A stretch of 64,000 bases of DNA, from NCBI GenBank assembly GCA_041557595.1, contig JBFFGE010000001.1, forward strand, positions 934 to 64,933, written 5' to 3'. The stretch comes from Alphaproteobacteria bacterium (GTDB lineage: Bacteria > Pseudomonadota > Alphaproteobacteria > UBA8366). The notes beneath the pieces were generated by a model. It was not told the origin of the DNA and did not search any database. It saw only the letters and a list, made by a program, of their open reading frames with translations. A program made the position numbers and the translations under genes. Shown here one piece after another: positions 1-64,000 of the stretch. Numbering within the stretch: the stretch's first letter is position 1; every line of letters starts with the position of its first letter.

Positions 1-779
1 CCGTCTTCGGACTCCTCGTCCTTCTTGATCGTGGCCGACCAATCCTCCTCGCCGTAAATATCGGTCAGCACATCGGCGGGCAGCCCGTCGGGCGGGCCGT
101 CATAGACGACCTCGCCCAGCCGCAGGCCGACGATGCGCTGCGCGAACATCTGCGCCAGCATGACATCGTGGATGTTGATGATCGCAGCCAGATCCCGTTC
201 CTCACACAGCTCGCAAATCAGCCGCATAATCTGCCGCGAGGTCTTGGGATCCAGGCTCGCCGTCGGTTCGTCCACAAGCAAGAGTTGGGGATTCTGGATC
301 AACGCCCGGCAAATGCCGACGCGCTGTCGCTGTCCGCCCGACAGTTCGTCGGCGCGCTTGTCGACCATATGGTCGAGTCCGACGCGTTCGAGCAAACGAA
401 ATGCCTCGTCGATATCCGATTTCGGAAACTTTCGGAAATAGCTCCGCCAGAATCCGACGTAACCGAGCCGGCCGGAGAGCGTGTTTTCCATCACGCTCAA
501 CCGCTCGACCAAGGCATATTCCTGGAAGATCATTCCCATCCGCCGACGCGCCCGGCGCAAGGCCCGGGCGCCCAGCCGGGTCAGATCCTCATCGCCGAGC
601 AGAACGCGCCCGGATGTCGGCTCGACCAGCCGATTGATGCAGCGGATGAGCGTGCTCTTGCCCGCACCGGAAGGACCGATCAGCGCCATCACCTGACCCT
701 TGGGCACTTCCAGGGTGACGCCCTTCAACGCCCGATCGCCGGTCGGGTATTGCTTGACCAGCTCTTCCAGCCGAATCAT
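1..779 (-). CDS. phnC: phosphonate ABC transporter ATP-binding protein (C-terminus runs off the window start)
   Basis: Absent from the supplied ORF track (no stop inside the window). My own minus-strand translation from ATG at 779 reads [44 protein letters not shown] (Walker A), then [15 protein letters not shown] (ABC signature), then [12 protein letters not shown] (Walker B). It lies directly downstream of the PhnD-like gene on the same strand. Confidence 0.85.
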
Positions 780-813
780 CGAACTTCTCTGCGATCCATC
801 ACACCTCGGTGGG

Positions 814-1785
814 CTACTTGCAGCTATATTCCACGCCGTTCGCCGCATCGATCTTGCGAATCACATTCCAATCGGACTTGTGATGGATCGAGATGAACTT
901 GTCTTCCTTTTTGAATTCCTTCTTGAGGGCCGAGCCTTCCCACTTGAACGTAAAGAAGGCCTGCTTGATCTTCGCCGCCACCTCGGGGTGGAGGTTATGC
1001 GCGTGGCCATAGCCGGTGGTCGGGAACGTCTGCGACCGGTAAATCGTGCGGATTTTCTTCGGGTCGACCACATTACGGCTGATCATCCGTTTCAGGACCG
1101 AGTTCGCAATCGCAGCGACTTCGTAATCCTTATTGGCGACGCCGAGAATCGAGTTGTCATGCTTGCCGGAATATGCCGGCTTGAAATCCTTGCCCTGTAT
1201 CAACTTGAATTCGCTCTTCAAAAGGGCGGATGGCGCCTTGAAACCGGAATTCGACGTTTTCGACGTGAAGGTCAGGGTCTTGCCCTTGATGTCGGACGGC
1301 GACTTGATCGCACTGTCGGCCGGCGTGATGATTTCCATCTCGTAGCCGAACGAGCCGTCCTTGCTGGCCATCATCGCGAACGGCACGAAACCCGCGCAGT
1401 TCACCGCGACCGGGTTGCCGCCGGTGTTCACGCCGGCGATATGCAAACGGCCCGACCGCATCGCCTCATACTGCGCCGCATAGGACTGAACCGGAAAAAA
1501 GACGACCTTTTTCCCCGTCACCTCGGACATGTGCTTGATGAACCCGTCCCATACCTTGGCGTACACGGCCGGATCCTCGACAGGCGTATAGGAAAAAATG
1601 ATGGTGGACGGATTGACCCATTTTTTGGGGTCCGTCGGCAGATCCGCGACAAGGTCGCCGTCGCGATCGCAATAGGCCTTGTCGAGCGTACCGCGCGGGC
1701 AGTCCGCCGCACTCGCCGGCGTTACTCCGAACAGGGCGATCAGCGCGCCCGCAAAAACCGAACCCAGACTCAATTTTGTCCACAT
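814..1785 (-). CDS. phnD: phosphonate ABC transporter periplasmic substrate-binding protein
   Basis: ORF 814..1881, trimmed to [26 protein letters not shown] (signal peptide). PhnD-family pattern: [36 protein letters not shown]. Confidence 0.85.
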
Positions 1786-1943
1786 TTTGGAAACTCCCTT
1801 ATTTTTCGGCAGGTCATTTGTTCGTGTCGCATTATCCGCACAAACACACGCGTGCCTTGATCGCTTTCGATACCACACCATCGATTACAGCAACGTGACA
1901 TACCGGCGCCCATAGCGAAACTGTAATTTGTCAGTGCGCGCCG

Positions 1944-3443
1944 CTACCGGTTCGTCGGCATGGTGAATTGTGCGCCATCGCGAATGCCGCTCGGCCAGCG
2001 CGCCGAAATCGTCTTCATCTTCGTGAAGAAATGCACCGACTGCGGCCCATGCATTTGCGTGTCGCCGAATTTCGAACGCTTCGACCCGCCGAAATGATGA
2101 AACGCCATCGGCACCGGGATCGGAACGTTGACGCCGATCATGCCGATATCGGCCTGGTTCGCAAAGGTGCGCGCGGCATCGCCATCCTGGGTGAAAATTG
2201 CGACGCCATTGCCGTATTCGTGGTCATTGACCATCTTTACCGCGTCGTCGAAATTGCCGGCGCGGGCAACGCTCAATACGGGACCGAAAATTTCATCCTG
2301 ATAGATCGACATATCCGTGGTCACGTGGTCGAACAGGGAACCACCGGTAAAGAAGCCGTTTTCGTAGCCCTGCAAGGACGCACCCCGGCCATCGACGACC
2401 AGTTCCGCGCCTTCCTCGACGCCTTTGGCGATATAGCCTTCGACACGCTCCTTGGCCTGGGCGGTAATCAGGGGGCCCATATCGGCTTCGGGATCGTTGT
2501 AGGGGCCGATCCGAAGGCCCTGCACCCGCGGCGTCAGGCGCTTGACGATTTCCTCGGCCGCCTGGTCGCCCACCGGCACCGCAACCGATATCGCCATGCA
2601 GCGCTCGCCGGCCGAACCGTAGCCCGCCCCCATCAACGCATCCGCCGCCTGATCCATGTTGGCGTCCGGCATGATGATCAAATGGTTCTTCGCGCCGCAG
2701 AACGCCTGCACCCGCTTATTGTTGGCGGTCCCCGTCTGGTAGACGTATTCGCCGACCGTGGTGGAGCCGACGAAACTGATCGCCGGCACATCCGCATGCG
2801 CAAGCAGCGCGTCCACCGCTTCCTTGTCCCCGTTGACGACATTCCAGATGCCGTCCGGCAGGCCTGCCTCTTTCCAGAGTTCGCCCAGCAGCATCGCCGA
2901 GGACGGATCGCGCTCCGAGGGCTTGTTGATGAAAGCATTGCCGCAGGCGACGGCCATGACGCCCATCCAGAGCGGGATCATGATCGGAAAATTGAAGGGC
3001 GTAATGCCGGCGACAACACCGAGCGGCTCACGGATCGAATAGGTGTCGATGTCGCCGCCCACATTGGGCGACAACTCACCCTTCATCAGATGCGGAATGC
3101 CGCAGGCAAATTCGATCACGTCAATCCCGCGCTGGATCGAACCGCGCGCATCCTCCAGCGTCTTGCCGTGCTCCTGGCCGATCAATTCGGCCAGCTTGCC
3201 CATATTCGCGGTCACCAGTTCGCGCATCGCGAACATCACCGCGGCACGCTTCGGCGTCGGCGTCGCCGCCCATCCGGGGAAGGCGTCAGACGCAATCCGG
3301 ACCGCGTCGTCGATTTCTTCGGCGCTGGCAAGCGGCGCCCGGGCGGCGACCTCCCCCGTTGCCGGGTTGAAGACGTCGGCGAACCGGCCGCTCCGTCCCT
3401 TGACCGCCTTGCCTCCGATGATGTGGTGCAATTCCTTCGCCAT
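1944..3443 (-). CDS. mmsA: methylmalonate-semialdehyde dehydrogenase (CoA-acylating)
   Basis: About 500-aa aldehyde dehydrogenase with an MmsA-like N-terminus (HIIGGKAVKGRSGRFADVFNPATGEV) and catalytic region (AFCGAKNH, GERCMA). Start set at MAKEL. Confidence 0.9.
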   Translation of the reverse strand: MAKELHHIIGGKAVKGRSGRFADVFNPATGEVAARAPLASAEEIDDAVRIASDAFPGWAATPTPKRAAVMFAMRELVTANMGKLAELIGQEHGKTLEDARGSIQRGIDVIEFACGIPHLMKGELSPNVGGDIDTYSIREPLGVVAGITPFNFPIMIPLWMGVMAVACGNAFINKPSERDPSSAMLLGELWKEAGLPDGIWNVVNGDKEAVDALLAHADVPAISFVGSTTVGEYVYQTGTANNKRVQAFCGAKNHLIIMPDANMDQAADALMGAGYGSAGERCMAISVAVPVGDQAAEEIVKRLTPRVQGLRIGPYNDPEADMGPLITAQAKERVEGYIAKGVEEGAELVVDGRGASLQGYENGFFTGGSLFDHVTTDMSIYQDEIFGPVLSVARAGNFDDAVKMVNDHEYGNGVAIFTQDGDAARTFANQADIGMIGVNVPIPVPMAFHHFGGSKRSKFGDTQMHGPQSVHFFTKMKTISARWPSGIRDGAQFTMPTNR

Positions 3444-3565
3444 AACGCTCTCCATCTTGGCCGATGTTTCCGCCGGAGCGGCGTGCCGATACGACTGTCT
3501 TTTGTTTTGATTTAATTAAAGAAATATACAGAAGCCGGCGGCTCATCAAGGTCTGGAGACCGGGC

Positions 3566-3901
3566 CTAGGCCACGGCGCCGCGAAACCATCCTTCATCGT
3601 CGGCGCCTTCCAGCTCGACAATCCATAGATCCGGGTCGTAGGACGCTTGCCGCGCAATATATTCGTCGGCCTCGGCCTCGGGCACCCAGCGATCGTCCAG
3701 CGCCGCATTCCAAACGAGGCCGCCGTCGAGGCTACGGATTTGCGTCAATACGCGGGCGCCGGCCTCGCGATCGTACAACTTGACGATCACCAGGCCGCGA
3801 TGGGCATCGCCGCGTTTCACGACGACCATCGGAATACCGGCCGCCGCGCAGCGCGCGCCATGCGCCTTGACCCACACTTCCGTCGGCAGGCGCTCGGCCA
3901 T
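3566..3901 (-). CDS. DUF1491-family protein
   Basis: 111-aa ORF. LPTEVWVKAHGARCAAAGIPMVVVKRGDAHRGLVIVKL resembles the alphaproteobacterial DUF1491 pattern as I recall it. Its ATG overlaps the speE stop by 1 nt (TAATG). Confidence 0.6.
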   Translation of the reverse strand: MAERLPTEVWVKAHGARCAAAGIPMVVVKRGDAHRGLVIVKLYDREAGARVLTQIRSLDGGLVWNAALDDRWVPEAEADEYIARQASYDPDLWIVELEGADDEGWFRGAVA

Positions 3902-4755
3902 TATTTCAGCATATTCAAAACGTAAGGCGGCAGGGCGAAGGCCGCAAGATGAATCCCCGGCGTGTAGTAACGCGTGGAAATATCCGCCGCACCCTGCCGC
4001 CGGGCCAGTTCATCCCGGCTCAGCCCTCGCAGCTCGGCATTGTCCGTCGCCCAGCCGAACGCCATGAAGCCGCCGTAAAAACTCGGCACCGCAATCTGGT
4101 AACACGTCGTATCGGTGAATATTTTGCGCAATCGCGCCATCGGCCGGCCAAGCCAGTCCTTATCCAGAAACGGCAGCGCATTCTGGGTCACGAGAACGCC
4201 GCCAGGCGCCAGGCATTTGGCGCAGTCGCGGTAAAACGGCTCGCTGTACAGGACGTTGACGTCGCCCGGCGGATCCGCCGAATCGATCAGGATAAGGTCG
4301 TATTCTCCATCGGTCTGGGCGGCGAACTCGACGCCGTCGCCAATGGTCAGGCACAGCCGGGGATCTTCGAACGCATCGCCGCAAATGCCCCGCAGGTGCG
4401 CCTTGCTCAACTCGACCACCGCCGCATCGATCTCGACGAGATCGACGCGCTCTATCCCCTTGTGCTTGAACAATTCCTCGGCCGCGCCACCGTCGCCGCC
4501 GCCAATGACCAGCGCGTTTCGCACCGCGCCATGCGCAAGCACCGGCACATGCACCAGCATCTCGTGATAGATGAATTCGTCGCTCTCGCTGAGCTGCGCG
4601 ATCCCGTCAAAAAACAAGACCCGGCCAAAGGTCTTGTTTTCAATCAGCAAAATATGCTGATGGTCGGTTTGGCGCTCATAGAGCACCTTGTCGATGCGCA
4701 GTTGGACCCTGAAATCGCCGTTAACCGGGTCGATTTCCTCGGTCCATTGCGTCAT
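3901..4755 (-). CDS. speE: spermidine synthase (polyamine aminopropyltransferase)
   Basis: 284 aa with FIYHEMLVHVP, VIGGGDGG, LILIDSADP motifs. ATGA overlap with the upstream AdoMet decarboxylase gene. Confidence 0.9.
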   Translation of the reverse strand: MTQWTEEIDPVNGDFRVQLRIDKVLYERQTDHQHILLIENKTFGRVLFFDGIAQLSESDEFIYHEMLVHVPVLAHGAVRNALVIGGGDGGAAEELFKHKGIERVDLVEIDAAVVELSKAHLRGICGDAFEDPRLCLTIGDGVEFAAQTDGEYDLILIDSADPPGDVNVLYSEPFYRDCAKCLAPGGVLVTQNALPFLDKDWLGRPMARLRKIFTDTTCYQIAVPSFYGGFMAFGWATDNAELRGLSRDELARRQGAADISTRYYTPGIHLAAFALPPYVLNMLK

Positions 4756-5258
4756 TCCATTTTACCTCGGAGATGCTCCCCGACCTCGATCCGTTCCGGC
4801 CGGAAGGCCTCGCGCAAGACGTCGATCGTGCGGTGCGGTTCCGCATCGCCGCACATGAAAACGTCGAACGCCGCAAATTCGCGCTCGGGCCACGTATGGA
4901 CGCTGATATGCGACTCCGCCAATACCGCCACACCCGACACGCCCTGGTTCGGGGTGAAGTGATGCAGGTGGATATGGAGCAACGTCGCGCCGGCCGCGCT
5001 CACCGCACGCCGCATCGCCAACTCGATATGATCCAGATCGTCCAGCTTTTGGGCGCCCCAAAGATCGACAATCAGATGCGTTCCGGCATAAGAGACGCCG
5101 TTCCGTTGGATAAAGTAGTCCTTGCGCTCCTCGACCAGGTCGTGGTGCGGGATGATTTGTCCCTCACACACCGGGCTGAGCGGTGCGATCTGGGCGGCGG
5201 AAGGATAAACATCCATCCCCAATTGGACAGCCGCTTTCGGCATGTCTTGTCTCCCCAA
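4752..5258 (-). CDS. speD: S-adenosylmethionine decarboxylase proenzyme (SpeH/class 1 type)
   Basis: LAESHISVHTWPE self-processing (Glu-Ser) motif. N-terminus is about 40 aa longer than typical SpeH-type proteins, so the start is uncertain (alternative Met codons downstream). Confidence 0.85.
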   Translation of the reverse strand: MGRQDMPKAAVQLGMDVYPSAAQIAPLSPVCEGQIIPHHDLVEERKDYFIQRNGVSYAGTHLIVDLWGAQKLDDLDHIELAMRRAVSAAGATLLHIHLHHFTPNQGVSGVAVLAESHISVHTWPEREFAAFDVFMCGDAEPHRTIDVLREAFRPERIEVGEHLRGKME

Positions 5259-5336
5259 TCAGTAGATGAACCCATTTCATCGAAGGCGACCCATATGAGC
5301 CGTTCGACCGGGCAAATCAAGTCTAAAAATCACGAT

Positions 5337-6200
5337 TTATACTTTATTCACACCCCCCAAAAGGCTAGCAACCCACGGTGGAATTGCAAAGGACCCACGG
5401 TGCACCTCGGGCGAGTAGTGGCGAAGGTCCAGCGCGGCTTTTCGCGACCGTTCCTGCAACCGTTCGAGCGGGGTCTGCCGCAAGGTCACGTTGTCGGTTC
5501 CCCAGCCGAACGCCATGACGCCGCCGCTATAGGACGGCACCGCCGCCAGGAAACATGAAGCGTCGCGAAAGAGCGGCCGGAGACAGGAAATCGTCCCGCT
5601 CAGCTCTTCGCCCTGGAAGAAGGGCACCCCGTTCTGCGTAACCATCACCCCACCCTGGGCGAGGCACCCCTTGGCCGCCGCGTAGAAGCGCTCGGTAAAC
5701 AGCACATCGCCGGGTCCAATCGGATCCGTGGAATCGACGATCGCGACGTCGTATCGCTGATCCGTGGTCTCGACGAAATCCACGCCGTCGGCGATCACCA
5801 GGTCGAGCCGTGGGTCGTCGAAGGCGTCATGGCAAATAAACCGGAGATGTTCCTTGCTGAACGCCACGACGTCGGCGTCGATTTCCACCATCGTTACCTG
5901 TTCGACACCGGGATGCTTGAGGACTTCTTCCAGCATCCCGCCATCGCCGCCGCCGATGATCAGCACTTTCCGCGCCGCGCCGTGGGCGAATAACGGCACA
6001 TGCGCCAGCATTTCGTGATAGATGAATTCGTCGCGCTCGGTGGTCTGAATGACGTCGTTCAGCGCAAGAACGCGGCCGAACTCGCTGTTCTCGAACAACA
6101 TCAATTTCTGATGTTCGCTATCGCCTTCGTAGAGAACCTTGTCGATCGACAACCTGACCCGAAGTCCGGAATAGAGTTTTTCCTCGAACCAGTCTGCCAT
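5337..6200 (-). CDS. second spermidine synthase-family aminopropyltransferase paralogue
   Basis: 287 aa with FIYHEMLAHVP, IIGGGDGG, VAIVDSTDP. Clearly paralogous to 3901..4755. Confidence 0.85.
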   Translation of the reverse strand: MADWFEEKLYSGLRVRLSIDKVLYEGDSEHQKLMLFENSEFGRVLALNDVIQTTERDEFIYHEMLAHVPLFAHGAARKVLIIGGGDGGMLEEVLKHPGVEQVTMVEIDADVVAFSKEHLRFICHDAFDDPRLDLVIADGVDFVETTDQRYDVAIVDSTDPIGPGDVLFTERFYAAAKGCLAQGGVMVTQNGVPFFQGEELSGTISCLRPLFRDASCFLAAVPSYSGGVMAFGWGTDNVTLRQTPLERLQERSRKAALDLRHYSPEVHRGSFAIPPWVASLLGGVNKV

Positions 6201-6253
6201 CTAAATCCCTCCACCGCCACGTGGCGACGCCGAACCAATCGCCGTGACGACCC

Positions 6254-6772
6254 TCAATGCAGCGGTTTCGCCGTCAGGCTCGCCTTGGTCATCGGGAGGG
6301 CCGGCTCGGCCGCAGGCTCCGGCAGCACCGCGCGCCGCCTCGAGCCGTTTTGCTGCTGACGGGCCGGTTCGCCGATCTGGTTTCGAATATCGACCGCGCC
6401 CGACAAATCGACCTTTTTCACGCTCCGGAAAAATCCATATACGACGGCGCCTTTTTCGACCACAAGTTTCTCATGCGTGACATCGCCGGAAATCTGCGAT
6501 TCCTTGCTGATCAAGGCTTCCTTCGCGTGGATCGAGCCATCGACCGCGCCGAACACCTGGACAAACGATGCGTTGATATTGCCGTTCACGCATCCGTTCG
6601 CGCCGACCGTCAGATGAAAGCACCGGACATCGCCAACCACCGTTCCGTCGATATGAATGTCGCCATCGCAATCGAGGTTCCCGGCGACGGTATGCTTAGG
6701 TGCAATAATCGATGGCGCTTCCTTATTGGGTCGCTGTGGCGATCCCACAGCGACTGTCCCACGTTTTCCCAT
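6254..6772 (-). CDS. bactofilin-family polymer-forming protein
   Basis: Repeating beta-helix pattern (GNLDCDGDIHIDGTVVGDVRCFHLTVGANGCVNGNINASFVQVFGAVDGSIHA) followed by a disordered C-terminal tail. Confidence 0.75.
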   Translation of the reverse strand: MGKRGTVAVGSPQRPNKEAPSIIAPKHTVAGNLDCDGDIHIDGTVVGDVRCFHLTVGANGCVNGNINASFVQVFGAVDGSIHAKEALISKESQISGDVTHEKLVVEKGAVVYGFFRSVKKVDLSGAVDIRNQIGEPARQQQNGSRRRAVLPEPAAEPALPMTKASLTAKPLH

Positions 6773-6985
6773 ACCCCCGCTTCCCTGTGTGTCGTCTTTG
6801 TTCGTTCATTGATTAGTCGTATGCGAATATCGTACTGATTAAAACAGCCCGTCACAAGAAGATGCGGCGGTCCCCGATGTCACACCCGGACCGAATGCCG
6901 GAGGCACCGAATACGCAGCCGCCGAGATCGATGTCATGGGTGCCGAACAGTGCAGAACCGGCAAACAAGAATAAGGAGCGAGAAA

Positions 6986-7882
6986 ATGCGGGTAGGGTTT
7001 ATCGGTCTCGGCAATATGGGTCTGCCGATGGCGGCCAATCTCGCCAAGGCAGGACAAGACATCATCGTTTACGATTTGAATCGCGGCGTGGTCGATGACT
7101 TCGTCAAGGAACATGGCGGCCGCCCGGCCAACGGGCTCGTCAGCGTCGCCGAGAACGCCGACCTGATCATCACCATCGTTCCCACGGGCAAGGACGTCCG
7201 CCGGATCGCGCTCGGCGACGGCGACGGAGACGGGTTGGCCGCGCACATGGAGAGCGGCAAAATGCTGATCGATATGAGCTCCTCCGACCCGACCGGGAGC
7301 GTCGACCTTGCGGACCTGCTCCGCGAACAGGGCATATCCTTCGTCGACGCGCCGGTATCGGGCGGCGTCAAACGCGCCATCGACGGCTCGCTCGCCATCA
7401 TGGTCGGCGGGGATGCGGCCGACATCGAACGGTGCCAACCGCTGCTCGACATCATGGGCGGCCAGATCTTTCAATGCGGCCCGGTCGGGTCCGGCCATGC
7501 GATGAAGGCGCTGAACAACATGCTGTCGGCGATCGGTCTCGCCGCCGCCGGGGAGGCATTGCTGATCGGCAAGAAATTCGGGCTCGATCCGGCGGTCATG
7601 GTCGACACCATCAACCGATCGACCGGCCGCAATAACGCGACCGAGGTCAAGTTCCATCAATTCGTGCTGAACGAAGCCTTCTCCTCGGGCTTCACCAACG
7701 CCCTGATGGTCAAGGACCTGACGACGGCCCAGGACCTTGCGCGCGCGACCGACGTACCGGCACCGTTCACCGCGCTGGTGCGGGAAATCTTCGCCGAAAC
7801 CAAGGTGCAGCTCGGCGCCAATTCCGATCACACGGAAGTCGTGCGTTGGCAGCAGAAAGTCTCGAAGGTCGATCTGAAGTAG
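6986..7882 (+). CDS. NAD(P)-dependent 3-hydroxyisobutyrate dehydrogenase-family oxidoreductase
   Basis: MRVGFIGLGNMGLPMA Rossmann N-terminus, VDAPVSGG, GSGHAMKALNN. AAGGAG ribosome-binding site upstream of ATG 6986. Confidence 0.85.
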   Translation: MRVGFIGLGNMGLPMAANLAKAGQDIIVYDLNRGVVDDFVKEHGGRPANGLVSVAENADLIITIVPTGKDVRRIALGDGDGDGLAAHMESGKMLIDMSSSDPTGSVDLADLLREQGISFVDAPVSGGVKRAIDGSLAIMVGGDAADIERCQPLLDIMGGQIFQCGPVGSGHAMKALNNMLSAIGLAAAGEALLIGKKFGLDPAVMVDTINRSTGRNNATEVKFHQFVLNEAFSSGFTNALMVKDLTTAQDLARATDVPAPFTALVREIFAETKVQLGANSDHTEVVRWQQKVSKVDLK

Positions 7883-7909
7883 ACCCCGGGCGAAGGCCGC
7901 GCGGTGCAA

Positions 7910-8009
7910 GACCATTCCTTGTTGAAATAGTCTCAAACGAATTGGACTATCGCTTTGTTTTTACGCAAATACGTCGTCGCGAACCGTTTCGGTTCGCTCG
8001 GGATTTGCC
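7910..8009 (-). repeat. intergenic repeat family 1, copy A (inverted relative to copy B)
   Basis: Aligns by eye to the reverse complement of 15007..15106. Shares the block GCAAATACGTCGTCGCGAACCGTxTCGGTTCGCTCGGGATTTGC and the end AGACCATTxCTTGTT. Confidence 0.85.
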
Positions 8010-8978
8010 TTATTCCGCAGCCGCGCTGGCCTCGTCTTCGTGCTCGGCGATGAATTTCTCGGCTTCCAGCGCGGCCATACAGCCCATGCCGGCGGCGGTC
8101 ACCGCCTGGCGAAATATCTTGTCCTTGACGTCGCCGGCGGCGAAGACGCCCGGAACGTTGGTCGCCGTGCTGTCTGGCGCGGTGATGACATAGCCCTCGT
8201 CGTCCATCGCGACCTTGCCCTTGAATACCGCCGTCGCCGGGTCGTGGCCGATCGCGACGAAAAACCCCTGACAGGGAATTTCCCGCGTCTCATCGGTCTT
8301 GAGGTTGCGAATGCGCACGCCGGTAACGCCGATGGGGTCTTCCGTACCAAGCACTTCCTCGGCGACGCTGTCCCAGACCATTTCGACTTTCGGATTCTTG
8401 AAGAGCCGTTCCTGCATGATCTTCTCGGCGCGCAGCTCGTCGCGGCGGTGGATCAGCGTGACCTTGGAGGCGTGGTTGGTGAGATAGATCGCCTCCTCGA
8501 CCGCGGTGTTGCCGCCGCCGATCACGCACACTTCCTGTTCGCGAAAGAAAAAGCCGTCGCAGGTGGCGCAGGCGGATACGCCGAAGCCCTGATACTTCTG
8601 TTCCGATTCAAGGCCAAGCCAGCGCGCCTGCGCGCCGGTGGAAATGATCACCGTATCGCCGGTATAGGTATCCCCGCTGTCGCCGGTGGCCGTGAACGGC
8701 CGCCGGGTGAAATCGACCTCGGTGATCAGGTCATAGATCATCCTGGTACCCACATGCTCGGCCTGGCCCTGCATCTGCTCCATCAACCAGGGGCCCTGGA
8801 TCACGTCGGCAAAACCGGGATAGTTCTCGACATCCGTGGTGATCGTCATCTGGCCGCCGGGCTGCATGCCGGCGACGATGATCGGCTTCAGGTTGGCACG
8901 CGCGGCGTAGATGGCCGCGGTATACCCCGCCGGCCCCGAGCCGATGATCAAGACCTTGCTGTGATGATTTTGCGGCAT
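8010..8978 (-). CDS. trxB: thioredoxin-disulfide reductase
   Basis: 322 aa with GSGPAGYTAAIYAARA, redox-active CATCDG and GGGNTAVEEA. Confidence 0.95.
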   Translation of the reverse strand: MPQNHHSKVLIIGSGPAGYTAAIYAARANLKPIIVAGMQPGGQMTITTDVENYPGFADVIQGPWLMEQMQGQAEHVGTRMIYDLITEVDFTRRPFTATGDSGDTYTGDTVIISTGAQARWLGLESEQKYQGFGVSACATCDGFFFREQEVCVIGGGNTAVEEAIYLTNHASKVTLIHRRDELRAEKIMQERLFKNPKVEMVWDSVAEEVLGTEDPIGVTGVRIRNLKTDETREIPCQGFFVAIGHDPATAVFKGKVAMDDEGYVITAPDSTATNVPGVFAAGDVKDKIFRQAVTAAGMGCMAALEAEKFIAEHEDEASAAAE

Positions 8979-9106
8979 GATGCCTCTCCCGGCTGCGATT
9001 TTCCCGCGCCCGCGGGGCTGTGTTGGAACACTAGTGAGGTAATGGGTCGACGCCGCCGGTGCAAGCGGGCGATTGGCCGCACGGGATCAAATTCCCGGTA
9101 TTGGCG

Positions 9107-9916
9107 TCAATCCCAGTTTAGCGGCTCCGTATCGAGGCGGACGGCGATTCCCTCAAGCTCCTTGGAGGGTGCCGGAAACCGCTGCATGACCAGCGGATCG
9201 TGGCCGGGAATCACGTATTTCGGCGAATCGGCGAGCCCATAGACCGTGCGGTAGGCCTCCAGCATATGGCCCACATTGAAGACGATCGGGAACGGATTGG
9301 TCCGCTCCATATTGGCGTAGAAATGCGATGCATCGGACGCCAGCACCATCCAGCCCAGCCGTGTCCACACCCGCACCACCTGCAGGCCGTCGGTATGGCC
9401 GCCGACATGATGGACGGTTACACCGGGCGCCAATTCGCGCGTGCCGTCGACGAAGTCGATCCGGTCGTCATAGAGGGCGCGCACCAGATCGGTCACATAC
9501 TCCACCGAGAACGACATGCGGATGACTTCCTCGCGCATGAAGCGCCCGGTGGCGAACGCCATCTCGCGATCCTGCACGTAGATCTTCGCCTTCGGAAACA
9601 GGTCGAGATTGCCGCAATGATCGTAATGCATGTGGGTCAGGATGACTTCTTCGACCGTGCTGGCATCCAGTCCCAGCATCTGCAAGCCTTCGGCCGGGGT
9701 CCGCAGGTGGTTGCGCTTGCGCTTCGCCGCCTCTTCCGCGTCGAAACCGAGATCGACCACGAAGCGCCGATCCTTGCCGACAATCGCCCAGACGAAATAG
9801 TCGAGCGGCATCGGCACGTCATGGGAATCGGAAAAGATGAAGGCTTCGGCCTTGGTGCCATCGCGCACCGCGTATTTGACGGCATAGATTTCATACGGCT
9901 CGAGCGCCCCGGTCAT
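9107..9916 (-). CDS. MBL-fold hydrolase, N-acyl-homoserine-lactonase-like family
   Basis: ORF trimmed to MTGALEPYEIYAVKY. HMHYDHCGN (HxHxDH) metal motif. Paralogous to 27248..28045. Confidence 0.8.
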   Translation of the reverse strand: MTGALEPYEIYAVKYAVRDGTKAEAFIFSDSHDVPMPLDYFVWAIVGKDRRFVVDLGFDAEEAAKRKRNHLRTPAEGLQMLGLDASTVEEVILTHMHYDHCGNLDLFPKAKIYVQDREMAFATGRFMREEVIRMSFSVEYVTDLVRALYDDRIDFVDGTRELAPGVTVHHVGGHTDGLQVVRVWTRLGWMVLASDASHFYANMERTNPFPIVFNVGHMLEAYRTVYGLADSPKYVIPGHDPLVMQRFPAPSKELEGIAVRLDTEPLNWD

Positions 9917-10019
9917 CCGCAAACTCCCTTTCGATTTGCAACGCCCGGTCTTGAGCGTTGCCGCGTGCCCGGACAGGATGCTACCCCGGAACGGACAAAC
10001 GGAAAACAGGAGGGCGGCG

Positions 10020-10901
10020 ATGCCGGATATCGAGACGATCGGATTCATTGGCCTGGGCGTGATGGGCGAGGCCATGTGCCGAAACCTGGTCAAGAAATGC
10101 GGCAAGCGGGTCGTCGGCTATGACGTGAAGCCGGGACCGCTCGCATCGCTGAAGGCGGACGGCGTCGAGGCCGCGGACTCGATCGCCGACCTGATGGGCC
10201 GCGCCGATCTGGTGTTGCTCTGTTTGCCGGGCGAGCCCGAGGTGGAGACAGTGATGTTCAACCCGGGCGGCGTTGTCGCCTACGCGCGCGCGGGCCAGAC
10301 CGTCGTCGACATGTCGACCGTCACGCCGAGCATGGGCCGCAAATGCGCCGAAGCGCTGGCGGCGGAATCCGTGGATTTCGCCGATGCGCCGGTCGCGCGG
10401 TCGCGCCTGGCCGCCCTCGACGGCACGCTCAGCATCATGGTCGGCGGCGCGAAAGAGGTGCTGGAGCGTATTCGCCCGGCGCTCGAGTGCATGGGCACCG
10501 ACATCACCCATTGCGGCGAGGTCGGCACCGGCCAAGTGATGAAGCTCATGAACAACATGGTCGTATTCGAGAACGTCAACGCCATCGCCGAAGCCTTCAC
10601 GATCGGCCGCCGCGCCGGCATCGACGGCACCCTGCTGCTGGAAACGCTCGCCAAGGGATCGGCGGACAGCTTCGTCTGCCGCAATCACGGGCTCAAATCC
10701 ATGGCGACCGACGAACACCCGGAAAATGCTTTCCCGGTCACCTACGCGATGAAGGATGTCTCGTACGCGCTCAAACTGGCCGAGGAAACCGGCGTCGACG
10801 CGAAAGGCGCGAAGCTGGCGATGGAACGGCTGAAAGAGGCCGACGCCGCCGGTTTCGGCACCCGCTACGGCACGGTGATCCAGCGGATTATCGACAAATA
10901 G
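10020..10901 (+). CDS. NAD(P)-dependent 3-hydroxyisobutyrate dehydrogenase-family oxidoreductase
   Basis: ORF trimmed to MPDIETIGFIGLGVMGEAM. Also ADAPVARS and GTGQVMKLMNN. Confidence 0.85.
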   Translation: MPDIETIGFIGLGVMGEAMCRNLVKKCGKRVVGYDVKPGPLASLKADGVEAADSIADLMGRADLVLLCLPGEPEVETVMFNPGGVVAYARAGQTVVDMSTVTPSMGRKCAEALAAESVDFADAPVARSRLAALDGTLSIMVGGAKEVLERIRPALECMGTDITHCGEVGTGQVMKLMNNMVVFENVNAIAEAFTIGRRAGIDGTLLLETLAKGSADSFVCRNHGLKSMATDEHPENAFPVTYAMKDVSYALKLAEETGVDAKGAKLAMERLKEADAAGFGTRYGTVIQRIIDK

Positions 10902-10918
10902 GGGGTGGTCGACCCGTA

Positions 10919-12706
10919 TTACCGCCCGACCGCATAGCCCTGCATGCCGCGCGGATTGGCGGCGGCCTTGAACAGGCCGTCTTCCTGCGAGGCCGCGCAG
11001 AGCCGCCCTTCCGACCAGTCGTCGCCGGCCTCGACGCGATGGCCGCGCCGTTCCAGCTCGGCAACGGCAGCGCTCTCGAACCGGCCCTCGACCACCAGCC
11101 GGCCCGGCGTCGCCCGGCGCGGATAGAAGGAGCTGGGAAAATGCTCGTTGTGGAAGGAGGGCGCGTCGATCGCTTCCTGAAGGTTGTAGCCATGCGCCGC
11201 GTGGCGGGCGAGGAAGACCGTCTGCCACTGGTCCTGCTGATCGCCACCCGGCGTGCCATAGGCCATGTAGGGCTTGCCGTCCTTCAGCGCCATCGAGGGC
11301 GACAGTGTACTGCGCGGCCGCTTGCCGGGCTCCAGGCTGGCGGGCACGCCTTCCTCCAGCCAATACATCTGCGCCCGTGAATTGAGGCAGAAGCCGAGAT
11401 TTGGAATGACCGGGGAGCTTTGCAGCCAGCCGCCGCTCGGCGTGGCCGAGACCATGTTGCCGTCGCGGTCGATCACATCGATATGGCAGGTATCGCCGGA
11501 CGCCGCCGACCGCGGCCCGACGGTCGGCTCGCCGATGCCTGCCAAATCGGACTTGGCCGACGGGTCGTCGCCGGTGAAGCGCGCATAGTCGATCTCCGCG
11601 CCGTAGCCCTCGATCCTGCCCGGCCGGAAGTCGAGCGAGGCGTCCTTGCCGATCAATTTGCGCCGCGCATCGTTGTAGGAATCCGACAGCAACGTCTCCA
11701 TCGGCACCTCGACGAAATCCGGATCGCCGTAAAAGGATTCCCGGTCGGCGAAGGCGAGCTTCGCGCATTCGGTCAGGGTATGCACGAATTCGGCGCCGTT
11801 CGGGTCCATGCCCGCCAGGTCGAACCCCTTCAACAGCGCCAATTGCTGGAGATGAACCGGCCCCTGCGACCACGGGCCGCCCTTGAGCACGGTGATGCCT
11901 TGAAAATCGTAAGACAGCGGCGTCTCGTAGCTGGCCCGCCAGCGCGCCATGTCGTCGCCGGTCAGAATGCCCGTATGGGGTTCGCCGGTAACGTCCATGG
12001 CGGCGGTGTCGCGGCAGAAGCGGTCCATCTCCTCGGCGACGAATCCCGCATAGAAACAATTGCGCGCCGCCTCGATCTGCGCTGCCCGGTCGCCGCTCGC
12101 GGCCTTCGCCTCGTCCAGGATGCGCCGCCACGTGCGCGCGATCCCCGCATTGCCCAGCAGCGTGCCGGGCTCCGGCAGATTGCCGCCGGGCAGGTAGACC
12201 GCCGCCGACGTCTTCCAATGGCCGCGAAAAATCTCCTCCACCGTCTCGATGGTCGCGCGCACCTGGGGCACGATCGGCGCGCCCTTCTCCGCATAGGCGA
12301 TGGCCGGCGCCCAGATTTCCTCCAGCGTCATCGTGCCGTGGTCGCGCAGCATCAGCATATAGGCGTCGAAGGCGCCCGGAACCACCGTGGCCAGCAGCCC
12401 GTTGCCCGGCACCATGTCGAGCCCGAGCCCGCGATAGTGGTCGATCGTCGCCGCCGCCGGCGCGACGCCCTGACCGCAGACAAGCTGCGATTGTCCGGTC
12501 GCCGCCACATGGATCAGCGCCGGCATGTCGCCGCCGGGACCGTTGAGGTGCGGTTCTGCCAGATGCAGCACGAAACCGGCGGCCACCGCCGCATCGAAGG
12601 CGTTGCCGCCCTTCTCCAGCATCGCCATGCCGGCCGCCGAGGCCAGCCAGTGGGTCGAGGACACGACACCGAAGGTGCCGAGCAGTTCCGGGCGGGTGGT
12701 AAACAT
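10919..12706 (-). CDS. ggt: gamma-glutamyltransferase-family protein
   Basis: About 595 aa with VVSSTHWLASAAGMAMLEKGGNAFDAAVAA and the GDTCHIDVIDRDGNMVSATPSGG nucleophile region. ATG 12706 preferred over the in-frame TTG at 12721. Confidence 0.9.
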   Translation of the reverse strand: MFTTRPELLGTFGVVSSTHWLASAAGMAMLEKGGNAFDAAVAAGFVLHLAEPHLNGPGGDMPALIHVAATGQSQLVCGQGVAPAAATIDHYRGLGLDMVPGNGLLATVVPGAFDAYMLMLRDHGTMTLEEIWAPAIAYAEKGAPIVPQVRATIETVEEIFRGHWKTSAAVYLPGGNLPEPGTLLGNAGIARTWRRILDEAKAASGDRAAQIEAARNCFYAGFVAEEMDRFCRDTAAMDVTGEPHTGILTGDDMARWRASYETPLSYDFQGITVLKGGPWSQGPVHLQQLALLKGFDLAGMDPNGAEFVHTLTECAKLAFADRESFYGDPDFVEVPMETLLSDSYNDARRKLIGKDASLDFRPGRIEGYGAEIDYARFTGDDPSAKSDLAGIGEPTVGPRSAASGDTCHIDVIDRDGNMVSATPSGGWLQSSPVIPNLGFCLNSRAQMYWLEEGVPASLEPGKRPRSTLSPSMALKDGKPYMAYGTPGGDQQDQWQTVFLARHAAHGYNLQEAIDAPSFHNEHFPSSFYPRRATPGRLVVEGRFESAAVAELERRGHRVEAGDDWSEGRLCAASQEDGLFKAAANPRGMQGYAVGR

Positions 12707-12852
12707 GGGGGGCAACTCCAATTGCTTAAGGCCGGACTGTACCGCCCGCGACGAAATCCGGCAAACACTCCTCGCAATTGGACCTTGCGCACAGAACCGA
12801 GCACTATGGCGCTCAACCCGAAGATCATGCGCGTAGCGGAGGAGAATGAAGG

Positions 12853-13668
12853 ATGGCAGTCGTCGAGACCGAAATTCACGGACAAATCATGCTGGTTCGC
12901 CTGAACCGGCCGGAACGGATGAATGCGCTCGGGGTCGAGCTGCGGCGCGGCATGGCCGATGCCTTTACCGAATTCCAGCAAAGCGCGGATCTGGAAGTGG
13001 CCGTGCTGACCGGCACCGGCCGCGGGTTCTGCGCCGGCGAGGATATGAAGGAATCGCTTGAGCGCGGCGCCCCGGGCAGCGATTCCGCGCCGGTCGAGAA
13101 CCCCTTCATGGACGGCACGCTCGACAAACCGGTCATCGCCGCGATCAACGGCTTCGCCATGGGCGGCGGCTTCATGCTGGTCGAGCGCACGGATCTGCGG
13201 GTCGCCGTGCGTAGCGCGGTCTTCGAGATATCGGAGGCCAAGCGCTGGCTGCTCGGCGGCTACAATCACGGCCACCTCGCCGGGCTGCCGCACCCGGTGG
13301 CGACCGAGATGGCGCTCGGCTTCCGCTTCACCGCCGAACGGCTCTACGAAGTCGGATTCCTCAACCGGCTTGTCGAACCGGACGAGTTGCTGCCCACGTC
13401 GTTCGAGATGGCGGAACACCTGCTGACCCTGCCGCCGGCGTCGCGCGTCAACACGGTCTACATGATGCGGCAGATGCGCCCGCAGGTGGCGCCCGACCTG
13501 AGCCGCCTGGCCGATGCCCTGCACGAACACGGCGACAAGAACGACCGCATGGAATCCCGCGCGGCGTTCGCCGAGAAACGCAAACCCAACTTCAAGGGCT
13601 GGCTCAAGCCCGAGGACCGGTACAACATGCCGACCCTGGAATCGGTGAGGGGCGAAGGCGACGATTGA
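12853..13668 (+). CDS. enoyl-CoA hydratase/isomerase (crotonase) family protein
   Basis: LNRPERMNAL, FCAGEDM, AAINGFAMGGG crotonase motifs. Confidence 0.85.
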   Translation: MAVVETEIHGQIMLVRLNRPERMNALGVELRRGMADAFTEFQQSADLEVAVLTGTGRGFCAGEDMKESLERGAPGSDSAPVENPFMDGTLDKPVIAAINGFAMGGGFMLVERTDLRVAVRSAVFEISEAKRWLLGGYNHGHLAGLPHPVATEMALGFRFTAERLYEVGFLNRLVEPDELLPTSFEMAEHLLTLPPASRVNTVYMMRQMRPQVAPDLSRLADALHEHGDKNDRMESRAAFAEKRKPNFKGWLKPEDRYNMPTLESVRGEGDD

Positions 13669-14021
13669 CCTACGACGATTTCAACGACTTTTGCCGCGGC
13701 CTGCCCGCCACCAGCCATGTGGTGCAGTGGGGCGCCGCACAGGTCTGGAAAGTCGGCGGCAAGGTGTTCGCGATCGGCGGCTGGGGCGATGGCGAACCAG
13801 GATACACCTTCAAGGTGTCCGACCTGTCATACGACATCATGAAGGATCAGCCCGGCCTGCGGCCCGCGCCCTATCTCGCCGCGCGCGGCATGAAATGGAT
13901 CCAGCACTATGCGCAGCCGGGCCTTTCGGATGCGGAGCTGAAGGACTATCTGCGCGAATCCCATCGCATCGTCGCACGCGGATTGTCGAAAAAGAAACAA
14001 CGGGAACTGGGGCTCGACTGA
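13665..14021 (+). CDS. MmcQ/YjbR-family protein
   Basis: 118 aa with a typical YjbR layout (FCRGLPATSHVVQWG, VFAIGG, FKVSD). Apparent TTG start overlaps the upstream TGA. Confidence 0.65.
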   Translation: MTYDDFNDFCRGLPATSHVVQWGAAQVWKVGGKVFAIGGWGDGEPGYTFKVSDLSYDIMKDQPGLRPAPYLAARGMKWIQHYAQPGLSDAELKDYLRESHRIVARGLSKKKQRELGLD

Positions 14022-14114
14022 CCTGATCCGTAAGATCGGCCCCGTCTCCCGCCCGCTTGACGGCCCGGCATAACTGCGCCAATTGTCCAACAATCCCATC
14101 GACCGGAGCAATTC

Positions 14115-15005
14115 ATGAGCATCCCGTTCAATCGTGAAATCGAGTTCACCTATGGCCGGGTCGCGGTGCTGACGCCGATGGTCCGCCGCGTGATCGCCGA
14201 AAACCCCGGCCCCTATACCTTCAAGGGCACGGGCACCTACATCATCGGCCGGGGCGAGGTGGCGGTGATCGATCCGGGTCCGCTGGACGAAGCCCATGTC
14301 GAGTCGCTGCTCTATGCGCTCAAGGGCGAGACGGTGACCCATATCCTGGTCACCCACACCCATCGCGATCATTCGCCGGCGGTCCGCCTGCTGCAGCCGG
14401 AGACGGAGGCGCAGACCTATGGCTACGGGCGGCATGGCGGCGACAAGGATCTGCCGCGGGTCGAGAGCGCGGACTTCGATTTCATGCCCGATGTCCTGCT
14501 GAAGGACAGCGACGTGGTGCAGGGCCGCGACTGGACCGTCGAGGCGGTGCATACGCCGGGGCACACGTCGAACCATCTGTGCTTCGCGCTGAAAGAAGAA
14601 AACACGCTGTTCAGCGGCGACCACGTGATGGGCTGGTCGACCACCGTGGTGTCGCCGCCGGACGGCGATATGGGCGCCTATATCGCATCGCTCGAGAAAC
14701 TGCTGGGCCGCGACGACGGGACGTTGCTGCCGACCCATGGCAGCGCGATCGAGGATCCCAAGACCTATATGACCGCCTTGCTGGCGCATCGAATGCAGCG
14801 CGTCGAACAGGTGTTGGCGCAAGTCGCGGCCGGCCGGCAGACGGTTCGTGAAATGGTCGATGCGATCTATATCGATCTGGACCCCCGGCTGCATGGCGGG
14901 GCCGCGCGGTCCGTCCTGTCGCATTTGATCCACCTGATCGAAATCGGCCGCATCTCCTGCGACGGCGCGCCCACGAAAGACGCGGTTTATTCGGTTGCCG
15001 GCTAG
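14115..15005 (+). CDS. MBL-fold metallo-hydrolase
   Basis: THTHRDHSPA (HxHxDH) and HTPGHTSNH, with a C-terminal helical domain. Confidence 0.85.
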   Translation: MSIPFNREIEFTYGRVAVLTPMVRRVIAENPGPYTFKGTGTYIIGRGEVAVIDPGPLDEAHVESLLYALKGETVTHILVTHTHRDHSPAVRLLQPETEAQTYGYGRHGGDKDLPRVESADFDFMPDVLLKDSDVVQGRDWTVEAVHTPGHTSNHLCFALKEENTLFSGDHVMGWSTTVVSPPDGDMGAYIASLEKLLGRDDGTLLPTHGSAIEDPKTYMTALLAHRMQRVEQVLAQVAAGRQTVREMVDAIYIDLDPRLHGGAARSVLSHLIHLIEIGRISCDGAPTKDAVYSVAG

Positions 15006-15006
15006 A

Positions 15007-15106
15007 GCAAATCCCGAGCGAACCGAGACGGTTCGCGACGACGTATTTGCTTAAAAACCAAGAGACTGACCATTTCATATGCGTCGATTCAAACAAGAAA
15101 TGGTCT
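15007..15106 (+). repeat. intergenic repeat family 1, copy B (reference)
   Basis: Two hairpins. First: GCAAAT..GCGAACCG-aga-CGGTTCGC..ATTTGC. Second: GACCATTTC-N20-GAAATGGTC. It fills the whole gap between two convergent stop codons. Confidence 0.85.
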
Positions 15107-16355
15107 AGTCAGGAGACAATTCCGCGATTATGCACCGCGCGCGGCGTTCCCAGCGCAGCGCGATCAGGAAGACCACCGTACACAGCCCGGCGGCGACCGA
15201 GAGCGGCAGCACCAGGCCGAGACGGTCGGCCGCCCATCCCAAAATGAGCGCGCCGAGCGCAGGCAAGCCGCGCAGCGTCAGGCCGTTCAGGCTGAGCACG
15301 CGGCCCCGCAGGCGGTTATCGACCGCGACCTGAATCATCGTGATCGAGCCGACGCCGCCGGTGCTCATCGCAAAGCCGAAGGCGGTGAAGGCGAGCAGCG
15401 CGACCGAGAAAAAGCCGGTGCCGACCAGCACGAAAACGCTGATCGATGCGAGCAGCAGGCTGAAAACGATATTGCGGACGAGGCCGTCCACATGGCCGCG
15501 CTTGGCGAGCCACAACCCGGCGGCCAGCGCGCCGACGCCGCGCGCGGCGGTGAACATCGCCAATCCCGCCGCCCCTTGCGCGTACAGCAATTCGGAGACC
15601 GCCGGCAGCAACTCGTTGACCGGCCGGACCAGCAGCGACATCGCCAGGGACATCAGCAATAGCGGCCCGATCAGCCGGTGCCCCCGGACATAGCGAATGC
15701 CCACCAGCAAATCGACCAGCACCCGGCGCCGGCGGCCGCGACTCTCCGCCACTACCGGAAGGCGGATCCGGCTCAACGCGAACAGTACGCATAGGAAGCT
15801 GACCGCGTTGATGGCGAAGGCCGGCGTCACGCCGTGCCCGGCAATCACCACGCCGGCGATGGCCGGCCCGGTGAAACGCGCCACATTGAAGACGACCGAA
15901 TTGAGCGCCACGGCCGAGGTCATGTCCTCCGCCCGAACCAGGCTCGGCACCAGCGATTGCCGCGCCGGCTGGTTGAGTCCGCCGATGATCCCGAGCACGA
16001 GGGTGGACAGGAGAAGCAGATTGATCGTGATGAGATCGTAGGCGGTCAGCAGAAACAGGGCCGAGGCCTGTACCGCCGACAGCGCCTGACACACGAAGAC
16101 CAGCCGCAGCCGGTTGACCCGGTCGGCGAGCACGCCCGCAAACGGACCGATGAACACCACGGGAAAGAGATCCGCGGCGGCCACCGCACCGACCCAAAAA
16201 GCCGATTCGGTCAGCGACCATGACAGCCAGCCGACCGCAAGCCGCTGCACCCATAGGCCGGTATGGCTGAACGCGATGCCGGCGGTGTAGATCGCATAGT
16301 TGCGGTTGCGCAAGGCGCGCCCGATCGCGCTGAAATCCGCCCAGCCCTTGGCCAT
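15105..16355 (-). CDS. MFS transporter
   Basis: 416 aa, about 12 hydrophobic segments, with the MFS loop GVLADRVNRLR. Confidence 0.8.
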   Translation of the reverse strand: MAKGWADFSAIGRALRNRNYAIYTAGIAFSHTGLWVQRLAVGWLSWSLTESAFWVGAVAAADLFPVVFIGPFAGVLADRVNRLRLVFVCQALSAVQASALFLLTAYDLITINLLLLSTLVLGIIGGLNQPARQSLVPSLVRAEDMTSAVALNSVVFNVARFTGPAIAGVVIAGHGVTPAFAINAVSFLCVLFALSRIRLPVVAESRGRRRRVLVDLLVGIRYVRGHRLIGPLLLMSLAMSLLVRPVNELLPAVSELLYAQGAAGLAMFTAARGVGALAAGLWLAKRGHVDGLVRNIVFSLLLASISVFVLVGTGFFSVALLAFTAFGFAMSTGGVGSITMIQVAVDNRLRGRVLSLNGLTLRGLPALGALILGWAADRLGLVLPLSVAAGLCTVVFLIALRWERRARCIIAELSPD

Positions 16356-16429
16356 CGATGGTTGGTGTCCCGAACGTTAGAAACCGCGCGGTTTCCTATA
16401 CTCTATTGTCCGGGCGAGCGCATGCCGGA

Positions 16430-17221
16430 TCAGTAGTTCACCGAGGTGCCGGAGCCGCCGTCGACGGCGATCGACTGGCCGGTGATGACATCGGCCATCG
16501 GCGAACAAAAGAACAGGGCGGCCGCGGCGATATCCTCCGGCTGGATCAACCGGCCCAAGGGAATTTCCGCGATGGATTGCGTCTTGATATCGTCCACGCT
16601 GACATTCGCGTCCCGCGCCCTGCGTTCCATGTTGGCCATCATCCGGTCCGTGGCAGTGGTCCCCGGGTGGACGCAGTTGACGGTGATGTTGTGCGGCCCC
16701 ACATGCCCGGCGAACTGCTTGGTGAAGTTGGCGACGCCCGCGTTGACGATCCCATTGGTCATGCGCAAGGGTGCGGTGATCCGCGCCGTCATGCCGCCGA
16801 TATTGACGATACGGCCCCAGCCCTGATCTTCCATATAGGGCAGGACTTCGCGCGCGCAGCGGATATAGGCCATCAGCTTGACGTCGATATGATGCCGCCA
16901 ATTGTCGTCGGTCTGTTCGTCGAAGGGCGCGCTCAGGGACATCACCGCGTTGTTGACCAGGATATCCACGCGCCCAGCCGCCGCCGCGGCCTTGCTTACG
17001 AAGCGCTGAATATTTTCCAGCTTGCTGACATCCGCCTGGATCGGCCAGGCTTGCACCCCATGGGCGCGGATCTCCGTCGCGGTCGCTTCCAGCGTTTCCA
17101 GTGTACGCCCGCAAAGCGCAACGCTCACCCCCTGTGCCGCCAAGGCCAGGGAAATCGATTTGCCGATCCCCCGTCCGCCGCCGGTCACCAGCGCCACCCG
17201 ATCCTGCAAGCCAAATTCCAT
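16430..17221 (-). CDS. SDR-family oxidoreductase
   Basis: VALVTGGGRGIG, NNAV and a YxxxK-type core. ATG 17221 has a GGAGG about 7 nt upstream (the track start at 17227 is GTG). Confidence 0.85.
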   Translation of the reverse strand: MEFGLQDRVALVTGGGRGIGKSISLALAAQGVSVALCGRTLETLEATATEIRAHGVQAWPIQADVSKLENIQRFVSKAAAAAGRVDILVNNAVMSLSAPFDEQTDDNWRHHIDVKLMAYIRCAREVLPYMEDQGWGRIVNIGGMTARITAPLRMTNGIVNAGVANFTKQFAGHVGPHNITVNCVHPGTTATDRMMANMERRARDANVSVDDIKTQSIAEIPLGRLIQPEDIAAAALFFCSPMADVITGQSIAVDGGSGTSVNY

Positions 17222-17457
17222 CGTCACGCCTCCACGTTCGAAAAAAGATGTCGAATTCGTCGAGACGCAGCATGGCCCATGGGTGCAGGGCGGTCCACTC
17301 CGGCGAGGATATTCGGCATCTCCCGGGCGCGTGACACACCCTTCGGCGAACCCGAATAGACGTGGCGAACGTTCCGACCCGTCAGGACTCTTTGGCTCTG
17401 AATTTTACGCCGTATCCACAGACGGTTATTGTTCCGAAAACAAGCAGTGCCTGTCCT

Positions 17458-18444
17458 ATGCCCGTCTCGTTTACAGCCAAGAGCGCGCGCCACGTCCTGA
17501 TCGGCGAAGGAAGCGGATTCATCGGCAGTGCGCTAGCGTCAGCGCTGCGAAAAAGAGGCGATGCCGTCACATTGATATCCCGCACCGCCGGCCCCGGCCG
17601 CATCACCTGGAACAACCTTACCGCAAACGGATTGCCGAGCTGCGATGTCGTCATCAATCTTGCCGGACAACATATCCTGGATGTTCGGCGCCGCTGGACC
17701 GACGCCTATCGGGACGAGGTCATTCAATCGCGGATCGAAACCACGAAAACCTTGGTCGACGCCATAAACGACAGCCCGTCACCGCCGGAAGTCTTCGTTT
17801 CGACCGCCGGCAAATGTTTCTATGGAACGCGTGAGCTGGACAGTACTGAGGAGCATCCCGAACTGGATGAAGATTCGGAACCCATGGGCATCGATTTTCC
17901 AGCCGAACTCGTCGGTCTATGGGAAGCCGCCGCGGAGGGCGTCGACACATCGCGTGTCCGTCACATCAAAATGCGAATTGGCGTGGTTCTGGGAAAAGTC
18001 GAGCGTAGATCACACATCGGCAAGCTGTGGCAAATAGGCCGGGCGCGCGGCTTCCTCCCAATCATCCGGCTGCCGTTTTGTCTCGGCCTGGGCGCGGTAA
18101 TCGGCTCCGGGCGGCAGATGTTTCCATGGATTCACATCGACGACATGGTTGGAATAATTCTGCATCTTATTGACAATGCCGATGCGAAGGGTCGATTCAA
18201 TGCCGTCTCTCCGGGAATTGTCACCAATCGCGTCTTTACCGAAGCATTCGCCAAGAGCCTGGGCCGCCCGATCATCTGGTCGATCCCGGAATCGCTGGTC
18301 CGATTTGCTATCGGTGACGAACGGTCATCCATTCTCTTACGGGAACAGCTCGTGCGACCCAAACGAACATTGGAATTCGGCTACGATTTCGCATATTCCA
18401 CAATAGAGTCCGCACTCGACGACCTGGTTTACAAGATCATTTGA
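17458..18444 (+). CDS. TIGR01777/SDR39U1-type epimerase-family protein (DUF1731 C-terminus)
   Basis: ORF trimmed to MPVSF. VLIGEGSGFIGSAL Rossmann motif and a C-terminal LEFGYDFAYSTIESAL pattern. Confidence 0.8.
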   Translation: MPVSFTAKSARHVLIGEGSGFIGSALASALRKRGDAVTLISRTAGPGRITWNNLTANGLPSCDVVINLAGQHILDVRRRWTDAYRDEVIQSRIETTKTLVDAINDSPSPPEVFVSTAGKCFYGTRELDSTEEHPELDEDSEPMGIDFPAELVGLWEAAAEGVDTSRVRHIKMRIGVVLGKVERRSHIGKLWQIGRARGFLPIIRLPFCLGLGAVIGSGRQMFPWIHIDDMVGIILHLIDNADAKGRFNAVSPGIVTNRVFTEAFAKSLGRPIIWSIPESLVRFAIGDERSSILLREQLVRPKRTLEFGYDFAYSTIESALDDLVYKII

Positions 18445-18486
18445 TCGGCGCGGTAAAACCGATGCACGACGTAAAAGGACACTCCG

Positions 18487-18693
18487 ATGGCTGACATAAA
18501 AATCGACCGCGAGGCGATGGGCCGCCTGGCCAAGGCGTTGACGTTCATCTGTGGCGCGGACGATCCGACCGTGGCCGCGCTCAAGGCCGCCGCCGAAAGC
18601 GGTACGGACAAAGACATCAAGAAAGCCCGCACGATGTTTCTCAAAATCAAACCGGGCGACCGGCAGGCTGCCTTGACCATGCTCGACCTTTAA
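18487..18693 (+). CDS. hypothetical small protein (68 aa)
   Basis: ATG preceded by AAGGA, in a non-overlapping intergenic position. No family recognised. Confidence 0.45.
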   Translation: MADIKIDREAMGRLAKALTFICGADDPTVAALKAAAESGTDKDIKKARTMFLKIKPGDRQAALTMLDL

Positions 18694-18756
18694 TCCGCGG
18701 CGGCACGGGGCTCCCGATCGAACTCTTATTCCAAGGACACATGAGGACAATAAGAA

Positions 18757-19176
18757 ATGCCAGATGAAGGTTTCCGGAAATGGCTCGGCGTCGAATACGA
18801 AGTCATGGAAGACGGCCATGCGGTCGTCGGGATGAACATCACGGACGAGATGCGTAATCTGCGCGGCGTCGTGCAGGGCGGCGTGATCGCGTCGCTGATC
18901 GATGTGGCGATGGCGACCGCGGCCGCCGGCGGCAATTACGACACGCGGCTGCGGCCGATGGCGACGCTCGAGATCAAGGTAAATTACCTCGCCGCCGCGA
19001 CCGGCGAGCGGTTGACCGGCACGGCCGATGTGGTGCGCGCCGGGTCACGGAGCGCGGTGGTGCGCTGCGACGTGGTCGACGGCACTGGGAAGATTTGCGC
19101 GACCGGTCTCGGCACCTTCATGACACGCCACGTCCATGCGACCGATCCGAAGAACATGCCGCCGCCAAAAGCGTAA
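18757..19176 (+). CDS. PaaI-family (hotdog-fold) thioesterase
   Basis: 139 aa with NLRGVVQGGVIASLIDVAM and the hotdog pattern. Confidence 0.8.
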   Translation: MPDEGFRKWLGVEYEVMEDGHAVVGMNITDEMRNLRGVVQGGVIASLIDVAMATAAAGGNYDTRLRPMATLEIKVNYLAAATGERLTGTADVVRAGSRSAVVRCDVVDGTGKICATGLGTFMTRHVHATDPKNMPPPKA

Positions 19177-19205
19177 CCGGTCTTTGGCGGCCGTGCCGCG
19201 TTAGA

Positions 19206-19305
19206 GCAAATCCCGGGCGAACCGGAACGGTTCGCGACGACGGATTTGCTTTAAAACCAAGAGATAAGCCATTTCATTTGAGTCGATTTAAACAGGAAAT
19301 GGTCT
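19206..19305 (+). repeat. intergenic repeat family 1, copy C
   Basis: GCAAATCCCGGGCGAACCGGAACGGTTCGCGACGACGGATTTGC ... CCATTTC-N-GAAATGG. Lies between convergent stops. Confidence 0.85.
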
Positions 19306-20377
19306 ACCGCAGATCCGCGATGCGCGGCCCCACATCCTCGGCCAGCAAGCGCAGGCTTTCATGATCCCAGGAGGCATCGTCTGAATCGGCGGTGATGCTC
19401 AGCAGCGTGCCGAACCCGCCGGTCGCCTCATGGAGCGCGCGAATCTTGTCCTCGCATTCCGCCGGGTCGCCGACGATCCAGACATTCTCCATCAGATAGT
19501 CGACGTCCACCGCCTCGTCCGGCATTGACGGGTCGAGCTTCGTGCACTGTATCTGGATCGTACCCACACGGCTGGCATATTGGTGTTGTTCGTAATTGCG
19601 GCCGAGCACGGCGCGCGCCCGCTCGCGCGCTATCGCGGGCGTCGGGCCCACGAAGATGTCGCGCGCAATGCGCCATTGGCTCCGGTCCGCCGTCCGGCCG
19701 GCGCTCGCCGCCCCTTCGGCCACCGATGCCCAATGTCCGGGCAGCAGCGTGCTGGAAAGCAGCGAACTGGACATCGGACTCCAGCCGCGCGCGCCGGCGA
19801 TGTTCAAGGAGGAGGATTTGGGCGTACTTGCCGCGACCGAAATCGGCGGATGCGGCAATTGTAGCGGCTTCATGTGCAGCCCCCGATCGGTGACCGGATC
19901 CAGCGCGGGCGCCTCGATATTGAAAAATTCTCCGTGATGGCTGAAGCCGCCATCGGCCTGCCAAAGGCCGAGAATGACATCGAGCGCCTCCGCTGCGCGC
20001 TCCCGCGCCTCGCCCGGGTCCAGCCCCATCAACTTCATATCGGTCTGGATCCCGCCGAGCCCGATCCCCCATTGGAAGCGTCCGCGCGCCAGATGATCGA
20101 GCATCGCCACACGGTGCGCGAGATAGACCGGTTCATGCATGCCGAGCAGCGTCACGCCGGTGCCGAATTTGATCCGTTCGGTCAGCGCCAGCGCCTTGGC
20201 GATCAGGAGATCCGGCGCCGGGGCGTTCTCCCATTTTTCGGTGAAATGTTCGCCGAGCCATGCCTCGGCGAAGCCCAGACGATCGGCCGCGACCAGTTGA
20301 TCGATATCCCGATCGTAGCAATCGGCGACCGCCCGGTGCGGTGGATGCAACGGCATCATGAACAACCCAAGTTGCAT
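19304..20377 (-). CDS. LLM-class flavin-dependent oxidoreductase
   Basis: 357 aa with a luciferase-like N-terminus (MQLGLFMMPLHPP, GFAEAWLGEHF). Confidence 0.85.
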   Translation of the reverse strand: MQLGLFMMPLHPPHRAVADCYDRDIDQLVAADRLGFAEAWLGEHFTEKWENAPAPDLLIAKALALTERIKFGTGVTLLGMHEPVYLAHRVAMLDHLARGRFQWGIGLGGIQTDMKLMGLDPGEARERAAEALDVILGLWQADGGFSHHGEFFNIEAPALDPVTDRGLHMKPLQLPHPPISVAASTPKSSSLNIAGARGWSPMSSSLLSSTLLPGHWASVAEGAASAGRTADRSQWRIARDIFVGPTPAIARERARAVLGRNYEQHQYASRVGTIQIQCTKLDPSMPDEAVDVDYLMENVWIVGDPAECEDKIRALHEATGGFGTLLSITADSDDASWDHESLRLLAEDVGPRIADLR

Positions 20378-20686
20378 GGCGATTATCCTTTGAGATCCGG
20401 CTGGGATGAGAGGATGGACGGCGTCGGCACGCCAATCCTAACAGTTCGAGAGCCGATCAGGCCAGAACCCGAAGGCCGGTCGCTATTGCGGGACAGCGGC
20501 ATCGATCGGGCTGGCGCGGCCAAGCGAACGCCGCGCCGTGACAGGGTCTTGCAAATACACTATTCGCAATATTGAATCGGGCGGACTTCGAGCCGGAGCA
20601 AGCGGCATCGCGCAGCCCCGTCGACGCCTCAATCGAACGGCCGTCCGCTAACGGCGGCACTATCCAATCGAACAGGGAGACTGAGA

Positions 20687-21505
20687 ATGACGTTCTGCCG
20701 GCACTTCAGCCAAAAGACCTTTTTAGCTGCGTCGATACTCGCCGCCGCCATCGCCATTGGCCCGGTGGCCGCGGCCGCCGAGGCGCCCAAGGTGAAACCC
20801 GTCGCCAACGCGACGCCGAAGCGGCTCCTCTTCGTCGGCAACAGCTATCTGTATTATGGTGACAGCCTGCACAACCACGTGCGACGGATGGCGATCGAGG
20901 CGGACAAGGAAAACAAGAAGCAATACAAATACAAATCCGCAACGATCAGCGGGTCCGCCCTTCATGACCACAACATCGACAGCTACCTGGAGCCGGGCAA
21001 GCTGCGGGTGAACGAGCCGTTCGAATGGGTCATCCTGCAGGGTGGCAGTGCCGTCGGCTGGTCGAAGAAGCGGCCCCCGATCTTCAAGAAAACCGTCGCC
21101 GAATTCGTCAATAAAATTAAAGCGGCCGGCGGCCAGGCCGCGCTCTACATGACCCAAGCCTATGTCAAGCCGCACAAGCGCGTGGACCCGAACATGACCC
21201 GCACCCTGGAAGAAATCTATGTGGAGGCGGGCAACGCGAATGGCGCGCTGGTCATCCCGGTCGGTCTCGCCTTCGAGGAAGCCTACAAGCAGCGTCCGGA
21301 TCTGAACTTCCACAAGACCTTCGACGGCTCCCATCCCAGTTTGATCGGGACTATTCTCGCCGCCAACGTGGTCTATGCGAGCCTGTATGGCCGGTCACCG
21401 GTTGGAAATCCGTACGATTACTACGGGAAAATCGACAAGGAGATGCTTACCTTCCTGCAGAAGGTTGCGAACACGACGGTTCGCAAATTCTACGGGCTCA
21501 AGTAA
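20687..21505 (+). CDS. secreted SGNH/GDSL-like hydrolase-fold protein
   Basis: Signal peptide, then LLFVGNSYLYY, VILQGGS, FDGSHPS blocks. Confidence 0.5.
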   Translation: MTFCRHFSQKTFLAASILAAAIAIGPVAAAAEAPKVKPVANATPKRLLFVGNSYLYYGDSLHNHVRRMAIEADKENKKQYKYKSATISGSALHDHNIDSYLEPGKLRVNEPFEWVILQGGSAVGWSKKRPPIFKKTVAEFVNKIKAAGGQAALYMTQAYVKPHKRVDPNMTRTLEEIYVEAGNANGALVIPVGLAFEEAYKQRPDLNFHKTFDGSHPSLIGTILAANVVYASLYGRSPVGNPYDYYGKIDKEMLTFLQKVANTTVRKFYGLK

Positions 21506-21683
21506 TCCGTGCGGCCGCCGCGGCTTCGCGCCACTGGCGGCCGCCAACCCATGGAACCGGCGATCCGGCGGTGCGTCCCGTCGCCGATAACCGTAGTCTT
21601 CCGCCGATTTGCGTGGCGATGGAAAATCGGTATAGGCTCGGGTCCTGAATCAACCTCATTTGTGAAAGCCGGAGGCTTTAAGA

Positions 21684-22682
21684 ATGAAAACAATGAAGTC
21701 GAGCATTGTGCTGCTCGCCCTGACGGCAGCCGTCGCAGCGACACCCGCGAGCGCGGCGGACTATCCCAGTAAACCGATCAACGTCCTCGTCGGCTTTTCG
21801 GCCGGTGGCGGCACCGACACCTATGCCCGCAACGTCGGCGCATCGATTTCCAAGTATCTCAACGGGCAACCCTTCGTCGTCGTGAACAAATCCGGCGGCG
21901 CGCAAATTCCCGCGATGAAGGTGCTCGCCAAGTCGAAACCGGACGGGTATTCGACGATGCTGGTTTCCATGGGCAGCGCGATTATCGCCACGGGGCTGCG
22001 CGACCGCGGCATCGACCTGTTCAAGGATTTCGAATTCGTTGCCCAGATCGGCGTCAACAACGTCATGATCGCCGCCTCGAAGAAAAGCGGCTTCAAGTCT
22101 CCGGCCGAAATCATCTCCGGCATCAAGAAGGCGAATGCAAGCGGCAAAAAGCTTCGCTGGGCCAATACCGGGCGCGGGTCGATCACGACGCTCGCCATGA
22201 TCGCCTGGCTGAACAAGCACGGCGTCTATGAAATGACCCAGGACGTTCCCTTTAAGGGCGGCTCGAAGGCCCGCGTCGCGCTGATCGGCAACAATGTGGA
22301 TTTCGGCGCCCTCGGCACCTCGAATGCGGCCGGCGGTTATAAGCAGCAGATGAACGTCATTGCGACGTTCTCCGACCGGCGCGACCCGGCACAGCCCGAT
22401 ATCCCGACCCTGGCCGATCTGAAGAGCGATTACGTCCCGATGGAAACGCCGCTGGTTCTCACCGTCCCGAAAGGCACGCCGAAAGCCGTCATTGCGAAAT
22501 TGGAAGCGGCGCTCAAGCAAACCACGGAAGACCCCGACTTCAAGGCCCGGACCGCGAAGGCCGGCCAATCGGTCGTGTACAGGAACTCCGAGGAGGTCCA
22601 AAAGTTCGCGCGTCACCTGAAGAAGGAGTGGAGCGAGACCATCGAAATCGTCGCCAAGCGCATTGCGGCGAGCAAGAAGTAA
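21684..22682 (+). CDS. tctC: tripartite tricarboxylate transporter substrate-binding protein (Bug/TctC family)
   Basis: Signal peptide followed by DYPSKPINVLVGFSAGGGTD. Confidence 0.9.
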   Translation: MKTMKSSIVLLALTAAVAATPASAADYPSKPINVLVGFSAGGGTDTYARNVGASISKYLNGQPFVVVNKSGGAQIPAMKVLAKSKPDGYSTMLVSMGSAIIATGLRDRGIDLFKDFEFVAQIGVNNVMIAASKKSGFKSPAEIISGIKKANASGKKLRWANTGRGSITTLAMIAWLNKHGVYEMTQDVPFKGGSKARVALIGNNVDFGALGTSNAAGGYKQQMNVIATFSDRRDPAQPDIPTLADLKSDYVPMETPLVLTVPKGTPKAVIAKLEAALKQTTEDPDFKARTAKAGQSVVYRNSEEVQKFARHLKKEWSETIEIVAKRIAASKK

Positions 22683-22736
22683 ACGGCCCGGCGGTGGTCA
22701 GTCCCAAGTCGCGCGCATAGGTAAGGCGAAACGGAC

Positions 22737-23264
22737 ATGAATCGATCTGCACGGAACGATGCCATCGCCGGCGCAATTGTGCTTGCCATCGTGGCGATCT
22801 TCGGTCCCTGGACGTCGGAGATATTCGTCGACCCGCGGGATCCCGGATTCGGCGCGCGTGATTTCCCGGTCGGCGTCCTGATTACAACGGCGGTCCTGGC
22901 CCTCGCGCTCTGCGCGGGGGCCGTCGTCCTGCTCGCGCGGAGCGGATGGCGCGTGTACGAACCGGGCGAGGCCGCCCCGCTTCTCCGCTACTTCCTGCCG
23001 ATGGTGGCGCTCGGCTTTCTCTATGTTTGGCTGTTGGAGCAGTTCCAATATCTGCTGCCGACATTCTTCGCATTGACGGCTTCGCTCGCGATATTCGGGA
23101 ACCGGGGGGCGGTCCGGCTGATTGCCATCCCGGCCGGCGTGACCATCCTCTTCTACGTTCTGTTCTACGGCGTCTTCGGCCTCAACGAGGCGCCCGGAGA
23201 AATCCTGAGTTACGAAAACAATTGGTACTTTCGGCCGTTCCGGACGTTCCTAGGACTTTCTTGA
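22737..23264 (+). CDS. tctB: tripartite tricarboxylate transporter small membrane subunit (TctB family)
   Basis: 175 aa with four hydrophobic segments, positioned between tctC and tctA. Confidence 0.75.
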   Translation: MNRSARNDAIAGAIVLAIVAIFGPWTSEIFVDPRDPGFGARDFPVGVLITTAVLALALCAGAVVLLARSGWRVYEPGEAAPLLRYFLPMVALGFLYVWLLEQFQYLLPTFFALTASLAIFGNRGAVRLIAIPAGVTILFYVLFYGVFGLNEAPGEILSYENNWYFRPFRTFLGLS

Positions 23265-23335
23265 ACCAACCGTAAATCCATCCCGGACCGCATGATCGGG
23301 ACGGATAGCATGACTGCAACACGGGAAGAGGCGAC

Positions 23336-24859
23336 ATGGGAATCGTAAGCGGCTTTGCGACGCTTTTTTCCGGGTGGGAACCGGTATTCTTCGCCATTCT
23401 GGGCACCGCCATCGGGCTGTTCGCCGGGGCGACGCCCGGCCTGTCGGCATCCGCGGCAATCGCTCTGCTGATCCCCGTCACCTTTTACATGGAGACACTG
23501 TCGGCGCTGGTCTTCATCTACACTATCAGCAAATCGGCGAGCTTCGGCGGCTCCATTCCGGCAATTCTGTTCAATACGCCCGGTACGCCACAGGCCTCCG
23601 CGACGCAACTCGAAGGCTTTCCGCTGACGCAACAGGGAAAGCAGGGTAAGGCGCTGCGCATGGCGGTGATCGCATCCGCCGCGGGCGACACATTTTCCGA
23701 ACTCCTGCTGATTTTCGCCGCCGCCTATATCGCGATTTATGCGGCCCAGATGGGCCCTGCGGAATACACCGCCGTCTATTTCTGCGCCTTTCTCATTCTC
23801 GGCAGCGTGATCGGGGACTCGATCATCAAGGGGCTACTCAGCACGCTGCTCGGCATCCTGCTGGCGCTGGTCGGCTTCGATCCGATCACGTCGGAAGAGC
23901 GATATACCTTCAATATCGACTATCTGCTCGAAGGCGTGGCGCTGGTGCCGCTTCTGTTGGGCGTCTTCGTGCTGTCCGAAGTCTTCGTCCGGGTCGCCGA
24001 CCGAGGCTCGCTGATCGGCGATCAGGCGATCGCACCGAAATCCGCCAAGCCCGAGGATAACCGGGTCTCGTGGCAGGAATTCAAGGATTGCGCGCCGGTG
24101 ATGGCACGCTCGACCGGCTACGGCACGGTCATCGGCATGCTGCCCGGTATCGGTGCGGCGGTCGCCTGCTTCGTCGCCTATGCCGAGGCGCGCCGCACTT
24201 CGAAACATCCGGAGAAATTTGGCCACGGGGCGCTGGAAGGCGTCGCGGCGGCGGAATCGGCGAACAATGCCACCTCCGGCGCGAACCTGATTCCGCTGCT
24301 CACACTCGGCATTCCCGGCAGCACCGCCGCCGCCCTACTCGCCGGCGTCATGTTGATCCATGGCATCACGATCGGGCCGTCGGTTTTCGTCACCTCGCAC
24401 GACATGATCTATGGCCTCTTCGCCTCCGGCCTGTTTTGCATCGCCACCTATTTCGTCGTCGGCTATTTCGGCAGCGGCGTCATCGGACGGATCATCGCCC
24501 TGGTCCCGGCCCAAATGATCTATCCCTTCATCTTCGTCATTTGCTACGTCGCCGGTTACGCCTTGCGCCAGGCCCTGTTCGATCTCGCCCTGATGACGCT
24601 GTTCGGCGTCGTCGGCTACCTGATGAAACGCTTCGCCTTCTCGGTGCCCGCCTTCGTCATCGCCTTTATCCTGGGCAGCGGTGCGGAAACATCGTTGCGC
24701 CAAGCAATGATGCTGGACGACAGCGGACTTTTCGTCTTTTTCCAGCGGCCGATCGCGCTGATGTTTTTCGGTTTCGGCCTGTTGGTCATCGTGTTGCGTA
24801 TTCGCCAGCTCCGCCGGCAAAAGGGCGAGCGGCAGCTCGCCGCGTCCCTGAGCGAATAG
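23336..24859 (+). CDS. tctA: tripartite tricarboxylate transporter large permease (TctA family)
   Basis: 507-aa polytopic protein with GLFAGATPGLSASAAIALL and NTPGTPQASAT. Confidence 0.9.
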   Translation: MGIVSGFATLFSGWEPVFFAILGTAIGLFAGATPGLSASAAIALLIPVTFYMETLSALVFIYTISKSASFGGSIPAILFNTPGTPQASATQLEGFPLTQQGKQGKALRMAVIASAAGDTFSELLLIFAAAYIAIYAAQMGPAEYTAVYFCAFLILGSVIGDSIIKGLLSTLLGILLALVGFDPITSEERYTFNIDYLLEGVALVPLLLGVFVLSEVFVRVADRGSLIGDQAIAPKSAKPEDNRVSWQEFKDCAPVMARSTGYGTVIGMLPGIGAAVACFVAYAEARRTSKHPEKFGHGALEGVAAAESANNATSGANLIPLLTLGIPGSTAAALLAGVMLIHGITIGPSVFVTSHDMIYGLFASGLFCIATYFVVGYFGSGVIGRIIALVPAQMIYPFIFVICYVAGYALRQALFDLALMTLFGVVGYLMKRFAFSVPAFVIAFILGSGAETSLRQAMMLDDSGLFVFFQRPIALMFFGFGLLVIVLRIRQLRRQKGERQLAASLSE

Positions 24860-24944
24860 AGGTAAGACGGCCGGCATTTTTTAGCGCCGGATTTTTGCGC
24901 AACCGACAAGCGTGGTAAAATTCAAACAACCTTCTGGATAGAGA

Positions 24945-25820
24945 ATGGACGAGACGATGGAAGTCATTCCGACGGGCAGCGCCTTGGGCGCGGAAATCAG
25001 GGGCATCGATTTATCGCAGAACGTTTCAGACGTGGATCGCGAGTTCATCTTCAATGCCTATATCGAAAACCAAGTCCTCTTGTTTCGGGGTCAGTCGCTC
25101 AGCTTCGACGACCTGCTCCGGCTTCGTGAAGTGTTCGGCCCCGCCGGCCAGACCGCGAATCAGTTATTGGGACTTGGCCGGAAAGAGTACTACCCGGACG
25201 AGGTGCCGGACGACATCACCATCATTTCCAACATTATCGATGAAGACGGCACGCCACGCGGCAGCCTCGGCGACGGCGAAGCCTTCTGGCATACCGACAG
25301 TTCCTTCACCGAAGTGCCGATCTCGGCAAGCCTGCTGCATGCGATCGAGGTGACCGACCAGGGCGGCGAAACCGCCTTCCTCAATATGTACCGGGCCTAT
25401 GACGAAATGCCGGAGGACCTGGCCGCCGAAATCGAGGGGCGGTACGCCAACCATTCGAAGGTATTTCTCTCGAACGGCATGAAGCGTCCGGAATTCGAGG
25501 ATGCGACCGACCCGTCGAAATCTCCCGGCGTACGCCACCCGATGGTGCGGACCCATCCCGCGTCCGGCAAGAAATGCCTCTACCTCGGCCGCCGCCTTAA
25601 TTCGTACATTTTCGATCTCCCGGTCGAGGAAAGCGAAGAGTTGCTCGACCGGATTTGGGCGCATACCTGCCGCGACAAGTATGTCTGGGAGCACAAATGG
25701 GCGGTCGGCGACCTTCTGGTCTGGGACAATCGCTGCACAATGCATCACCGCAACGCTTTCCCGCCGGACGCCCGGCGGCTAATGCACAAGTCGATCACTG
25801 CGGGCGAGCCAGTCGTCTAG
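24945..25820 (+). CDS. TauD/TfdA-family Fe(II)/2-oxoglutarate dioxygenase (paralogue 1)
   Basis: GAEIRGIDLS, WHTDSSF (HxD), NRCTMHHRN. Confidence 0.85.
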   Translation: MDETMEVIPTGSALGAEIRGIDLSQNVSDVDREFIFNAYIENQVLLFRGQSLSFDDLLRLREVFGPAGQTANQLLGLGRKEYYPDEVPDDITIISNIIDEDGTPRGSLGDGEAFWHTDSSFTEVPISASLLHAIEVTDQGGETAFLNMYRAYDEMPEDLAAEIEGRYANHSKVFLSNGMKRPEFEDATDPSKSPGVRHPMVRTHPASGKKCLYLGRRLNSYIFDLPVEESEELLDRIWAHTCRDKYVWEHKWAVGDLLVWDNRCTMHHRNAFPPDARRLMHKSITAGEPVV

Positions 25821-25930
25821 GGTTTGGACTCAATTGGACGCAACGCATTGATCTGATTCAATTTTGCCTTAGGGCATCGAAATAAAAACTGTTATAATTT
25901 CAACGTGTTACTGCTAATTGAGTACAGACC

Positions 25931-26037
25931 CTAGAGCAGCGTGCGCCCATTTGGGCGCACACAAGCTGCTCTATCTTTATAGAATCGATCAACTTTTCTG
26001 CCTTTAATTGATTCCAATTACAGGCAGGTTGATCTAG
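25931..26037 (+). repeat. intergenic repeat family 2, copy 1 (full length)
   Basis: CTAGAGCAGC-GTGCGCCCA-ttt-GGGCGCAC-acaa-GCTGCTCTA hairpin, plus a second hairpin GATCAAC..CTGCC-N-GGCAG-GTTGATC. Bounded by CTAG. Confidence 0.85.
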
Positions 26038-26086
26038 CGCACCGAGCCACGCGGCGTTGCAAAACCGGTAGAGCGGGAGAGGTCCG

Positions 26087-27142
26087 ATGAAAGCGATGGT
26101 TTTGCGGGCGGCCGGGGAACCCTTTGTTCTGGAGGAACGTCCCGACCCGACGCCCGGCCCGGGCGAGGCGGTGGCCCGTGTGCTAGCCTGCGGCTCCGGC
26201 CTGACCATTCAACATGTTCGTGCCGGGCGCACCGGGGCGAACTTTCCGATCATCATCGGTCACGAGATTACAGGCGAAATCGTCGCCGTCGGGCCCCGGA
26301 CCGAGGCCATGCCGGTCATCGAGCCGCTCGAGGAAGGCGACCCGGTCACCTGCTGGTTCTATCTGATCGAAGGCGAGGACCGCTGGACCCGGTCGGACCG
26401 GCCCACGATTTCTACGAAAATCGTCGGCCATGTGGGGCGGCAGATCGACGGCGGCTATGCGGAATACATCAAACTGCCGGTGCAGAATTTCATCAAACTG
26501 CCCGAAGCGCTGGACTGGCAAAACCATCCCGCCGAGGCGGGCGTCATCTGCGACGCCATCGCCACCCCCTACAAGGTGCTGCGGCGCGGACGCATCGGAC
26601 CGCGCGACACTGTGGCGGTCTTCGGCGCCGGCGGCGGCGTCGGGCTCCATCAGGTCATGATGTGCAAATGGGCGCACGCACGGGTCATCGCGGTCGAGGT
26701 GGCGGAACACAAATTCGCCGCCTGCCGCGACGCCGGCGCCGACGCGGTGGTCGATGCCGGCTCCGAAAACGCGGTCGAGGCGATCCATGAGTTGACCCGG
26801 GGCGCGGGCGTGGATGTGGCGATCGACTATGTCTCGTCGACCCGGACGCTGGAACAGGGCGTGGCGGCGCTCGGGATCGGCGGAAGGCTGGTCACGCTCG
26901 GCGGCTCCGCCGGCAAACCGTTTACCGTCAGCGCCCAGATCATGCTCCGGAAGGAACTCGAACTGCTCGGCAGCCGGTATTGTACGCGCCAGGAAGTCAT
27001 CGATTCTCTGGAGCTGGTGGCGCGTGGCGAGGTGCGCCCGATCGTCACCGAAACCTATCCGCTGGAAGAAGCGGAGCATGTCCATCAACGCCTTGAACAA
27101 GGCCAGGTAACCGGCCGCGCCGCCCTGCTGATCGGCGCATAG
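26087..27142 (+). CDS. zinc-binding alcohol dehydrogenase (MDR) family protein
   Basis: 351 aa with GHEITGEIV and VFGAGGGVG. Confidence 0.85.
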   Translation: MKAMVLRAAGEPFVLEERPDPTPGPGEAVARVLACGSGLTIQHVRAGRTGANFPIIIGHEITGEIVAVGPRTEAMPVIEPLEEGDPVTCWFYLIEGEDRWTRSDRPTISTKIVGHVGRQIDGGYAEYIKLPVQNFIKLPEALDWQNHPAEAGVICDAIATPYKVLRRGRIGPRDTVAVFGAGGGVGLHQVMMCKWAHARVIAVEVAEHKFAACRDAGADAVVDAGSENAVEAIHELTRGAGVDVAIDYVSSTRTLEQGVAALGIGGRLVTLGGSAGKPFTVSAQIMLRKELELLGSRYCTRQEVIDSLELVARGEVRPIVTETYPLEEAEHVHQRLEQGQVTGRAALLIGA

Positions 27143-27247
27143 GGACGGCGGGACCACAGCGCCTTCGGCCTCGGAAGCGCGAACCTGTACACAACGGAAT
27201 GACCGGGCTCACGTGTTCGGTCGGAAGCCCCATACCGGAGAAAAAGC

Positions 27248-28045
27248 ATGACGCTGCCCGACTATGAAGTGTTTGCAATCAAATATGGCGAGCGCGTCGG
27301 GACACGCGGAAAGATCTTCGTCCACGGCGATCCCCACAACGCGCCGCTGCCGATGGATTATTTCGTCTGGGTCATCCGCAACGCCGACCGGACGGTGGTG
27401 CTCGATATCGGCTTCAACCGGGCCGAGGGCGAACGGCGCGGCCGGATTTTTCATCGCTGCCCGACCGACGGCATGAAACTGATCGGTGTCGATGCCGATA
27501 CTGTCGAGGACGTCATTATTTCTCATATGCATTACGACCATGTCGGAAATCTCGGTCTGTTTCCCAAAGCGACCTTTCATATCCAGGACGACGAGATGTC
27601 CTTTGTCACCGGCCGTGCGATGACGCACAAGCCGCTGCGCCATTCCTTCGTGCTCGATGAGGTCCAGCAGATGGTCGCGGCGGTGTATGGCGACAGGGTC
27701 GTTTTTCACGACGGCGACGACGACGTTTTCCCGGGCATATCGGTTCACCACATGCCGGGCCATACCCGCGGCCTGCAATCGGTCCGGGTGCACACCAAAC
27801 GCGGTTGGGTCGTGCTGGCGTCCGACGCCGCCCATTACTACGAGAGCATCACGGACGGCACGCCGTTCCTGACCCATGAAAACATGTTCCTGATGCTCGA
27901 AGGCTTTCGTCGGTTGCGCAAGCTCGCGCCGAGCGACGATCACATCGTGCCGGGTCACGATCCCGATGTCTTTAATCGCTACGCCGCACCGTCGCCGGAG
28001 CTGGACGGCATCGTCGTGCGGCTCGACGAAGCGCCGAAACGCTGA
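27248..28045 (+). CDS. MBL-fold hydrolase, N-acyl-homoserine-lactonase-like family
   Basis: HMHYDHVGN motif. Collinear by eye with 9107..9916. Confidence 0.8.
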   Translation: MTLPDYEVFAIKYGERVGTRGKIFVHGDPHNAPLPMDYFVWVIRNADRTVVLDIGFNRAEGERRGRIFHRCPTDGMKLIGVDADTVEDVIISHMHYDHVGNLGLFPKATFHIQDDEMSFVTGRAMTHKPLRHSFVLDEVQQMVAAVYGDRVVFHDGDDDVFPGISVHHMPGHTRGLQSVRVHTKRGWVVLASDAAHYYESITDGTPFLTHENMFLMLEGFRRLRKLAPSDDHIVPGHDPDVFNRYAAPSPELDGIVVRLDEAPKR

Positions 28046-28125
28046 CGAATGCCGCCGCGGCCCATTGACCTTCCCGGCCCCGCCGCCAAGATTAGGGGGT
28101 CGACCACCAAAGGAATTCAGGCCGC

Positions 28126-30768
28126 ATGACTCCGTCCACGCCGAAAGCAATCCTCCGGGAAGACTACCGTCCCCCCGCCTATACCATCGATTCCGTCACG
28201 CTGGCGGTCGACCTCGGTGAAACGGCGACGCGAGTCCGGAGCCGGCTCTCCGTGCGGCGGGTGGAGGGCGATGCCGACACACCCTTGATTCTCGACGGCG
28301 AAGGGCTCGAACTGGAGTCGATCGTGCTGGACGGAAAGCCGCTCGCGGACGACGCCTACACGCTGTCGGAAACAATCCTGACCGTGCATGCGCCGCCGGA
28401 GCATTTCACGCTGGAGACCGAGGCGGTGATCCATCCGGAATCCAACACCGCGCTGGAAGGGCTCTACAAATCGAGCGGCAATTTCTGCACGCAATGCGAG
28501 GCCGAAGGATTCCGTCGGATCACCTGGCATCTCGACCGGCCGGACGTCATGGCGGTCTTCGACACGCGTATTACCGCCGACAAGGCGCTCTATCCGGTAC
28601 TGCTGTCCAACGGCAACAAAACCGGCAGCGGCGACCTGGGCGACGGGCGGCATTTCGCCGAATGGCACGACCCCTTTCCGAAACCGAGCTATCTGTTCGC
28701 CCTGGTCGCGGGCGACCTTGGCTGCGCCCGGGACAGCTTCACCACCGCATCGGGCCGCGACGTCGCCCTGCACATTTACGTCGAGCCCGGCAAGGAAGAC
28801 CGCTGCGGCCATGCCATGGCATCATTGAAGAAGGCCATGCGCTGGGACGAGGAAGTCTTCGGGCTGGAATACGATCTCGATATTTACATGATCGTCGCGG
28901 TCAGCGACTTCAACATGGGAGCGATGGAGAACAAGGGGCTCAATGTCTTCAACGACAAATACATTCTGGCCGAACCGGAAACCGCGACCGACACCGACTA
29001 CGCCAATATCGAGGCGATCATCGCCCATGAATACTTCCACAACTGGACCGGCAACCGGGTGACCTGTCGCGACTGGTTCCAGCTCAGTCTCAAGGAAGGA
29101 CTGACCGTGTTTCGCGATCAGCGATTCTCGGCCGACATGCGCTCGGCCGCGGTCGAACGGATCCATCAGGTGCGGTCGCTGCGGGCGCGGCAGTTTCCGG
29201 AAGACGCGGGTCCGCTCGCCCACCCGGTTCGCCCGGATTCCTATATTGAAATCAATAATTTCTATACGGCCACCGTTTATGAAAAGGGTGCCGAGGTCAT
29301 CCGTATGATGCATACGCTGCTCGGCGAGGAGAGCTTCCGGCGCGGCATCGATCTGTATTTCGAACGCCATGACGGTCAGGCCGTCACCTGCGAGGATTTC
29401 GTCACGGCGATGGAAGATGCCTCGGGCGCGGATCTCCGCCAGTTCCGCCTGTGGTACAGCCAGGCCGGCACGCCCGACGTTACGGTCAAGGGCACCTATG
29501 ACACGGCGGCCAAGACCTTCGACATAACCGTGACGCAACGCAGCGCGCCGACACCGGGTCAGCCGGTCAAGAAGCCGTTGCATGTCCCCATTGCGGTCGG
29601 CCTGCTCGACGAAACCGGCGCGGCCCTGCCGCTTCGGCTCGAAGGCGATGGCGGAGACGCCACGGAAACCTCAGCGCTGCTCAGCTTGACCAAGACAAAA
29701 CAGGTCTTTCGGTTTCTCGACGTGCCGGCCGAGCCGGTCCCTTCGGTGCTGCGGGGATTTTCGGCACCGGTCCGCCTGTCGCTCGACCTGACCGACGAAG
29801 CCCGGCGGCGCCTGATCGGCGCGGATCCGGATCAGTTCAACCGCTGGGAAGCGGCGCAGCAATATGCCACCGCCCTGCTGCTGAAGATGGTCGCCGCGCA
29901 CCAGGCCGGAGACGCGCTTCCGACCGACGATGCCTTTGTCCATGCCCTCGGCGATACGCTGCGCGACACCGCACTCGACAATGCCGTTAAGGCGGAGATC
30001 CTGAGCCTGCCCGGAGAGTCCTATCTGGCGCAACAAATGACCGTCGTGGACGTCGACGGCATCCACGCCGCCCGCGAGGCCTTGCGCCGCGCCATAGCGA
30101 CCACACTCGCGGACGATCTGCTCGCCGCCTATCACGGCAACGCCAGCAACCGATCCTACAGCCCCGATGCGGCGGATGCCGGGCAGCGTCGCCTGCGCAA
30201 CACCGCGCTGGCCTATCTCTGCGCGCTGGACGATCCGGCGATGCTGGCGCTGTGTACCGACCAGGCGGAAACGGCCGACAACATGACCGACCGGATGGGC
30301 GCACTGGATATTCTCAAGGATATCGACGGCCCGGCCGGCCAGTCGGCGCTCGACGATTTCTATGCACGCTGGAAGAACGATTCGCTGGTCGTCGACAAAT
30401 GGCTGTCGCTGCAGGCGATGTCCAGCCGGCCGGACACGCTGCAAACCGTCACCGCGCTGCTCGACCATGACGCCTTTTCGATGAAAACGCCCAACAAGGT
30501 TCGGGCGCTGATCGGCGCCTTTTGCAGCGGCAACCAGCTTCTCTTCAACGCGGCGGATGGCGGGGGATACCGATTCCTGACCGACCGGGTGCTCGCCCTC
30601 GACCCGATCAATCCGCAGGTCGCGGCGCGGCTGGTCGGCGCCTTCGGCCAATGGCGGCGCTTCGACGAGGACCGGCACCGGCTCATGCGGGAATCCCTCA
30701 AGCGCATCGTCAATACGCAGGGATTATCGCCGGACGTCTACGAAATCGCCTCCAAGACTTTGGCCTGA
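28126..30768 (+). CDS. pepN: aminopeptidase N
   Basis: 880 aa with GAMENKG and the HEYFHNWTGNRVT zinc motif plus LKEG. Confidence 0.95.
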   Translation: MTPSTPKAILREDYRPPAYTIDSVTLAVDLGETATRVRSRLSVRRVEGDADTPLILDGEGLELESIVLDGKPLADDAYTLSETILTVHAPPEHFTLETEAVIHPESNTALEGLYKSSGNFCTQCEAEGFRRITWHLDRPDVMAVFDTRITADKALYPVLLSNGNKTGSGDLGDGRHFAEWHDPFPKPSYLFALVAGDLGCARDSFTTASGRDVALHIYVEPGKEDRCGHAMASLKKAMRWDEEVFGLEYDLDIYMIVAVSDFNMGAMENKGLNVFNDKYILAEPETATDTDYANIEAIIAHEYFHNWTGNRVTCRDWFQLSLKEGLTVFRDQRFSADMRSAAVERIHQVRSLRARQFPEDAGPLAHPVRPDSYIEINNFYTATVYEKGAEVIRMMHTLLGEESFRRGIDLYFERHDGQAVTCEDFVTAMEDASGADLRQFRLWYSQAGTPDVTVKGTYDTAAKTFDITVTQRSAPTPGQPVKKPLHVPIAVGLLDETGAALPLRLEGDGGDATETSALLSLTKTKQVFRFLDVPAEPVPSVLRGFSAPVRLSLDLTDEARRRLIGADPDQFNRWEAAQQYATALLLKMVAAHQAGDALPTDDAFVHALGDTLRDTALDNAVKAEILSLPGESYLAQQMTVVDVDGIHAAREALRRAIATTLADDLLAAYHGNASNRSYSPDAADAGQRRLRNTALAYLCALDDPAMLALCTDQAETADNMTDRMGALDILKDIDGPAGQSALDDFYARWKNDSLVVDKWLSLQAMSSRPDTLQTVTALLDHDAFSMKTPNKVRALIGAFCSGNQLLFNAADGGGYRFLTDRVLALDPINPQVAARLVGAFGQWRRFDEDRHRLMRESLKRIVNTQGLSPDVYEIASKTLA

Positions 30769-30894
30769 CGGTCCGCCAAAGCCCACGCTTCGCTCACAGG
30801 AAGTTTAAGCGCATGTGTTTGCGGTATTGGTGTACACCTCCACGCGGCACCCTACATACCGAAGCACCTGCACCTGTGAGCAAAGGCGTCTGAC

Positions 30895-32328
30895 ATGACC
30901 GAGATAATCGAAACGGATATCTGCATTATCGGTGCGGGCTCGGGCGGCTTGTCGGTGGCTGCCGGAGCATCGCAAATGGGTGCCCGCACCGTATTGATCG
31001 AAAAAGGCAAAATGGGTGGCGATTGCCTGAATTACGGCTGCGTGCCGTCCAAGGCGCTGATCGCCGCCGGACACGCGGCGCAGGCGATCCGCGGCAGCGA
31101 CCGGTTCGGCATCGCGGCCAGCGAGCCCAGCGTCGATTTCCAAGCCGTGCACGACCATGTCCAGGGGGTCATCGACACCATCGCACCGAACGATTCCGTG
31201 GCGCGATTCGAAGGACTCGGCGTCACCGTTATCCAGGGCGAAGGCCGCTTCACCGGCCCGCGCGAAGTGACGGCGGACGGCAAACAAATCCGCGCGAAAT
31301 ATTTCGTCGTCGCCACGGGCTCGTCGGCCGGCGTGCCGCCGATCCCCGGCATCGACCAGGTTCCCTACATGACGAATGAAACCGTGTTCGAGCTGACCGA
31401 GCGGCCGGACCATCTCATCGTCATCGGCGGCGGCCCGATCGGCAGCGAACTGGCGCAGGCGCACCGCCGGCTGGGCGCGCGCGTGACGATCCTGGAGATG
31501 TTCGCCGTTCTCGGCAAGGACGACCCGGAAGTCACCGACGTGGTCAAACGCCGGATGCGCGACGAAGGCATCGATCTTCGCGAAGGAACCGCGATCAAGC
31601 AGATCGACCGCCAGGGCGACGCCATCGCGGTCACGATCGAGAAAGACGGCACGTCGGAGATCATCACCGGGTCGCACCTGCTCGTCGCCGCCGGGCGCTC
31701 GCCCAATCTCGCCGGATTGGATCTTGAAGCGGCCGGCATCGACTCTTCGAAGGCTGGCATCGGGGTGGACGCCCGGCTGCGTACCAGCAACAAGCGGGTG
31801 TTCGCCATCGGCGATGTGGCCGGCGGCTATCAGTTTACCCATATGGCCGGCTATCACGCGGGCATCGTGATCCGCAATGCGCTGTTCAAATTACCCGCCA
31901 AGGTCAACTACGGCGCGGTCCCCTGGGTCACCTATACCGATCCGGAAATCGCGCATGTGGGCCAGACCGAGGCGCAGGCGAAGGAAAAACTGGGCAAGGA
32001 TATCCGCATTCTGCGCTTCGCCTTCCACGAAAACGACCGCGCCCAGGCGGAACGCGAAACGGAAGGCCTGATCAAGGTGGTGACCGACAAGCGCGGCCGC
32101 GTGCTCGGCGCGTCGATCGCCGGCGCGCGCGCGGGCGATCTCCTCCTGCCGTGGGTCATGGCGGTTGCCCAGAAGCAAAAGATCGGCACGATGGCGAGTT
32201 TGATCGCGCCCTATCCAACGCTCAGCGAAGTCTCCAAACGCGCGGCCGGAAGCTATTTTATCCCCTCGCTGTTCAGCGAGCGCACCCGCAAAATAGTGCG
32301 GTTCCTGCTGAAATACTGGCCGTGGTGA
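30895..32328 (+). CDS. FAD-dependent pyridine nucleotide-disulfide oxidoreductase (dihydrolipoyl dehydrogenase / mercuric reductase-like)
   Basis: IIGAGSGG, redox-active GGDCLNYGCVPSK, and a second dinucleotide fold VIGGGPIGSE. Confidence 0.85.
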   Translation: MTEIIETDICIIGAGSGGLSVAAGASQMGARTVLIEKGKMGGDCLNYGCVPSKALIAAGHAAQAIRGSDRFGIAASEPSVDFQAVHDHVQGVIDTIAPNDSVARFEGLGVTVIQGEGRFTGPREVTADGKQIRAKYFVVATGSSAGVPPIPGIDQVPYMTNETVFELTERPDHLIVIGGGPIGSELAQAHRRLGARVTILEMFAVLGKDDPEVTDVVKRRMRDEGIDLREGTAIKQIDRQGDAIAVTIEKDGTSEIITGSHLLVAAGRSPNLAGLDLEAAGIDSSKAGIGVDARLRTSNKRVFAIGDVAGGYQFTHMAGYHAGIVIRNALFKLPAKVNYGAVPWVTYTDPEIAHVGQTEAQAKEKLGKDIRILRFAFHENDRAQAERETEGLIKVVTDKRGRVLGASIAGARAGDLLLPWVMAVAQKQKIGTMASLIAPYPTLSEVSKRAAGSYFIPSLFSERTRKIVRFLLKYWPW

Positions 32329-32332
32329 GCGT

Positions 32333-33121
32333 TTAGCCGGGCCCGAGCCCGTAGGGTTTAGCCCAGCTCAGCCCTTCCAGCGTATTTTCCTTCGGCGCGT
32401 ATTCGCACCCGACCCAGCCGTCATAGCCGAGCGCGTCGATGACATCGAACATGAACGGCATGTTGACCTCGCCGAATTGCGGCTCGTGGCGGCCGGGCAG
32501 GCTGGAAAACTGAATATGGCGGATCAGGTCGAGATTGCGGCGCAATCCCTCGGCCAAGTTCCCTTCCATGATTTGCATGTGATAGAGGTCGTACTGCAAA
32601 TAGATATTGTCGCCGCCCACCGCCTCGATGATCCGCCTTGCATGCGCCGTATCGGTGTGCAAATAGCCGGGCGCATCCTGAAGGTTCAGCGGTTCGAGCA
32701 GCAGGGTCACGCCTTTACCCTTGGCGACCTCGCCCGCCACGCGAAGATTCTCGACGAAGACCTCCTCGCACGCCACCGCCGGCACGTCGTCCGGCACCAC
32801 GCCCGCCATCAAATGCATCATCGTCGCGCCCAGACCGTTCGCGTATTCCAGCGCCAGGTCGAGACTCTCGCGGAACTCCCCTTCCCGGCCCGGCAGGGCC
32901 GCCATGCCCTTTTCGCCCGCCTCGCTATCGCCCGGCGGCGAATTCAACAGCAATAACTCCAGCCCCGAATCGTCCAGCCACTGCCGCACCGACGCCAGGG
33001 GAAATTTATAGGGACGGAGAAATTCGACGGCGCGGAAACCCACATCGCGCGCGGCGGCGAACCGTTCGGGCGCCTCGAGTTCCGGAAACATTGTCGTCAG
33101 ATTGGCAGCAAATTTCGGCAT
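32333..33121 (-). CDS. hydroxypyruvate isomerase-family TIM-barrel protein
   Basis: ORF trimmed to MPKFAANLTTMFPE. Hyi-like N-terminus and overall length. Confidence 0.75.
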   Translation of the reverse strand: MPKFAANLTTMFPELEAPERFAAARDVGFRAVEFLRPYKFPLASVRQWLDDSGLELLLLNSPPGDSEAGEKGMAALPGREGEFRESLDLALEYANGLGATMMHLMAGVVPDDVPAVACEEVFVENLRVAGEVAKGKGVTLLLEPLNLQDAPGYLHTDTAHARRIIEAVGGDNIYLQYDLYHMQIMEGNLAEGLRRNLDLIRHIQFSSLPGRHEPQFGEVNMPFMFDVIDALGYDGWVGCEYAPKENTLEGLSWAKPYGLGPG

Positions 33122-33169
33122 GGGCCTCCCCTTCAAAGATAAAGGAGGCCTCTACCAACAAAAACGATT

Positions 33170-33254
33170 GTCATTCCGGACGGCCCACCGCCGATCCGGA
33201 ACGCACCAACTTCTGTGTATTCCCGCTTTCGCGGGAATGACGCCGTTCTTGAAT
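33170..33254 (+). repeat. intergenic repeat family 3, copy 1
   Basis: GTCATTCCGGACGGC..CGCCGATCCGGAA...ATTCCCGCTTTCGCGGGAATGACGCC. The ends are mutually complementary. Confidence 0.8.
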
Positions 33255-33313
33255 GGCCGCTATCTGCAGAGGTCTCCACTAAGGGCGATGGTACCGTCTG
33301 GACGGCACGCTGT

Positions 33314-34183
33314 CTAAGCCAGGCGCTCGCGCATCAAATCGCCCGCCTGGGACGGCGAATCCATCACTGCGACGCCCGCCGCCTCGAAGGCCGATTTCTT
33401 GGAGGCGTAAGTGCCCTTGTCGCCGACCACGATGGCGCCGGCATGCCCCATTTTCTTGCCTTCCGGCGAGGCCGCGCCGGCGATAAACGACACCATCGGC
33501 TTCTTCATGCCGGCGGCGTATTCGGCGGCTTCCTCTTCCATCGTGCCGCCGATCTCGCCAACGATGACGATGCCATCGGTCCCCTCATCGGCGTCGAGCT
33601 GCTGCAGCGCCGCCAGCGTCGTGGTGCCGATAATCGGGTCGCCTCCGATGCCGATAAAGGCCGATGTCCCCATCCCGGCTTCGACCACTTTCATGCAGAT
33701 GAAAGTCCCGAGGCTACCGCTGCGCGATATGACGCCGATCCGGCCCGGCCGCATTATGCGCTCGTTGAAGGCCGGCATGAAGCCGACGAAACTCTCACCG
33801 GTCGTCACCACGCCGGTGGTGTTGGGGCCGATAACCTGACAGCCCGCCTCGTCGGCCGCGGCCAAGAAATACATCACGTCCTGCACCGGAATGTGTTCGG
33901 TCAGGCAGACGATTTTCTTGACGCCGGCGTCGATCGCATCGAGCGCCGCCGCCTTGGCGCCGAGCGGCGGAATGAACATCACCGCCACCTCGAACCCCTT
34001 GTCGGCCATGGCGTCCTTGGCGGTGGCATAGACCGGCAGCCCGATATGCTCGGTGCCCGCCTTCCTCGGATTGACGCCGCCCATAATCTCGGTGCCGTAC
34101 TCCATCATCCGTTCCGACCAGAAAGTGCCCTGCTTGCCGGTCAGCCCCTGAACCAGGACCCGCTCTCCCTTGCGAACGATCAT
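33314..34183 (-). CDS. succinyl-CoA synthetase alpha-subunit-like (CoA-binding) protein
   Basis: VLVQGLTGKQG and GHAGAIV (phosphohistidine loop). ATGA overlap with the beta-like gene. Confidence 0.85.
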   Translation of the reverse strand: MIVRKGERVLVQGLTGKQGTFWSERMMEYGTEIMGGVNPRKAGTEHIGLPVYATAKDAMADKGFEVAVMFIPPLGAKAAALDAIDAGVKKIVCLTEHIPVQDVMYFLAAADEAGCQVIGPNTTGVVTTGESFVGFMPAFNERIMRPGRIGVISRSGSLGTFICMKVVEAGMGTSAFIGIGGDPIIGTTTLAALQQLDADEGTDGIVIVGEIGGTMEEEAAEYAAGMKKPMVSFIAGAASPEGKKMGHAGAIVVGDKGTYASKKSAFEAAGVAVMDSPSQAGDLMRERLA

Positions 34184-35304
34184 TTCGCCGCCTCCACCGC
34201 CGCGATCACGGCGTCATCCATCTTGTCATAAGGCTCCATGCCGAGCCGGTCCCGCACCAGGGCGACCGCCTCGTCCTCGCCGGTGCCATGGATCGAGAAA
34301 AATACCGGCAGGTCGGGTTTCAACTCCTCCCAGGCGGCGACGATTCCTTCCGCCATCACATCGGTGCGGGCAAACGCGCCGCAGAAATTGACCAGCAGGC
34401 TCTTGATCTTCGGGTTCGCCATGACGAGCTCGAGCGCCGGTTTGCCCAGCGTATACGCTTCGCCGCCGATCTCGAGAAAATTGGCCGGCGCGCCGCCGTA
34501 ATACCGCACCATATCCATCGTCGTCATGGTCAGCCCGGCGCCGTTGGCGAGGATGCCAACACTTCCGTCGAGATCGATATACTTGAGGCCCGATCTCGCC
34601 GCGCGCGCTTCAAGACCGGTAAGCTTCTCCGCAGCGGCCTTGCCGCGCAGCTCCGGTTGCCGAACCGCGCCCGAATCCTCCAGGGTGAATTTGCAGTCGA
34701 GCGCGATCAGATCGCCGCTTCCGGTCACCACAAGGGGATTGACCTCGACCAGTTCGCCATCGTTTTCCGCATATACCCTGTACAATTTGGCCAGGACGTC
34801 CGCCACCGGCGCGGCGCGGTCGCCCAATTCGAGCGGCGCCAGCATCGTCTCAAGCGCCGCGGCGGCCACACCCTTGCGAATATCGACAGCCAGCCGCACG
34901 ATCTTGTCAGGGTGGTCGGCCGCAACCTCCTCGATATCCATGCCGCCCTCGGTCGAGAACATGATGAGCGGCCCCTTGCTCGCCTGATCGGTCATCACGG
35001 CCGCGTAGTATTCCGCCGCGATATCCGCCTGCGCCTCCACCAGCACCTTTTCGACCGTATGGACGCCGATCGACATGCCGAGGATCTGGTGCGCCGCCGC
35101 CTCCGCCTCTTCCGGCGAATGCGCGAGCTTGATACCGCCGGCCTTGCCGCGCTTTCCGGTCGGCACCTGCGCCTTGACCACGCACGGGCCAATGCGGGCG
35201 GCCTGCGCCGCCGCGTCGGACGGGCTTGCCGCCAGCCCGCTGTCAGGGACAGCGATCCCTGCGGCGACAAGCAAAGGCTTCGCCGCGTATTCCTCGAAAT
35301 CCAT
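34180..35304 (-). CDS. succinyl-CoA synthetase beta-subunit-like (ATP-grasp) protein
   Basis: 374 aa with VVKAQVPTGKRGKAGGIKLA and GILANGAGLTMTTMD. Confidence 0.85.
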   Translation of the reverse strand: MDFEEYAAKPLLVAAGIAVPDSGLAASPSDAAAQAARIGPCVVKAQVPTGKRGKAGGIKLAHSPEEAEAAAHQILGMSIGVHTVEKVLVEAQADIAAEYYAAVMTDQASKGPLIMFSTEGGMDIEEVAADHPDKIVRLAVDIRKGVAAAALETMLAPLELGDRAAPVADVLAKLYRVYAENDGELVEVNPLVVTGSGDLIALDCKFTLEDSGAVRQPELRGKAAAEKLTGLEARAARSGLKYIDLDGSVGILANGAGLTMTTMDMVRYYGGAPANFLEIGGEAYTLGKPALELVMANPKIKSLLVNFCGAFARTDVMAEGIVAAWEELKPDLPVFFSIHGTGEDEAVALVRDRLGMEPYDKMDDAVIAAVEAAK

Positions 35305-35308
35305 GAAT

Positions 35309-36748
35309 TTACTTCCCGTAGCGTTCCCAGTGACCGCCGAACAGTTCCTGTTCGCTCGGCTTATCCTCGGGGATTTCCGTTACCAGATGGGTGATGTTTA
35401 TGAAATGGCGCCAGCTGAGGTTTTCCGAAATGGAGTTCCCGGCCCAGGTGCCGCATCCCATCGACAGGGTAAAGTCCAGCCCGTTCGTGAAAGAACCGCC
35501 ATTGCCGAATGTATGCGCCTGATTGACCAGCACGCGCACCACCTTCAGTTCCTCGGCGAGCGCGCGATAGTGATCCGCGTTCCTGGTATGGATGCCGACC
35601 GAGTGCCCGGCCCCCTGATAATCCAGGATCGCCTGCACATGGTCTTTGGCCGCGTCGAAATTCCTGGCCTTGTATATCGTCAGCGCCAGCGAGAGTTTCT
35701 CGCCCGAAAACGGGTGGTCGTCGCCGACTCCGCTATCCTCGACCATGAAGAATTTCGCCCCCTTCGCCGCCTCCGGCAGACCGCACAACTTGGCGAAGAC
35801 CGCGGGATCGCGGGCAATGATATGGCGGTTCAGATGGCCGTCCTGCCACAGCGCGTCCTGGATTTTCCGGCATTCCTCCGGCGTGGCACGATAGCCGCCG
35901 GCACGTTCCAGTGCCGCGATGGCGTCCTCGTAGACTTCCTCCACGATGGTGACCGAGTTTTCCGACGAGCACGACGTCGCGTTGTCGAAGATCTTGGACG
36001 CACAGATTTTCTGCGCCGCGTCGTCCAGATCCGCCGTCGAATCGATGATCACCGGCACATTTCCCGCGCCCACGCCGATCGCCGGCGTGCCGCTGGAATA
36101 GGCGGCCCGTACATTGTTCTGGCTGCCGGTCACGACAACGAGGTCGACCGCCTTCATCAGGGCCTGGGTCATTTCCTTCGATACGGGCTTCGGCAGCATC
36201 TGCACGAGATCCTCGGGCATGCCGATTTTCTTGAGTTCGGCCCGCATGTAGTCGACCGTCTTTTCGGTGGTGGCGTAGCCGGAAGGCGACGCCGCGATGA
36301 TCACCGCGTTCCCGCCTTTGACGGCCATCATCGCCTTATTGACGGGGGTCGCCGCCGGGTTGGTCGACGGCGTCACCGCGCCCACCACGCCGACCGGTTT
36401 CGCGTATTTGACGATGCCCTTGGCCTTGTCTTCCTCGATCACACCCACCGTCCGGGCGCGCATGAGGTCCCGCAAAGTGCCGAAAGTTTTCCGGGTGTTT
36501 TTCGTGACCTTATCATCGGCATTACCCAACCCGGTGTCGAGAACCGCCAGTTCGGCCAGTTCCCGGGCGCGTTCGGGCTTGTAGATCGACCACGCCAAGG
36601 CGGTGACCGCCTCGTCAATACGCGCCTGTCCGGCGTTCTCTATTTCCTGCATGGCCCGGCGCGCCTTCTGCACGACCGCATCGACGGCGGCGGCGGCCTG
36701 CGCGGGCTCGGGTTTCGCGGGTTTCGGATCGGCGAGCGCTTGCGACAT
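35309..36748 (-). CDS. CoA-acylating aldehyde dehydrogenase (EutE/PduP/acylating SSADH-like)
   Basis: VGAVTPSTNPAATP and the catalytic NATSCSSENS cysteine region. ATG 36748 has a GGAG upstream. The stop is 4 nt before the next gene. Confidence 0.8.
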   Translation of the reverse strand: MSQALADPKPAKPEPAQAAAAVDAVVQKARRAMQEIENAGQARIDEAVTALAWSIYKPERARELAELAVLDTGLGNADDKVTKNTRKTFGTLRDLMRARTVGVIEEDKAKGIVKYAKPVGVVGAVTPSTNPAATPVNKAMMAVKGGNAVIIAASPSGYATTEKTVDYMRAELKKIGMPEDLVQMLPKPVSKEMTQALMKAVDLVVVTGSQNNVRAAYSSGTPAIGVGAGNVPVIIDSTADLDDAAQKICASKIFDNATSCSSENSVTIVEEVYEDAIAALERAGGYRATPEECRKIQDALWQDGHLNRHIIARDPAVFAKLCGLPEAAKGAKFFMVEDSGVGDDHPFSGEKLSLALTIYKARNFDAAKDHVQAILDYQGAGHSVGIHTRNADHYRALAEELKVVRVLVNQAHTFGNGGSFTNGLDFTLSMGCGTWAGNSISENLSWRHFINITHLVTEIPEDKPSEQELFGGHWERYGK

Positions 36749-36809
36749 TCTCAACTCCAACTCGTGGCAGGGCCGCACCGGACGGCGCGACCGTTGACTA
36801 TTGCGATGG

Positions 36810-37706
36810 CTAGAAAGGGCGGGCGCCCTTGATTTGCGTGCGATGCATGATGCGCCGCGTGTTCTGGTCGAATGAATCCCGCCGATGCATGGCGCAGCGA
36901 TTGTCCCAAATCAACGCATCGCCGAGCCGCCATTGATGATGCCAGGTAAATTCCGGGCGGGTGGCATGTGCCCAGATTTCATCGAGCAGATCTTCCGACT
37001 CCTCGACGGGCAACCCCATGATATAGGCGTGCCGGCGGCGCCCCAGATAGAGCGCCTTGCGGCCGGATTCCGGATGGGTGCGAACGATCGGATGCACCGC
37101 GCCAGGGCAGCTGGCGACATCGGTTACCGGTTCGGCGCCGTGGCGCAGGAATCCGCCGCTATTCGTGCTGGCGTCGTGTTTTATCCTCATCCCTTCGATC
37201 CGCTTCAGCAGATTCTCGGGCAAATTCTCCAACGCCTGATACATGTTGCAGAAGCCCGTATCGCCCCCATGCGGCGGAATTTCCAGCGCGGACAACACGC
37301 TGCCGGTCGGCGGCTCGTCGATATAGTTCATATCCGTATGCCAAACCGCCTCGGCATTGCTCAGCGCCCCGATCGGCATGCCGTTTTCGATAACATTGGA
37401 GAGGATCAACACCTCCGGATAGCCCTCGACGCCGACCTGGCCGTTTTCGTTCGGCGGTGCGATGTCCAGATCGCCGAATCGCCGGCTGAACGCTACGAGT
37501 GCCGCATCGCTGAGATGCTGATCGCGGAACAGCAGGACACAATGGTCAAGCCATGCGCGGTGCACAAATTCGAAAGTAGAGGCATCGATCTTTGCGAGGT
37601 CGACGCCGCGAACCTCCGCACCGATCGCGGGGGACAGCGGGATAATTTCCGGTGCCGCCGGCCTTCCGGCTGCCGACCGATCCGCCGCCTCGGAATGTAG
37701 GTTCAT
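36810..37706 (-). CDS. TauD/TfdA-family Fe(II)/2-oxoglutarate dioxygenase (paralogue 2)
   Basis: GAEVRGVDLA, WHTDMNY (HxD), NRCAMHRRD. ATG 37706 preferred to the in-frame TTG at 37718. Confidence 0.85.
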   Translation of the reverse strand: MNLHSEAADRSAAGRPAAPEIIPLSPAIGAEVRGVDLAKIDASTFEFVHRAWLDHCVLLFRDQHLSDAALVAFSRRFGDLDIAPPNENGQVGVEGYPEVLILSNVIENGMPIGALSNAEAVWHTDMNYIDEPPTGSVLSALEIPPHGGDTGFCNMYQALENLPENLLKRIEGMRIKHDASTNSGGFLRHGAEPVTDVASCPGAVHPIVRTHPESGRKALYLGRRRHAYIMGLPVEESEDLLDEIWAHATRPEFTWHHQWRLGDALIWDNRCAMHRRDSFDQNTRRIMHRTQIKGARPF

Positions 37707-37795
37707 GCGCGCCCCCAAAAGGCAAAAATTCCATTTATCAACACATACCGTTCCATTTTATGCAAATTTTGTAAACCAAAACCAAGCCATTCGGG

Positions 37796-37829
37796 CAAGA
37801 AAAAGGGCCACGATCACCGACCGTGGCCC
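37796..37829 (-). terminator. rho-independent terminator downstream of groEL
   Basis: On the minus strand: GGGCCACG-gtcggtgat-CGTGGCCC followed by TTTTTCTT. Perfect 8-bp GC-rich stem. Confidence 0.75.
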
Positions 37830-37866
37830 CTTCAAGCCCGAAACCGGGCCATTTTTCGTCAGGTGG

Positions 37867-39522
<1,656 letters not shown>

Positions 39523-39527
39523 TTAAA

Positions 39528-39848
39528 TCAAGCCGCCTTTTTCTTCGGCTTGGATTTTGCCGCATCGAATACGGCCATGATGTCGCTTTCCTTCATGATC
39601 AACAGGTCTTCGCCGTCGATCTTGACCTCGGTGCCGGACCACTTGCCGAAAAGCACCCGGTCGCCCTTCTTGACGTCCAGCGGCACCAGATTGCCTTTTT
39701 CGTCGCGTGCGCCCGCCCCGACGGCAACGATCTCGCCCTGCGTGGGCTTTTCCGCAGCCGTATCCGGAATGATGATGCCGCCAGCGGTTTTCTGGTCTTC
39801 GTCGAGCCGACGAACTGCGACACGATCATGCAAAGGTCTGAATTTCAT
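39528..39848 (-). CDS. groS: co-chaperonin GroES
   Basis: [23 protein letters not shown] mobile loop. GGAGG ribosome-binding site. Confidence 0.95.
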
Positions 39849-39918
39849 TGATAATCCTCCTGCCCTTTATCGGGCTATCCCCGTATAAGTTGATGCTCCT
39901 CACGAGCCGGTGGATGCT

Positions 39919-39945
39919 TTAGCACTCATCGGCTCGGAGTGCTAG
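39919..39945 (-). promoter_or_regulatory. CIRCE operator (HrcA binding site) upstream of groES
   Basis: TTAGCACTC-N9-GAGTGCTAG. This matches the CIRCE consensus TTAGCACTC-N9-GAGTGCTAA at 17 of 18 positions. Confidence 0.85.
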
Positions 39946-40112
39946 AGCACATAATCAACCGGCGGCGGATGTTCAAGCAGCTGCCGAAAAAAAAGTGCCC
40001 ACGGCGATGAAATCGGAATCCGCAGGACAGCCAAAGCAGCTGTTGCTAGGTTGGCGGCACGGGATCCTCCGTTCCCGGGCGACGGTCAGCGACGCAGGAG
40101 GGACCATTCGAC

Positions 40113-41483
40113 ATGACGACCGCAGGCAGCATCCTCGACCTGATCGGCAACACGCCGCTGGTCGAACTCCGCAACATCGATACCGGCCCGTGCCGGCTCT
40201 TCGTCAAACTGGAAAACCAGAATCCCGGTGGATCGATCAAGGATCGCATCGGACGATCGATGATCGAAGCGGCGGAGCTGAGCGGGCAGCTCAAGCCGGG
40301 CGGCACGATCGTCGAAGCGACCGCCGGCAACACCGGGCTCGGCCTCGCGCTCGTCGCCGGCCAGAAGGGCTACAAGCTGCTGCTCGTCATTCCGGACAAG
40401 ATGAGCCAGGAGAAGATCTTTAACCTCGAGGCGATGGGAGTCGAGATCGTGCTCACCCGGTCCGACGTGGGCAAGGGCCACCCCGAATACTATCAGGACA
40501 AGGCGGCGGAAATCGTCCGCACCACGCCGGGCGCCGTGCATGTCAATCAGTTCGAGAACCAGGCGAACCCGCTGGCCCATGAGACCGAGACCGGGCCGGA
40601 AATCTGGTCGCAGATGGGACACGACGTGGACGCGGTGGTCTGCGGCGTCGGTTCCGGCGGCACGATCACCGGGCTGAGCCGGTTTTTCGAACGGGTCAGC
40701 CCGCAAACCGAGATGATCCTTGCCGATCCCAAGGGATCCATCCTGGCCGACTATGTGGAGACCGGCGAGTTGAGAACCGACGTGGGAAGCTGGCTCGTGG
40801 AAGGTATCGGCGAGGATTTCATCCCGCCGGTCTGCGACCTGTCGCGCGTCAAGAAGGCCTATGTGGTGGACGATGCGGAAAGCTTTATGACCGCCCGCGA
40901 AATACTCGAGAAGGAAGGCATCCTGGCGGGCACTTCGTCGGGCACCTTAATTGCCGCGGCGCTGCGGTACTGTCGCGAACAGACCGAACCCCGCCGCGTC
41001 GTGACGTTCGTGTGCGACAGTGGCAACAAATACCTGTCGAAGGCGTTCAACGATTACTGGATGCTCGACCAAGGCCTGATCAAGCGAAAGCGCCACGGCG
41101 ATTTGCGCGACATCATCTCGCGCCCCTTCGACGAAGGCGGCACCATCACGGCGGCACCCGGCGACACCTTGATGGCCGCGTATTCCCGGATGAAGCTCTA
41201 CGACATTTCCCAATTGCCGGTCGTCGAGCAGGGCGATCTCGTCGGCATCGTCCACGAATCCGATATCCTGCTCGCGGTTTATGACAATGAAGACCAGTTT
41301 TCCCAGCCGGTGAAGGATGCCATGACGACCCGGCTGGAAACCGTGGACGTCGCCGCGTCCATTCAGGATCTGCTGCCGATTTTCGAACATGGGCATGTGG
41401 CGATCGTGAAGGACAAAGATCAATTTCTCGGCTTGATCACCCGCATCGACCTGCTGAACTACTTACGCCGGAGCACCGCATGA
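40113..41483 (+). CDS. cystathionine beta-synthase (PLP domain plus C-terminal CBS pair)
   Basis: LENQNPGGSIKDR, TAGNTGLGLA. C-terminal CBS-domain pattern (ISQLPVV, GIVHESDIL). Confidence 0.9.
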   Translation: MTTAGSILDLIGNTPLVELRNIDTGPCRLFVKLENQNPGGSIKDRIGRSMIEAAELSGQLKPGGTIVEATAGNTGLGLALVAGQKGYKLLLVIPDKMSQEKIFNLEAMGVEIVLTRSDVGKGHPEYYQDKAAEIVRTTPGAVHVNQFENQANPLAHETETGPEIWSQMGHDVDAVVCGVGSGGTITGLSRFFERVSPQTEMILADPKGSILADYVETGELRTDVGSWLVEGIGEDFIPPVCDLSRVKKAYVVDDAESFMTAREILEKEGILAGTSSGTLIAAALRYCREQTEPRRVVTFVCDSGNKYLSKAFNDYWMLDQGLIKRKRHGDLRDIISRPFDEGGTITAAPGDTLMAAYSRMKLYDISQLPVVEQGDLVGIVHESDILLAVYDNEDQFSQPVKDAMTTRLETVDVAASIQDLLPIFEHGHVAIVKDKDQFLGLITRIDLLNYLRRSTA

Positions 41484-42655
41484 GCACCCCGAAACATCCG
41501 AACGAACCGCCCCGCGGTTTTTCCACCGACGCGGTACATGCCGGGCAGAGCCCGGACCCGGTTACCGGCGCGGTCTGGACGCCGATTTACACGTCGACCA
41601 CCTATGTCCAGGAAAGCCCGGGCGTCCACAAGGGCTATGAGTACAGCCGCAGCCACAACCCGACCCGCCAAGCCTTCGAACGGTGTATTGCCTCCTTGGA
41701 GGCGGGGACCGCCGGTTACGCCTTCGCATCGGGCATGGCCGCCACGTCGACCATCCTGGAATGCCTCGATAGCGGCGCGCATATCGTCGCCAGCGACGAT
41801 TTGTATGGCGGTACCTATCGCCTTTTCGAGCGGGTGCGCACACGGTCCTCGGGCCTTCGGTTCAGCTTCGTCGACATTTCCGACCGGACGGCACTGGAGG
41901 CGGCGCTGACGCCCGAGACCCGCATGATCTGGGTCGAGACGCCGTCCAACCCGCTGCTCAAGCTGGTCGACCTGGAAATGATCGCCGATGTGGCGCGCTC
42001 GCGCGGCATCCTGACCGTGGCGGACAATACTTTCGCCACCCCTTGGACCCAACGGCCGCTCGAATTCGGCTTCGACCTGGTGGTGCATTCGGCAACCAAA
42101 TACATCAACGGCCACTCCGACGTGGTCGCGGGCATTGCCGTCGTCGGCGACAATGCCGAGCTCGCCGAACAAATGGGATTCCTGCAAAACGCCGTCGGCG
42201 GCATCGCCGGGCCGTTCGACAGCTATATGGCGCTGCGCGGCGTCAAGACGCTGGCACTCCGCATGCAGCGGCATTGCGACAGCGCCCGGCAAATCGCCGC
42301 GTGGCTCGAAGGCCACCCGGCCATCGAACGGGTTTTCTATCCGGGACTCGAGAGCCACCCGCAGCACCCGCTGGCAAAAAAACAGATGCGCGATTTCGGC
42401 GGCATGGTGTCCGCCGTCATCAAGGGCGGGTTGGACCCGACGCGCAGGTTTCTCGAGCGATGCCGGCTCTTTGCGCTGGCCGAAAGCCTGGGCGGCGTCG
42501 AAAGCCTGATCGAGCATCCGGCGATCATGACCCATGCCAGCATCCCGCCGGAGATGCGCGCCGAGCTCGGCATCGACGACGGGCTGGTCCGGCTGTCGGT
42601 CGGCATCGAAGATCTCGACGACCTGATCGCCGATCTCGACACGGCACTGTCGTAA
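41480..42655 (+). CDS. cystathionine gamma-lyase (Cys/Met-metabolism PLP enzyme)
   Basis: YSRSHNPTR, SATKYINGHSD (PLP lysine). ATGA overlap with the CBS gene. Confidence 0.85.
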   Translation: MSTPKHPNEPPRGFSTDAVHAGQSPDPVTGAVWTPIYTSTTYVQESPGVHKGYEYSRSHNPTRQAFERCIASLEAGTAGYAFASGMAATSTILECLDSGAHIVASDDLYGGTYRLFERVRTRSSGLRFSFVDISDRTALEAALTPETRMIWVETPSNPLLKLVDLEMIADVARSRGILTVADNTFATPWTQRPLEFGFDLVVHSATKYINGHSDVVAGIAVVGDNAELAEQMGFLQNAVGGIAGPFDSYMALRGVKTLALRMQRHCDSARQIAAWLEGHPAIERVFYPGLESHPQHPLAKKQMRDFGGMVSAVIKGGLDPTRRFLERCRLFALAESLGGVESLIEHPAIMTHASIPPEMRAELGIDDGLVRLSVGIEDLDDLIADLDTALS

Positions 42656-42656
42656 A

Positions 42657-42756
42657 GCAAATCCCGAGCGAACCGAAACGGTTCGCGACGACGAATTTGC
42701 ATAAAAACAAAAAAGATCGACCGCTTCACCTGAGCCAAATTAGGCAAGAAATGGTC
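42657..42756 (+). repeat. intergenic repeat family 1, copy D
   Basis: GCAAATCCCGAGCGAACCGAAACGGTTCGCGACGACGAATTTGC plus a degenerate second hairpin. Lies between convergent stops. Confidence 0.85.
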
Positions 42757-42775
42757 GAGAGGTCTCCTTCGCGGA

Positions 42776-43639
42776 TCAGGCGTTTGCGGCCACCGCCTCC
42801 GGATAGGAAATCGTGGTGCGCTGCATCACCCGGCGGTAGCGCGTGCCGTCATAGGGCGTGGCCCGGTGCAGCACCGACCGGTTGTCCCAGACCACGATAT
42901 CGCCTTCGCGCCAATCGTGGCGGTATTGGTGCTCGGGCCGGGCCGCCCTTTCGAGCAGATCGTCCAGCAGCGCCGTACTCTTTTTCTGGGACCAGCCGAC
43001 GATGCGCGCCGCATGCGCACCGATTAGCAGGGATTTCTGGCCGGTCACGGGATTGACCTGCACCAGCGGGTGGCGCACCGGCGGCGTTTCCGCGGCCTCC
43101 TTTTCGGTGAACTCGAATCCCACGCGCCGCCGCGAATAGATCAAATCGTGCTCGACGGTCAGCCCTTCGAGTTCACGCTGCATCGCTTCCGGCAGGCTCT
43201 CCCAGGCGGCCCGCGTCGAGGCGAATTCGGTGGCGCCCCCTTCCGGCGGCACCTCGCGGGCGGTCAGGATGGAACACAGCGACGGAATCGCCTTGAACGT
43301 GCTATCCGCATGCCACTGCATGTTGCCCTTCTGGTAATCCATGCGCCGATCGTCCGGCGGGATCACCGCGCCGGTCTTGATGTCCACATTGGATTGCCGC
43401 GCGAAGGGCGTGCCGCCGGCGGGATTGGCGCCGATCGTCCGTTCCAGCGGACCGAAGCGTTCGCTGAAGGCGATTTGCCGCTCGTCGGTCATCGGCTGAT
43501 CGGGCAGGACCAGCACGGAATGCGTTTCGAACGCAGCTCTGATTTGCGCAAATTCAGCGTCACTTACGCCTTCCGCCAGATTAAACCCGGTCAATCGGGC
43601 GGCGAAGACCGGGGTCAGCGGCGTAACCTGCAAAGACAT
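42776..43639 (-). CDS. TauD/TfdA-family Fe(II)/2-oxoglutarate dioxygenase (paralogue 3)
   Basis: ORF trimmed to MSLQVTPL. WHADSTF (HxD), NRSVLHRAT. Confidence 0.85.
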   Translation of the reverse strand: MSLQVTPLTPVFAARLTGFNLAEGVSDAEFAQIRAAFETHSVLVLPDQPMTDERQIAFSERFGPLERTIGANPAGGTPFARQSNVDIKTGAVIPPDDRRMDYQKGNMQWHADSTFKAIPSLCSILTAREVPPEGGATEFASTRAAWESLPEAMQRELEGLTVEHDLIYSRRRVGFEFTEKEAAETPPVRHPLVQVNPVTGQKSLLIGAHAARIVGWSQKKSTALLDDLLERAARPEHQYRHDWREGDIVVWDNRSVLHRATPYDGTRYRRVMQRTTISYPEAVAANA

Positions 43640-43710
43640 GGCGGCGTCCCTCCTCAAACAACCGGATGCGATGCCGACAGTCTAGCGTGGCCCTGCCGCT
43701 TGGCGAAGGG

Positions 43711-44103
43711 TCAGGCGGTCTCGCCGGGATAATTCGACACCTCGACCAGATTGTCATCCGGATCGCGAAAATAAACCGACGTGATCGGCCCGAGCGCGCC
43801 TGACCGGGTATCCGGTCCCATGATGATTTCCACCCCTTCGGCGCCGAGGTGTTCGATCACCGCGTCGATCGGCGTTTCCGTGATCATGCAGAAATCCGCG
43901 CCGCCGACCGACGGGTGCGCCGCGATCAGCCCGGGCTTGTTGTCCACCGGATGCAAATTGATCTTGTGCTGACCGAACCGCAGTGCGGTCCGGCCTTCGC
44001 CAAACTTCAGCACCTCCATGCCGAGAACCCGGGTATAGAAATCGCAGGTCGCGTCGATATCGGACACGGTCATGACGAAATGATCGATGCGCGCAATCTT
44101 CAT
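43711..44103 (-). CDS. VOC (glyoxalase/bleomycin-resistance/dioxygenase) family protein
   Basis: 130 aa with IDHFVMTV and the VOC fold pattern. ATGA overlap with the rfbB stop. Confidence 0.8.
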
Positions 44104-45158
44104 GGCACTACTCCCTGTCGCTCGCCACTATACACTTCGCGGCGAATCGGTTCCCACCAGTCTCGGCGGTCAATATACCACTGCACGGTATCCCGCAGCC
44201 CGGCGTCGAAATTGCGCCGCGCCCGCCATCCGAGTTCCGCCGCCAATTTCGCGGCATCCACCGCATAGCGGACGTCATGGCCGGGCCGGTCCTCGACGAA
44301 GGCGATCAGCGACGCATGCGGAAAATGCGGCGACGACGCCCGCATCGCGTCGAGACAGGCGCAGATCGCGTGCACCAGATCGACATTCCGCAGCACCGTG
44401 CCGCCGCCGACATTGTAGACCTCGCCCGGCGTGCCTTGCGTCAGGATGCGGTGCAACGCTTCGGCATGATCCTCCACATGCAGCCAATCGCGCTCCTGCA
44501 GGCCATCGCCGTAGATCGGCATCGACTGGCCGTCCAGCGCGGCCAGAATCATTGTCGGTATGACTTTTTCGGGAAACTGATAGGGGCCGTAATTGTTGCA
44601 GCAATTGCTCGTCACGACCGGCAGCCCATAGGTACGAAACCAGGCCCGCGCCAGATGATCCGCCCCGGCCTTGGTCGCCGCATAGGGCGAATTGGGGCGA
44701 TACGGCGCGCGCTCATCGGCCACCGCACCGCCCGCGCCGAGATCGCCGTAGACTTCGTCCGTCGAGACGTGCAGAAACCGGAAACCATCCCGCCGCGCCG
44801 GCGGCAATCCGCCATAATAGGCCCGCGCCGCTTCGAGCAGCGTATAGGTGCCGACGAGATTGGTTTGCACGAAATCCGCCGGCCCGTCGATCGAACGATC
44901 GACATGCGATTCCGCGGCCAGATGCATCACGGCATCCGGCGCGTGGCGGTCGAAGATCCGCGCCACCACCGCCGCGTCGCAGATATCCGCATGTTCGAAG
45001 GCATGCCGGGGCGACTCCATGACATCGGCGAGCGACTGGCGCCGCCCGGCATAGGTCAACTTGTCCAGCGTCACCACCGACGCCTGCGCATCCTGCACGA
45101 GATGGCGCACCACCGCCGATCCGATGAATCCCGCGCCCCCGGTAACGAGAATCTTCAT
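44100..45158 (-). CDS. rfbB: dTDP-glucose 4,6-dehydratase
   Basis: ORF trimmed to [29 protein letters not shown] (YxxxK), [14 protein letters not shown]. Confidence 0.9.
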
Positions 45159-45357
45159 CCCACCTGCATCGGCCATCCCGCGCCGGGGGTCAAGAGCGAA
45201 ACGCGGCCCGGGCAGGCCCCCGCCTATTGTCATCCCGGCATCGAGCGGGCACGATTTGCCGGCATGGCGAAACCGCCACGCACACTCCAACCGTGCACTC
45301 ACAACGCATTCGAAACCCGCCTTCCGGCGGCGGACATCCCGAGAGCCGCAAAATGCC

Positions 45358-46596
45358 ATGTTGAAATTCGATCCGGACAAGAAAGGCCCGCTGGACGGTC
45401 TGCGCATTCTGGACCTGTCGCGTCTGGTCGCCGGCAATATGCTGTCCTTGCAACTCGCGGATTTCGGCGCCGAGGTCATCAAGATCGAAACGCCGCCGCG
45501 CGGCGATCCCCTGCGCGACTGGGCGGCGGACGGCGTTCAATTGCATTGGAAGGTCTATTGCCGCAACAAGAAGAGCATCGGCCTGAATCTGCGCGAGGCG
45601 GAGGGCCGCGACGTGCTGCTGCGGCTGATCGAGACCGCCGACGGCATGATCGAGAACTTCCGGCCCGGCACGCTGGAAAAAATGGGCCTGGGTCCCGATG
45701 TCCTGCTGAAACGCAACCCGCGCCTGGTGCTGGCGCGGCTGTCCGGTTTCGGTCAAACCGGCCCCTATCGCCACAAGCCGGGATTCGGCACGCTGGTCGA
45801 GGGCATGTCCGGTTTTGCCGCGCGCAACGGCTTTCCGGACCGGCCGCCCTTGCTGCCGCCGCTCGCGCTCGCCGATATGATCGCCGGCCTGTCCGGCGCG
45901 ATGTCGGTCGTGATCGCCTTCTATCACCGGGACCTGAAGGGCGGCAGCGGGCAGGTGATCGACCTGTCGCTGCTCGAGCCGATCCATTCTGTGCTCGGCC
46001 CGGAAGCCGCCAATTATCGGCTGACCGGCGAAATCAAGCCGCGCGTGGGCAACGGTTCGAATACCGCATCGCCACGCAACGTCTATGTCACCAGCGACGG
46101 CAAGTTCGTCGCCATTTCCGCCTCGATGCAGGTGATGGCAGAGCGTTTGCTGCGGGCGATCGGCGCCGGCGACATGCTGGACGATCCGCGCTATGCGACC
46201 AACGCGGCCCGGGTCCGGCACCGTGACGAAGTCGATGCGGTCGTCGGCGGCTGGATCGCGCAGCGCACGCTGGTCGACGCGCTCGCCTTTTTCGAGAAGG
46301 AGAGCGTGACCGCCGCGCCGATCTACGATCCGAGCCAGACGGCGGAGGACCCGCATTTCAAGGAACGGCAAATCATCATCGATGTCGAAGACGCGGAGCT
46401 CGGCGAAATTCCGATGCACAACGTGGTGCCGAAACTATCCGGCACGCCGGGCACCTTCCGGCACCCGGCGCCGCATATCGGCGAACACAATGAAAGCTTC
46501 TTGACGGAAATCGGCCTCGATGCCGACGCAATCGATGCCCTGGCGGGCAAGGGCGTCGTGTGGAGCCACGACAATCGAAAGGACCAAAAGACATGA
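45358..46596 (+). CDS. family III (CaiB/BaiF) CoA-transferase
   Basis: ORF trimmed to [38 protein letters not shown]. Confidence 0.9.
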
Positions 46597-47501
46597 CGAC
46601 ACCCTCGCAACAGGCACGGCCGGTATGGCGCTCGCTGATGTTCGTTCCCGTGAATGTGGAACGCTTCGTCGCCAAGGCGCATACCCGCGGCGCCGACGCC
46701 GTCCAGCTCGACCTGGAAGACAGCGTGCCGCTGGCCGACAAGGCGACCGCGCGGAACATGGTGCAGGACGCCGCCAAGACCGTGTCGCAGGCCGGCGCCG
46801 ACGTGGTGGTGCGCATCAACCAGCCGCTGCGTCTGGCCATCCCGGACCTGGAAGCCTCGGTCTCGCCGCTGGTGCAGGCGATCACGCTGCCGAAAGTGGA
46901 CAGCGCCAGCCATATCCGCCTGCTCGCCGAAATGGTTGACGAGCTGGAGGCGGAGCGCGGCATGACGCCGGGCCATACCCTGTTCATCGCCCTGGTGGAA
47001 ACGGCGGACGCATTTTTCCGGCTGGAGGAGATCGGCAAATCGCATCCGCGCCTGGTCGCCATGGGGTTGGGCGGCGAGGATTTCGCCACCGCGCTCGGCA
47101 TGGAGCCGGAGCCGGACGCCATGCAATACCCGAAACAGCAAACCATCATTGCCGCGCGCGCGGCCGGCATCATCCCGCTCGGCATTATCGGAACGGTGGC
47201 CGACTATTCCGACACCGAGAAGATGCGCGCGATCATCCGCAAGTCGCGGCGCTTCGGGTTCGAGGGGTCGTCCTGCATCCATCCCAGCATCGTGCCGATC
47301 CTGAACGAGGAGTTCCGGCCCAGCGAAAAGGAGGTCTCCGGCGCGCAGCGGATCATCCAGGCGTTCGACGCCGCCATCGCCGACGGCCGCGCCTCGCTGG
47401 AAGTGGACGGCAAGATGATCGACTACCCGATCGTCTACCGCGCGCAACGGGTCCTTGAACTCGATACGGCGATCCGCCAGCGTGAGGCGCGGAACCGGTG
47501 A
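46593..47501 (+). CDS. HpcH/HpaI aldolase / citrate-lyase beta-subunit-like (CitE-like acyl-CoA lyase), copy 1
   Basis: WRSLMFVPVNVERFVAKAH, DAVQLDLEDSV, GGEDF. ATGA overlap with the CoA-transferase gene. Confidence 0.85.
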   Translation: MTTPSQQARPVWRSLMFVPVNVERFVAKAHTRGADAVQLDLEDSVPLADKATARNMVQDAAKTVSQAGADVVVRINQPLRLAIPDLEASVSPLVQAITLPKVDSASHIRLLAEMVDELEAERGMTPGHTLFIALVETADAFFRLEEIGKSHPRLVAMGLGGEDFATALGMEPEPDAMQYPKQQTIIAARAAGIIPLGIIGTVADYSDTEKMRAIIRKSRRFGFEGSSCIHPSIVPILNEEFRPSEKEVSGAQRIIQAFDAAIADGRASLEVDGKMIDYPIVYRAQRVLELDTAIRQREARNR

Positions 47502-47520
47502 CGAACGGATCGTCTCGCCG

Positions 47521-48429
47521 ATGACCGCCCCGAGGACGGGACCCGTCTGGCGGTCGCTGCTCTACGTGCCGGTCAATGTCGAGCGGTATGTCGCCAAGGC
47601 ACATACCCGCGGCGCCGACGCGGTCATTCTGGATCTCGAGGACAGCGTGCCGCTGGCCGCCAAGCGCGAAGCGCGCGGGATGGTGCAGGAAGCGGCGGGG
47701 CGCGTCTCGCGCGACGGCGCGGATGTCGTGGTCCGGATCAACCGGCCTTTGCAGCATGCGGTGCCCGACATCGAAGCCTGCATCTCGACCGCCATCTCCA
47801 CCCTGTGGATTGCGAAGACCGCGAGCGCCAGCCATATCCGGCTGATCGCCGAATTGGTGGACGAGCTGGAAGCCGAGCGCGGCATCCCCTTGGGTCATAC
47901 GCGGCTGATCGCCCAGATCGAGACAGCGGACGCGTTCCACGCCATGCGCGAAACCGCGGCCGCCCACCACCGCATCGTCGCCATGGGGCTGGGCAGCGAG
48001 GATTTTGCATTGTCGCTCGGCATGGAGCCGCGGCCCGACGCCTTCCGGACGCCGAAGCAGGAAGCCCTGATCGCCGCGCGCGCCGCCAAGGTCACACCGT
48101 TGGGGCTGATCGGCTCGGTAGCGGATTTCTCGGACCTCACCGAAATGCGGCGAATTCTGGAGACGTCCCAACGCTTCGGCTTCGAAGGCGCGGCCTGCAT
48201 CCACCCCGCGGTCGTGCCGATCCTGAACGAGGTGTTCAGCCCGACCGAGCCCGAGGTCGCCGCCGCCAAGCGCATCGTCGACGCCTTCGAGGCCGCCGTC
48301 GCCGACGGCCGCGCCTCGCTGGAAGTGGACGGCAAGATGATCGACTACCCGGTCGTCGCCCGCGCCGAACAAGTGATCGCGCGCGACGAAGCGATCCGCC
48401 GGCGCGCCGCGCACACGGCCAAACTTTAA
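47521..48429 (+). CDS. CitE-like acyl-CoA lyase, copy 2 (tandem paralogue)
   Basis: WRSLLYVPVNVERYVAKAH, DAVILDLEDSV, GSEDF. Collinear with copy 1, including the shared C-terminus ADGRASLEVDGKMIDYP. Confidence 0.85.
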   Translation: MTAPRTGPVWRSLLYVPVNVERYVAKAHTRGADAVILDLEDSVPLAAKREARGMVQEAAGRVSRDGADVVVRINRPLQHAVPDIEACISTAISTLWIAKTASASHIRLIAELVDELEAERGIPLGHTRLIAQIETADAFHAMRETAAAHHRIVAMGLGSEDFALSLGMEPRPDAFRTPKQEALIAARAAKVTPLGLIGSVADFSDLTEMRRILETSQRFGFEGAACIHPAVVPILNEVFSPTEPEVAAAKRIVDAFEAAVADGRASLEVDGKMIDYPVVARAEQVIARDEAIRRRAAHTAKL

Positions 48430-48439
48430 GCGAGGGAAC

Positions 48440-49090
48440 ATGGACGATCCGGTACAAAGACACCCGACGCGGGCGGAACAGCTCGACATTCTGGCGACCG
48501 TCGTGGCCGACAATTTTACGGCGGATGATCGCCTGCTCGATCTCGGCGTGGGCGTCGGATACGTCGCCCACCTGATCTTCGCAAAGCAGCCCGCCACTAC
48601 GATTATCGGCGTGGACCGCAAGTCGGACGCGTTGTCCAGCGCACAAGAATCGTTCCCGAATTTCGACCTCACCTGCATCGAGGGCGACCTGGAGGCGATT
48701 GCGGACATCGCGATCCCGGCCGGCCCCTACAAGGCGATCTACAGCGCGCTCACCTTTCACGATCTGACCGATGCGGCAAAACAGTCGGTCATCGGATGGG
48801 CCGCGGCGCATTTGGCGCCGGGCGGGTTCTTCCTGCTGTACGACCGGCTGCGCATGACCGATGCGGCGCTGTTTCCGCTGCAGCAAAGCATCTGGGCGCG
48901 GATCGAGAAGGAATACGGTACGGGCATGCGGTCGGCGCCCGACTACGCGGCCTACCTGACCGATCTCGGCACCGACAACCGGCCGGCCGGTCTCGACGAC
49001 TACCAAAAATGGTTTGCCGAGGCGGGGCTGGCCTTTCAGATCCTTCATCTGCACGGCAATATCGCCCTGATGGCTGGTGGCAATCGGTAA
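48440..49090 (+). CDS. class I SAM-dependent methyltransferase
   Basis: LLDLGVGVGY motif I, 216 aa. Confidence 0.75.
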   Translation: MDDPVQRHPTRAEQLDILATVVADNFTADDRLLDLGVGVGYVAHLIFAKQPATTIIGVDRKSDALSSAQESFPNFDLTCIEGDLEAIADIAIPAGPYKAIYSALTFHDLTDAAKQSVIGWAAAHLAPGGFFLLYDRLRMTDAALFPLQQSIWARIEKEYGTGMRSAPDYAAYLTDLGTDNRPAGLDDYQKWFAEAGLAFQILHLHGNIALMAGGNR

Positions 49091-49138
49091 AGTCCCGCAT
49101 ACTTAACGTCGATTCCATCAGCGAAAGGATCCCGACCC

Positions 49139-49552
49139 ATGGCCGACCGTCCGAAGCCGTTCAACGGCATCCGCCACATCGCCCTCGAAGTACCGAATTT
49201 GGAGGAATGCGAGCGGTTCTATACCGACATCATGGGCATGAAAATGCTCAGCCGTCCGCACGAGAATTTGGTCTATCTGACGTGCGGCAACGACAATCTG
49301 TCACTGTCCCGCGCCAAATCGGCGACCGAAGACGGCGGTTGCATGGACCATTTCGGCTTCATCGTCGATACGAAGGAAGAGCTTGAGGACTGGTTCGCCT
49401 TCATGAAGGCCCGATCCGTCCCTCTGCTCGACACGCCGACCGATCATGGCGACGGTGCGCGCAGCTTTCATTGCAAGGATCCGGCGGGCAACGTTATCCA
49501 GCCGCTGTTCCACCCGGCCATTTCCGGCCAGCGGTTCACACCGGCCGGCTAG
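49139..49552 (+). CDS. VOC-family protein
   Basis: 137 aa with IRHIALEVPN and HFGF. Confidence 0.8.
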   Translation: MADRPKPFNGIRHIALEVPNLEECERFYTDIMGMKMLSRPHENLVYLTCGNDNLSLSRAKSATEDGGCMDHFGFIVDTKEELEDWFAFMKARSVPLLDTPTDHGDGARSFHCKDPAGNVIQPLFHPAISGQRFTPAG

Positions 49553-49655
49553 ATCAACCTGCCTTTGATTGGAATCAATTAAAGGCAGAAAAGCTGATCG
49601 ATTCTACAAAGATAGAGCAAATCACGTGCGCCCAGATGGGCGCACGCTGCTCTCG
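49549..49655 (-). repeat. intergenic repeat family 2, copy 2 (full length, inverted)
   Basis: Its reverse complement aligns along the full length of 25931..26037 with scattered substitutions. It overlaps the VOC stop codon and ends 15 nt from the TauD paralogue 4 stop. Confidence 0.85.
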
Positions 49656-49669
49656 TCGGGCGGCGCTGG

Positions 49670-50503
49670 CTAGAACGGCACCTCGCCTTCCAGAATGATG
49701 CGGTGCATGACGCGGCCCGCCGCATGATCGTAATCGTCATAGGCGAGATGGAGCACGGCGCGGTTGTCGCATAGCAGCACGTCGCCGACCCGCCATTTGT
49801 GGCGATAGGTCACCGCCGGCTTGATCGTCTTGTCCAGAATATCGTTCAAGAATTTCTGACTTTCCGCCCAATCCATATTACCGACCCGGTCGGTCTTGCC
49901 CGGATGGAAATACAGCGCCTTCTTTCCGCTATCCGGATGTGTCCGCACCAGCGGATGGATTTGCGGCGCGCCGAACTTCTTCCGGTCTTCCGCGCTGACA
50001 TAGTCATGGTCTTCGATCTTGTTGACCGTCTTCAGGGTCGCCAATTCATCCTGCTCCGCCTTCGGCAAGGCGGCATAGGCGGCCTGCATGTTGGCGAAGC
50101 CCGTGTCCCCACCGGATTTCGGCAGCGATACGGCATACAGCACGGTAGTCTTCGGCGGCCGCGCGTGATTGGTATGATCGGTGTGCCAAGCCCGCGAGCC
50201 GGTCGCCGCCTTGATCCCATCCGGTCCGGCGATGGTCTTGCGGCTGTCGAGCACGGCGATTTCCGGATGGTCGTCCATCAGCATGTCGGAGAGATGCTGC
50301 GGCATCGTATCGCCGAATAATCGGGCGGCGGCGAGGTACTGTTCCGGGTTCAGTTTCTGGTCCCGCACCACCATCACCAGATGATCCGCTTGGGCGCGCT
50401 TCATCGCGGCAAGGTCGTCCGGGTCGACCGGACGCGACAGGTCGACGCCGGTCACCTCGACGCCCAACGCATCCGACAACGGTTTAATCGATACTGTCAC
50501 CAT
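49670..50503 (-). CDS. TauD/TfdA-family Fe(II)/2-oxoglutarate dioxygenase (paralogue 4)
   Basis: GVEVTGVDLS, WHTDHTN (HxD), NRAVLHLA. GGAGG ribosome-binding site. Confidence 0.85.
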   Translation of the reverse strand: MVTVSIKPLSDALGVEVTGVDLSRPVDPDDLAAMKRAQADHLVMVVRDQKLNPEQYLAAARLFGDTMPQHLSDMLMDDHPEIAVLDSRKTIAGPDGIKAATGSRAWHTDHTNHARPPKTTVLYAVSLPKSGGDTGFANMQAAYAALPKAEQDELATLKTVNKIEDHDYVSAEDRKKFGAPQIHPLVRTHPDSGKKALYFHPGKTDRVGNMDWAESQKFLNDILDKTIKPAVTYRHKWRVGDVLLCDNRAVLHLAYDDYDHAAGRVMHRIILEGEVPF

Positions 50504-50573
50504 AGCCTCCTAACCGGCCCCATTCCGAACCGCATCCAACGTGAACGCCAACAATAGTTAAATGAGCGGGTCA

Positions 50574-51920
50574 TTACCACTCGATGCGTTCGTAAATTTG
50601 GCGGAGCCGACGGCCGCATCCGGGATTCACGTTCTCGGCCCAGGTGACGCGGCCATTGAGATGCGCCCGGAAATCGGCGTGTCCGTTCCGGTTTTGGCTC
50701 TCCGGGCCATGTCGGCGGCAGTTGAACAAAGTCGTCTTGAGCGTGTCGAAATCGGCCCGGGGCAGATTGACATGTTCGTTGACGACCAATCCGGTGACGC
50801 GCTGACACCCGCTGCGCCGCATAATACGTGTCTTGCCGCCATTCAGGGCATAGCCCTCGTCGCGGACAATGGCCTCGACGGAGGCCAGAAACCGCCTTAT
50901 TCGCAGGGCAAAGTCGCGGTCGCCGGAAAACGTCAGGTCATCCGCATAGCGCGTGTAATTGGCGTTCAGGCGGCGCGCGAGGCCACCTATCCTGCTGTCG
51001 AGCCGCCACGAACATAGATTGGCGAGGGCCGGCGACGTCGGCGCGCCCTGCGGCAAATGCGGCGCCTGAAACCGATCGCGCGCCGCCCAGGCAGCTTGCC
51101 GGGACACCGGCAGATCGTCGAATGCCGCATCCGGCGTGGCGGTCGCGCACAGACCGGTCAAGAGGCGCGCGACAGGCCACGGGTATCCGGCACATCGAAA
51201 GACCCCGTGCACCCGATTGAGCGGCGTGTTCAGGAAATTGAGCGGCGTGTTCAGGAAATAGTCCTTCAAATCGACGGTTGCGACGATGCTTTCGCCCGCA
51301 TGCGCCTGGGCGGCGCTGAGGCAGGACTGTCCCCGAACGAAGCCATGGGCGCGTTCATGCGCGGGAATATGGTTCAAGATTTCATCGAGAATTTTCCGCT
51401 GAATAGCCTTTAACCGACACTTCGGCGCTTCGATCAAACGCGGCTCGCCGGATTTCTTCGGCCGCCAGACATAGGCGTAATGCTGCAAGCTCGGATCGGT
51501 CGCATGGCCATGTTGCCGCTTCCCGTCCGCATACCATTCGAGATGCGGCAAGGATACGTCCAGCCAGGCCGCGAGATCGCGCGGCGTGACAAGTTTCGGC
51601 AGAGGCGCGTGACATTCGGGCAGGACCAGCGCGAATCCAGGCGATCGCAGCGTCGGCTGGACGATGCGCACACCCTGTCGGGCCGGGAGCGAGGCTTGTT
51701 CGAACGCCAGGGAACCGAGAATGAGCTCGACCAGGCGGCGCGGCGGCGGCGGATAGGGCGTGACGTTCCCGTCCAGGACGTCGTCGATAACCGCGCGCAG
51801 CGGCTTCCGCAAACCGCGGCCCAGCGCGTTTTCCGCGCGACGCAGCATGGCGCCCTTTGTCCAGACGCCGGCCAGGAGCGCCTCGGCCAAACGCTTGGCG
51901 ATCTGCTTTCTCCCGGCCAT
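50574..51920 (-). CDS. retron-type reverse transcriptase (RNA-directed DNA polymerase)
   Basis: In order: GFVRGQS, AAQAH (in place of NAxxH), VDLKDYF, LPQGAPTSPALANL, RYADDLTFS (YADD at 50937..50948), QRVTGLVVN (VTG). ATG 51920 has GAGG 8 nt upstream (the track start at 51929 is GTG). Confidence 0.85.
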   Translation of the reverse strand: MAGRKQIAKRLAEALLAGVWTKGAMLRRAENALGRGLRKPLRAVIDDVLDGNVTPYPPPPRRLVELILGSLAFEQASLPARQGVRIVQPTLRSPGFALVLPECHAPLPKLVTPRDLAAWLDVSLPHLEWYADGKRQHGHATDPSLQHYAYVWRPKKSGEPRLIEAPKCRLKAIQRKILDEILNHIPAHERAHGFVRGQSCLSAAQAHAGESIVATVDLKDYFLNTPLNFLNTPLNRVHGVFRCAGYPWPVARLLTGLCATATPDAAFDDLPVSRQAAWAARDRFQAPHLPQGAPTSPALANLCSWRLDSRIGGLARRLNANYTRYADDLTFSGDRDFALRIRRFLASVEAIVRDEGYALNGGKTRIMRRSGCQRVTGLVVNEHVNLPRADFDTLKTTLFNCRRHGPESQNRNGHADFRAHLNGRVTWAENVNPGCGRRLRQIYERIEW

Positions 51921-51966
51921 TCGCTTCACCTCGACGATTGCAATGAGAGGCGGCGGAGCGCTTCAA

Positions 51967-52120
51967 CCCGACGTGTCAGGCATTACCATCCCTGGGTGCA
52001 GCCCAGGGGCGGTCATACAGTGCAATACTGTATCGCGTTACTGCCCTGGGGTAGTCCCAGAGCTCCCGGGATACACCGAAGTGACAACCCAGGATTGCTT
52101 GAAACGTCCGCCACGCCGGA
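51967..52120 (-). ncRNA. candidate retron msr-msd non-coding RNA (hand-predicted, unverified)
   Basis: Imperfect terminal inverted repeat: UCCGGCGUGGCGG (52120..52108) pairs with CCUGACACGUCGGG (51980..51967), giving 9 Watson-Crick pairs, 3 G-U pairs and 1 mismatch. It encloses a 69-nt nested hairpin (51992..52060). It ends 37 nt before the GTG at 51929 (46 nt before ATG 51920). Confidence 0.35.
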
Positions 52121-52123
52121 TCG

Positions 52124-52151
52124 AGTGTAAGGGGCCGCCGTAAACTGTCAA
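52124..52151 (-). promoter_or_regulatory. candidate sigma70-type promoter for the ncRNA/RT transcript
   Basis: Minus strand TTGACA (52151..52146), 16-nt spacer, TACACT (52129..52124). The predicted start falls at the first bases of the candidate a1 repeat. Confidence 0.4.
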
Positions 52152-52319
52152 TTGACGGAATATCGCGTTCGTGCCTGCACTCCGGACCGTGGCCGGTTGC
52201 CGTCCGAATTCAACGCTCGGGCGCCGAACGCACCCATCGAAACGCCAACCTAGATTCCACAACCAATTGAAATAAGACCCAGTTCCCTTGCCGGCGTAAA
52301 TCGTCGCGAATTAATCGCA

Positions 52320-52348
52320 TTGACTCGTTTCGGGCGCCGGTTTACATA
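52320..52348 (+). promoter_or_regulatory. candidate sigma70-type promoter of the metZ leader
   Basis: TTGACT (52320..52325), 17-nt spacer, TACATA (52343..52348). The predicted start lies just before the riboswitch-like element. Confidence 0.4.
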
Positions 52349-52349
52349 G

Positions 52350-52420
52350 ATTGGCACGTGGTGATTTGGCCCGACCGGCTTGCGGCCACGGTAAATAATT
52401 CAGCTAAAAGGTCGGAGCGT
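52350..52420 (+). ncRNA. SAM-II/SAM-V-like riboswitch candidate in the metZ leader
   Basis: GUGAUUUGGC ... CCGaCCG-GCUUG-CGGccaCGG hairpin ... CAGCUAAAAGG. UUUGGC (52365..52370) can pair with GCUAAA (52403..52408) as an H-type pseudoknot. Its position upstream of a methionine-biosynthesis gene fits an alphaproteobacterial-type context. Confidence 0.5.
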
Positions 52421-52430
52421 CCCAGTGGAG

Positions 52431-52460
52431 CCCTGACCTGTTTTGGTCGGGGATTTTTTA
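52431..52460 (+). terminator. leader attenuator/terminator hairpin
   Basis: CCCTGACC-tgtttt-GGTCGGGG (8 bp including one G-U) followed by ATTTTTTA. The upstream GGTCGG (52410..52415) can alternatively pair with the left arm. Confidence 0.55.
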
Positions 52461-52488
52461 TGCCGGCGTGGCCGGCAAGGAGGACGCG

Positions 52489-53685
52489 ATGAAGAACACC
52501 CATCAGTCCCGCAAGGATAACTGGCGGCCCCAGACGAAATTGGTACGGGGCGGGCTCGACCGGACGCAGCATCGGGAGACGGCGGAGGCGCTGTTTCTCA
52601 CCTCGGGCTTCGTCTACGACCAGGCGGAGGACGCCGAGGCCGCCTTCAAGGGCGAAACCGACCGATTCATCTACACGCGCTACGGCAACCCGACCGTCGC
52701 CTCTTTCGAGGAACGGCTGCGGTTGCTCGAAGGCGCCGAATTCTGTTCGGCGACGGCGAGCGGCATGTCAGCGGTCTTCACCGCGTTGATCGGTTTGCTC
52801 AAGGCCGGCGACCGCGTCGTCGCATCGCGCGCTTTATTCGGCTCCTGCCATTACATCATCAGCGAATTGCTGCCGCGGTTCGGAGTCGAGACCGAATTCG
52901 TCGACGGCACGGATCCGGCGCAATGGGAAAAGGCGCTGTCGAAGCCGGCCCAATGCGTCTTCCTCGAATCCCCCTCGAACCCGACGCTCGAGATCATCGA
53001 CATCGAGCGGATCGCCGAGCTGACCCATGCGGCGGGAGGCAAGCTCGTGGTCGACAACGTGCTGGCCACGCCGATTCTGCAGAAGCCGCTGGAACTGGGC
53101 GCCGACATCGTCGTCTATTCCGCGACCAAGCATATCGACGGGCAGGGCCGCGCGCTGGCCGGCGCGATCCTCGGCCCGCAGAGCTATTACGACGATTGCA
53201 TCCAGCCGCTCATGCGCCATACCGGGCCGGCCTGCAGCCCGTTCAACGCCTGGCTCATGCTGAAGGGGCTTGAGACGCTCGAATTGCGCGTCGAGCGGCA
53301 TTGCCGCAACGCGCAAGACGTCGCCGAATTCCTGCAGACCCTGCCGGGCGTGACGCGCGTGATCTATCCCGGGCTGAAAAGCCATCCGCAACACGATCTC
53401 GCCGCGCGCCAGATGGCCAAACCCGGCACGGTCCTGGCGTTCGAGGTCGAGGGCGGCAAGGAGCGCGCCTTCCGCATCCAGAATGCGCTGGAGGTGATCG
53501 ATATCTCGAACAATCTCGGCGACACCAAGAGCATCGTCACCCACCCCTCAACCACGACGCATCAACGCCTGCCCGAGGAGGAGCGCCAACGGCTCGGCAT
53601 CGGCGAAGGTTTGCTGCGCCTGTCGGTCGGGCTGGAGGATGTCGAGGATATCAAGGAAGATTTGGCCCGCGCCCTCGCCCTTTGA
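52489..53685 (+). CDS. metZ: O-succinylhomoserine sulfhydrylase
   Basis: ORF trimmed to MKNTH (AAGGAGG ribosome-binding site). YTRYGNPT, SATKHIDGQG (PLP lysine). Confidence 0.9.
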   Translation: MKNTHQSRKDNWRPQTKLVRGGLDRTQHRETAEALFLTSGFVYDQAEDAEAAFKGETDRFIYTRYGNPTVASFEERLRLLEGAEFCSATASGMSAVFTALIGLLKAGDRVVASRALFGSCHYIISELLPRFGVETEFVDGTDPAQWEKALSKPAQCVFLESPSNPTLEIIDIERIAELTHAAGGKLVVDNVLATPILQKPLELGADIVVYSATKHIDGQGRALAGAILGPQSYYDDCIQPLMRHTGPACSPFNAWLMLKGLETLELRVERHCRNAQDVAEFLQTLPGVTRVIYPGLKSHPQHDLAARQMAKPGTVLAFEVEGGKERAFRIQNALEVIDISNNLGDTKSIVTHPSTTTHQRLPEEERQRLGIGEGLLRLSVGLEDVEDIKEDLARALAL

Positions 53686-53809
53686 CGGCGACACTTTTTG
53701 GCCGGGAACCATGCCCACCGGTGGCGCCGCACTGGACGCGCGCGCCCGTTCGGCGTTGAATACCCGTATACGGCGTCCGGCCCGGCCGCCGGCAGCTTCG
53801 GGGGATTTC

Positions 53810-55204
53810 ATGGAAAAGAATTTTTCGTTCTCGAATAAGCATGTCGATCTGATGCAGCGCGACGCCGAATCCATCATGGGGTGGCGTTATCAGCCGAGCA
53901 TCATTTTCGAGCGCGGCAAGGGCACCGTCATCACCGATGTGGACGGCAATGATTACTATGATCTGACGTCGGGCATGATGTGCATGGTGCTCGGCCATTC
54001 GCATCCCGAACTGACCGAGACGATCAAGGAGCAGGCGGAAACGCTGGCCCATGAATCCTCCTGGTACTCCAATCGCTGGTCCATCGAATTCGCCGAGCTG
54101 ATCGCCAGCACGTTGCCGGGCAACCTGAAGATGGTCAACTTCGCGGTGACCGGCTCGGAAGCCAACGAGATCGCCATGCGCATGGCCATTGGCGTTACCG
54201 GCAAGCACGACATCGTTTCGGTCCTGCGCGGCCTGCACGGCGGCTCGCTCGCCGCCGAATCAGTCACCAGCGTCGGCGGCGAACGCAAGGGCGGGCTCGG
54301 CCCGCTGATGCTGCCGGCCCGGGCGAACGCCATCCTCGCGCCGTTCTGTTTCCGCTGTCCGGTCAATCTGGAATATCCGTCCTGCGACCTCGATTGCCTC
54401 AAGCTCAGCGAGGACATGATGGAGCACATGACCAGCAAGTCGGTGGCCGCCATCATGGCCGAATCGATCATCGTTCCGGGCGGCATGATCGTGCCGCCGA
54501 AGGAATGGCTGCCGCGGCTGCGCAAGATCGCCGACGACTGGGGCTCCCTGCTGGTGCTCGACGAAGCGCAACTCGCGCCGGGCCGCACGGGCAAGCTGTG
54601 GGCCTTCGAGCATTACGACGTGCTGCCCGACATCGTCACCTTCGCCAAGGGAATGTCCGCCGGCATGGCGATCTGCGGCACCGTGACGACGCCCGAAATC
54701 GCCGAGCAATGCGACGGCAAAGTCGGGCTGCCATGGGCCGGCACCTATTCCGGCGACCCGCTGCCCGCGGCGGTCGCCCTGAAGCAGCTCCAGATCGTGC
54801 TGCGCGACAAGCTCACCGAGGGCGCGGCGGAAAAAGGCAAACTTCTGCGCCGGCGGCTCGAGGAGCTGAAGACGAAATACGACTGCGTCGGCGACGTGCG
54901 CGGCGAAGGGCTCTATCAGATGCTCGACATCGTCACCGACAAGAAGAGCAGGATCCCCGACTACGCCATGGCCGAACGGATCCGCTACAACTGCGCGCTC
55001 GAAGGGCTGCTCACCATCAGCGTCAAGAACTACATGCGCATCGCGCCGCCGCTGATCGTGACCGAGGCGGAAATCGACGAAATCGTCGGCCGCTACGACG
55101 CCGCCATCAAACGGGCCGAAGCGGGCTTTCCGAAGGATGTCGACTTCACGAGTTCGAGCTCGCTGGCCGCGAAGAAGTCGGCTGTCCGGCCGGCGGCTGA
55201 GTGA
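53810..55204 (+). CDS. class III (omega-type) aminotransferase
   Basis: ORF trimmed to MEKNFSF. VTGSEANE, LVLDEAQ, TFAKGMSAG (PLP lysine). Confidence 0.9.
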   Translation: MEKNFSFSNKHVDLMQRDAESIMGWRYQPSIIFERGKGTVITDVDGNDYYDLTSGMMCMVLGHSHPELTETIKEQAETLAHESSWYSNRWSIEFAELIASTLPGNLKMVNFAVTGSEANEIAMRMAIGVTGKHDIVSVLRGLHGGSLAAESVTSVGGERKGGLGPLMLPARANAILAPFCFRCPVNLEYPSCDLDCLKLSEDMMEHMTSKSVAAIMAESIIVPGGMIVPPKEWLPRLRKIADDWGSLLVLDEAQLAPGRTGKLWAFEHYDVLPDIVTFAKGMSAGMAICGTVTTPEIAEQCDGKVGLPWAGTYSGDPLPAAVALKQLQIVLRDKLTEGAAEKGKLLRRRLEELKTKYDCVGDVRGEGLYQMLDIVTDKKSRIPDYAMAERIRYNCALEGLLTISVKNYMRIAPPLIVTEAEIDEIVGRYDAAIKRAEAGFPKDVDFTSSSSLAAKKSAVRPAAE

Positions 55205-55279
55205 CCGCTATACGCTCTGTCGGCGCTAACTCCCGGTGCATCCTTCTTCGCAGCGGTCGCCCCGCGACTACTAAATTCC

Positions 55280-55363
55280 GTCATTCCGGACGGCGCAACG
55301 CGCCGATCCGGAATCCATATGGCACCGATTCGCATGGATTCCCGCTTTCGCGGGAATGACGCC
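55280..55363 (+). repeat. intergenic repeat family 3, copy 2
   Basis: GTCATTCCGGACGGCGCAACGCGCCGATCCGGAATCC...GGATTCCCGCTTTCGCGGGAATGACGCC. Confidence 0.8.
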
Positions 55364-55405
55364 ATTGATTGATATCGCTGATTGAGAGAGCCTCGCGGCT
55401 CTTTT

Positions 55406-57586
55406 CTACCCCGTCACACTCACCCGCAGGGCCTCGAAGCGGCTGACCGCCGACAGCGCAAGCGCCGCGTTGCTCAACTCATCGTAAACAGGCATCCCGG
55501 CTTCCATAGCGCGGGCGCGGTATTTCTGCTTGCTCTTTTCCAGCGCCGGCTCGCCGCTCGACCGCAGCACCAGCAGAAAATGCGCCTGTCCGGGATAGTC
55601 CCGCTGTATCTGCACCGCCGCCTGGATCAGGTTGTCCAGCGGATCGATCGGCCCGCGGCCGACGAAAGCGGCGAGGTTCAGATGCATCACGACCGCATCC
55701 GGTTTGTCCCTGGCATAGATCGCATCGAGGATCTTGCCGGCGATGCGGCCTTCTTCCCGCTGCATGGTGCCGACCGGCGCGTCCACCGGATTGGCGATGC
55801 TGGTGCCCGGCGGCAGTTCGAGCACCTCCAGCGCCTGACGGGTATCGTCGCCAAATGGATCGATGTCGAGCCCGTGCCGGAAGAAGAAATCGGTCGCCAG
55901 CACGCTGGTGCCGCCGCCATTGCCGAACAGCGCCACTTGCCGGGTCGCCGCGCCGCGCTTCGGCTGCAGGGTCTGGAAGGCGAGCAGCACGTCGAGAAAT
56001 TCGTCCAGCGTATCGCACAGGATGCAGCCGGTCTGTTTCGACAGCGCGACCCACACCCGGTCGTCGCCCGCCAGCGCGCCCGTATGCGACGCCGCGGCGA
56101 CCAGGCCTTTTTGCGTGCGTCCGCCCTTCAGGATCACCACCGGCTTTTCCATGCGGTTCCGCTTGAGCACCTCGAACAGCCGTCGTCCGTCCTTCACGCC
56201 TTCGATATACATGCCGACAACCTTGGTCTGATCGTCGGCCAGATAGAATTCCAGCAGGTCGTTCGGGCCGAGATCGGCGCTGTTGCCGACCGTGACCAAC
56301 CCGCTGAACTGAATGCCCCGGCGCGCGCCCCGCATGATGATATCGGTGCCGAGCCCGCCGCTCTGCGTGATCACGCCGACCGTGCCCAAGGTTTCCGGTG
56401 GATCCTTCGGAAAGGTGACGCGGCCGCGCGGCGAATACATGCCGAGACAGTTCGGCCCCAGCACGCGGCAGCCGCCCGCGCGGGCGGCATCGACCAGCGA
56501 TTGCTCGAGCTCGACGCCGTGCGAGACTTCGGCAAAACCGCTCGAGATGACTTGCGCGAACCGCACCCGGCCTGCCGCGCCGGCCAGAATTTCCGGCACC
56601 CGCTCGGCGCCGATGGCGATGTAGCAGTAATCCGCCGGCTCCGGCATTTCGGCGAGCGATGGATAGGCGGTCAGGCCTTCGATCTCCGGCGCCTTCGGAT
56701 GGATGGGATAGATCGTGCCCGCATATCCGAAGTCGCGCATGCGCTGAATAAACGTGTTGGCGATCGTCACGCCGGTGCTCGACGCGCCGATCACCGCCAC
56801 CGTCTTGGGCGCGAACAGATGCTTGAATGACTCGATCAAACCCTCGCCGTCCTGCGCGGCCGCCGGGCCCGGCGCGGCCGCGGCGCTTTCGGTCAGGATG
56901 AATCGGGCGTCGACGGCAACCGCCGCGGTTTCCGATACGATCAGCGGATTGATTTCGAGTTCGGCCAGATCGTCACCCAGGGACAGGAGAACCCCATCGG
57001 CGCCACCGACCTTGAGCAGCACGTCGACGATGGCGTCCCGCGACACCGCCGCCTGGCCGCGCACGCCGTCCAGCAACGGCGCGCCGCGCAGCTCATCCAG
57101 CATCGCGCACGCATCCGCTTCGGTGATCGGGCACAGGCGGAAGGCGACATCGGCCAGCACCTCGACAAAAATACCGCCGAGCCCGACCATGATCATCGGC
57201 CCGAATTGCGGGTCGCGGACGCCGCCGATAACGATTTCCTGCCCCTTCGGCGCCATCTCCTCGATCAGGAATCCGTCGAGCTTGCGCCCCTTGATCCCGG
57301 GGGCCTTCAGCATTTGCGCGATGGCGTCGCGCACCGCATCGGCCGAATTCAGATTGATCGCGACACCGCCGGCATCGCTCTTGTGCAGGATCTCCGGCGA
57401 CATCACCTTGACGACCACCGGCATGGAAAGACCGTCCAGCGCGGCCGCCGCATCGTCCGGTCCCGCGGCAGCCGCCGTCCTGGGCACCGCCACGCCGCAG
57501 CGCGCCAGAATGCCTTTGCCCGCGCGTTCGTCCAGCGCCGTCCGGCCGTCCTGCCGGGCGCGCGCGATTTCCGCCCCAATGTCCAT
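55406..57586 (-). CDS. ADP-forming (NDP-forming) acyl-CoA synthetase, fused beta-alpha domain order
   Basis: 726 aa. N-terminal ATP-grasp (VVVKVMSPEILHKSDAGGV), then the CoA-binding/ligase region (TVAVIGASS, LGPNCLG, GHTGALAG-type ASHTGALAG). Confidence 0.85.
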   Translation of the reverse strand: MDIGAEIARARQDGRTALDERAGKGILARCGVAVPRTAAAAGPDDAAAALDGLSMPVVVKVMSPEILHKSDAGGVAINLNSADAVRDAIAQMLKAPGIKGRKLDGFLIEEMAPKGQEIVIGGVRDPQFGPMIMVGLGGIFVEVLADVAFRLCPITEADACAMLDELRGAPLLDGVRGQAAVSRDAIVDVLLKVGGADGVLLSLGDDLAELEINPLIVSETAAVAVDARFILTESAAAAPGPAAAQDGEGLIESFKHLFAPKTVAVIGASSTGVTIANTFIQRMRDFGYAGTIYPIHPKAPEIEGLTAYPSLAEMPEPADYCYIAIGAERVPEILAGAAGRVRFAQVISSGFAEVSHGVELEQSLVDAARAGGCRVLGPNCLGMYSPRGRVTFPKDPPETLGTVGVITQSGGLGTDIIMRGARRGIQFSGLVTVGNSADLGPNDLLEFYLADDQTKVVGMYIEGVKDGRRLFEVLKRNRMEKPVVILKGGRTQKGLVAAASHTGALAGDDRVWVALSKQTGCILCDTLDEFLDVLLAFQTLQPKRGAATRQVALFGNGGGTSVLATDFFFRHGLDIDPFGDDTRQALEVLELPPGTSIANPVDAPVGTMQREEGRIAGKILDAIYARDKPDAVVMHLNLAAFVGRGPIDPLDNLIQAAVQIQRDYPGQAHFLLVLRSSGEPALEKSKQKYRARAMEAGMPVYDELSNAALALSAVSRFEALRVSVTG

Positions 57587-57606
57587 TCGCGGCTCCTTCC
57601 ACCCGG

Positions 57607-59157
57607 TCAGTAGCTGGTCGGCCAGGCCCGCATCAGATGCTGGCCGACGCCGTTCGTCTTGCGCAGCCGGTAGACCTCAAGCATGCGGATCAGATAGTCG
57701 CGCGTCTCATCCGGGCGGATGACGTCCTGCACCGCATAGATCGACGCCATGTCCCAGACCTGCGAATCCTGCTGGATCTGGGCCAGCGCCTCGTCGAAGC
57801 CGTCCTCGCCGGGGCCTACGCCATGGACGATCTTGGTCGCGAAACGCGGATCCATGAAACTCACCTCCGCGGTCGGCCAGGCCGCCACGTCGTCGGAATG
57901 CCGCCCGCCGCCCATCGCCACATAGGCGCGGCCATAGCTCTTGCGCAGGATCACCGACAGTTTCGGCACGGTCACGAGGCAGGTCGCGTTCATGAAGTTC
58001 ATGATCTTGCCGGGCGCGCGACGGCGTTCGGCCTCGGCGCCGATAACGAAACCGGGGGTATCGACCAGGGTGATGATCGGAATGTTGAAGGAGTCGCACA
58101 GCACGGTGAAGCTCACCGCCTTCTCGCAGGCATCCACGTCCATCGCGCCGCCCTTGTGCAGCGGATTATTGGCGATGATGCCGACGCTTTGCCCGTTCAG
58201 GCGACACAGCGCGGTGACCACGGGCCGCCCGAACCGGGCCTTCATCTCGAACATGCTGTCCTTGTCGACAATCGCCCTGATGATCTTGCGGACGTCATAG
58301 ACCTGGTTGCGTTTCTCGGGCAGGTATCCGCCGATATTCTTCATGTCGGCGCCCGACCCCTTGGGCACCGGATGCGCCGGCGGCGCTTCCATGTTGTGGC
58401 TCGGCAAATAACTCAGGAAGGTGCGGATCGCGGCCAGCGCTTCCTCGTCCGTATCGACGAACAGATCGACCATCCCGGTGGTTTCGGCGTGCAGCTTCCA
58501 GCCGCCGAGTTCCTCGAGGTCGATCTCCTCGCCGATCGCCATGGCGATCAGCCGCGGGCTCGACACCGCCATGGCGGAGCCCTTGCGCATCACCGTGAAG
58601 TCGGAACAACAGGACAGCCAGGCGGAGGAGCCGAAGGAAAATCCCAGCGCCGCCGAACACCAGGGCGTGTCGCGCATGCGCTGAAACTGGGTCACGTCGG
58701 TCCCCAGCAGGGCACCCATCCCCTTCGATCCCATGGCGTCCGGCAACCGCGCGCCCGTCGATTCGCCGATGAACACCACCGGCATGCCGCGTTCGGAGCC
58801 GGTGCGGCGCACATGCCCCACCTTCTTGCTGTTGGTGGCGCTGGTCGACGAGCCCTTGACCGTAAAATCGTTGACCGACACCGCAACGTCGCGACCGTCG
58901 ATCTTGCCGAATCCCGTCACCTTGCCATCGGTCGGCGTCTTGTCGCGGTCCTGCAGGTACACCCCCGACGTACCCAGCAGACCGGTCTCGATGAACGAGC
59001 CCTTGTCGACCAGGCAGTCGACCCGCTCGCGCGCATTGAGGACGCCCTGTTCCTTGCGCTTCTTGAGCTTCTCGGGCCCGCCCATGCCGCGCGCATTGGC
59101 GCGGCGTTCCTCGAGGTTTTCCAGCAGGCTGTCGAGATTTGTCAGATCGTCGGTCAT
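57607..59157 (-). CDS. acyl-CoA carboxylase carboxyltransferase (beta) subunit family protein
   Basis: 516 aa with DFTVKGSS, PVVFIGESTGARL, TLVDTPGF. Confidence 0.9.
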   Translation of the reverse strand: MTDDLTNLDSLLENLEERRANARGMGGPEKLKKRKEQGVLNARERVDCLVDKGSFIETGLLGTSGVYLQDRDKTPTDGKVTGFGKIDGRDVAVSVNDFTVKGSSTSATNSKKVGHVRRTGSERGMPVVFIGESTGARLPDAMGSKGMGALLGTDVTQFQRMRDTPWCSAALGFSFGSSAWLSCCSDFTVMRKGSAMAVSSPRLIAMAIGEEIDLEELGGWKLHAETTGMVDLFVDTDEEALAAIRTFLSYLPSHNMEAPPAHPVPKGSGADMKNIGGYLPEKRNQVYDVRKIIRAIVDKDSMFEMKARFGRPVVTALCRLNGQSVGIIANNPLHKGGAMDVDACEKAVSFTVLCDSFNIPIITLVDTPGFVIGAEAERRRAPGKIMNFMNATCLVTVPKLSVILRKSYGRAYVAMGGGRHSDDVAAWPTAEVSFMDPRFATKIVHGVGPGEDGFDEALAQIQQDSQVWDMASIYAVQDVIRPDETRDYLIRMLEVYRLRKTNGVGQHLMRAWPTSY

Positions 59158-59264
59158 ACAGGTGCTCTCCCGCGCAGATTGCGGCGCCGTGTCGTTAGGG
59201 TGGGGTGGAATCGACGGGGATCATACAGAGCGCCCTGCGCCAAGGCGATACCCCGCACGGATGG

Positions 59265-60053
59265 TTACCGGCCTTGAAAATTTGGCTTCCGCTTCTCCAT
59301 GAACGCGGTGCGGCCCTCGACATGATCCTCGCTCGCATTGCACATGTCGACGAGTTGCTCGCACAGTTTGAGATCGCGGTCCGCCGGATCCTTGAGCGCT
59401 TCGTTGACGCTGACCTTCGCCGCCCGCATGGTCATCGGCGCATTGCCGGCAATCATGAGCGCGTAGTCCCGCACATAGTCGTCCAGATCGGCGGCGGGCA
59501 CCACCCGGTCGACCAATCCCATATCGCGGGCTTCCTCGGCGGAAAACTGGCGCGCGGTATAGAATATTTCCTTCGCGAAGGACGGGCCGACCACGGAGAC
59601 CAGCCGCCGAATGCCGTCATAGTCGTAGCCCAACCCGAGCCTGGCGGCCGGAACCGCAAAGCGCGAATTGTCCGAGCAGATGCGGATGTCGCAGGTCAGC
59701 GCGGTGCCGACGCCGCCGCCGATGCAATAGCCGCGAATCTTGGCGATGGTCGGTTTCGGCGCGTTGAGCAGGTTGTCGCGCGCCTCCGACGTGCGGCGGT
59801 GATAGGTCTCCTCCGCCTCCGCATTGGCGCGCTCGTCCTCGAACTTGGAAATGTCGGCGCCAGACACGAAGGCCTTGCCGCCCGCCCCGGTGACAATGAC
59901 CGCCCGGATCGAGTCGTCCTTGGCGAAATCGATCATGATTTCCGCGGCGCGACCCCACATCTCGCTGGAGACCGCATTGTGCCGCGCCGGGTTGTTGAAA
60001 ATCATCGTGCCGATCGGCCCGTCCCGTTCGGCCAGCATCGTGTCGGTGCTCAT
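59265..60053 (-). CDS. enoyl-CoA hydratase/isomerase family protein
   Basis: FNNPARHNA, FVSGADI, AKIRGYCIGGG. Confidence 0.85.
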   Translation of the reverse strand: MSTDTMLAERDGPIGTMIFNNPARHNAVSSEMWGRAAEIMIDFAKDDSIRAVIVTGAGGKAFVSGADISKFEDERANAEAEETYHRRTSEARDNLLNAPKPTIAKIRGYCIGGGVGTALTCDIRICSDNSRFAVPAARLGLGYDYDGIRRLVSVVGPSFAKEIFYTARQFSAEEARDMGLVDRVVPAADLDDYVRDYALMIAGNAPMTMRAAKVSVNEALKDPADRDLKLCEQLVDMCNASEDHVEGRTAFMEKRKPNFQGR

Positions 60054-60235
60054 CCGGCTCTCCCGCCCGTCATCGGGCCCCTGATCATGGTTTGGGCATC
60101 ACTCATATCGGCCAAGCGCCGCCGCGTCCAGCCCGGGCGAACACGGGGCTGGCGCGCACCCCTTACGGTCATGCATGATGTCGGGGAGCGGATCACAACC
60201 ATGACGTTCGTCTCCAGCGGCGGGAGTATCTCCGA

Positions 60236-61264
60236 ATGACCGAGACCGACATCTATCGCCAGCCCATTACAGATTCCAGCGCATGGACGCGCGCGGAGAT
60301 CGAGGCGGATGACGATTGGATTCATGTTTTGACCGAAGCTGAAATCGGCGATCTCGACCGCGCCTTGCAGGGTGTGCGCGGCCGGGCCGGGAAATTGGCG
60401 GACATTACCCGTTCGGACTTCCCGCTGCCGGTGTTGGGGCCGCGACTTGCCGAACTCGAAGGCGACGTGCGGACCGGGCGCGGTTTCGCACTGCTGCGCG
60501 GTATCCCGGTAGAGCGCTATGACGACGACGACCTGTTCCTCATGAAATGGGGAATCGGCACCCATTTGGGCCGCGCGATTTCGCAGAATGTCTACGGCGA
60601 CATGTTGGGGCACGTCTTCGACCACGGCAATGAAGACCCGACGGCGACGCGAACGCGCGGTTATCAGACGAGCGCGTCGTTGGATTTTCACGTCGACCGG
60701 GCCGACATGACCTCTCTGTTGTGCCTGCGCCAGGGACGCGCGGGCGGGCTGAGCCGGATCGTCAGCTCAATGTCGGTGCACAACGCGATCCTGGCCCGGC
60801 ATCCTGAATTTTTGCCGCCGCTTTATGAAGGCCTGCCCTACATCGTTACCGAGGCCGCCGGCGAGATGAAGACCTGGAACGGTCCGGTGTTCGACGTTAC
60901 GGACGGCGTGTTGAGTTGCTCGTTCCGCCGCGGCACCATACAAAAAGCAATCGACTCGCCCAATGTAACTCTGACGCCCTCGAAGGCAGCGGCGCTGGCC
61001 TGTATCGACGAGGTCATGAACGACCCATCGCTGGTGTTCGATATGGAACTGCAGCCGGGCGACATTCAATTCGTGAACAACTACACGGTGCTGCACGGCC
61101 GGACCGCGTTCGAAGACGATGCGGACAAGCGCAAGCGACGCCACGTGGTACGGCTCTGGCTGAAATTCTTCACGCCGCGCCCGGCCAGCGACTACATTCG
61201 CGACCAGTACAAGGGCATCGAGAAGCAGCTGGACCAGAACCCGGCCGGCTTCCGCACGCAATAG
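60236..61264 (+). CDS. TauD/TfdA-family (clavaminate-synthase-like) Fe(II)/2OG dioxygenase (paralogue 5, divergent)
   Basis: 342 aa with LDFHVDRAD (HxD) and NYTVLHGRTAF. The N-terminal domain is longer than in paralogues 1-4. Confidence 0.8.
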   Translation: MTETDIYRQPITDSSAWTRAEIEADDDWIHVLTEAEIGDLDRALQGVRGRAGKLADITRSDFPLPVLGPRLAELEGDVRTGRGFALLRGIPVERYDDDDLFLMKWGIGTHLGRAISQNVYGDMLGHVFDHGNEDPTATRTRGYQTSASLDFHVDRADMTSLLCLRQGRAGGLSRIVSSMSVHNAILARHPEFLPPLYEGLPYIVTEAAGEMKTWNGPVFDVTDGVLSCSFRRGTIQKAIDSPNVTLTPSKAAALACIDEVMNDPSLVFDMELQPGDIQFVNNYTVLHGRTAFEDDADKRKRRHVVRLWLKFFTPRPASDYIRDQYKGIEKQLDQNPAGFRTQ

Positions 61265-61428
61265 GGCGGCATGGGGTAAATGCCCGTCTTCCTATTTTTT
61301 TGATACCAACTAATTTGTCATGCTCAACGCCAACCACGGCAGCTAGCATCGCGGGTTCGCGGTCGCGGCAATCTGCCAAACCCTGACCCGGTTGCCGCAT
61401 GCCCGGCCGCGTCTTACGCTAGAGCAGC

Positions 61429-61492
61429 GGGCGCCCAATTGGGCGCACATAAGCTGCTCTATCTTTATAGAATCGATCAACCGGTCGCGGCG
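61429..61492 (+). repeat. intergenic repeat family 2, copy 3 (truncated; first hairpin only)
   Basis: CTAGAGCAGCGGGCGCCCAATTGGGCGCACATAAGCTGCTCTATCTTTATAGAATCGATCAACC. The second hairpin of copies 1 and 2 is missing. Confidence 0.8.
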
Positions 61493-61534
61493 CAGGATTG
61501 CGCTTTAGCGATATACAAATCCGAGACATGGAAC

Positions 61535-63274
61535 ATGGCGAACAAGACGAAGTTGTTGCAGGAACCCACGCTGGCCGGCGAAGGGATCGCGCGGGTTTTC
61601 GAACAGGCGGGGATCGATATGGTCTTCGGCATCCAGGGCGGCAATATGGGGCGCCTCTATGACGCGCTCTACGACCATCAGGAAACCGTGCGCTGCGTGC
61701 TGGTGCGGCACGAACAACTGGCGAGCGTCATGGCCGAGGTGTACGGGCGCCTCACCGGCAAGCCCGGCGTCTGCATCGGTCAGGGTATCTTCATGCTGGC
61801 GAACGGCTTCCTCGGGACGCTCGAGGCGCATTTCGGCAGCTCGCCGATGCTGTTCCTCACGGATTTTTCCGACGTGGCCCCCTTCTCGCAACACGCGCCC
61901 TATCAGAGCGGCCGCGGCGAGTACGGCTCGGCCGACACGCGCAACGCGCTTGCCGCCGTTACCAAACAGACCCTCACCGCGCTGACGCCGACCGAGGCCG
62001 TGCACGCGGTCCAGCTCGGCATCAAGCATGCGCTCAGCGGCGAACGCGGACCCGTCGGGATCGTCTTCAACAGCAACGCCTTTCTCGGCGGCACCATCGA
62101 TCCGGAGGCCCGCCCGTTCCTCTATCACACCTCGACCTACCTCCCGGCGAAACTGCCGGGCGACCCGGCGAGCGTCGCCACCGCGGCGCAGGCGCTCACG
62201 GCAGCCGAGCGGCCGGTGATCATCGCCGGCAACGGCGTTCGGATCAGCCAGGCGTACGGTGAGCTGGCCGCGCTCGCGCAACAGCTCGGCGCGCCGGTGG
62301 CGACGACCGCCTCCGGCAAGGGCGTCATCGCGGAAACCCATGAATGGGCGCTCGGCACCTGCGGCAATTTCGGCCAGGCGACGGCGAACGCCTATATCGG
62401 CTCGGCCGACCTCGTGCTGGCCGTCGGCACGCGGCTCGGCCCGGCGGACACGACGAACGAGAACCCGGCGCTGATCGATCCGGCGCGCCAGACGATCATC
62501 CAGATCGACATCGAATCGAAGAACGCGAGCTGGACGTTCCCCTGCGACACGGTAGTGATCGGCGACGCGGCGCTCGTGCTGCAACAGATCGTCGAGACCA
62601 TCCAGGCAAACGGGGCACCGGCGGCCGACAGTGTCGCCGCGCGCAAGGCCGCGCTCAACGAGACACGCGAGACGGAAGCGTTCTTCTCGGACCCGCATTA
62701 CAGCTCCGACGCGATGCCGATCATGCCGCCGCGTCTTTTCAAGGAAATTCACGACGTCATCGCCGACGACGCGCTGATCACCTGTGACGCGGGCGAGAAC
62801 CGGCTGTTCATGACCCATTTCTTCCAAACCAAAGGTCCGGGCACCCTGCTCATGCCTGGCATCGGGGCGATGGGCTATGCAGTGCCCGCGGCGCTGGCCG
62901 GCAAGCTGGTCCATCCCGAGCGGCAGGTGATCGCCGTGACCGGCGACGGCGGCTTCAGCATGGCGATGAACGGCATCATGACGGCGCGCGACGAGAACAT
63001 TCCGATCGTGACCGTGGTCCTGAACAACAGCGCGCTCGGCTGGGTCAAGCACGGCCAGGGCAACCGCGCGCTGAATAGCTCCTTCTCGGACATGAATTTT
63101 GCCGAGATCGCGAAGGCGATCGGCGTGAACGGCATCCGCGTCGAGCAGCCGGCGGCCATCGCCGGCGCGCTTCAGGAAGCGCTCGCCTCCGGCCGGCCGA
63201 CGGTCGTCGACGTGGTCACCGCCTTCGACGGATTGTCCTTCCGCGACGTGACATCGGAGTTGGCGCAGGGCTAG
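61535..63274 (+). CDS. thiamine-diphosphate-dependent enzyme (acetolactate synthase large-subunit-like)
   Basis: ORF trimmed to MANKTK. ThDP motif GDGGFSM...NN (VTGDGGFSMAMNG...VVLNNSALG). Confidence 0.85.
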   Translation: MANKTKLLQEPTLAGEGIARVFEQAGIDMVFGIQGGNMGRLYDALYDHQETVRCVLVRHEQLASVMAEVYGRLTGKPGVCIGQGIFMLANGFLGTLEAHFGSSPMLFLTDFSDVAPFSQHAPYQSGRGEYGSADTRNALAAVTKQTLTALTPTEAVHAVQLGIKHALSGERGPVGIVFNSNAFLGGTIDPEARPFLYHTSTYLPAKLPGDPASVATAAQALTAAERPVIIAGNGVRISQAYGELAALAQQLGAPVATTASGKGVIAETHEWALGTCGNFGQATANAYIGSADLVLAVGTRLGPADTTNENPALIDPARQTIIQIDIESKNASWTFPCDTVVIGDAALVLQQIVETIQANGAPAADSVAARKAALNETRETEAFFSDPHYSSDAMPIMPPRLFKEIHDVIADDALITCDAGENRLFMTHFFQTKGPGTLLMPGIGAMGYAVPAALAGKLVHPERQVIAVTGDGGFSMAMNGIMTARDENIPIVTVVLNNSALGWVKHGQGNRALNSSFSDMNFAEIAKAIGVNGIRVEQPAAIAGALQEALASGRPTVVDVVTAFDGLSFRDVTSELAQG

Positions 63275-63349
63275 TTGTGCAGGACTTCCGGATGGCGATG
63301 TAGGCCGGAATGTCCTTGTATGGCTGGGCCATTCGCCCGACGCGGAGCC

Positions 63350-64000
63350 CTAATGCAGCATCCCGCCGTCGATGATGATCGTGCGGCCGGTGACGTAGTC
63401 CGACAGGTCGGTCGTGAGGAACTCGACGACCCTGGCACAGTCCTCGATCGTGCCTTCGCGCCGTAAGGCGACCCGTTCCCTGGCCATGGCCGAACGGTCG
63501 CCGAGCCGGCCGGTGCGGATGATGCCGGGGGCGATGGCGTTGACGTTGATGTTGAAGGGTCCGAGCTCCTGCGCCAACGCGCGGGTGTAATGGATGATCG
63601 CGGCCTTGGCAGTGCCATAGGGATGGTAGCTTCCCTTGGCGTCTACCCCGGCGGTCGAGGACACGGTGACGATCTTGCCGCCGCCCTGTTTCTTCATGTA
63701 CGGCGCGACCGCCATGCAGGTGTACATGCAGGTCTTCACGTTGATATCGAGGACGCGGGTCAGCATTGCTTCCGGCGTGTCGGACGGCGTACCGGTCGTG
63801 ACTTCGTCGAGCGCGTCGTTCGTCCCCGCGCGCGGTGAGCGCTCGTCGGCGAAAATCACCGTGCCGCCCCCGGCGTTGCACACCGCAATGTCGATGCGAC
63901 CGAGCCGGTCGGCGACTTCGGCGACAGCCTTCGCCGTCGCGTCCCGGTCGGTCAGGTCGACCTCCAGCCCCATCGATCGCACGCCCAGCGCCGTGCATTC
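63350..64000 (-). CDS. SDR-family oxidoreductase (N-terminus beyond window end)
   Basis: NAGGG and YGTAKAA (YxxxK). The reading frame stays open to position 64000. Confidence 0.85.
   Translation of the reverse strand, partial: ECTALGVRSMGLEVDLTDRDATAKAVAEVADRLGRIDIAVCNAGGGTVIFADERSPRAGTNDALDEVTTGTPSDTPEAMLTRVLDINVKTCMYTCMAVAPYMKKQGGGKIVTVSSTAGVDAKGSYHPYGTAKAAIIHYTRALAQELGPFNINVNAIAPGIIRTGRLGDRSAMARERVALRREGTIEDCARVVEFLTTDLSDYVTGRTIIIDGGMLH

Follow-up and report, generated by a model that had tools for sequence, protein, structure and literature searches.

The locus examined here raises the question of why a gene for a dioxygenase of the TauD/TfdA family heads an operon that otherwise encodes a CoA-acylating aldehyde dehydrogenase and both subunits of a ligase of the ADP-forming succinyl-CoA synthetase (SCS) type. 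It lies in a 64,000-nt stretch of an alphaproteobacterial genome (GCA_041557595.1), which we refer to as the window. An earlier note on this DNA proposed that the dioxygenase supplies an aldehyde, which the other enzymes convert via an acyl-CoA to an acid and ATP, the opposite direction being equally compatible. We favour a different reading, to which we assign a probability of about 0.5: the operon would combine a catabolic module for sulfoacetate (sau) with a co-regulated side-branch dioxygenase acting on an anionic sulfonate, our best guess being the conversion of sulfoacetate to glyoxylate and sulfite.

The layout of the four consecutive open reading frames, all on the minus strand, bears out the tight operon described before. 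In their order along the operon, they encode the Fe(II)/2-oxoglutarate dioxygenase (36810..37706; 298 residues; PF02668), the dehydrogenase (35309..36748; 479 residues; PF00171), the SCS-like beta subunit (34180..35304; 374 residues; PF08442 and PF00549) and the alpha subunit (33314..34183; 289 residues; PF02629 and PF00549), and these Pfam domains confirm the families previously assigned to all four genes. The spacing is 61 nt between the first two genes and 4 nt between the next two, and the last two overlap by 4 nt (ATGA). Both flanking features named earlier were also recovered. Upstream, the intrinsic terminator of groEL (37797..37829, minus strand, read from 37829 to 37797) was found in a terminator scan as a hairpin followed by a U-tract (z −4.4) and is conserved in an alignment of relatives. 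Downstream is a REP-like palindromic repeat with hairpin potential (33219..33238, unstranded), which is not specific to the operon and is present in 18 copies in the genome versus 0 for a reversed control. Beyond the repeat lies a gene outside the core (32333..33121, minus strand) for a Hyi/OtnI-family isomerase that scores at its NF043033 cut-off of 325; hyi follows sauD only in genera g1 and g2, and we regard it as a syntenic neighbour that possibly has a transcript in common with the operon. No transporter gene and no xsc adjoin the operon within the window.

A conserved, AT-rich 44-nt element (37727..37770, minus strand), identified by alignment and with a putative promoter or operator function, lies after the groEL terminator and ahead of tauD. 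Genus g10 likewise has it before tauD; in the sister genus g2, tauD is found elsewhere and the element precedes sauS. It is unique in the genome, a position weight matrix scan giving a single strong site in the genome and a next best hit of 16 bits. A sigma-70 scan gave no site upstream of tauD, and the 61-nt spacer between tauD and sauS forms no stable hairpin (z −0.9). Because the element is shared with sauS of g2 and the operon has no internal terminator, we infer that the four genes are most likely co-transcribed. Contigs from marine-sediment metatranscriptomes contain short identical pieces inside each of the four genes, and none among the contigs listed bridges the tauD-sauS junction; strand, start sites and a single transcript are not readable from these contigs, and we do not use them as support.

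The dehydrogenase is, by sequence, SauS, with a predicted activity on sulfoacetaldehyde, one of the candidate substrates listed in the earlier note. It scores 803.5 bits against the SauS equivalog model NF047625 (cut-off, 600) and far under the cut-offs of other families; it has the SauS catalytic cysteine block FDNATSCSSE at residue 254; and it is 70-73% identical to homologues encoded within xsc clusters. Its best matches in the PDB are acylating aldehyde dehydrogenases, the nearest solved structure being an acylating succinate-semialdehyde dehydrogenase (PDB 8cei).

The ligase is an SCS-like alpha/beta pair encoded beside sauS, and its alpha subunit retains the phospho-His loop (MGHAGA); it is by these properties that we recognise SauCD. 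Both subunits miss the cut-offs for succinyl-CoA synthetase, some narrowly (beta, 365 versus 370 and 340 versus 376 bits for SucC; alpha, 332 versus 336 and 327 versus 353 bits for SucD). Identity to SucC/SucD, whether those of E. coli or those of this genome, is only 37-44%, with values of 37-38% for beta against both SucC proteins. Moreover, alpha has GPNTTG where SucD has GPNCPG, and beta has NFCGAFART where SucC has NIFGGIVRC; the beta loop NFCGAFAR(T/C) is present in 64 of 72 homologues, and replacement of a like kind is found throughout the clade. The true sucCD genes are on contig C23, beside mdh and sucAB. The missed cut-offs, the replaced GGIV and GPNCPG loops and the sucCD genes on C23 together speak strongly against the pair being a second SucCD. 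Genes of this core usually carry the misleading label of a succinyl-CoA synthetase or an acetate-CoA ligase. Based on its homologues, the trio is very probably a SauS-SauCD sulfoacetate module, the ligase being likened to the Bilophila SauCD (E5Y8P8 and E5Y8P7) by subunit type and gene position.

Such modules have published counterparts. The SauS-SauCD-SauXYZ system of Bilophila wadsworthia has been characterised as an acylating dehydrogenase with an ADP-forming ligase (Liu et al. 2023, PMC10413351); its SauCD prefers sulfoacetate over succinate and keeps 20% of its activity on 3-sulfopropanoate and 7% on malonate (PMC10413351). The present locus shares with it the acylating sulfoacetaldehyde dehydrogenase and the two-subunit ADP-forming SCS-like ligase, and many homologous loci have a tripartite tricarboxylate transporter (TTT) alongside, as in the SauXYZ setting. 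It differs in its alphaproteobacterial host, the predicted use of Xsc for C-S cleavage, the lack of an adjacent transporter and the TauD-family gene at its head. The sauSTU genes of Cupriavidus necator H16, which act with Xsc (Weinitschke et al. 2010, as cited in PMC10413351 and PMC12625764), have SauS and the route from sulfoacetate via sulfoacetyl-CoA and sulfoacetaldehyde to Xsc in common with our locus; unlike here, SauT is AMP-forming, the transporter SauU is of the MFS type, and a dioxygenase does not figure in these secondary accounts. The same three-gene sauSCD cluster has been noted bioinformatically in marine bacteria, namely, in one sponge symbiont MAG and 3 of 99 other bins (PMC12625764); unlike here, the symbiont clusters carry a TTT transporter and are not known to be linked to TauD. 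Finally, SqwD/SqwKL are enzymes of the same types that run in the direction first proposed for our locus, from sulfoacetaldehyde to sulfoacetate and ATP, in the sulfo-TK variant (Chu et al. 2023, as cited in PMC12890257). As described in the latter source, that oxidative variant comes from anaerobic fermenters among the Spirochaetes, Firmicutes and Tenericutes and, unlike the arrangement here, is fed by a sulfoquinovose transketolase rather than a dioxygenase. A sulfoquinovose transketolase cluster is found neither here, where the neighbours are groEL and hyi, nor among the recurring neighbours of the 80 sauS loci nearest to ours. The chemistry proposed earlier, linking aldehyde, acyl-CoA, and acid plus ATP, was right. 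The view that the combination is not a described pathway fails for the three-gene core, which is on record in both directions (SauS/SauCD, PMC10413351; SqwD/SqwKL, PMC12890257), and stands for the four-gene set, on which the literature searched contained no paper. The same searches gave nothing relevant on SauS with a dioxygenase, on TauD expansions in this group or on tauropine degradation.

The two directions are not equally compatible with the genomic context. The genome contains an xsc gene for the C-S cleaving enzyme on contig C177 (878.7 bits; cut-off, 676.4), which adjoins, and is divergent from, an IclR gene and a Pta-like gene (the latter under its cut-offs). Among 61 relatives, which as kin are not independent, xsc is present in 26 of the 27 genomes with sauS versus 3 of the 34 without. 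Because this genome has xsc, as do almost all sauS genomes, breakdown toward Xsc is the likelier direction. TTT transporter genes are found in 24 of the 80 sauS loci, where IclR, TauE and Xsc-cluster genes also recur, and Azospirillum brasilense Sp7 has in one run iclR-iclR-pta-TTT-sauS-beta-alpha, a three-subunit molybdoenzyme and xsc, with no tauD adjoining. Our genome has an unlinked TTT system on contig C120, of which TctA and TctC are 58% and 39% identical to sau-linked ones. SauR, the regulator in Cupriavidus necator, is of the IclR type. This context (xsc, the Pta-like gene and TTT) favours the ATP-consuming catabolic direction over the ATP-yielding reverse. By the reactions shown for the Bilophila and Cupriavidus homologues, SauCD would convert sulfoacetate to sulfoacetyl-CoA, with ATP cleaved to ADP and Pi via the phospho-His of the alpha subunit; SauS would reduce sulfoacetyl-CoA to sulfoacetaldehyde with NAD(P)H; and Xsc would split sulfoacetaldehyde into acetyl phosphate and sulfite. 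As the enzymes can also run in reverse, overflow in the opposite direction may occur.

The dioxygenase itself belongs, by sequence, to an uncharacterised subfamily marked by LGRR and HRRD motifs. It has the PF02668 domain, the iron triad H123-D125-H274 and the 2-oxoglutarate-binding Thr and Arg, R285 and R289 being intact in the residue mapping. Its predicted structure (pLDDT 88.6) has RdpA and TauD as best folds at 34-38% identity, and the ESM Atlas returned generic TauD clusters only. With E. coli TauD, RdpA and SqoD (PMC10507154) it shares the fold, the HxD...H triad and two C-terminal arginines; unlike these enzymes, to which it is ~35% identical (35% for E. coli TauD), it has the two motifs named above and lacks the taurine-binding residues. 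We take the latter to be H70, Y73, N95, S158, F159 and F206 of TauD; all six are changed, N95 being replaced by E119 and F206 by R225, and the alignment is uncertain in the loops around 70-73 and 158-159. E119, at the amine-binding position of TauD, is invariant in the alignment. R223 and R224 are also invariant, and R225 is mostly conserved, in an LGRRR motif that occupies the position of F206 in TauD and Y221 in RdpA; the GRR motif is common to 14 of 89 paralogues. We suggest that R223, R224 and R225 form a putative second anion site and that the pocket accepts a more anionic substrate, perhaps one that also bears an amine. The replaced taurine-binding residues and the score of 198 bits against the taurine dioxygenase model (cut-off, 313) rule out a canonical taurine dioxygenase. 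Canonical TauD removes the sulfonate of taurine and forms aminoacetaldehyde and sulfite; aminoacetaldehyde is not a substrate of SauS, and the canonical reaction is therefore unable to feed SauS.

How firmly is the dioxygenase tied to the module? Across the 80 sauS loci, the synteny is solid for the ligase, the beta gene directly following sauS in 70 (7 lack it and 3 are cut off), and not for the dioxygenase, TauD being present in 4. Because most sau clusters are without it, the dioxygenase is not an obligatory feeder of the module. Outside the 91 genomes of its own order, a second order has iclR-tauD-sauS in 14 of the 15 genomes that carry the orthologue, probably from one or two genera, and this run continues into sauC-sauD where seen; 14 other relatives in that order have sauS without the orthologue. 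With one and the same orthologue ahead of sauS in two orders, the link is recurrent and exceeds chance. It may have arisen once or twice: the linked SauS proteins fall into two separate clades in a tree with poor outgroup rows, and a topology test does not reject their forming one clade (p-AU 0.087). The IclR proteins encoded before the tauD orthologues group with those encoded beside sauS (SH-aLRT 97, in a tree with no unrelated IclR outgroup). When the regions ahead of sauS and tauD in several families were searched for a common IclR-type palindrome, the motif drifted to AT-rich sequence, and 16% of control regions scored at least as well as the site in the window. Within the family, partial versions of groEL-iclR-tauD-(MLE)-sauS-sauC-sauD would fit an ancient locus trimmed in the course of time.

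The alternative that we weigh most seriously, though we think it unlikely, is that the dioxygenase is a passenger, kept beside the sau module by local synteny, expressed from the same promoter and acting on an unrelated compound. The genome has 115 TauD-family matches, and ~1% of its genes have a TauD gene directly upstream by chance. Orthologues occupy the groEL...hyi-pepN region in genera without sauS there, and none of 10 more distant homologues in the class lies beside sauS. Nor is there co-occurrence in the family, where, among 28 genomes, the orthologue is present in 23, sauS in 17 and both in 13 (14 expected); in these 13, the two genes are adjacent in 2, one gene apart in 2 and unlinked in 9. 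Against a passenger stand the tight coupling of the same orthologue to iclR and sauS in the second order and two genomes poor in strong TauD matches (9 and 3), in which the match from this subfamily adjoins sauS. Orthologues also adjoin other sau-associated genes, namely, those for a QOR-like reductase (L176), a glmSLE-like set (L264) and TTT transporters (L274/L275). The recurring link is real, and a functional connection between the dioxygenase and sauS may underlie it.

In the reading that we favour, a catabolic module with a side-branch dioxygenase, the dioxygenase would probably belong to the same IclR-controlled sulfonate regulon, as a side branch rather than a feeder. Using O2 and 2-oxoglutarate, it would hydroxylate an anionic substrate (sulfoacetate or a compound closely homologous to it) at the carbon beside the sulfonate and thereby release sulfite and glyoxylate or the matching aldehyde. 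Somewhat more tentatively, and just short of an even chance, we suggest that the head gene represents an undescribed 2-oxoglutarate dioxygenase subfamily whose substrate is a carboxylated sulfonate handled by the sau regulon, forming glyoxylate and sulfite from sulfoacetate or else freeing sulfoacetaldehyde or taurine from some larger sulfonate of marine origin. In the latter case, the MLE-type and B12 mutase-like genes that recur beside orthologues possibly take part; a GlmE-like mutase was not found in this genome (88% complete). The orthologue is kept in 10 family genomes (65-96% complete) in which neither sauS nor xsc was found, in keeping with a stand-alone reaction. Several observations count against this explanation: no glyoxylate carboligase scored over its cut-off in the 88%-complete genome; two routes for one substrate within one operon would be redundant; the invariant Glu119 could point to an amine-bearing substrate; the orthologue is mostly unlinked in family genomes that have both genes, with no co-occurrence; and paralogues share the GRR motif.

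The feeder route of the earlier note, here given candidate substrates, is less probable than a passenger and, in our view, improbable. In it, the RdpA-style cleavage of a 2-sulfoethyl compound with an N-, O- or S-substituent, tauropine or another N-carboxyalkyl-taurine for instance, would yield sulfoacetaldehyde directly or via taurine, and SauS/SauCD would convert it to sulfoacetate and ATP. The gene order fits, the pocket has both acidic and basic invariant residues, a gene for an epimerase-like protein of the MLE subgroup often accompanies the dioxygenase subfamily, and the oxidative direction has a published precedent in the SqwD/SqwKL variant outlined in PMC12890257; however, the organisms behind that precedent are anaerobic fermenters, and the Xsc present here would consume the aldehyde. 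The best sequence and fold matches include ether-cleaving enzymes of the RdpA type, but RdpA and TauD match nearly equally, making the match uninformative on the substrate. Moreover, the ten genomes just mentioned keep the dioxygenase without sauS or xsc, and SafD was not found in the four of them that were tested or nearly so. Still less probable is a C3 variant, in which the dioxygenase would desulfonate 3-sulfopropanoate to malonate semialdehyde, SauS would form malonyl-CoA, and SauCD would release malonate and ATP. Malonate semialdehyde resembles sulfoacetaldehyde, the side activities of the Bilophila SauCD include both 3-sulfopropanoate and malonate, and a basic pocket suits a carboxylated sulfonate; against it are the close identity of the dehydrogenase to homologues from xsc clusters, its score over the SauS cut-off and the absence of the dioxygenase from most sau clusters. 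The recycling of succinate formed by the very numerous 2-oxoglutarate dioxygenases, with the dehydrogenase acting on succinate semialdehyde as its nearest solved structure might suggest and the ligase as a second succinyl-CoA synthetase, is highly improbable given the missed SucC/SucD cut-offs, the clade-wide loop replacements, the sucCD genes on C23 and the sulfonate genes as neighbours.

Altogether, the operon is a known pathway with a recurrently linked, non-essential accessory dioxygenase that is predicted to be co-transcribed with it. If the head gene does represent a dioxygenase subfamily for a carboxylated sulfonate, C2-sulfonate metabolism would gain a new aerobic entry; should the enzyme act on a sulfonate, the organosulfur cycle of the sea would gain a further reaction, and there would be a first handle on the very large TauD expansion of the family. 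One dioxygenase of ~100 paralogues is thus connected with sulfoacetate metabolism in two orders, through gene order and an IclR. The protein cluster of the second-order dioxygenase includes a member from a cultured isolate, strain LMO-S08.

The TauD Pfam model gave 115 matches in a profile search of the whole 4.56-Mb genome that carries the window (G000). Five TauD-family matches lie within the window (24969-25787, 36837-37646, 42812-43630, 49697-50488, and 60404-61159). Based on first-look counts, many members of the family have ~60-110 TauD candidates per genome; for most of the order's other families, the figure is <20. This abundance looks like a very large expansion at the lineage level; a literature search on TauD expansion in the lineage of G000 found no paper.

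An MLE-subgroup gene of the enolase family is a repeated neighbor of GRR-type dioxygenases, sauS, and sau-type transporter (TTT) genes, as at loci L044 (6612-7700), L231 (6733-7941), L245 (9064-10140), L273 (108-1217), L274, and L275. In structure comparisons, dipeptide epimerases were nearest to its product. C120, a small contig of G000, carries both a second GRR-type dioxygenase gene accompanied by an MLE gene and a TTT (L273:108-2105 and 9341-12619); this TTT is the one most similar to the sau-linked transporters.

glmS/glmL/glmE-like B12 mutase genes are recurrent direct neighbors of sauS or the operon-type dioxygenase (L293:5748-9143; also L066, L067, L074, L085, L094, L111, and L264). 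The E subunit passed TIGR01503 in a model search, and a sulfonated analogue may be a candidate substrate of this glm-like mutase. A QOR-like MDR reductase gene lies 3' of sauD at six loci (L052, L072, L074, L086, L111, and L113), and a similar one lies 3' of iclR-tauD at L176. Other repeated neighbors in the vicinity of sauD are an sdhB/sdhC-like gene pair and TauE.

At L231 in genome G013, sauS (7893-9353) is followed by AtuA-like genes instead of sauC/sauD; xsc was not found in this 95% complete genome. Loci L195-L229 hold metagenomic homologues (~55% identity) whose recurrent neighbors are a dehydratase of the IlvD type and a ThDP enzyme with only ~25% identity to Xsc; this is a conserved cluster of a different kind.

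Elsewhere in the window, the hyi-like gene (32333-33121) scored exactly at the cut-off for 2-oxo-tetronate isomerase and below that for hydroxypyruvate isomerase, and at 46620-48412, a gene is duplicated in tandem (period, 922 nt; DNA identity, 72-81%).

Follow-up and report, generated by a model that had tools for sequence, protein, structure and literature searches.

The analysed window, a stretch of 64,000 nucleotides from the genome assembly of an alphaproteobacterium (GCA_041557595.1, contig JBFFGE010000001.1), contains on its reverse strand a gene for a reverse transcriptase (RT) that is surrounded by metabolic genes (Table 1). As stated in a preliminary description of the sequence, the RT is flanked by genes encoding a TauD/TfdA dioxygenase and a VOC protein on one side and by metZ on the other. 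The latter is controlled by a SAM riboswitch (Rfam SAM_alpha match). The same description had noted the absence of any effector, defence or mobility gene in the vicinity, and a search of the flanking genes with the PADLOC models agrees with this assessment, as it returned no match except for a weak and generic one for a methyltransferase gene (48440-49090). The longest form of the open reading frame (50574-51929, minus strand) starts with GTG and encompasses 451 residues; as judged from sequence, the likely start is the ATG at 51920 that had been given in the preliminary description, yielding a protein of 448 residues, since homologues begin with MAGRKQ. This protein matches the Pfam family RVT_1 (2e-20) and contains every motif that had been quoted for it as part of an ordered retron RT signature, in the sequence AAQAH, VDLKDYF, LPQGAPTSPALANL, RYADDLTFS and QRVTGLVVN, followed by a C-terminal tail. 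An intergenic region of 418 nt is located upstream of the RT. The putative promoter and the non-coding RNA (ncRNA) listed in Table 1, as well as a 21-bp duplication, did not feature in the preliminary description.

Table 1. Features of the RT locus, with positions referring to the window.
Feature	Position	Strand	Basis or remark
VOC/glyoxalase	49139-49552	+	flank of RT
TauD	49670-50503	-	flank of RT
Retron RT, 448 aa	50574-51920	-	PADLOC, PDB, Foldseek, AF2, dN/dS
Perfect 21-bp tandem duplication	51216-51259	-	TRF period 21, 2.1 copies, 100% match
N-terminal domain of five helices, specific to the family, about residues 1-90	51660-51920	-	family alignments
Retron ncRNA (msr-msd), a2 to a1, ~165 nt	51950-52114	-	covariance model R1, covariation
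a1 inverted repeat, 3' arm of closing stem, UUGAAGCGCUCCGCCGC	51950-51966	-	pairs with a2
msd stem-loop, template for predicted msDNA	51980-52018	-	helices 3-5
Conserved msr hairpin, CUCUGGGACUACCCCAGGG	52044-52062	-	mostly invariant columns, 48 sequences
Variable msr hairpin	52064-52095	-	folds as hairpin at the locus
Candidate branching G, in nearly invariant CAAGC after a2	52098	-	putative branch point
a2 inverted repeat, 5' arm of closing stem, GUGGCGGACGUUUCAA	52099-52114	-	helix 1
Putative sigma-70-like promoter, TTGACA-N16-TACACT	52124-52151	-	10/12 consensus matches
Cys/Met PLP enzyme (metZ-like)	52468-53685	+	flank of RT

Among the PADLOC profiles, the RT is matched best by RT_other (488 bits, 1e-146) and RT_outgroup (460 bits, 2e-138), both over the full length, with RT_XIII as third-best model (299 bits) covering residues 109-449. 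Each of the 25 matches listed, from a total of 56, is to a model for retron RTs, and the ranking of models is identical in eight diverse members of the family, with those from Actinobacteria scoring highest. Retron RTs also account for the top 14 matches in a sequence search of the PDB and for the top 18 matches in a Foldseek search with the AF2 model of the protein (pLDDT 84.5), and in both they outrank G2L4, group II, DGR, DRT and AbiK proteins. Within the family, YADD and the VTG of region Y are invariant. The assignment of an NAxxH motif turned out to be partly correct, in that AAQAH is found at region X with the asparagine replaced and only A207 and H210 invariant in the family. The specific similarity between the C-terminal tails of this protein and the Ec86 RT, as suggested in the preliminary description, was not reproduced, as the best phmmer stretch against the Ec86 RT stops at residue 401; the alignment to the Ec78 RT extends to residue 446. 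None of the matching NCBIfam retron models reaches its cut-off (e.g. retron_St85_RT with 160 bits vs a cut-off of 235), so that the RT is not classified by them, and the group II and Drt2 models of NCBIfam score far lower.

Supplementary Table S1 in the preprint of Toro (2026) assigns clade11-A and clade11-B to the ncRNA sub-clades 'OutgroupA' and 'OutgroupB', so that 'Outgroup' corresponds to the clade 11 defined by Mestre et al., 2020. The ranking of profile models in conjunction with this equivalence of names, rather than a placement in a tree, suggests that the RT belongs to clade 11. In light of the full-length matches to RT_outgroup and RT_other and the identity of 'Outgroup' with clade 11, an unclassified architecture, as had been considered initially, is not supported for this locus. 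The preprint contains Nakamurella and Arthrobacter among its clade11-A entries, and members of the RT family are found in the same genera (L012, L020 and L034). Similarly, one clade 11-group row lists MFS_1 and Histone_HNS as neighbours, and the Burkholderia member of the family has H-NS and an MFS transporter as its flanking genes.

The region upstream of the RT contains the sole promoter-like site within 50400-52500 (52151-52124), whose -10-like TAnnnT is nearly invariant in 48 aligned family members. Folding of the entire 418-nt intergenic region gave a mixed and uninformative result until relatives delimited a conserved block, and in an alifold analysis, three close relatives were too similar to one another for covariation to show. 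In comparison to two close relatives, the ncRNA is 94.5% and 88.5% and the promoter 93% and 86% identical, vs 70% and 54% for the spacer further upstream, and the conservation of the ncRNA equals that of the adjacent riboswitch. The covariance model R1 describes one conserved ncRNA family across all loci. Of 36 held-out loci, 34 carry the ncRNA immediately upstream of the RT gene according to this model, which also matches the present locus, whose sequence was part of the training set, with 120 bits (E 1e-29) over 51941-52134; in nhmmer searches, the ncRNA was recovered in 81 of 83 non-redundant sequences. Additional matches of nhmmer and cmsearch on the reverse strand at the msd are due to its palindromic character. 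Rfam, searched in evalue and gathering modes, returned no retron msr family, its sole match being the SAM_alpha riboswitch.

The structure of the RNA is supported by compensatory changes on both sides in 28 of 36 base pairs of the 48-sequence alignment, in which 94.8% of cells are paired, a value that is reached in 0 of 500 shuffles and that compares to 40-48% in slid controls. Compensatory changes are found in 13 of the 15 pairs of the a2/a1 stem (helix 1) and in 12 of the 13 pairs of the msd (helices 3-5). The variable msr hairpin was left out of these counts because its length and sequence vary to an extent that makes it unalignable. The second msr hairpin, with the consensus CUCUGGGGUUACCCCAGGG, is 98.4% paired (helix 2) and likely constitutes the recognition element for the RT. 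The alignment columns A35, A36 and G37 are nearly invariant, and an invariant G at 51967 precedes a1 opposite to the candidate branching G, so that G52098 and G51967 fit the layout with two opposing G described for retron ncRNAs (Mestre et al., 2020). The reverse-transcribed part would extend roughly from 51967 to about 52040, and the RT begins about 30 nt after the ncRNA.

We have surveyed the neighbourhoods of 84 loci, which cover at least seven phyla, by clustering open reading frames of at least 90 residues within 6 kb, and found no cluster that is present in more than six of the 84 loci. Small open reading frames of 30-120 residues within 1.5 kb of the RT are not conserved either, the sole 'conserved' clusters being antisense or alternative-frame reading frames within the RT gene itself. 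Annotated examples of the family reside among housekeeping genes. The order metZ, RT and tauD is kept in relatives with 81-89% identical RTs. In two relatives, the stop codon of the RT is overlapped by an additional TauD paralogue, for which reason an operonic link between RT and tauD was considered. It was dismissed in favour of local synteny, as TauD is not a recurrent neighbour across the family at large. The ratio dN/dS of the RT relative to syntenic relatives is 0.12-0.16. A phage collection did not contain the family and yielded only distant retron RTs (27-34% identity), and in a plasmid collection it is found solely on non-mobilizable replicons, mostly megaplasmids or chromid-like records. 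With respect to a possible anti-phage context, the locus is characterized by metabolic or housekeeping neighbours and by a family that does not appear in the phage collection or on mobilizable plasmids. An effector located beside or fused to the RT, as in tripartite retron defence (types I-XIII), was not found at this locus.

We consider it likely that the locus represents a stand-alone retron of the clade 11 or 'outgroup' lineage (Mestre et al., 2020) that is complete and maintained by selection, and since this lineage carries no neighbouring effector gene, the missing effector is normal for the family. The element is organized as a near-consensus putative promoter followed by a structured RNA of about 165 nt, a gap of about 30 nt and the RT of 448 residues with its N-terminal helical domain. 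The RNA is closed by the 15-bp a2/a1 stem; a2 is followed by CAAGC, two hairpins of which the first is variable and the second almost invariant, and the long msd hairpin. By analogy to other retrons, the RT would bind the conserved msr hairpin and prime from the 2'-OH of G52098, and the msd hairpin would be copied into a short msDNA (roughly 60-75 nt), which would remain associated with the protein. Our best guess is that the resulting RT-msDNA particle acts via the N-terminal domain of the RT or an unlinked host factor, and a chromosomal, vertically inherited function appears more likely than a mobile defence-island module. More generally, clade 11 retrons including the present one could be domesticated, vertically inherited RT-msDNA particles whose output is mediated by either of these two routes (the fold of the N-terminal domain being without a solved relative) and serves self-contained immunity or a non-defence cellular role, a proposal that we regard as rather unlikely and advance with reserve. 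If true, it would define a mode of retron action unlike the effector-sequestration model.

Among the alternatives to the stand-alone retron proposed here, we have considered whether the N-terminal domain could itself be an effector or sensor, in line with the preliminary suggestion of an effector function within the RT, which would make the retron self-contained and a separate effector gene therefore unnecessary. This region of about 90 residues, which RT_other and RT_outgroup cover but RT_XIII does not, is conserved throughout the family and folded with high confidence in the AF2 model (pLDDT above 90 for residues 10-80). It evolves under purifying selection (dN/dS about 0.2) and is missing from effector-linked retron RTs of known structure (310-380 residues), and a partner in cis was not found. 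A self-contained retron would parallel the RT-fusion types I-C, XI and XII. The domain is, however, small and all-helical, and its invariant positions (M4, A11, L14, A15, G21, W23, P63, L66 and F76) do not include polar or catalytic residues. It finds no Pfam match and no PDB profile match at E values up to 10 and no match in Foldseek (best E 0.81), and neither its fold nor its sequence matches a domain of the nuclease, TIR, protease, Toprim or membrane type; the same searches did not detect a known effector domain in the RT overall. A role in RNA binding or oligomerisation would fit these properties equally well, and we regard an intrinsic effector or sensor as doubtful.

We find it similarly doubtful that the family is functional while this particular copy has recently been crippled and is an incipient pseudogene. 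Such a scenario would be based on two changes unique to this strain, either of which could lower or abolish activity and which, alone or together, would prevent msDNA synthesis. The 21-bp duplication introduces an in-frame insertion of seven residues (LNTPLNF) directly after RT motif 1, five residues past the catalytic D220, where the AF2 model is of low confidence (pLDDT below 50 for residues 226-230). None of the 18 homologues in the alignment has this duplication. In the conserved msr hairpin, a G-to-A exchange at this locus alone converts the apical pair into A-C (1 of 48 sequences). Against a recent loss of function, the reading frame is intact and free of stop codons, the duplication is located in the AF2 model on the protein surface, in a loop that connects a strand to a helix, and the exchange in the RNA leaves the 8-bp stem paired except for its apical pair. 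Moreover, the exact protein carrying the duplication is encoded on five contigs from at least four different samples, and the duplication is therefore fixed in this population. The low dN/dS of 0.12 relative to the nearest relative also speaks against decay, although this value is an average over the entire period since the split.

The view that the locus is the remnant of a tripartite retron, whose adjacent effector was once present and lost in this genome, draws on the fact that most characterized retrons are tripartite (Mestre et al., 2020) and that the nearest typed clade, XIII, carries SWIM and HEAT partners. Since no recurrent neighbour is found over the 84 loci across phyla, the present data refute the deletion of an effector here, and the question of whether homologues always sit beside a known effector is thereby answered in the negative. 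The syntenic relatives are equally devoid of an effector, and RT and ncRNA are both under purifying selection. With its promoter, ncRNA and RT intact, dN/dS low and the absence of an effector extending over the whole family, the degenerate or decayed retron that had been suspected is not supported, and we hold the loss of an adjacent effector to be very improbable. Even less probable is that the RT belongs to another bacterial class (group II-like, UG/Abi/DRT or DGR), which would account for the sub-threshold NCBIfam scores and the lack of an Rfam msr match but is at odds with the exclusively retron RT models among the listed PADLOC matches, the far lower NCBIfam scores for group II and Drt2, the precedence of retron RTs in PDB sequence and structure searches and the canonical a2/msr/msd/a1 RNA upstream of the gene.

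The proposed stand-alone retron corrects an attractive but mistaken reading of the locus, in that the absence of an effector reflects the rule in its lineage instead of a peculiarity of this genome or decay. This lineage is already known, being catalogued as clade 11 or 'outgroup' and represented by profiles in PADLOC, and we found no functional study in the literature on effector-less retrons (clade 11, stand-alone and Ec107 or orphan). With its own putative promoter, a covarying ncRNA, an RT under purifying selection and stable synteny, the locus offers a clean test case for such retrons, and the natural variant with the seven-residue duplication could provide a built-in comparison.

When compared to known systems, the best match of known structure is Retron-Eco1 (Ec86, type II-A), with 27% identity and a Foldseek E value of 1e-18, which shares the general layout of the ncRNA and the YADD and VTG motifs but contains an N-glycosidase (NDT-like) effector and an RT of 320 residues without the N-terminal domain. 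Type XIII retrons (Mx162, Mx65, Sa163 and Ne144; clade 10) provide the nearest typed RT model; there are indications of vertical inheritance for either group, and both are represented in myxobacteria. The partners of type XIII, a SWIM Zn-finger/winged-helix and a HEAT-repeat protein, were in contrast not found here, and its RT profile does not cover the N-terminal domain. The branch of Retron-Eco5 (Ec107, clade 2) is similar in its organization as (msr-msd)-RT without effector or link to prophages (Mestre et al., 2020), whereas its shorter RT, which lacks the N-terminal domain, belongs to a different clade, with RT_Ec107-like scoring only 175 bits for the present protein; its members were mostly reported from Gammaproteobacteria in 2020 and from Bacillota in 2026. 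Finally, the stand-alone retrons of clade 11 differ in nothing defining, the present copy being distinguished by its seven-residue duplication and one substitution in a hairpin. The locus shares with them the full-length match to RT_outgroup and RT_other, the conserved msr-msd RNA directly upstream of the RT, the lack of a recurrent accessory gene, the heterogeneous and often housekeeping neighbourhoods and the distribution over Pseudomonadota, Actinomycetota, Acidobacteriota and Planctomycetota.

The window encodes an intact retron reverse transcriptase (RT), which is under selection. That a retron-type RT resides here in a metabolic neighbourhood without an adjacent effector, as had been proposed in the preliminary description, is confirmed by its reading frame, motifs and flanks. 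All RT motifs quoted there were found in the described order in the minus-strand ORF listed below, whose homologues begin at the position of the internal ATG. The claimed NAxxH position is present in the window protein, but the family keeps only A207 and H210. Besides Pfam RVT_1 (2e-20), the protein matches over its full length the PADLOC profiles RT_other (PDLC02949, 488 bits) and RT_outgroup (PDLC03740, described as 'retron', 460 bits), followed by RT_XIII (299 bits, residues 109-449 only) and other retron RT models; the NCBIfam retron models match solely below their cut-offs. Searches against sequences of solved structures returned retron RTs as the top 14 matches, led by Ec86 (1e-25) and followed by Ec67, Ec78, Ec83 and Eco8, compared to only 5e-05 for a group II maturase. 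Similarly, in a Foldseek search with an AlphaFold2 model (78-sequence alignment, mean pLDDT 84.5), the top 18 matches are retron RTs, with G2L4, group II, DGR, DRT and AbiK proteins ranking below. YADD and VTG are invariant among the 78 family members.

Features of the retron locus and its surroundings (window positions)
Feature	Position	Strand	Remarks
CoA-transferase family III ORF, then two tandem HpcH/HpaI-type paralogues	45061-48429	+	syntenic with the retron locus in the relatives L081 and L087
VOC/glyoxalase	49139-49552	+
TauD/TfdA dioxygenase	49670-50503	-
RT stop to tauD	50504-50573	-	70 nt, with AGGAGG ribosome-binding site
RT ORF	50574-51929	-	451 aa from GTG; 448 aa from ATG at 51920
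21-bp perfect tandem duplication	51216-51259	-	inserts 7 aa, LNTPLNF, directly after motif 1
msr-msd ncRNA	51941-52134	-	covariance model, 120 bits
G-to-A change	52054	-	apical pair of conserved msr hairpin 52044-52062
Promoter TTGACA-N16-TACACT	52151-52124	-	near-consensus; sole such site in 2.1 kb
SAM_alpha riboswitch (RF00521)	52348-52427	+	63 bits; 5' of metZ-like gene
Terminator-like hairpin	52431-52452		follows riboswitch
Cys/Met PLP enzyme (metZ-like)	52468-53685	+

Pfam-level typing of the neighbours bears out the TauD/TfdA, VOC and metZ flanks and, as claimed, no defence gene was detected near the RT, the flanking proteins having no PADLOC match except a generic methyltransferase similarity. 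Between 44 and 58 kb every ORF is metabolic, and no tRNA genes were found in the window. The SAM_alpha riboswitch, which diverges from the retron, indicates an alphaproteobacterial host. Since no terminator-like site was found on the minus strand in the short interval between the RT stop and tauD on the same strand, transcription from the retron promoter may possibly read through into tauD. The block upstream of the VOC gene, whose HpcH/HpaI typing rests on Pfam matches of the syntenic genes in L081 and L087, suggests an acyl-CoA lyase pathway. Relatives with RTs 89% and 81% identical share the metZ, RT, tauD, VOC, methyltransferase and HpcH context. An extra TauD paralogue of 328-336 residues, whose start lies 17-41 nt ahead of the RT stop so that the two ORFs overlap, is found in relatives with RTs 79-81% identical (L081:3780-4766 and the P0004 contig) and is absent from the window and L087. 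TauD does not recur in the wider RT family, and the overlap thus apparently reflects local synteny.

A promoter and a covarying RNA, both absent from the preliminary description, complete the retron locus. Aligning the upstream regions of both syntenic relatives revealed a sharply conserved block immediately 5' of the RT, and iterated nhmmer searches seeded with this block identified an element of about 180 nt on the RT strand in 81 of 83 non-redundant sequences, stopping 10-40 nt 5' of the RT start. An alignment of 48 sequences, including that of the window, together with RNAalifold defines a closing a2/a1 stem of 15 bp, a nearly invariant CAAGC 3' of a2 and an opposing invariant G just before a1. 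After CAAGC come three hairpins, the first variable, the second (CUCUGGGGUUACCCCAGGG) almost invariant and the third long and interrupted; the promoter -10 element is also conserved across the family. Under this structure the paired fraction of cells is 94.8%, compared to 40-48% in slid controls, and both sides vary in 28 of 36 pairs; of 500 shuffles, none matches it on any of the five measures. The derived covariance model detects one strong site in the window, its second match (15 bits, opposite strand) being an echo of the same palindromic locus. Of 36 further loci not used for building, 34 show the element directly 5' of the RT with this model, and the contigs of the other two start within the RT gene. 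The window ncRNA has the canonical msr-msd layout (Mestre et al., 2020). From established retron biochemistry, the RT would recognize the conserved msr hairpin and prime at the 2'-OH of G52098, and the msd hairpin would be copied into a short msDNA that stays bound to the RT.

Approximately the first 90 residues of the RT form a predicted five-helix bundle (pLDDT above 90), which is conserved family-wide and contained in the RT_other and RT_outgroup profiles, whereas the Type XIII profile does not cover it. Neither Pfam nor PDB sequences yielded a match to this domain, structural searches yielded none of significance, and all invariant positions are occupied by hydrophobic residues, Gly or Pro, none of them polar; an enzymatic effector is therefore unsupported. 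The modelled domain may serve in sensing, RNA binding or oligomerization. A self-contained or non-defence role, exerted via this domain or an unlinked factor, appears rather unlikely. Literature searches found no functional study of a stand-alone retron.

Impairment of the window copy by two strain-specific changes is conceivable but improbable. The 21-bp duplication is absent from 18 homologues and maps to a low-confidence loop of the AlphaFold2 model; the exact protein carrying it occurs on five contigs, the four shown representing four different samples. The G-to-A change disrupts the pair at the apex of the msr hairpin, giving A-C in one of 48 sequences where the other 47 carry G. Either change could lower activity. 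Conversely, the RT is under purifying selection, with dN/dS of 0.12 and 0.16 towards the two syntenic relatives (dS 0.40 and 0.66), ranging from 0.09-0.13 in the RT core to about 0.22 in the N-terminal 150 residues. Conservation of ncRNA and promoter lies well above that of neutral spacer: a2-to-a1 identity amounts to 94.5% and 88.5%, on par with the adjacent riboswitch, compared to only 70% and 54% in the spacer between them. The same values speak against the degenerate retron considered in the preliminary description.

A local deletion of the effector is refuted by a survey of 84 loci, in which all ORFs of at least 90 residues lying up to 6 kb from the RT were clustered. The loci span Alpha-, Beta- and Gammaproteobacteria, Acidobacteriota, Planctomycetota, Actinomycetota, Myxococcota, Verrucomicrobiota and a MAG labelled Flavobacteriaceae, and besides the RT and spurious overlapping ORFs no cluster recurs in more than six of them. 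Clusters in up to six loci encode transporters or regulators that vary in distance and orientation, and no conserved small ORF (30-120 residues) was found near the RT across family loci. In gene-called or annotated loci, the RT resides among housekeeping genes, such as a pseudouridine synthase and mutL (L089), polA and rpsA (Tsukamurella, NZ_LR134447.1, 'plasmid 5') or H-NS and an MFS transporter (Burkholderia). Because polA and rpsA adjoin the RT, the Tsukamurella record probably represents a chromid or a piece of a chromosome and not a genuine plasmid. The family was absent from a phage collection and, in a plasmid collection, was confined to non-mobilizable replicons, mostly megaplasmids or chromid-like records. 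Absence of an effector is the rule of this RT family and not a local loss in the window genome.

Stand-alone (msr-msd)-RT cassettes have been described in a clade 2 branch (Ec107) and in clade 11, and were suggested to be perhaps domesticated or to work in trans with unknown partners (Mestre et al., 2020). In a 2026 SPIRE survey, clade11-A is enriched in Pseudomonadota, Actinomycetota and Acidobacteriota and lacks recurrent accessory modules. In its Table S1, clade11-A and -B carry the names of the ncRNA sub-clades 'OutgroupA' and 'OutgroupB', which links PADLOC RT_outgroup to clade 11. In each of eight diverse family members, RT_other scores above RT_outgroup, and both score far above RT_XIII. 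The highest scores come from Actinobacteria, in keeping with a profile dating from a time when clade 11 was 'essentially restricted to Actinobacteria'. The clade11-A entries of Table S2 include Nakamurella and Arthrobacter, genera that are also represented in our family (L012, L020, L034), and one clade 11-group row shows the neighbours MFS_1 and Histone_HNS, resembling our Burkholderia member. On these grounds, we file the window element under clade 11 as a probable member, by profile ranking and naming equivalence. The window retron is an ordinary member of a lineage that is already described.

Follow-up and report, generated by a model that had tools for sequence, protein, structure and literature searches.

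The stretch at 51949..52117 on the minus strand of the 64,000-nt sequence analysed here (the window) is best explained as the msr-msd non-coding RNA (ncRNA) gene of a stand-alone retron, whose reverse transcriptase (RT) is encoded directly downstream at 50574..51920 on the same strand; we put the probability of this reading at about 0.8. Every structural feature of a retron that can be tested in silico was found at the locus. A first-pass annotation, drawn by hand from the letters of the window, had suggested a retron ncRNA plan directly upstream of the RT gene, and this central suggestion holds, since the same architecture recurs with strong covariation in front of orthologous RTs.

The RT belongs to the retron lineage, as judged from PADLOC models and from PDB matches in both sequence and fold. 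Its open reading frame spans 50574..51929 (minus strand) and is open over its full length; the start codon is most likely, as in the homologs, the ATG at 51920, which is preceded by a Shine-Dalgarno-like GAGGUG at 51934..51929 and gives a protein of 448 residues. The Pfam domain in this protein is RVT_1, and its top PADLOC models are RT_other (1e-146), RT_outgroup 'retron' (2e-138) and then RT_XIII (2e-89). Every one of the best 25 PADLOC matches is a retron RT model, and UG/DRT models are absent among these 25. Known structures give the same picture: retron RTs fill the first 14 places of a PDB sequence search and the first 18 when an AlphaFold model (pLDDT 83) is compared with PDB folds, with Ec86, Ec67, Ec78, Ec83 and Eco8 among them. 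The xAxxH, YADD and VTG motifs are invariant across 71 RT homologs. In the window RT, region X reads AAQAH (NAxxH with Asn replaced by Ala), where A204 and H207 are invariant in the 71 sequences, as are Y325, D327 and D328 of YADD and T376 and G377 of VTG.

Residues 1-82 of the protein form a five-helix N-terminal domain, after which come a disordered linker and the RT core. While this helix bundle is kept throughout the family, the N-terminal 150 residues have no Pfam match, and a separate AlphaFold model of the N-terminal domain (pLDDT 79) finds no relative in the PDB (best E 0.93). The RT carries no C-terminal domain fusion.

A protein search with the RT returned about 8000 homologous proteins at E <= 1e-10, typically of 441 residues. 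By scanning one genome per species, we obtained 479 confirmed stretches, 80 loci of which were taken for comparison. They span Alpha-, Beta- and Gammaproteobacteria, Planctomycetota, Actinomycetota, Acidobacteriota and Verrucomicrobiota; the family is very widespread and phylogenetically broad.

The region upstream of the RT gene is strongly structured. On the minus strand, 51930..52125 folds with -93.7 kcal/mol (z = -5.5), a value reached by none of 200 dinucleotide shuffles. Folding had been named as a check on the hand-drawn layout, and its outcome is mixed: the region is indeed stable overall, but the ensemble closes it with other arms, giving the a1/a2 pairing first proposed a probability of 0.0. 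When the 260 nt upstream of the RT were folded locus by locus across the homologs, one plan recurred. It opens with a long closing stem, with YCAAG at the end of its 5' arm, and a variable hairpin, continues with a near-invariant YYGGGG-NWA-CCCCRR hairpin, a linker and a long hairpin, and finishes with a conserved CAGACnnGACnGG tail followed by a 3' arm beginning GUUGRAG. In almost all loci, 91-97 nt separate the invariant hairpin from the 3' arm. These motifs served as anchors for extracting the closing-stem arms of the homologs.

Comparative analysis supports this plan in two ways. The RNAalifold consensus of a MAFFT alignment of 39 upstream regions (A1) has 28 pairs, and compensatory changes occur in 20 of these. 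From the same alignment we built a covariance model (R1; 177 positions, 38 pairs), which was run on the window and on all loci. In the 64-kb window it has a single match, at 51944..52120 on the minus strand (118.1 bits, E 1.4e-23), which is co-oriented with the RT and ends 23 nt before its ATG. R1 matches upstream of the RT, and on the RT strand, were found in 74 of the 80 loci, including some 36 outside the seed with E values down to 1e-23. In a 78-row alignment, 92.2% of cells fall into standard pairs, against 38-47% when the partners are slid by 1-3 columns, and 36 of the 38 pairs change on both sides; none of 500 shuffles reaches any of the observed measures, and while this alignment was fitted to R1 and is hence biased towards it, the independent MAFFT/RNAalifold analysis agrees. 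Covariation in homologous loci had been set beforehand as a test of the proposal, and it comes out clearly in favour of a conserved structure. Scans of 51850..52300 against Rfam, at the gathering thresholds and at E <= 10, returned no retron or otherwise credible family and three matches at chance level.

The structure is closed by an 18-bp stem. Its 5' arm, a1 (GGCGUGGCGGACGUUUCAA, 52099..52117, minus strand), is defined by the minimum free energy (MFE) and centroid folds together with covariation, and its 3' arm, a2 (UUGAAGCGCUCCGCCGCC, 51949..51966, minus strand), by folds, covariation and the mapping of alignment columns. The pairing of 52117..52099 with 51966..51949 is worth -25.5 kcal/mol, with pair probabilities of 0.88-1.0, and in the homologs all 16 pairs of this stem (helix 1 of alignment A3) show compensatory changes. 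The end of a2 lies 28 nt before the start codon of the RT, so that both the Shine-Dalgarno sequence and the start codon fall outside the structure. At the inner end of the stem stand two nearly invariant guanines. One, G52098 on the minus strand, follows a1 directly as an unpaired base, lies within the conserved YCAAG motif (column 28) and is a G in 74 of 74 homologs; the other, G51967, lies directly 5' of a2 (column 239) and is a G in 73 of 74. As retron ncRNAs carry two opposing G residues at their branching site (PMC7736814, Fig. 2 legend), the facing G52098 and G51967 match what is expected of such an RNA, and we predict from this position that G52098 is the branching G and would supply the 2'-OH from which msDNA synthesis is primed. 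A point against the retron reading is that the three bases preceding it are CAA, while UUA is common at this place in tested retrons (PMC10849725).

The interior of the closing stem holds three hairpins, two of the msr and one, of 39 nt, of the msd; covariation is seen in the second msr hairpin and in the msd hairpin. The first msr hairpin (52064..52094, minus strand; from the MFE fold) varies between homologs in both sequence and length (9-44 nt), yet a hairpin of at least 5 pairs is found in this region in 72 of 74 homologs; its tip in the window is the CAC-UUCG-GUG hairpin at 52083..52074, which the first-pass annotation had already recognized. The second msr hairpin (52043..52063, minus strand; consensus CUCYGGGG-NUA-CCCCRGGG) is the most conserved element of the family, with 97.8% of cells pairing and with the GGGG and CCCC positions conserved in 73-74 of 74 sequences. 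It is likely to be the site by which the RT recognizes its RNA. It is followed by an A+U-richer linker (52019..52042, minus strand), the sequence of which is not conserved and for which there is no consensus pairing; in the window it contains an extra local hairpin, AUACAGU-AUUGC-ACUGUAU (52033..52015), which overlaps the foot of the msd hairpin. Because this linker is the part richest in A+U, and because the RT-DNA of retrons tends to end before an AT-rich stretch (PMC10849725), the linker is likely, by analogy, to be the zone where reverse transcription would end.

The msd hairpin itself occupies 51980..52018 (minus strand), as mapped from the alignment columns and supported by covariation. 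It has a lower stem of GUAUGACC and GGUAAUGC with one G.A mismatch, an upper stem of CUGGG and CCCAG, and the loop CUGCA; across homologs (helices 3-5 of A3), 94-96% of cells pair and all 14 pairs show compensatory changes. Between this hairpin and a2 lies the unpaired 3' tail of the msd (CUGACACGUCGGG, 51967..51979, minus strand; consensus CAGACnnGACnGG), which is conserved in the homologs, most strongly at columns 223, 224 and 229 (74 sequences). The base 5' of the opposing G, our predicted first template base, is a G or a C in the homologs and G51968 in the window, in line with the finding that the first copied base in retrons is most often a G (PMC10849725).

The first-pass annotation had drawn the interior differently. 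It paired an a1 at 52120..52108 (UCCGGCGUGGCGG) with an a2 at 51980..51967 (CCUGACACGUCGGG) around a single 69-nt nested hairpin at 52060..51992, taken as the msd. All of these elements are present in the window where they were placed, and all of the pairs can form there: RNAduplex finds 11 pairs and -17.1 kcal/mol for the two arms, and the 22 pairs of the nested hairpin are Watson-Crick throughout. What fails is their conservation. Only 41.7% of cells pair for the two arms and 49.1% for the nested hairpin, proportions matched or exceeded by 369 and 284 of 500 shuffles, respectively. Forcing the arms together costs about 9.6 kcal/mol (-79.0 against -88.6), and a duplex as strong as theirs arises in 500 of 500 dinucleotide shuffles. 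The RNAduplex comparison, carried out on segments of 45 x 90 nt, is too permissive in general, as even the energy of the conserved a1/a2 is reached by 453 of 500 shuffles; energy alone cannot rank the candidate stems, and we relied on covariation, which rules out both the arms and the nested hairpin as first drawn. That layout would also break the near-invariant GGGG-NUA-CCCC hairpin and turn the conserved msd tail into a stem arm, and we give it almost no credence.

The source of the discrepancy can be traced on the comparative layout. What had been labelled a2 consists for the most part of the conserved, single-stranded msd 3' tail; the conserved a2 starts directly after that tail, and the conserved a1 runs 9 nt further 3' than the arm first drawn. 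The 69-nt hairpin is a fold peculiar to the window sequence, made possible by CUGGG/CCCAG being present in the invariant hairpin and again in the upper msd stem, and it merges the GGGG-NUA-CCCC hairpin of the msr side with that upper stem. The comparative layout thus replaces the hand-drawn one for a1 and a2, for the putative branching G (52098), for the putative first template base (51968) and for the probable recognition hairpin, and these predicted coordinates are the ones needed for testing the retron or for re-engineering it as a source of single-stranded DNA.

Upstream of the structure lies a promoter of the sigma-70 type (52124..52151, minus strand), which had likewise been noted from the sequence and which the homologs support. 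It consists of a -35 box TTGACA (52151..52146), a 16-nt spacer and a -10 box TACACT (52129..52124). This TTGACA-N16-TACACT is the only sigma-70-like match in 50300..52500, a result that is insignificant alone, with 0.8 such matches expected by chance. Its position, on the other hand, is conserved: of 72 loci, 32 have a -35/-10 pair with a score of 9 or more out of 12 in the 60 nt ahead of the start of the model, compared with 2.8% of shuffled controls. The -10 box of most of these loci ends 0-5 nt short of the model start, and in the window this gap is 3 nt. Transcription would start at about 52118..52116. No terminator-like site was found between the ncRNA and the RT gene, so the two are likely to be co-transcribed, as in classical retrons. 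Three runs, of metatranscriptome or unknown type, cover the region thinly, as low-depth assembled contigs (51905..52271, 51999..52162 and 51923..52073); one of the contigs extends 120 nt upstream of the predicted promoter, and read-through or DNA carry-over may be involved.

Taken together with what is established for other retrons, these parts suggest how the element might work. The promoter at 52151..52124 would drive a single RNA containing the ncRNA and the downstream RT message, in which the 18-bp a1/a2 stem would set G52098 opposite G51967. Bound to the msr hairpins, the RT would prime synthesis from the 2'-OH of G52098 and copy the msd side from G51968 through the msd hairpin, halting in the A+U-richer linker. 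The expected product would be a branched msDNA of about 55-76 nt, identical to the plus strand from 51968 upward.

One could also speculate that the RNA is never reverse transcribed and is merely a structured 5' leader that regulates the RT through autoregulation or translational control. Its position as a 5' untranslated region and the 28 nt that separate a2 from the start codon would suit such a role, and no msDNA is known for this family. The Shine-Dalgarno sequence and the start codon, however, lie beyond the structure, the protein encoded next to it is a retron RT whose YADD is intact, and the long inverted repeat, the facing Gs, the msr hairpins and the long msd hairpin amount to every hallmark of a retron template, which makes a purely regulatory leader very improbable.

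A further possibility is that the RNA serves as template for a cDNA of a non-retron kind, such as the rolling-circle concatemeric coding DNA of DRT2. The gene layout alone would allow this, as DRT2 too combines a solo RT with an upstream ncRNA and no effector gene, and DRT2 and DRT9 RT structures do appear among the distant fold matches of the window RT, at ranks 23, 31 and 43. Retron models and structures nevertheless match far better (PADLOC 1e-146; fold E 4e-18 against 5e-07), and the facing-G geometry is that of retron priming. The length of the template side, moreover, is 74-83 nt in the homologs with no preference for multiples of three, which argues against a coding template of the DRT2 kind. 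On the affinity of the RT and the absence of a multiple-of-three constraint, we therefore reject a DRT2-type (UG2) RT with a coding template, and regard non-retron cDNA synthesis as extremely improbable.

The stand-alone character of the retron rests on its neighbourhood. The neighbours are ordinary metabolic genes. Downstream, the RT gene is followed by a gene for a TauD-family dioxygenase; upstream, and divergently oriented, are a SAM-alpha riboswitch (52348..52427) and the Cys/Met PLP enzyme under its control. By the criterion used for the tripartite types I-XIII, no type-defining effector is found beside the RT or fused to it, and an all-against-all comparison of the open reading frames within about 2.5 kb of the RT in the 80 loci revealed no gene common to the full-length group. 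One downstream open reading frame, for which neither Pfam nor PADLOC gives a match, does recur; its 11 loci belong to a planctomycete subgroup whose N-terminus is divergent. Relatives with 81-91% RT identity keep the gene order of the window (metZ-like, ncRNA-RT, TauD, glyoxalase, methyltransferase, HpcH), and the G+C content of the element is the same as that of its surroundings; more distant members of the family sit in other contexts.

It is conceivable, if rather unlikely, that the RT with its private N-terminal helical domain and the ncRNA form a self-contained two-part system, in which the msDNA-RT complex would act with no dedicated effector. In that case the N-terminal domain might be the output module, or an unlinked host factor might serve in its place, and the role of the element may be housekeeping and not antiviral. 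A housekeeping role would be in line with the stable site that the element occupies between genes of core metabolism in related genomes.

Retrons without an effector are an already catalogued, functionally unexplained class. Mestre et al. (2020) divided retron RTs into 11 clades and 13 types defined by their effectors (NAR 48:12632, PMC7736814). They described cassettes of the stand-alone (msr-msd)-RT form in clade 11, which has ncRNA consensus structures of its own, and in one branch of clade 2 (PMC7736814). In a survey from 2026, clade 11 is divided into clade11-A and clade11-B according to the ncRNA model; clade11-A occurs mainly in Pseudomonadota, Actinomycetota and Acidobacteriota and is regarded there as expanding a lineage that was already known (bioRxiv 10.64898/2026.05.14.725207). 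The element in the window is most likely a clade 11 stand-alone retron, an assignment that we base on the names of the PADLOC models, the ranking of their scores and taxonomy. Like clade 11, it combines a retron-type RT with an adjacent ncRNA and has no recurrent partner gene; the RTs of all tested loci match the untyped retron model of PADLOC best, with the actinobacterial ones scoring highest; and the compared loci share the taxonomic spread of clade11-A across Pseudomonadota, Actinomycetota and Acidobacteriota. They differ from clade 11 as described in 2020, which was 'essentially Actinobacteria', in that many of them come from Planctomycetota and Alphaproteobacteria, well beyond that range. 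Some retron clades have been discussed as vertically inherited, and the close relatives here keep the same chromosomal site. Our literature search found no experimental work on the effector-less class of the clade 11 type. To a specialist, the locus itself will be unsurprising; what the ncRNA model with its invariant positions adds is that the question of what a retron does without an effector becomes testable.

Among the other known systems, type XIII (clade 10: Mx162, Mx65, Sa163, Ne144) provides the next-best PADLOC model (RT_XIII, 2e-89). It shares with the window element an N-terminal extension of about 100 residues before the RT core and a long closing inverted repeat, and type XIII is reported to be vertically inherited in part. 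The window RT nevertheless scores 299 bits with RT_XIII against 488 bits with RT_other, and the RT_XIII alignment starts at residue 109 and so leaves the N-terminal domain unmatched. As no SWIM/winged-helix or HEAT-repeat partner genes of the type XIII kind are found among the neighbours either, we rejected membership of this Mx162-like type on the bit scores and the absent partners.

In the PDB, the best match is Retron-Eco1 (Ec86), both in sequence (1e-25) and in fold (E 4e-18; TM 0.68-0.71 on the target). Ec86 has the same order of promoter, msr, msd and RT, and its a1/a2 stem also ends with a G facing a G. It differs from the window locus in having an effector (type II-A3), in an RT of 320 residues that lacks the N-terminal domain, and in an ncRNA of other sequence and hairpin pattern, the branching G predicted for the window following CAA and not UUA. 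The Ec107-like stand-alone retrons of the clade 2 branch are likewise described without an accessory gene, but the RT_Ec107-like model scores much lower for the window RT (4e-52), and that lineage comes for the most part from Bacillota, Gammaproteobacteria and host-associated samples.

Two features set the window apart from its relatives. The first is a perfect tandem duplication of 21 bp inside the RT gene (51216..51259, minus strand; TRF: period 21, 2.1 copies, 100% match), which inserts the seven residues LNTPLNF directly after DLKDYF, the motif with the first catalytic Asp. The duplication is missing from 11 homologs, one of them 91% identical, while contigs from 4 independent metagenomes carry it without gaps. 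The second lies in the second msr hairpin, where the loop-closing G is replaced by A at 52055, leaving an A.C mismatch; among 74 sequences, the window alone has an A at this position (column 80), and its 91%-identical relative has a G.

These changes raise the question of whether the retron has decayed. In this variant of the main reading, the duplication in the fingers region and the G-to-A change at 52055 would have abolished or weakened msDNA synthesis. The uniqueness of the duplication among the 12 aligned RTs, its place beside the catalytic DLKDYF motif, its low confidence in the AlphaFold model (pLDDT <50 at residues 223-227), the restriction of the column 80 change to the window and the lack of both changes in the closest relative all speak for such a loss. 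Against it, the open reading frame is fully open, with the catalytic and retron motifs all kept, and the duplication preserves the frame and is fixed in the contigs of four independent samples. The R1 score of the window (118 bits) also lies inside the family range, and closing an 8-bp stem this rich in G+C with an A.C pair carries a small cost. We consider such a loss rather unlikely. The duplication and A52055 are compatible with function, but the element could be weakened in this lineage.

The retron ncRNA encoded in the window departs from its homologs. In the GGGG-NUA-CCCC hairpin of the msr, which is invariant apart from this case, the G that closes the loop is replaced by A at position 52055 (minus strand), a substitution that occurs in the window alone (1 of 74 sequences), the G being kept at the equivalent position in L083/L084, a relative with 91% RT identity. 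The linker, in turn, contains a window-specific hairpin, AUACAGU-AUUGC-ACUGUAU (52015..52033, minus strand), which shares three bases with the foot of the msd hairpin and for which the homologs have no conserved counterpart; in the minimum free energy (MFE) fold, this hairpin and the consensus lower stem are competing pairings.

The RT gene itself contains a perfect 21-bp tandem duplication (51216..51259, minus strand), which adds seven residues, LNTPLNF, immediately C-terminal to the DLKDYF motif of the RT. Among 12 aligned homologs only the window's lineage has the copy, and four independent metagenome assemblies also carry it. The retron sequence as a whole (50574..52160) is present in at least 20 metagenome runs (X1-X20) from 10 studies, with 86-100% of sampled 31-mers found per run, and the sample types span soil, estuary, marine and sediment. 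When 1.3 kb of the region was compared in four of these runs, 0-1 differences were seen. Either the retron host is very cosmopolitan, or it is a recurrent contaminant.

A planctomycete subgroup of the homologous loci has a divergent RT N-terminus and the same ncRNA (covariance model scores of 40-60 bits). These loci have in common a downstream ORF on the RT strand (L048 5017..5832, L055 4016..4900, L058 5125..5799 and eight other loci), which matches nothing in Pfam or PADLOC and could possibly be a lineage-specific partner gene.

Divergent from the retron promoter lie a riboswitch of the SAM-alpha family (RF00521 in Rfam, scoring 63 bits) with a terminator-like hairpin at its 3' side (together 52348..52452, the hairpin at 52431..52452, plus strand) and, downstream, a Cys/Met-metabolism PLP enzyme (52468..53685). 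On the other flank, the RT and a 277-aa TauD have nothing but a 70-nt gap between them (50503..50574). In L081 (81% RT identity) an additional TauD paralog of 328 aa (3780..4766) has a start overlapping the RT stop by 17 nt, and on the P0004 contig, too, a TauD of 336 aa overlaps the end of the RT. The window further holds two HpcH/HpaI-type aldolase paralogs in tandem, with a slight mutual overlap (46560..48429, plus strand), and the syntenic relatives L081 and L083 carry the same pair.
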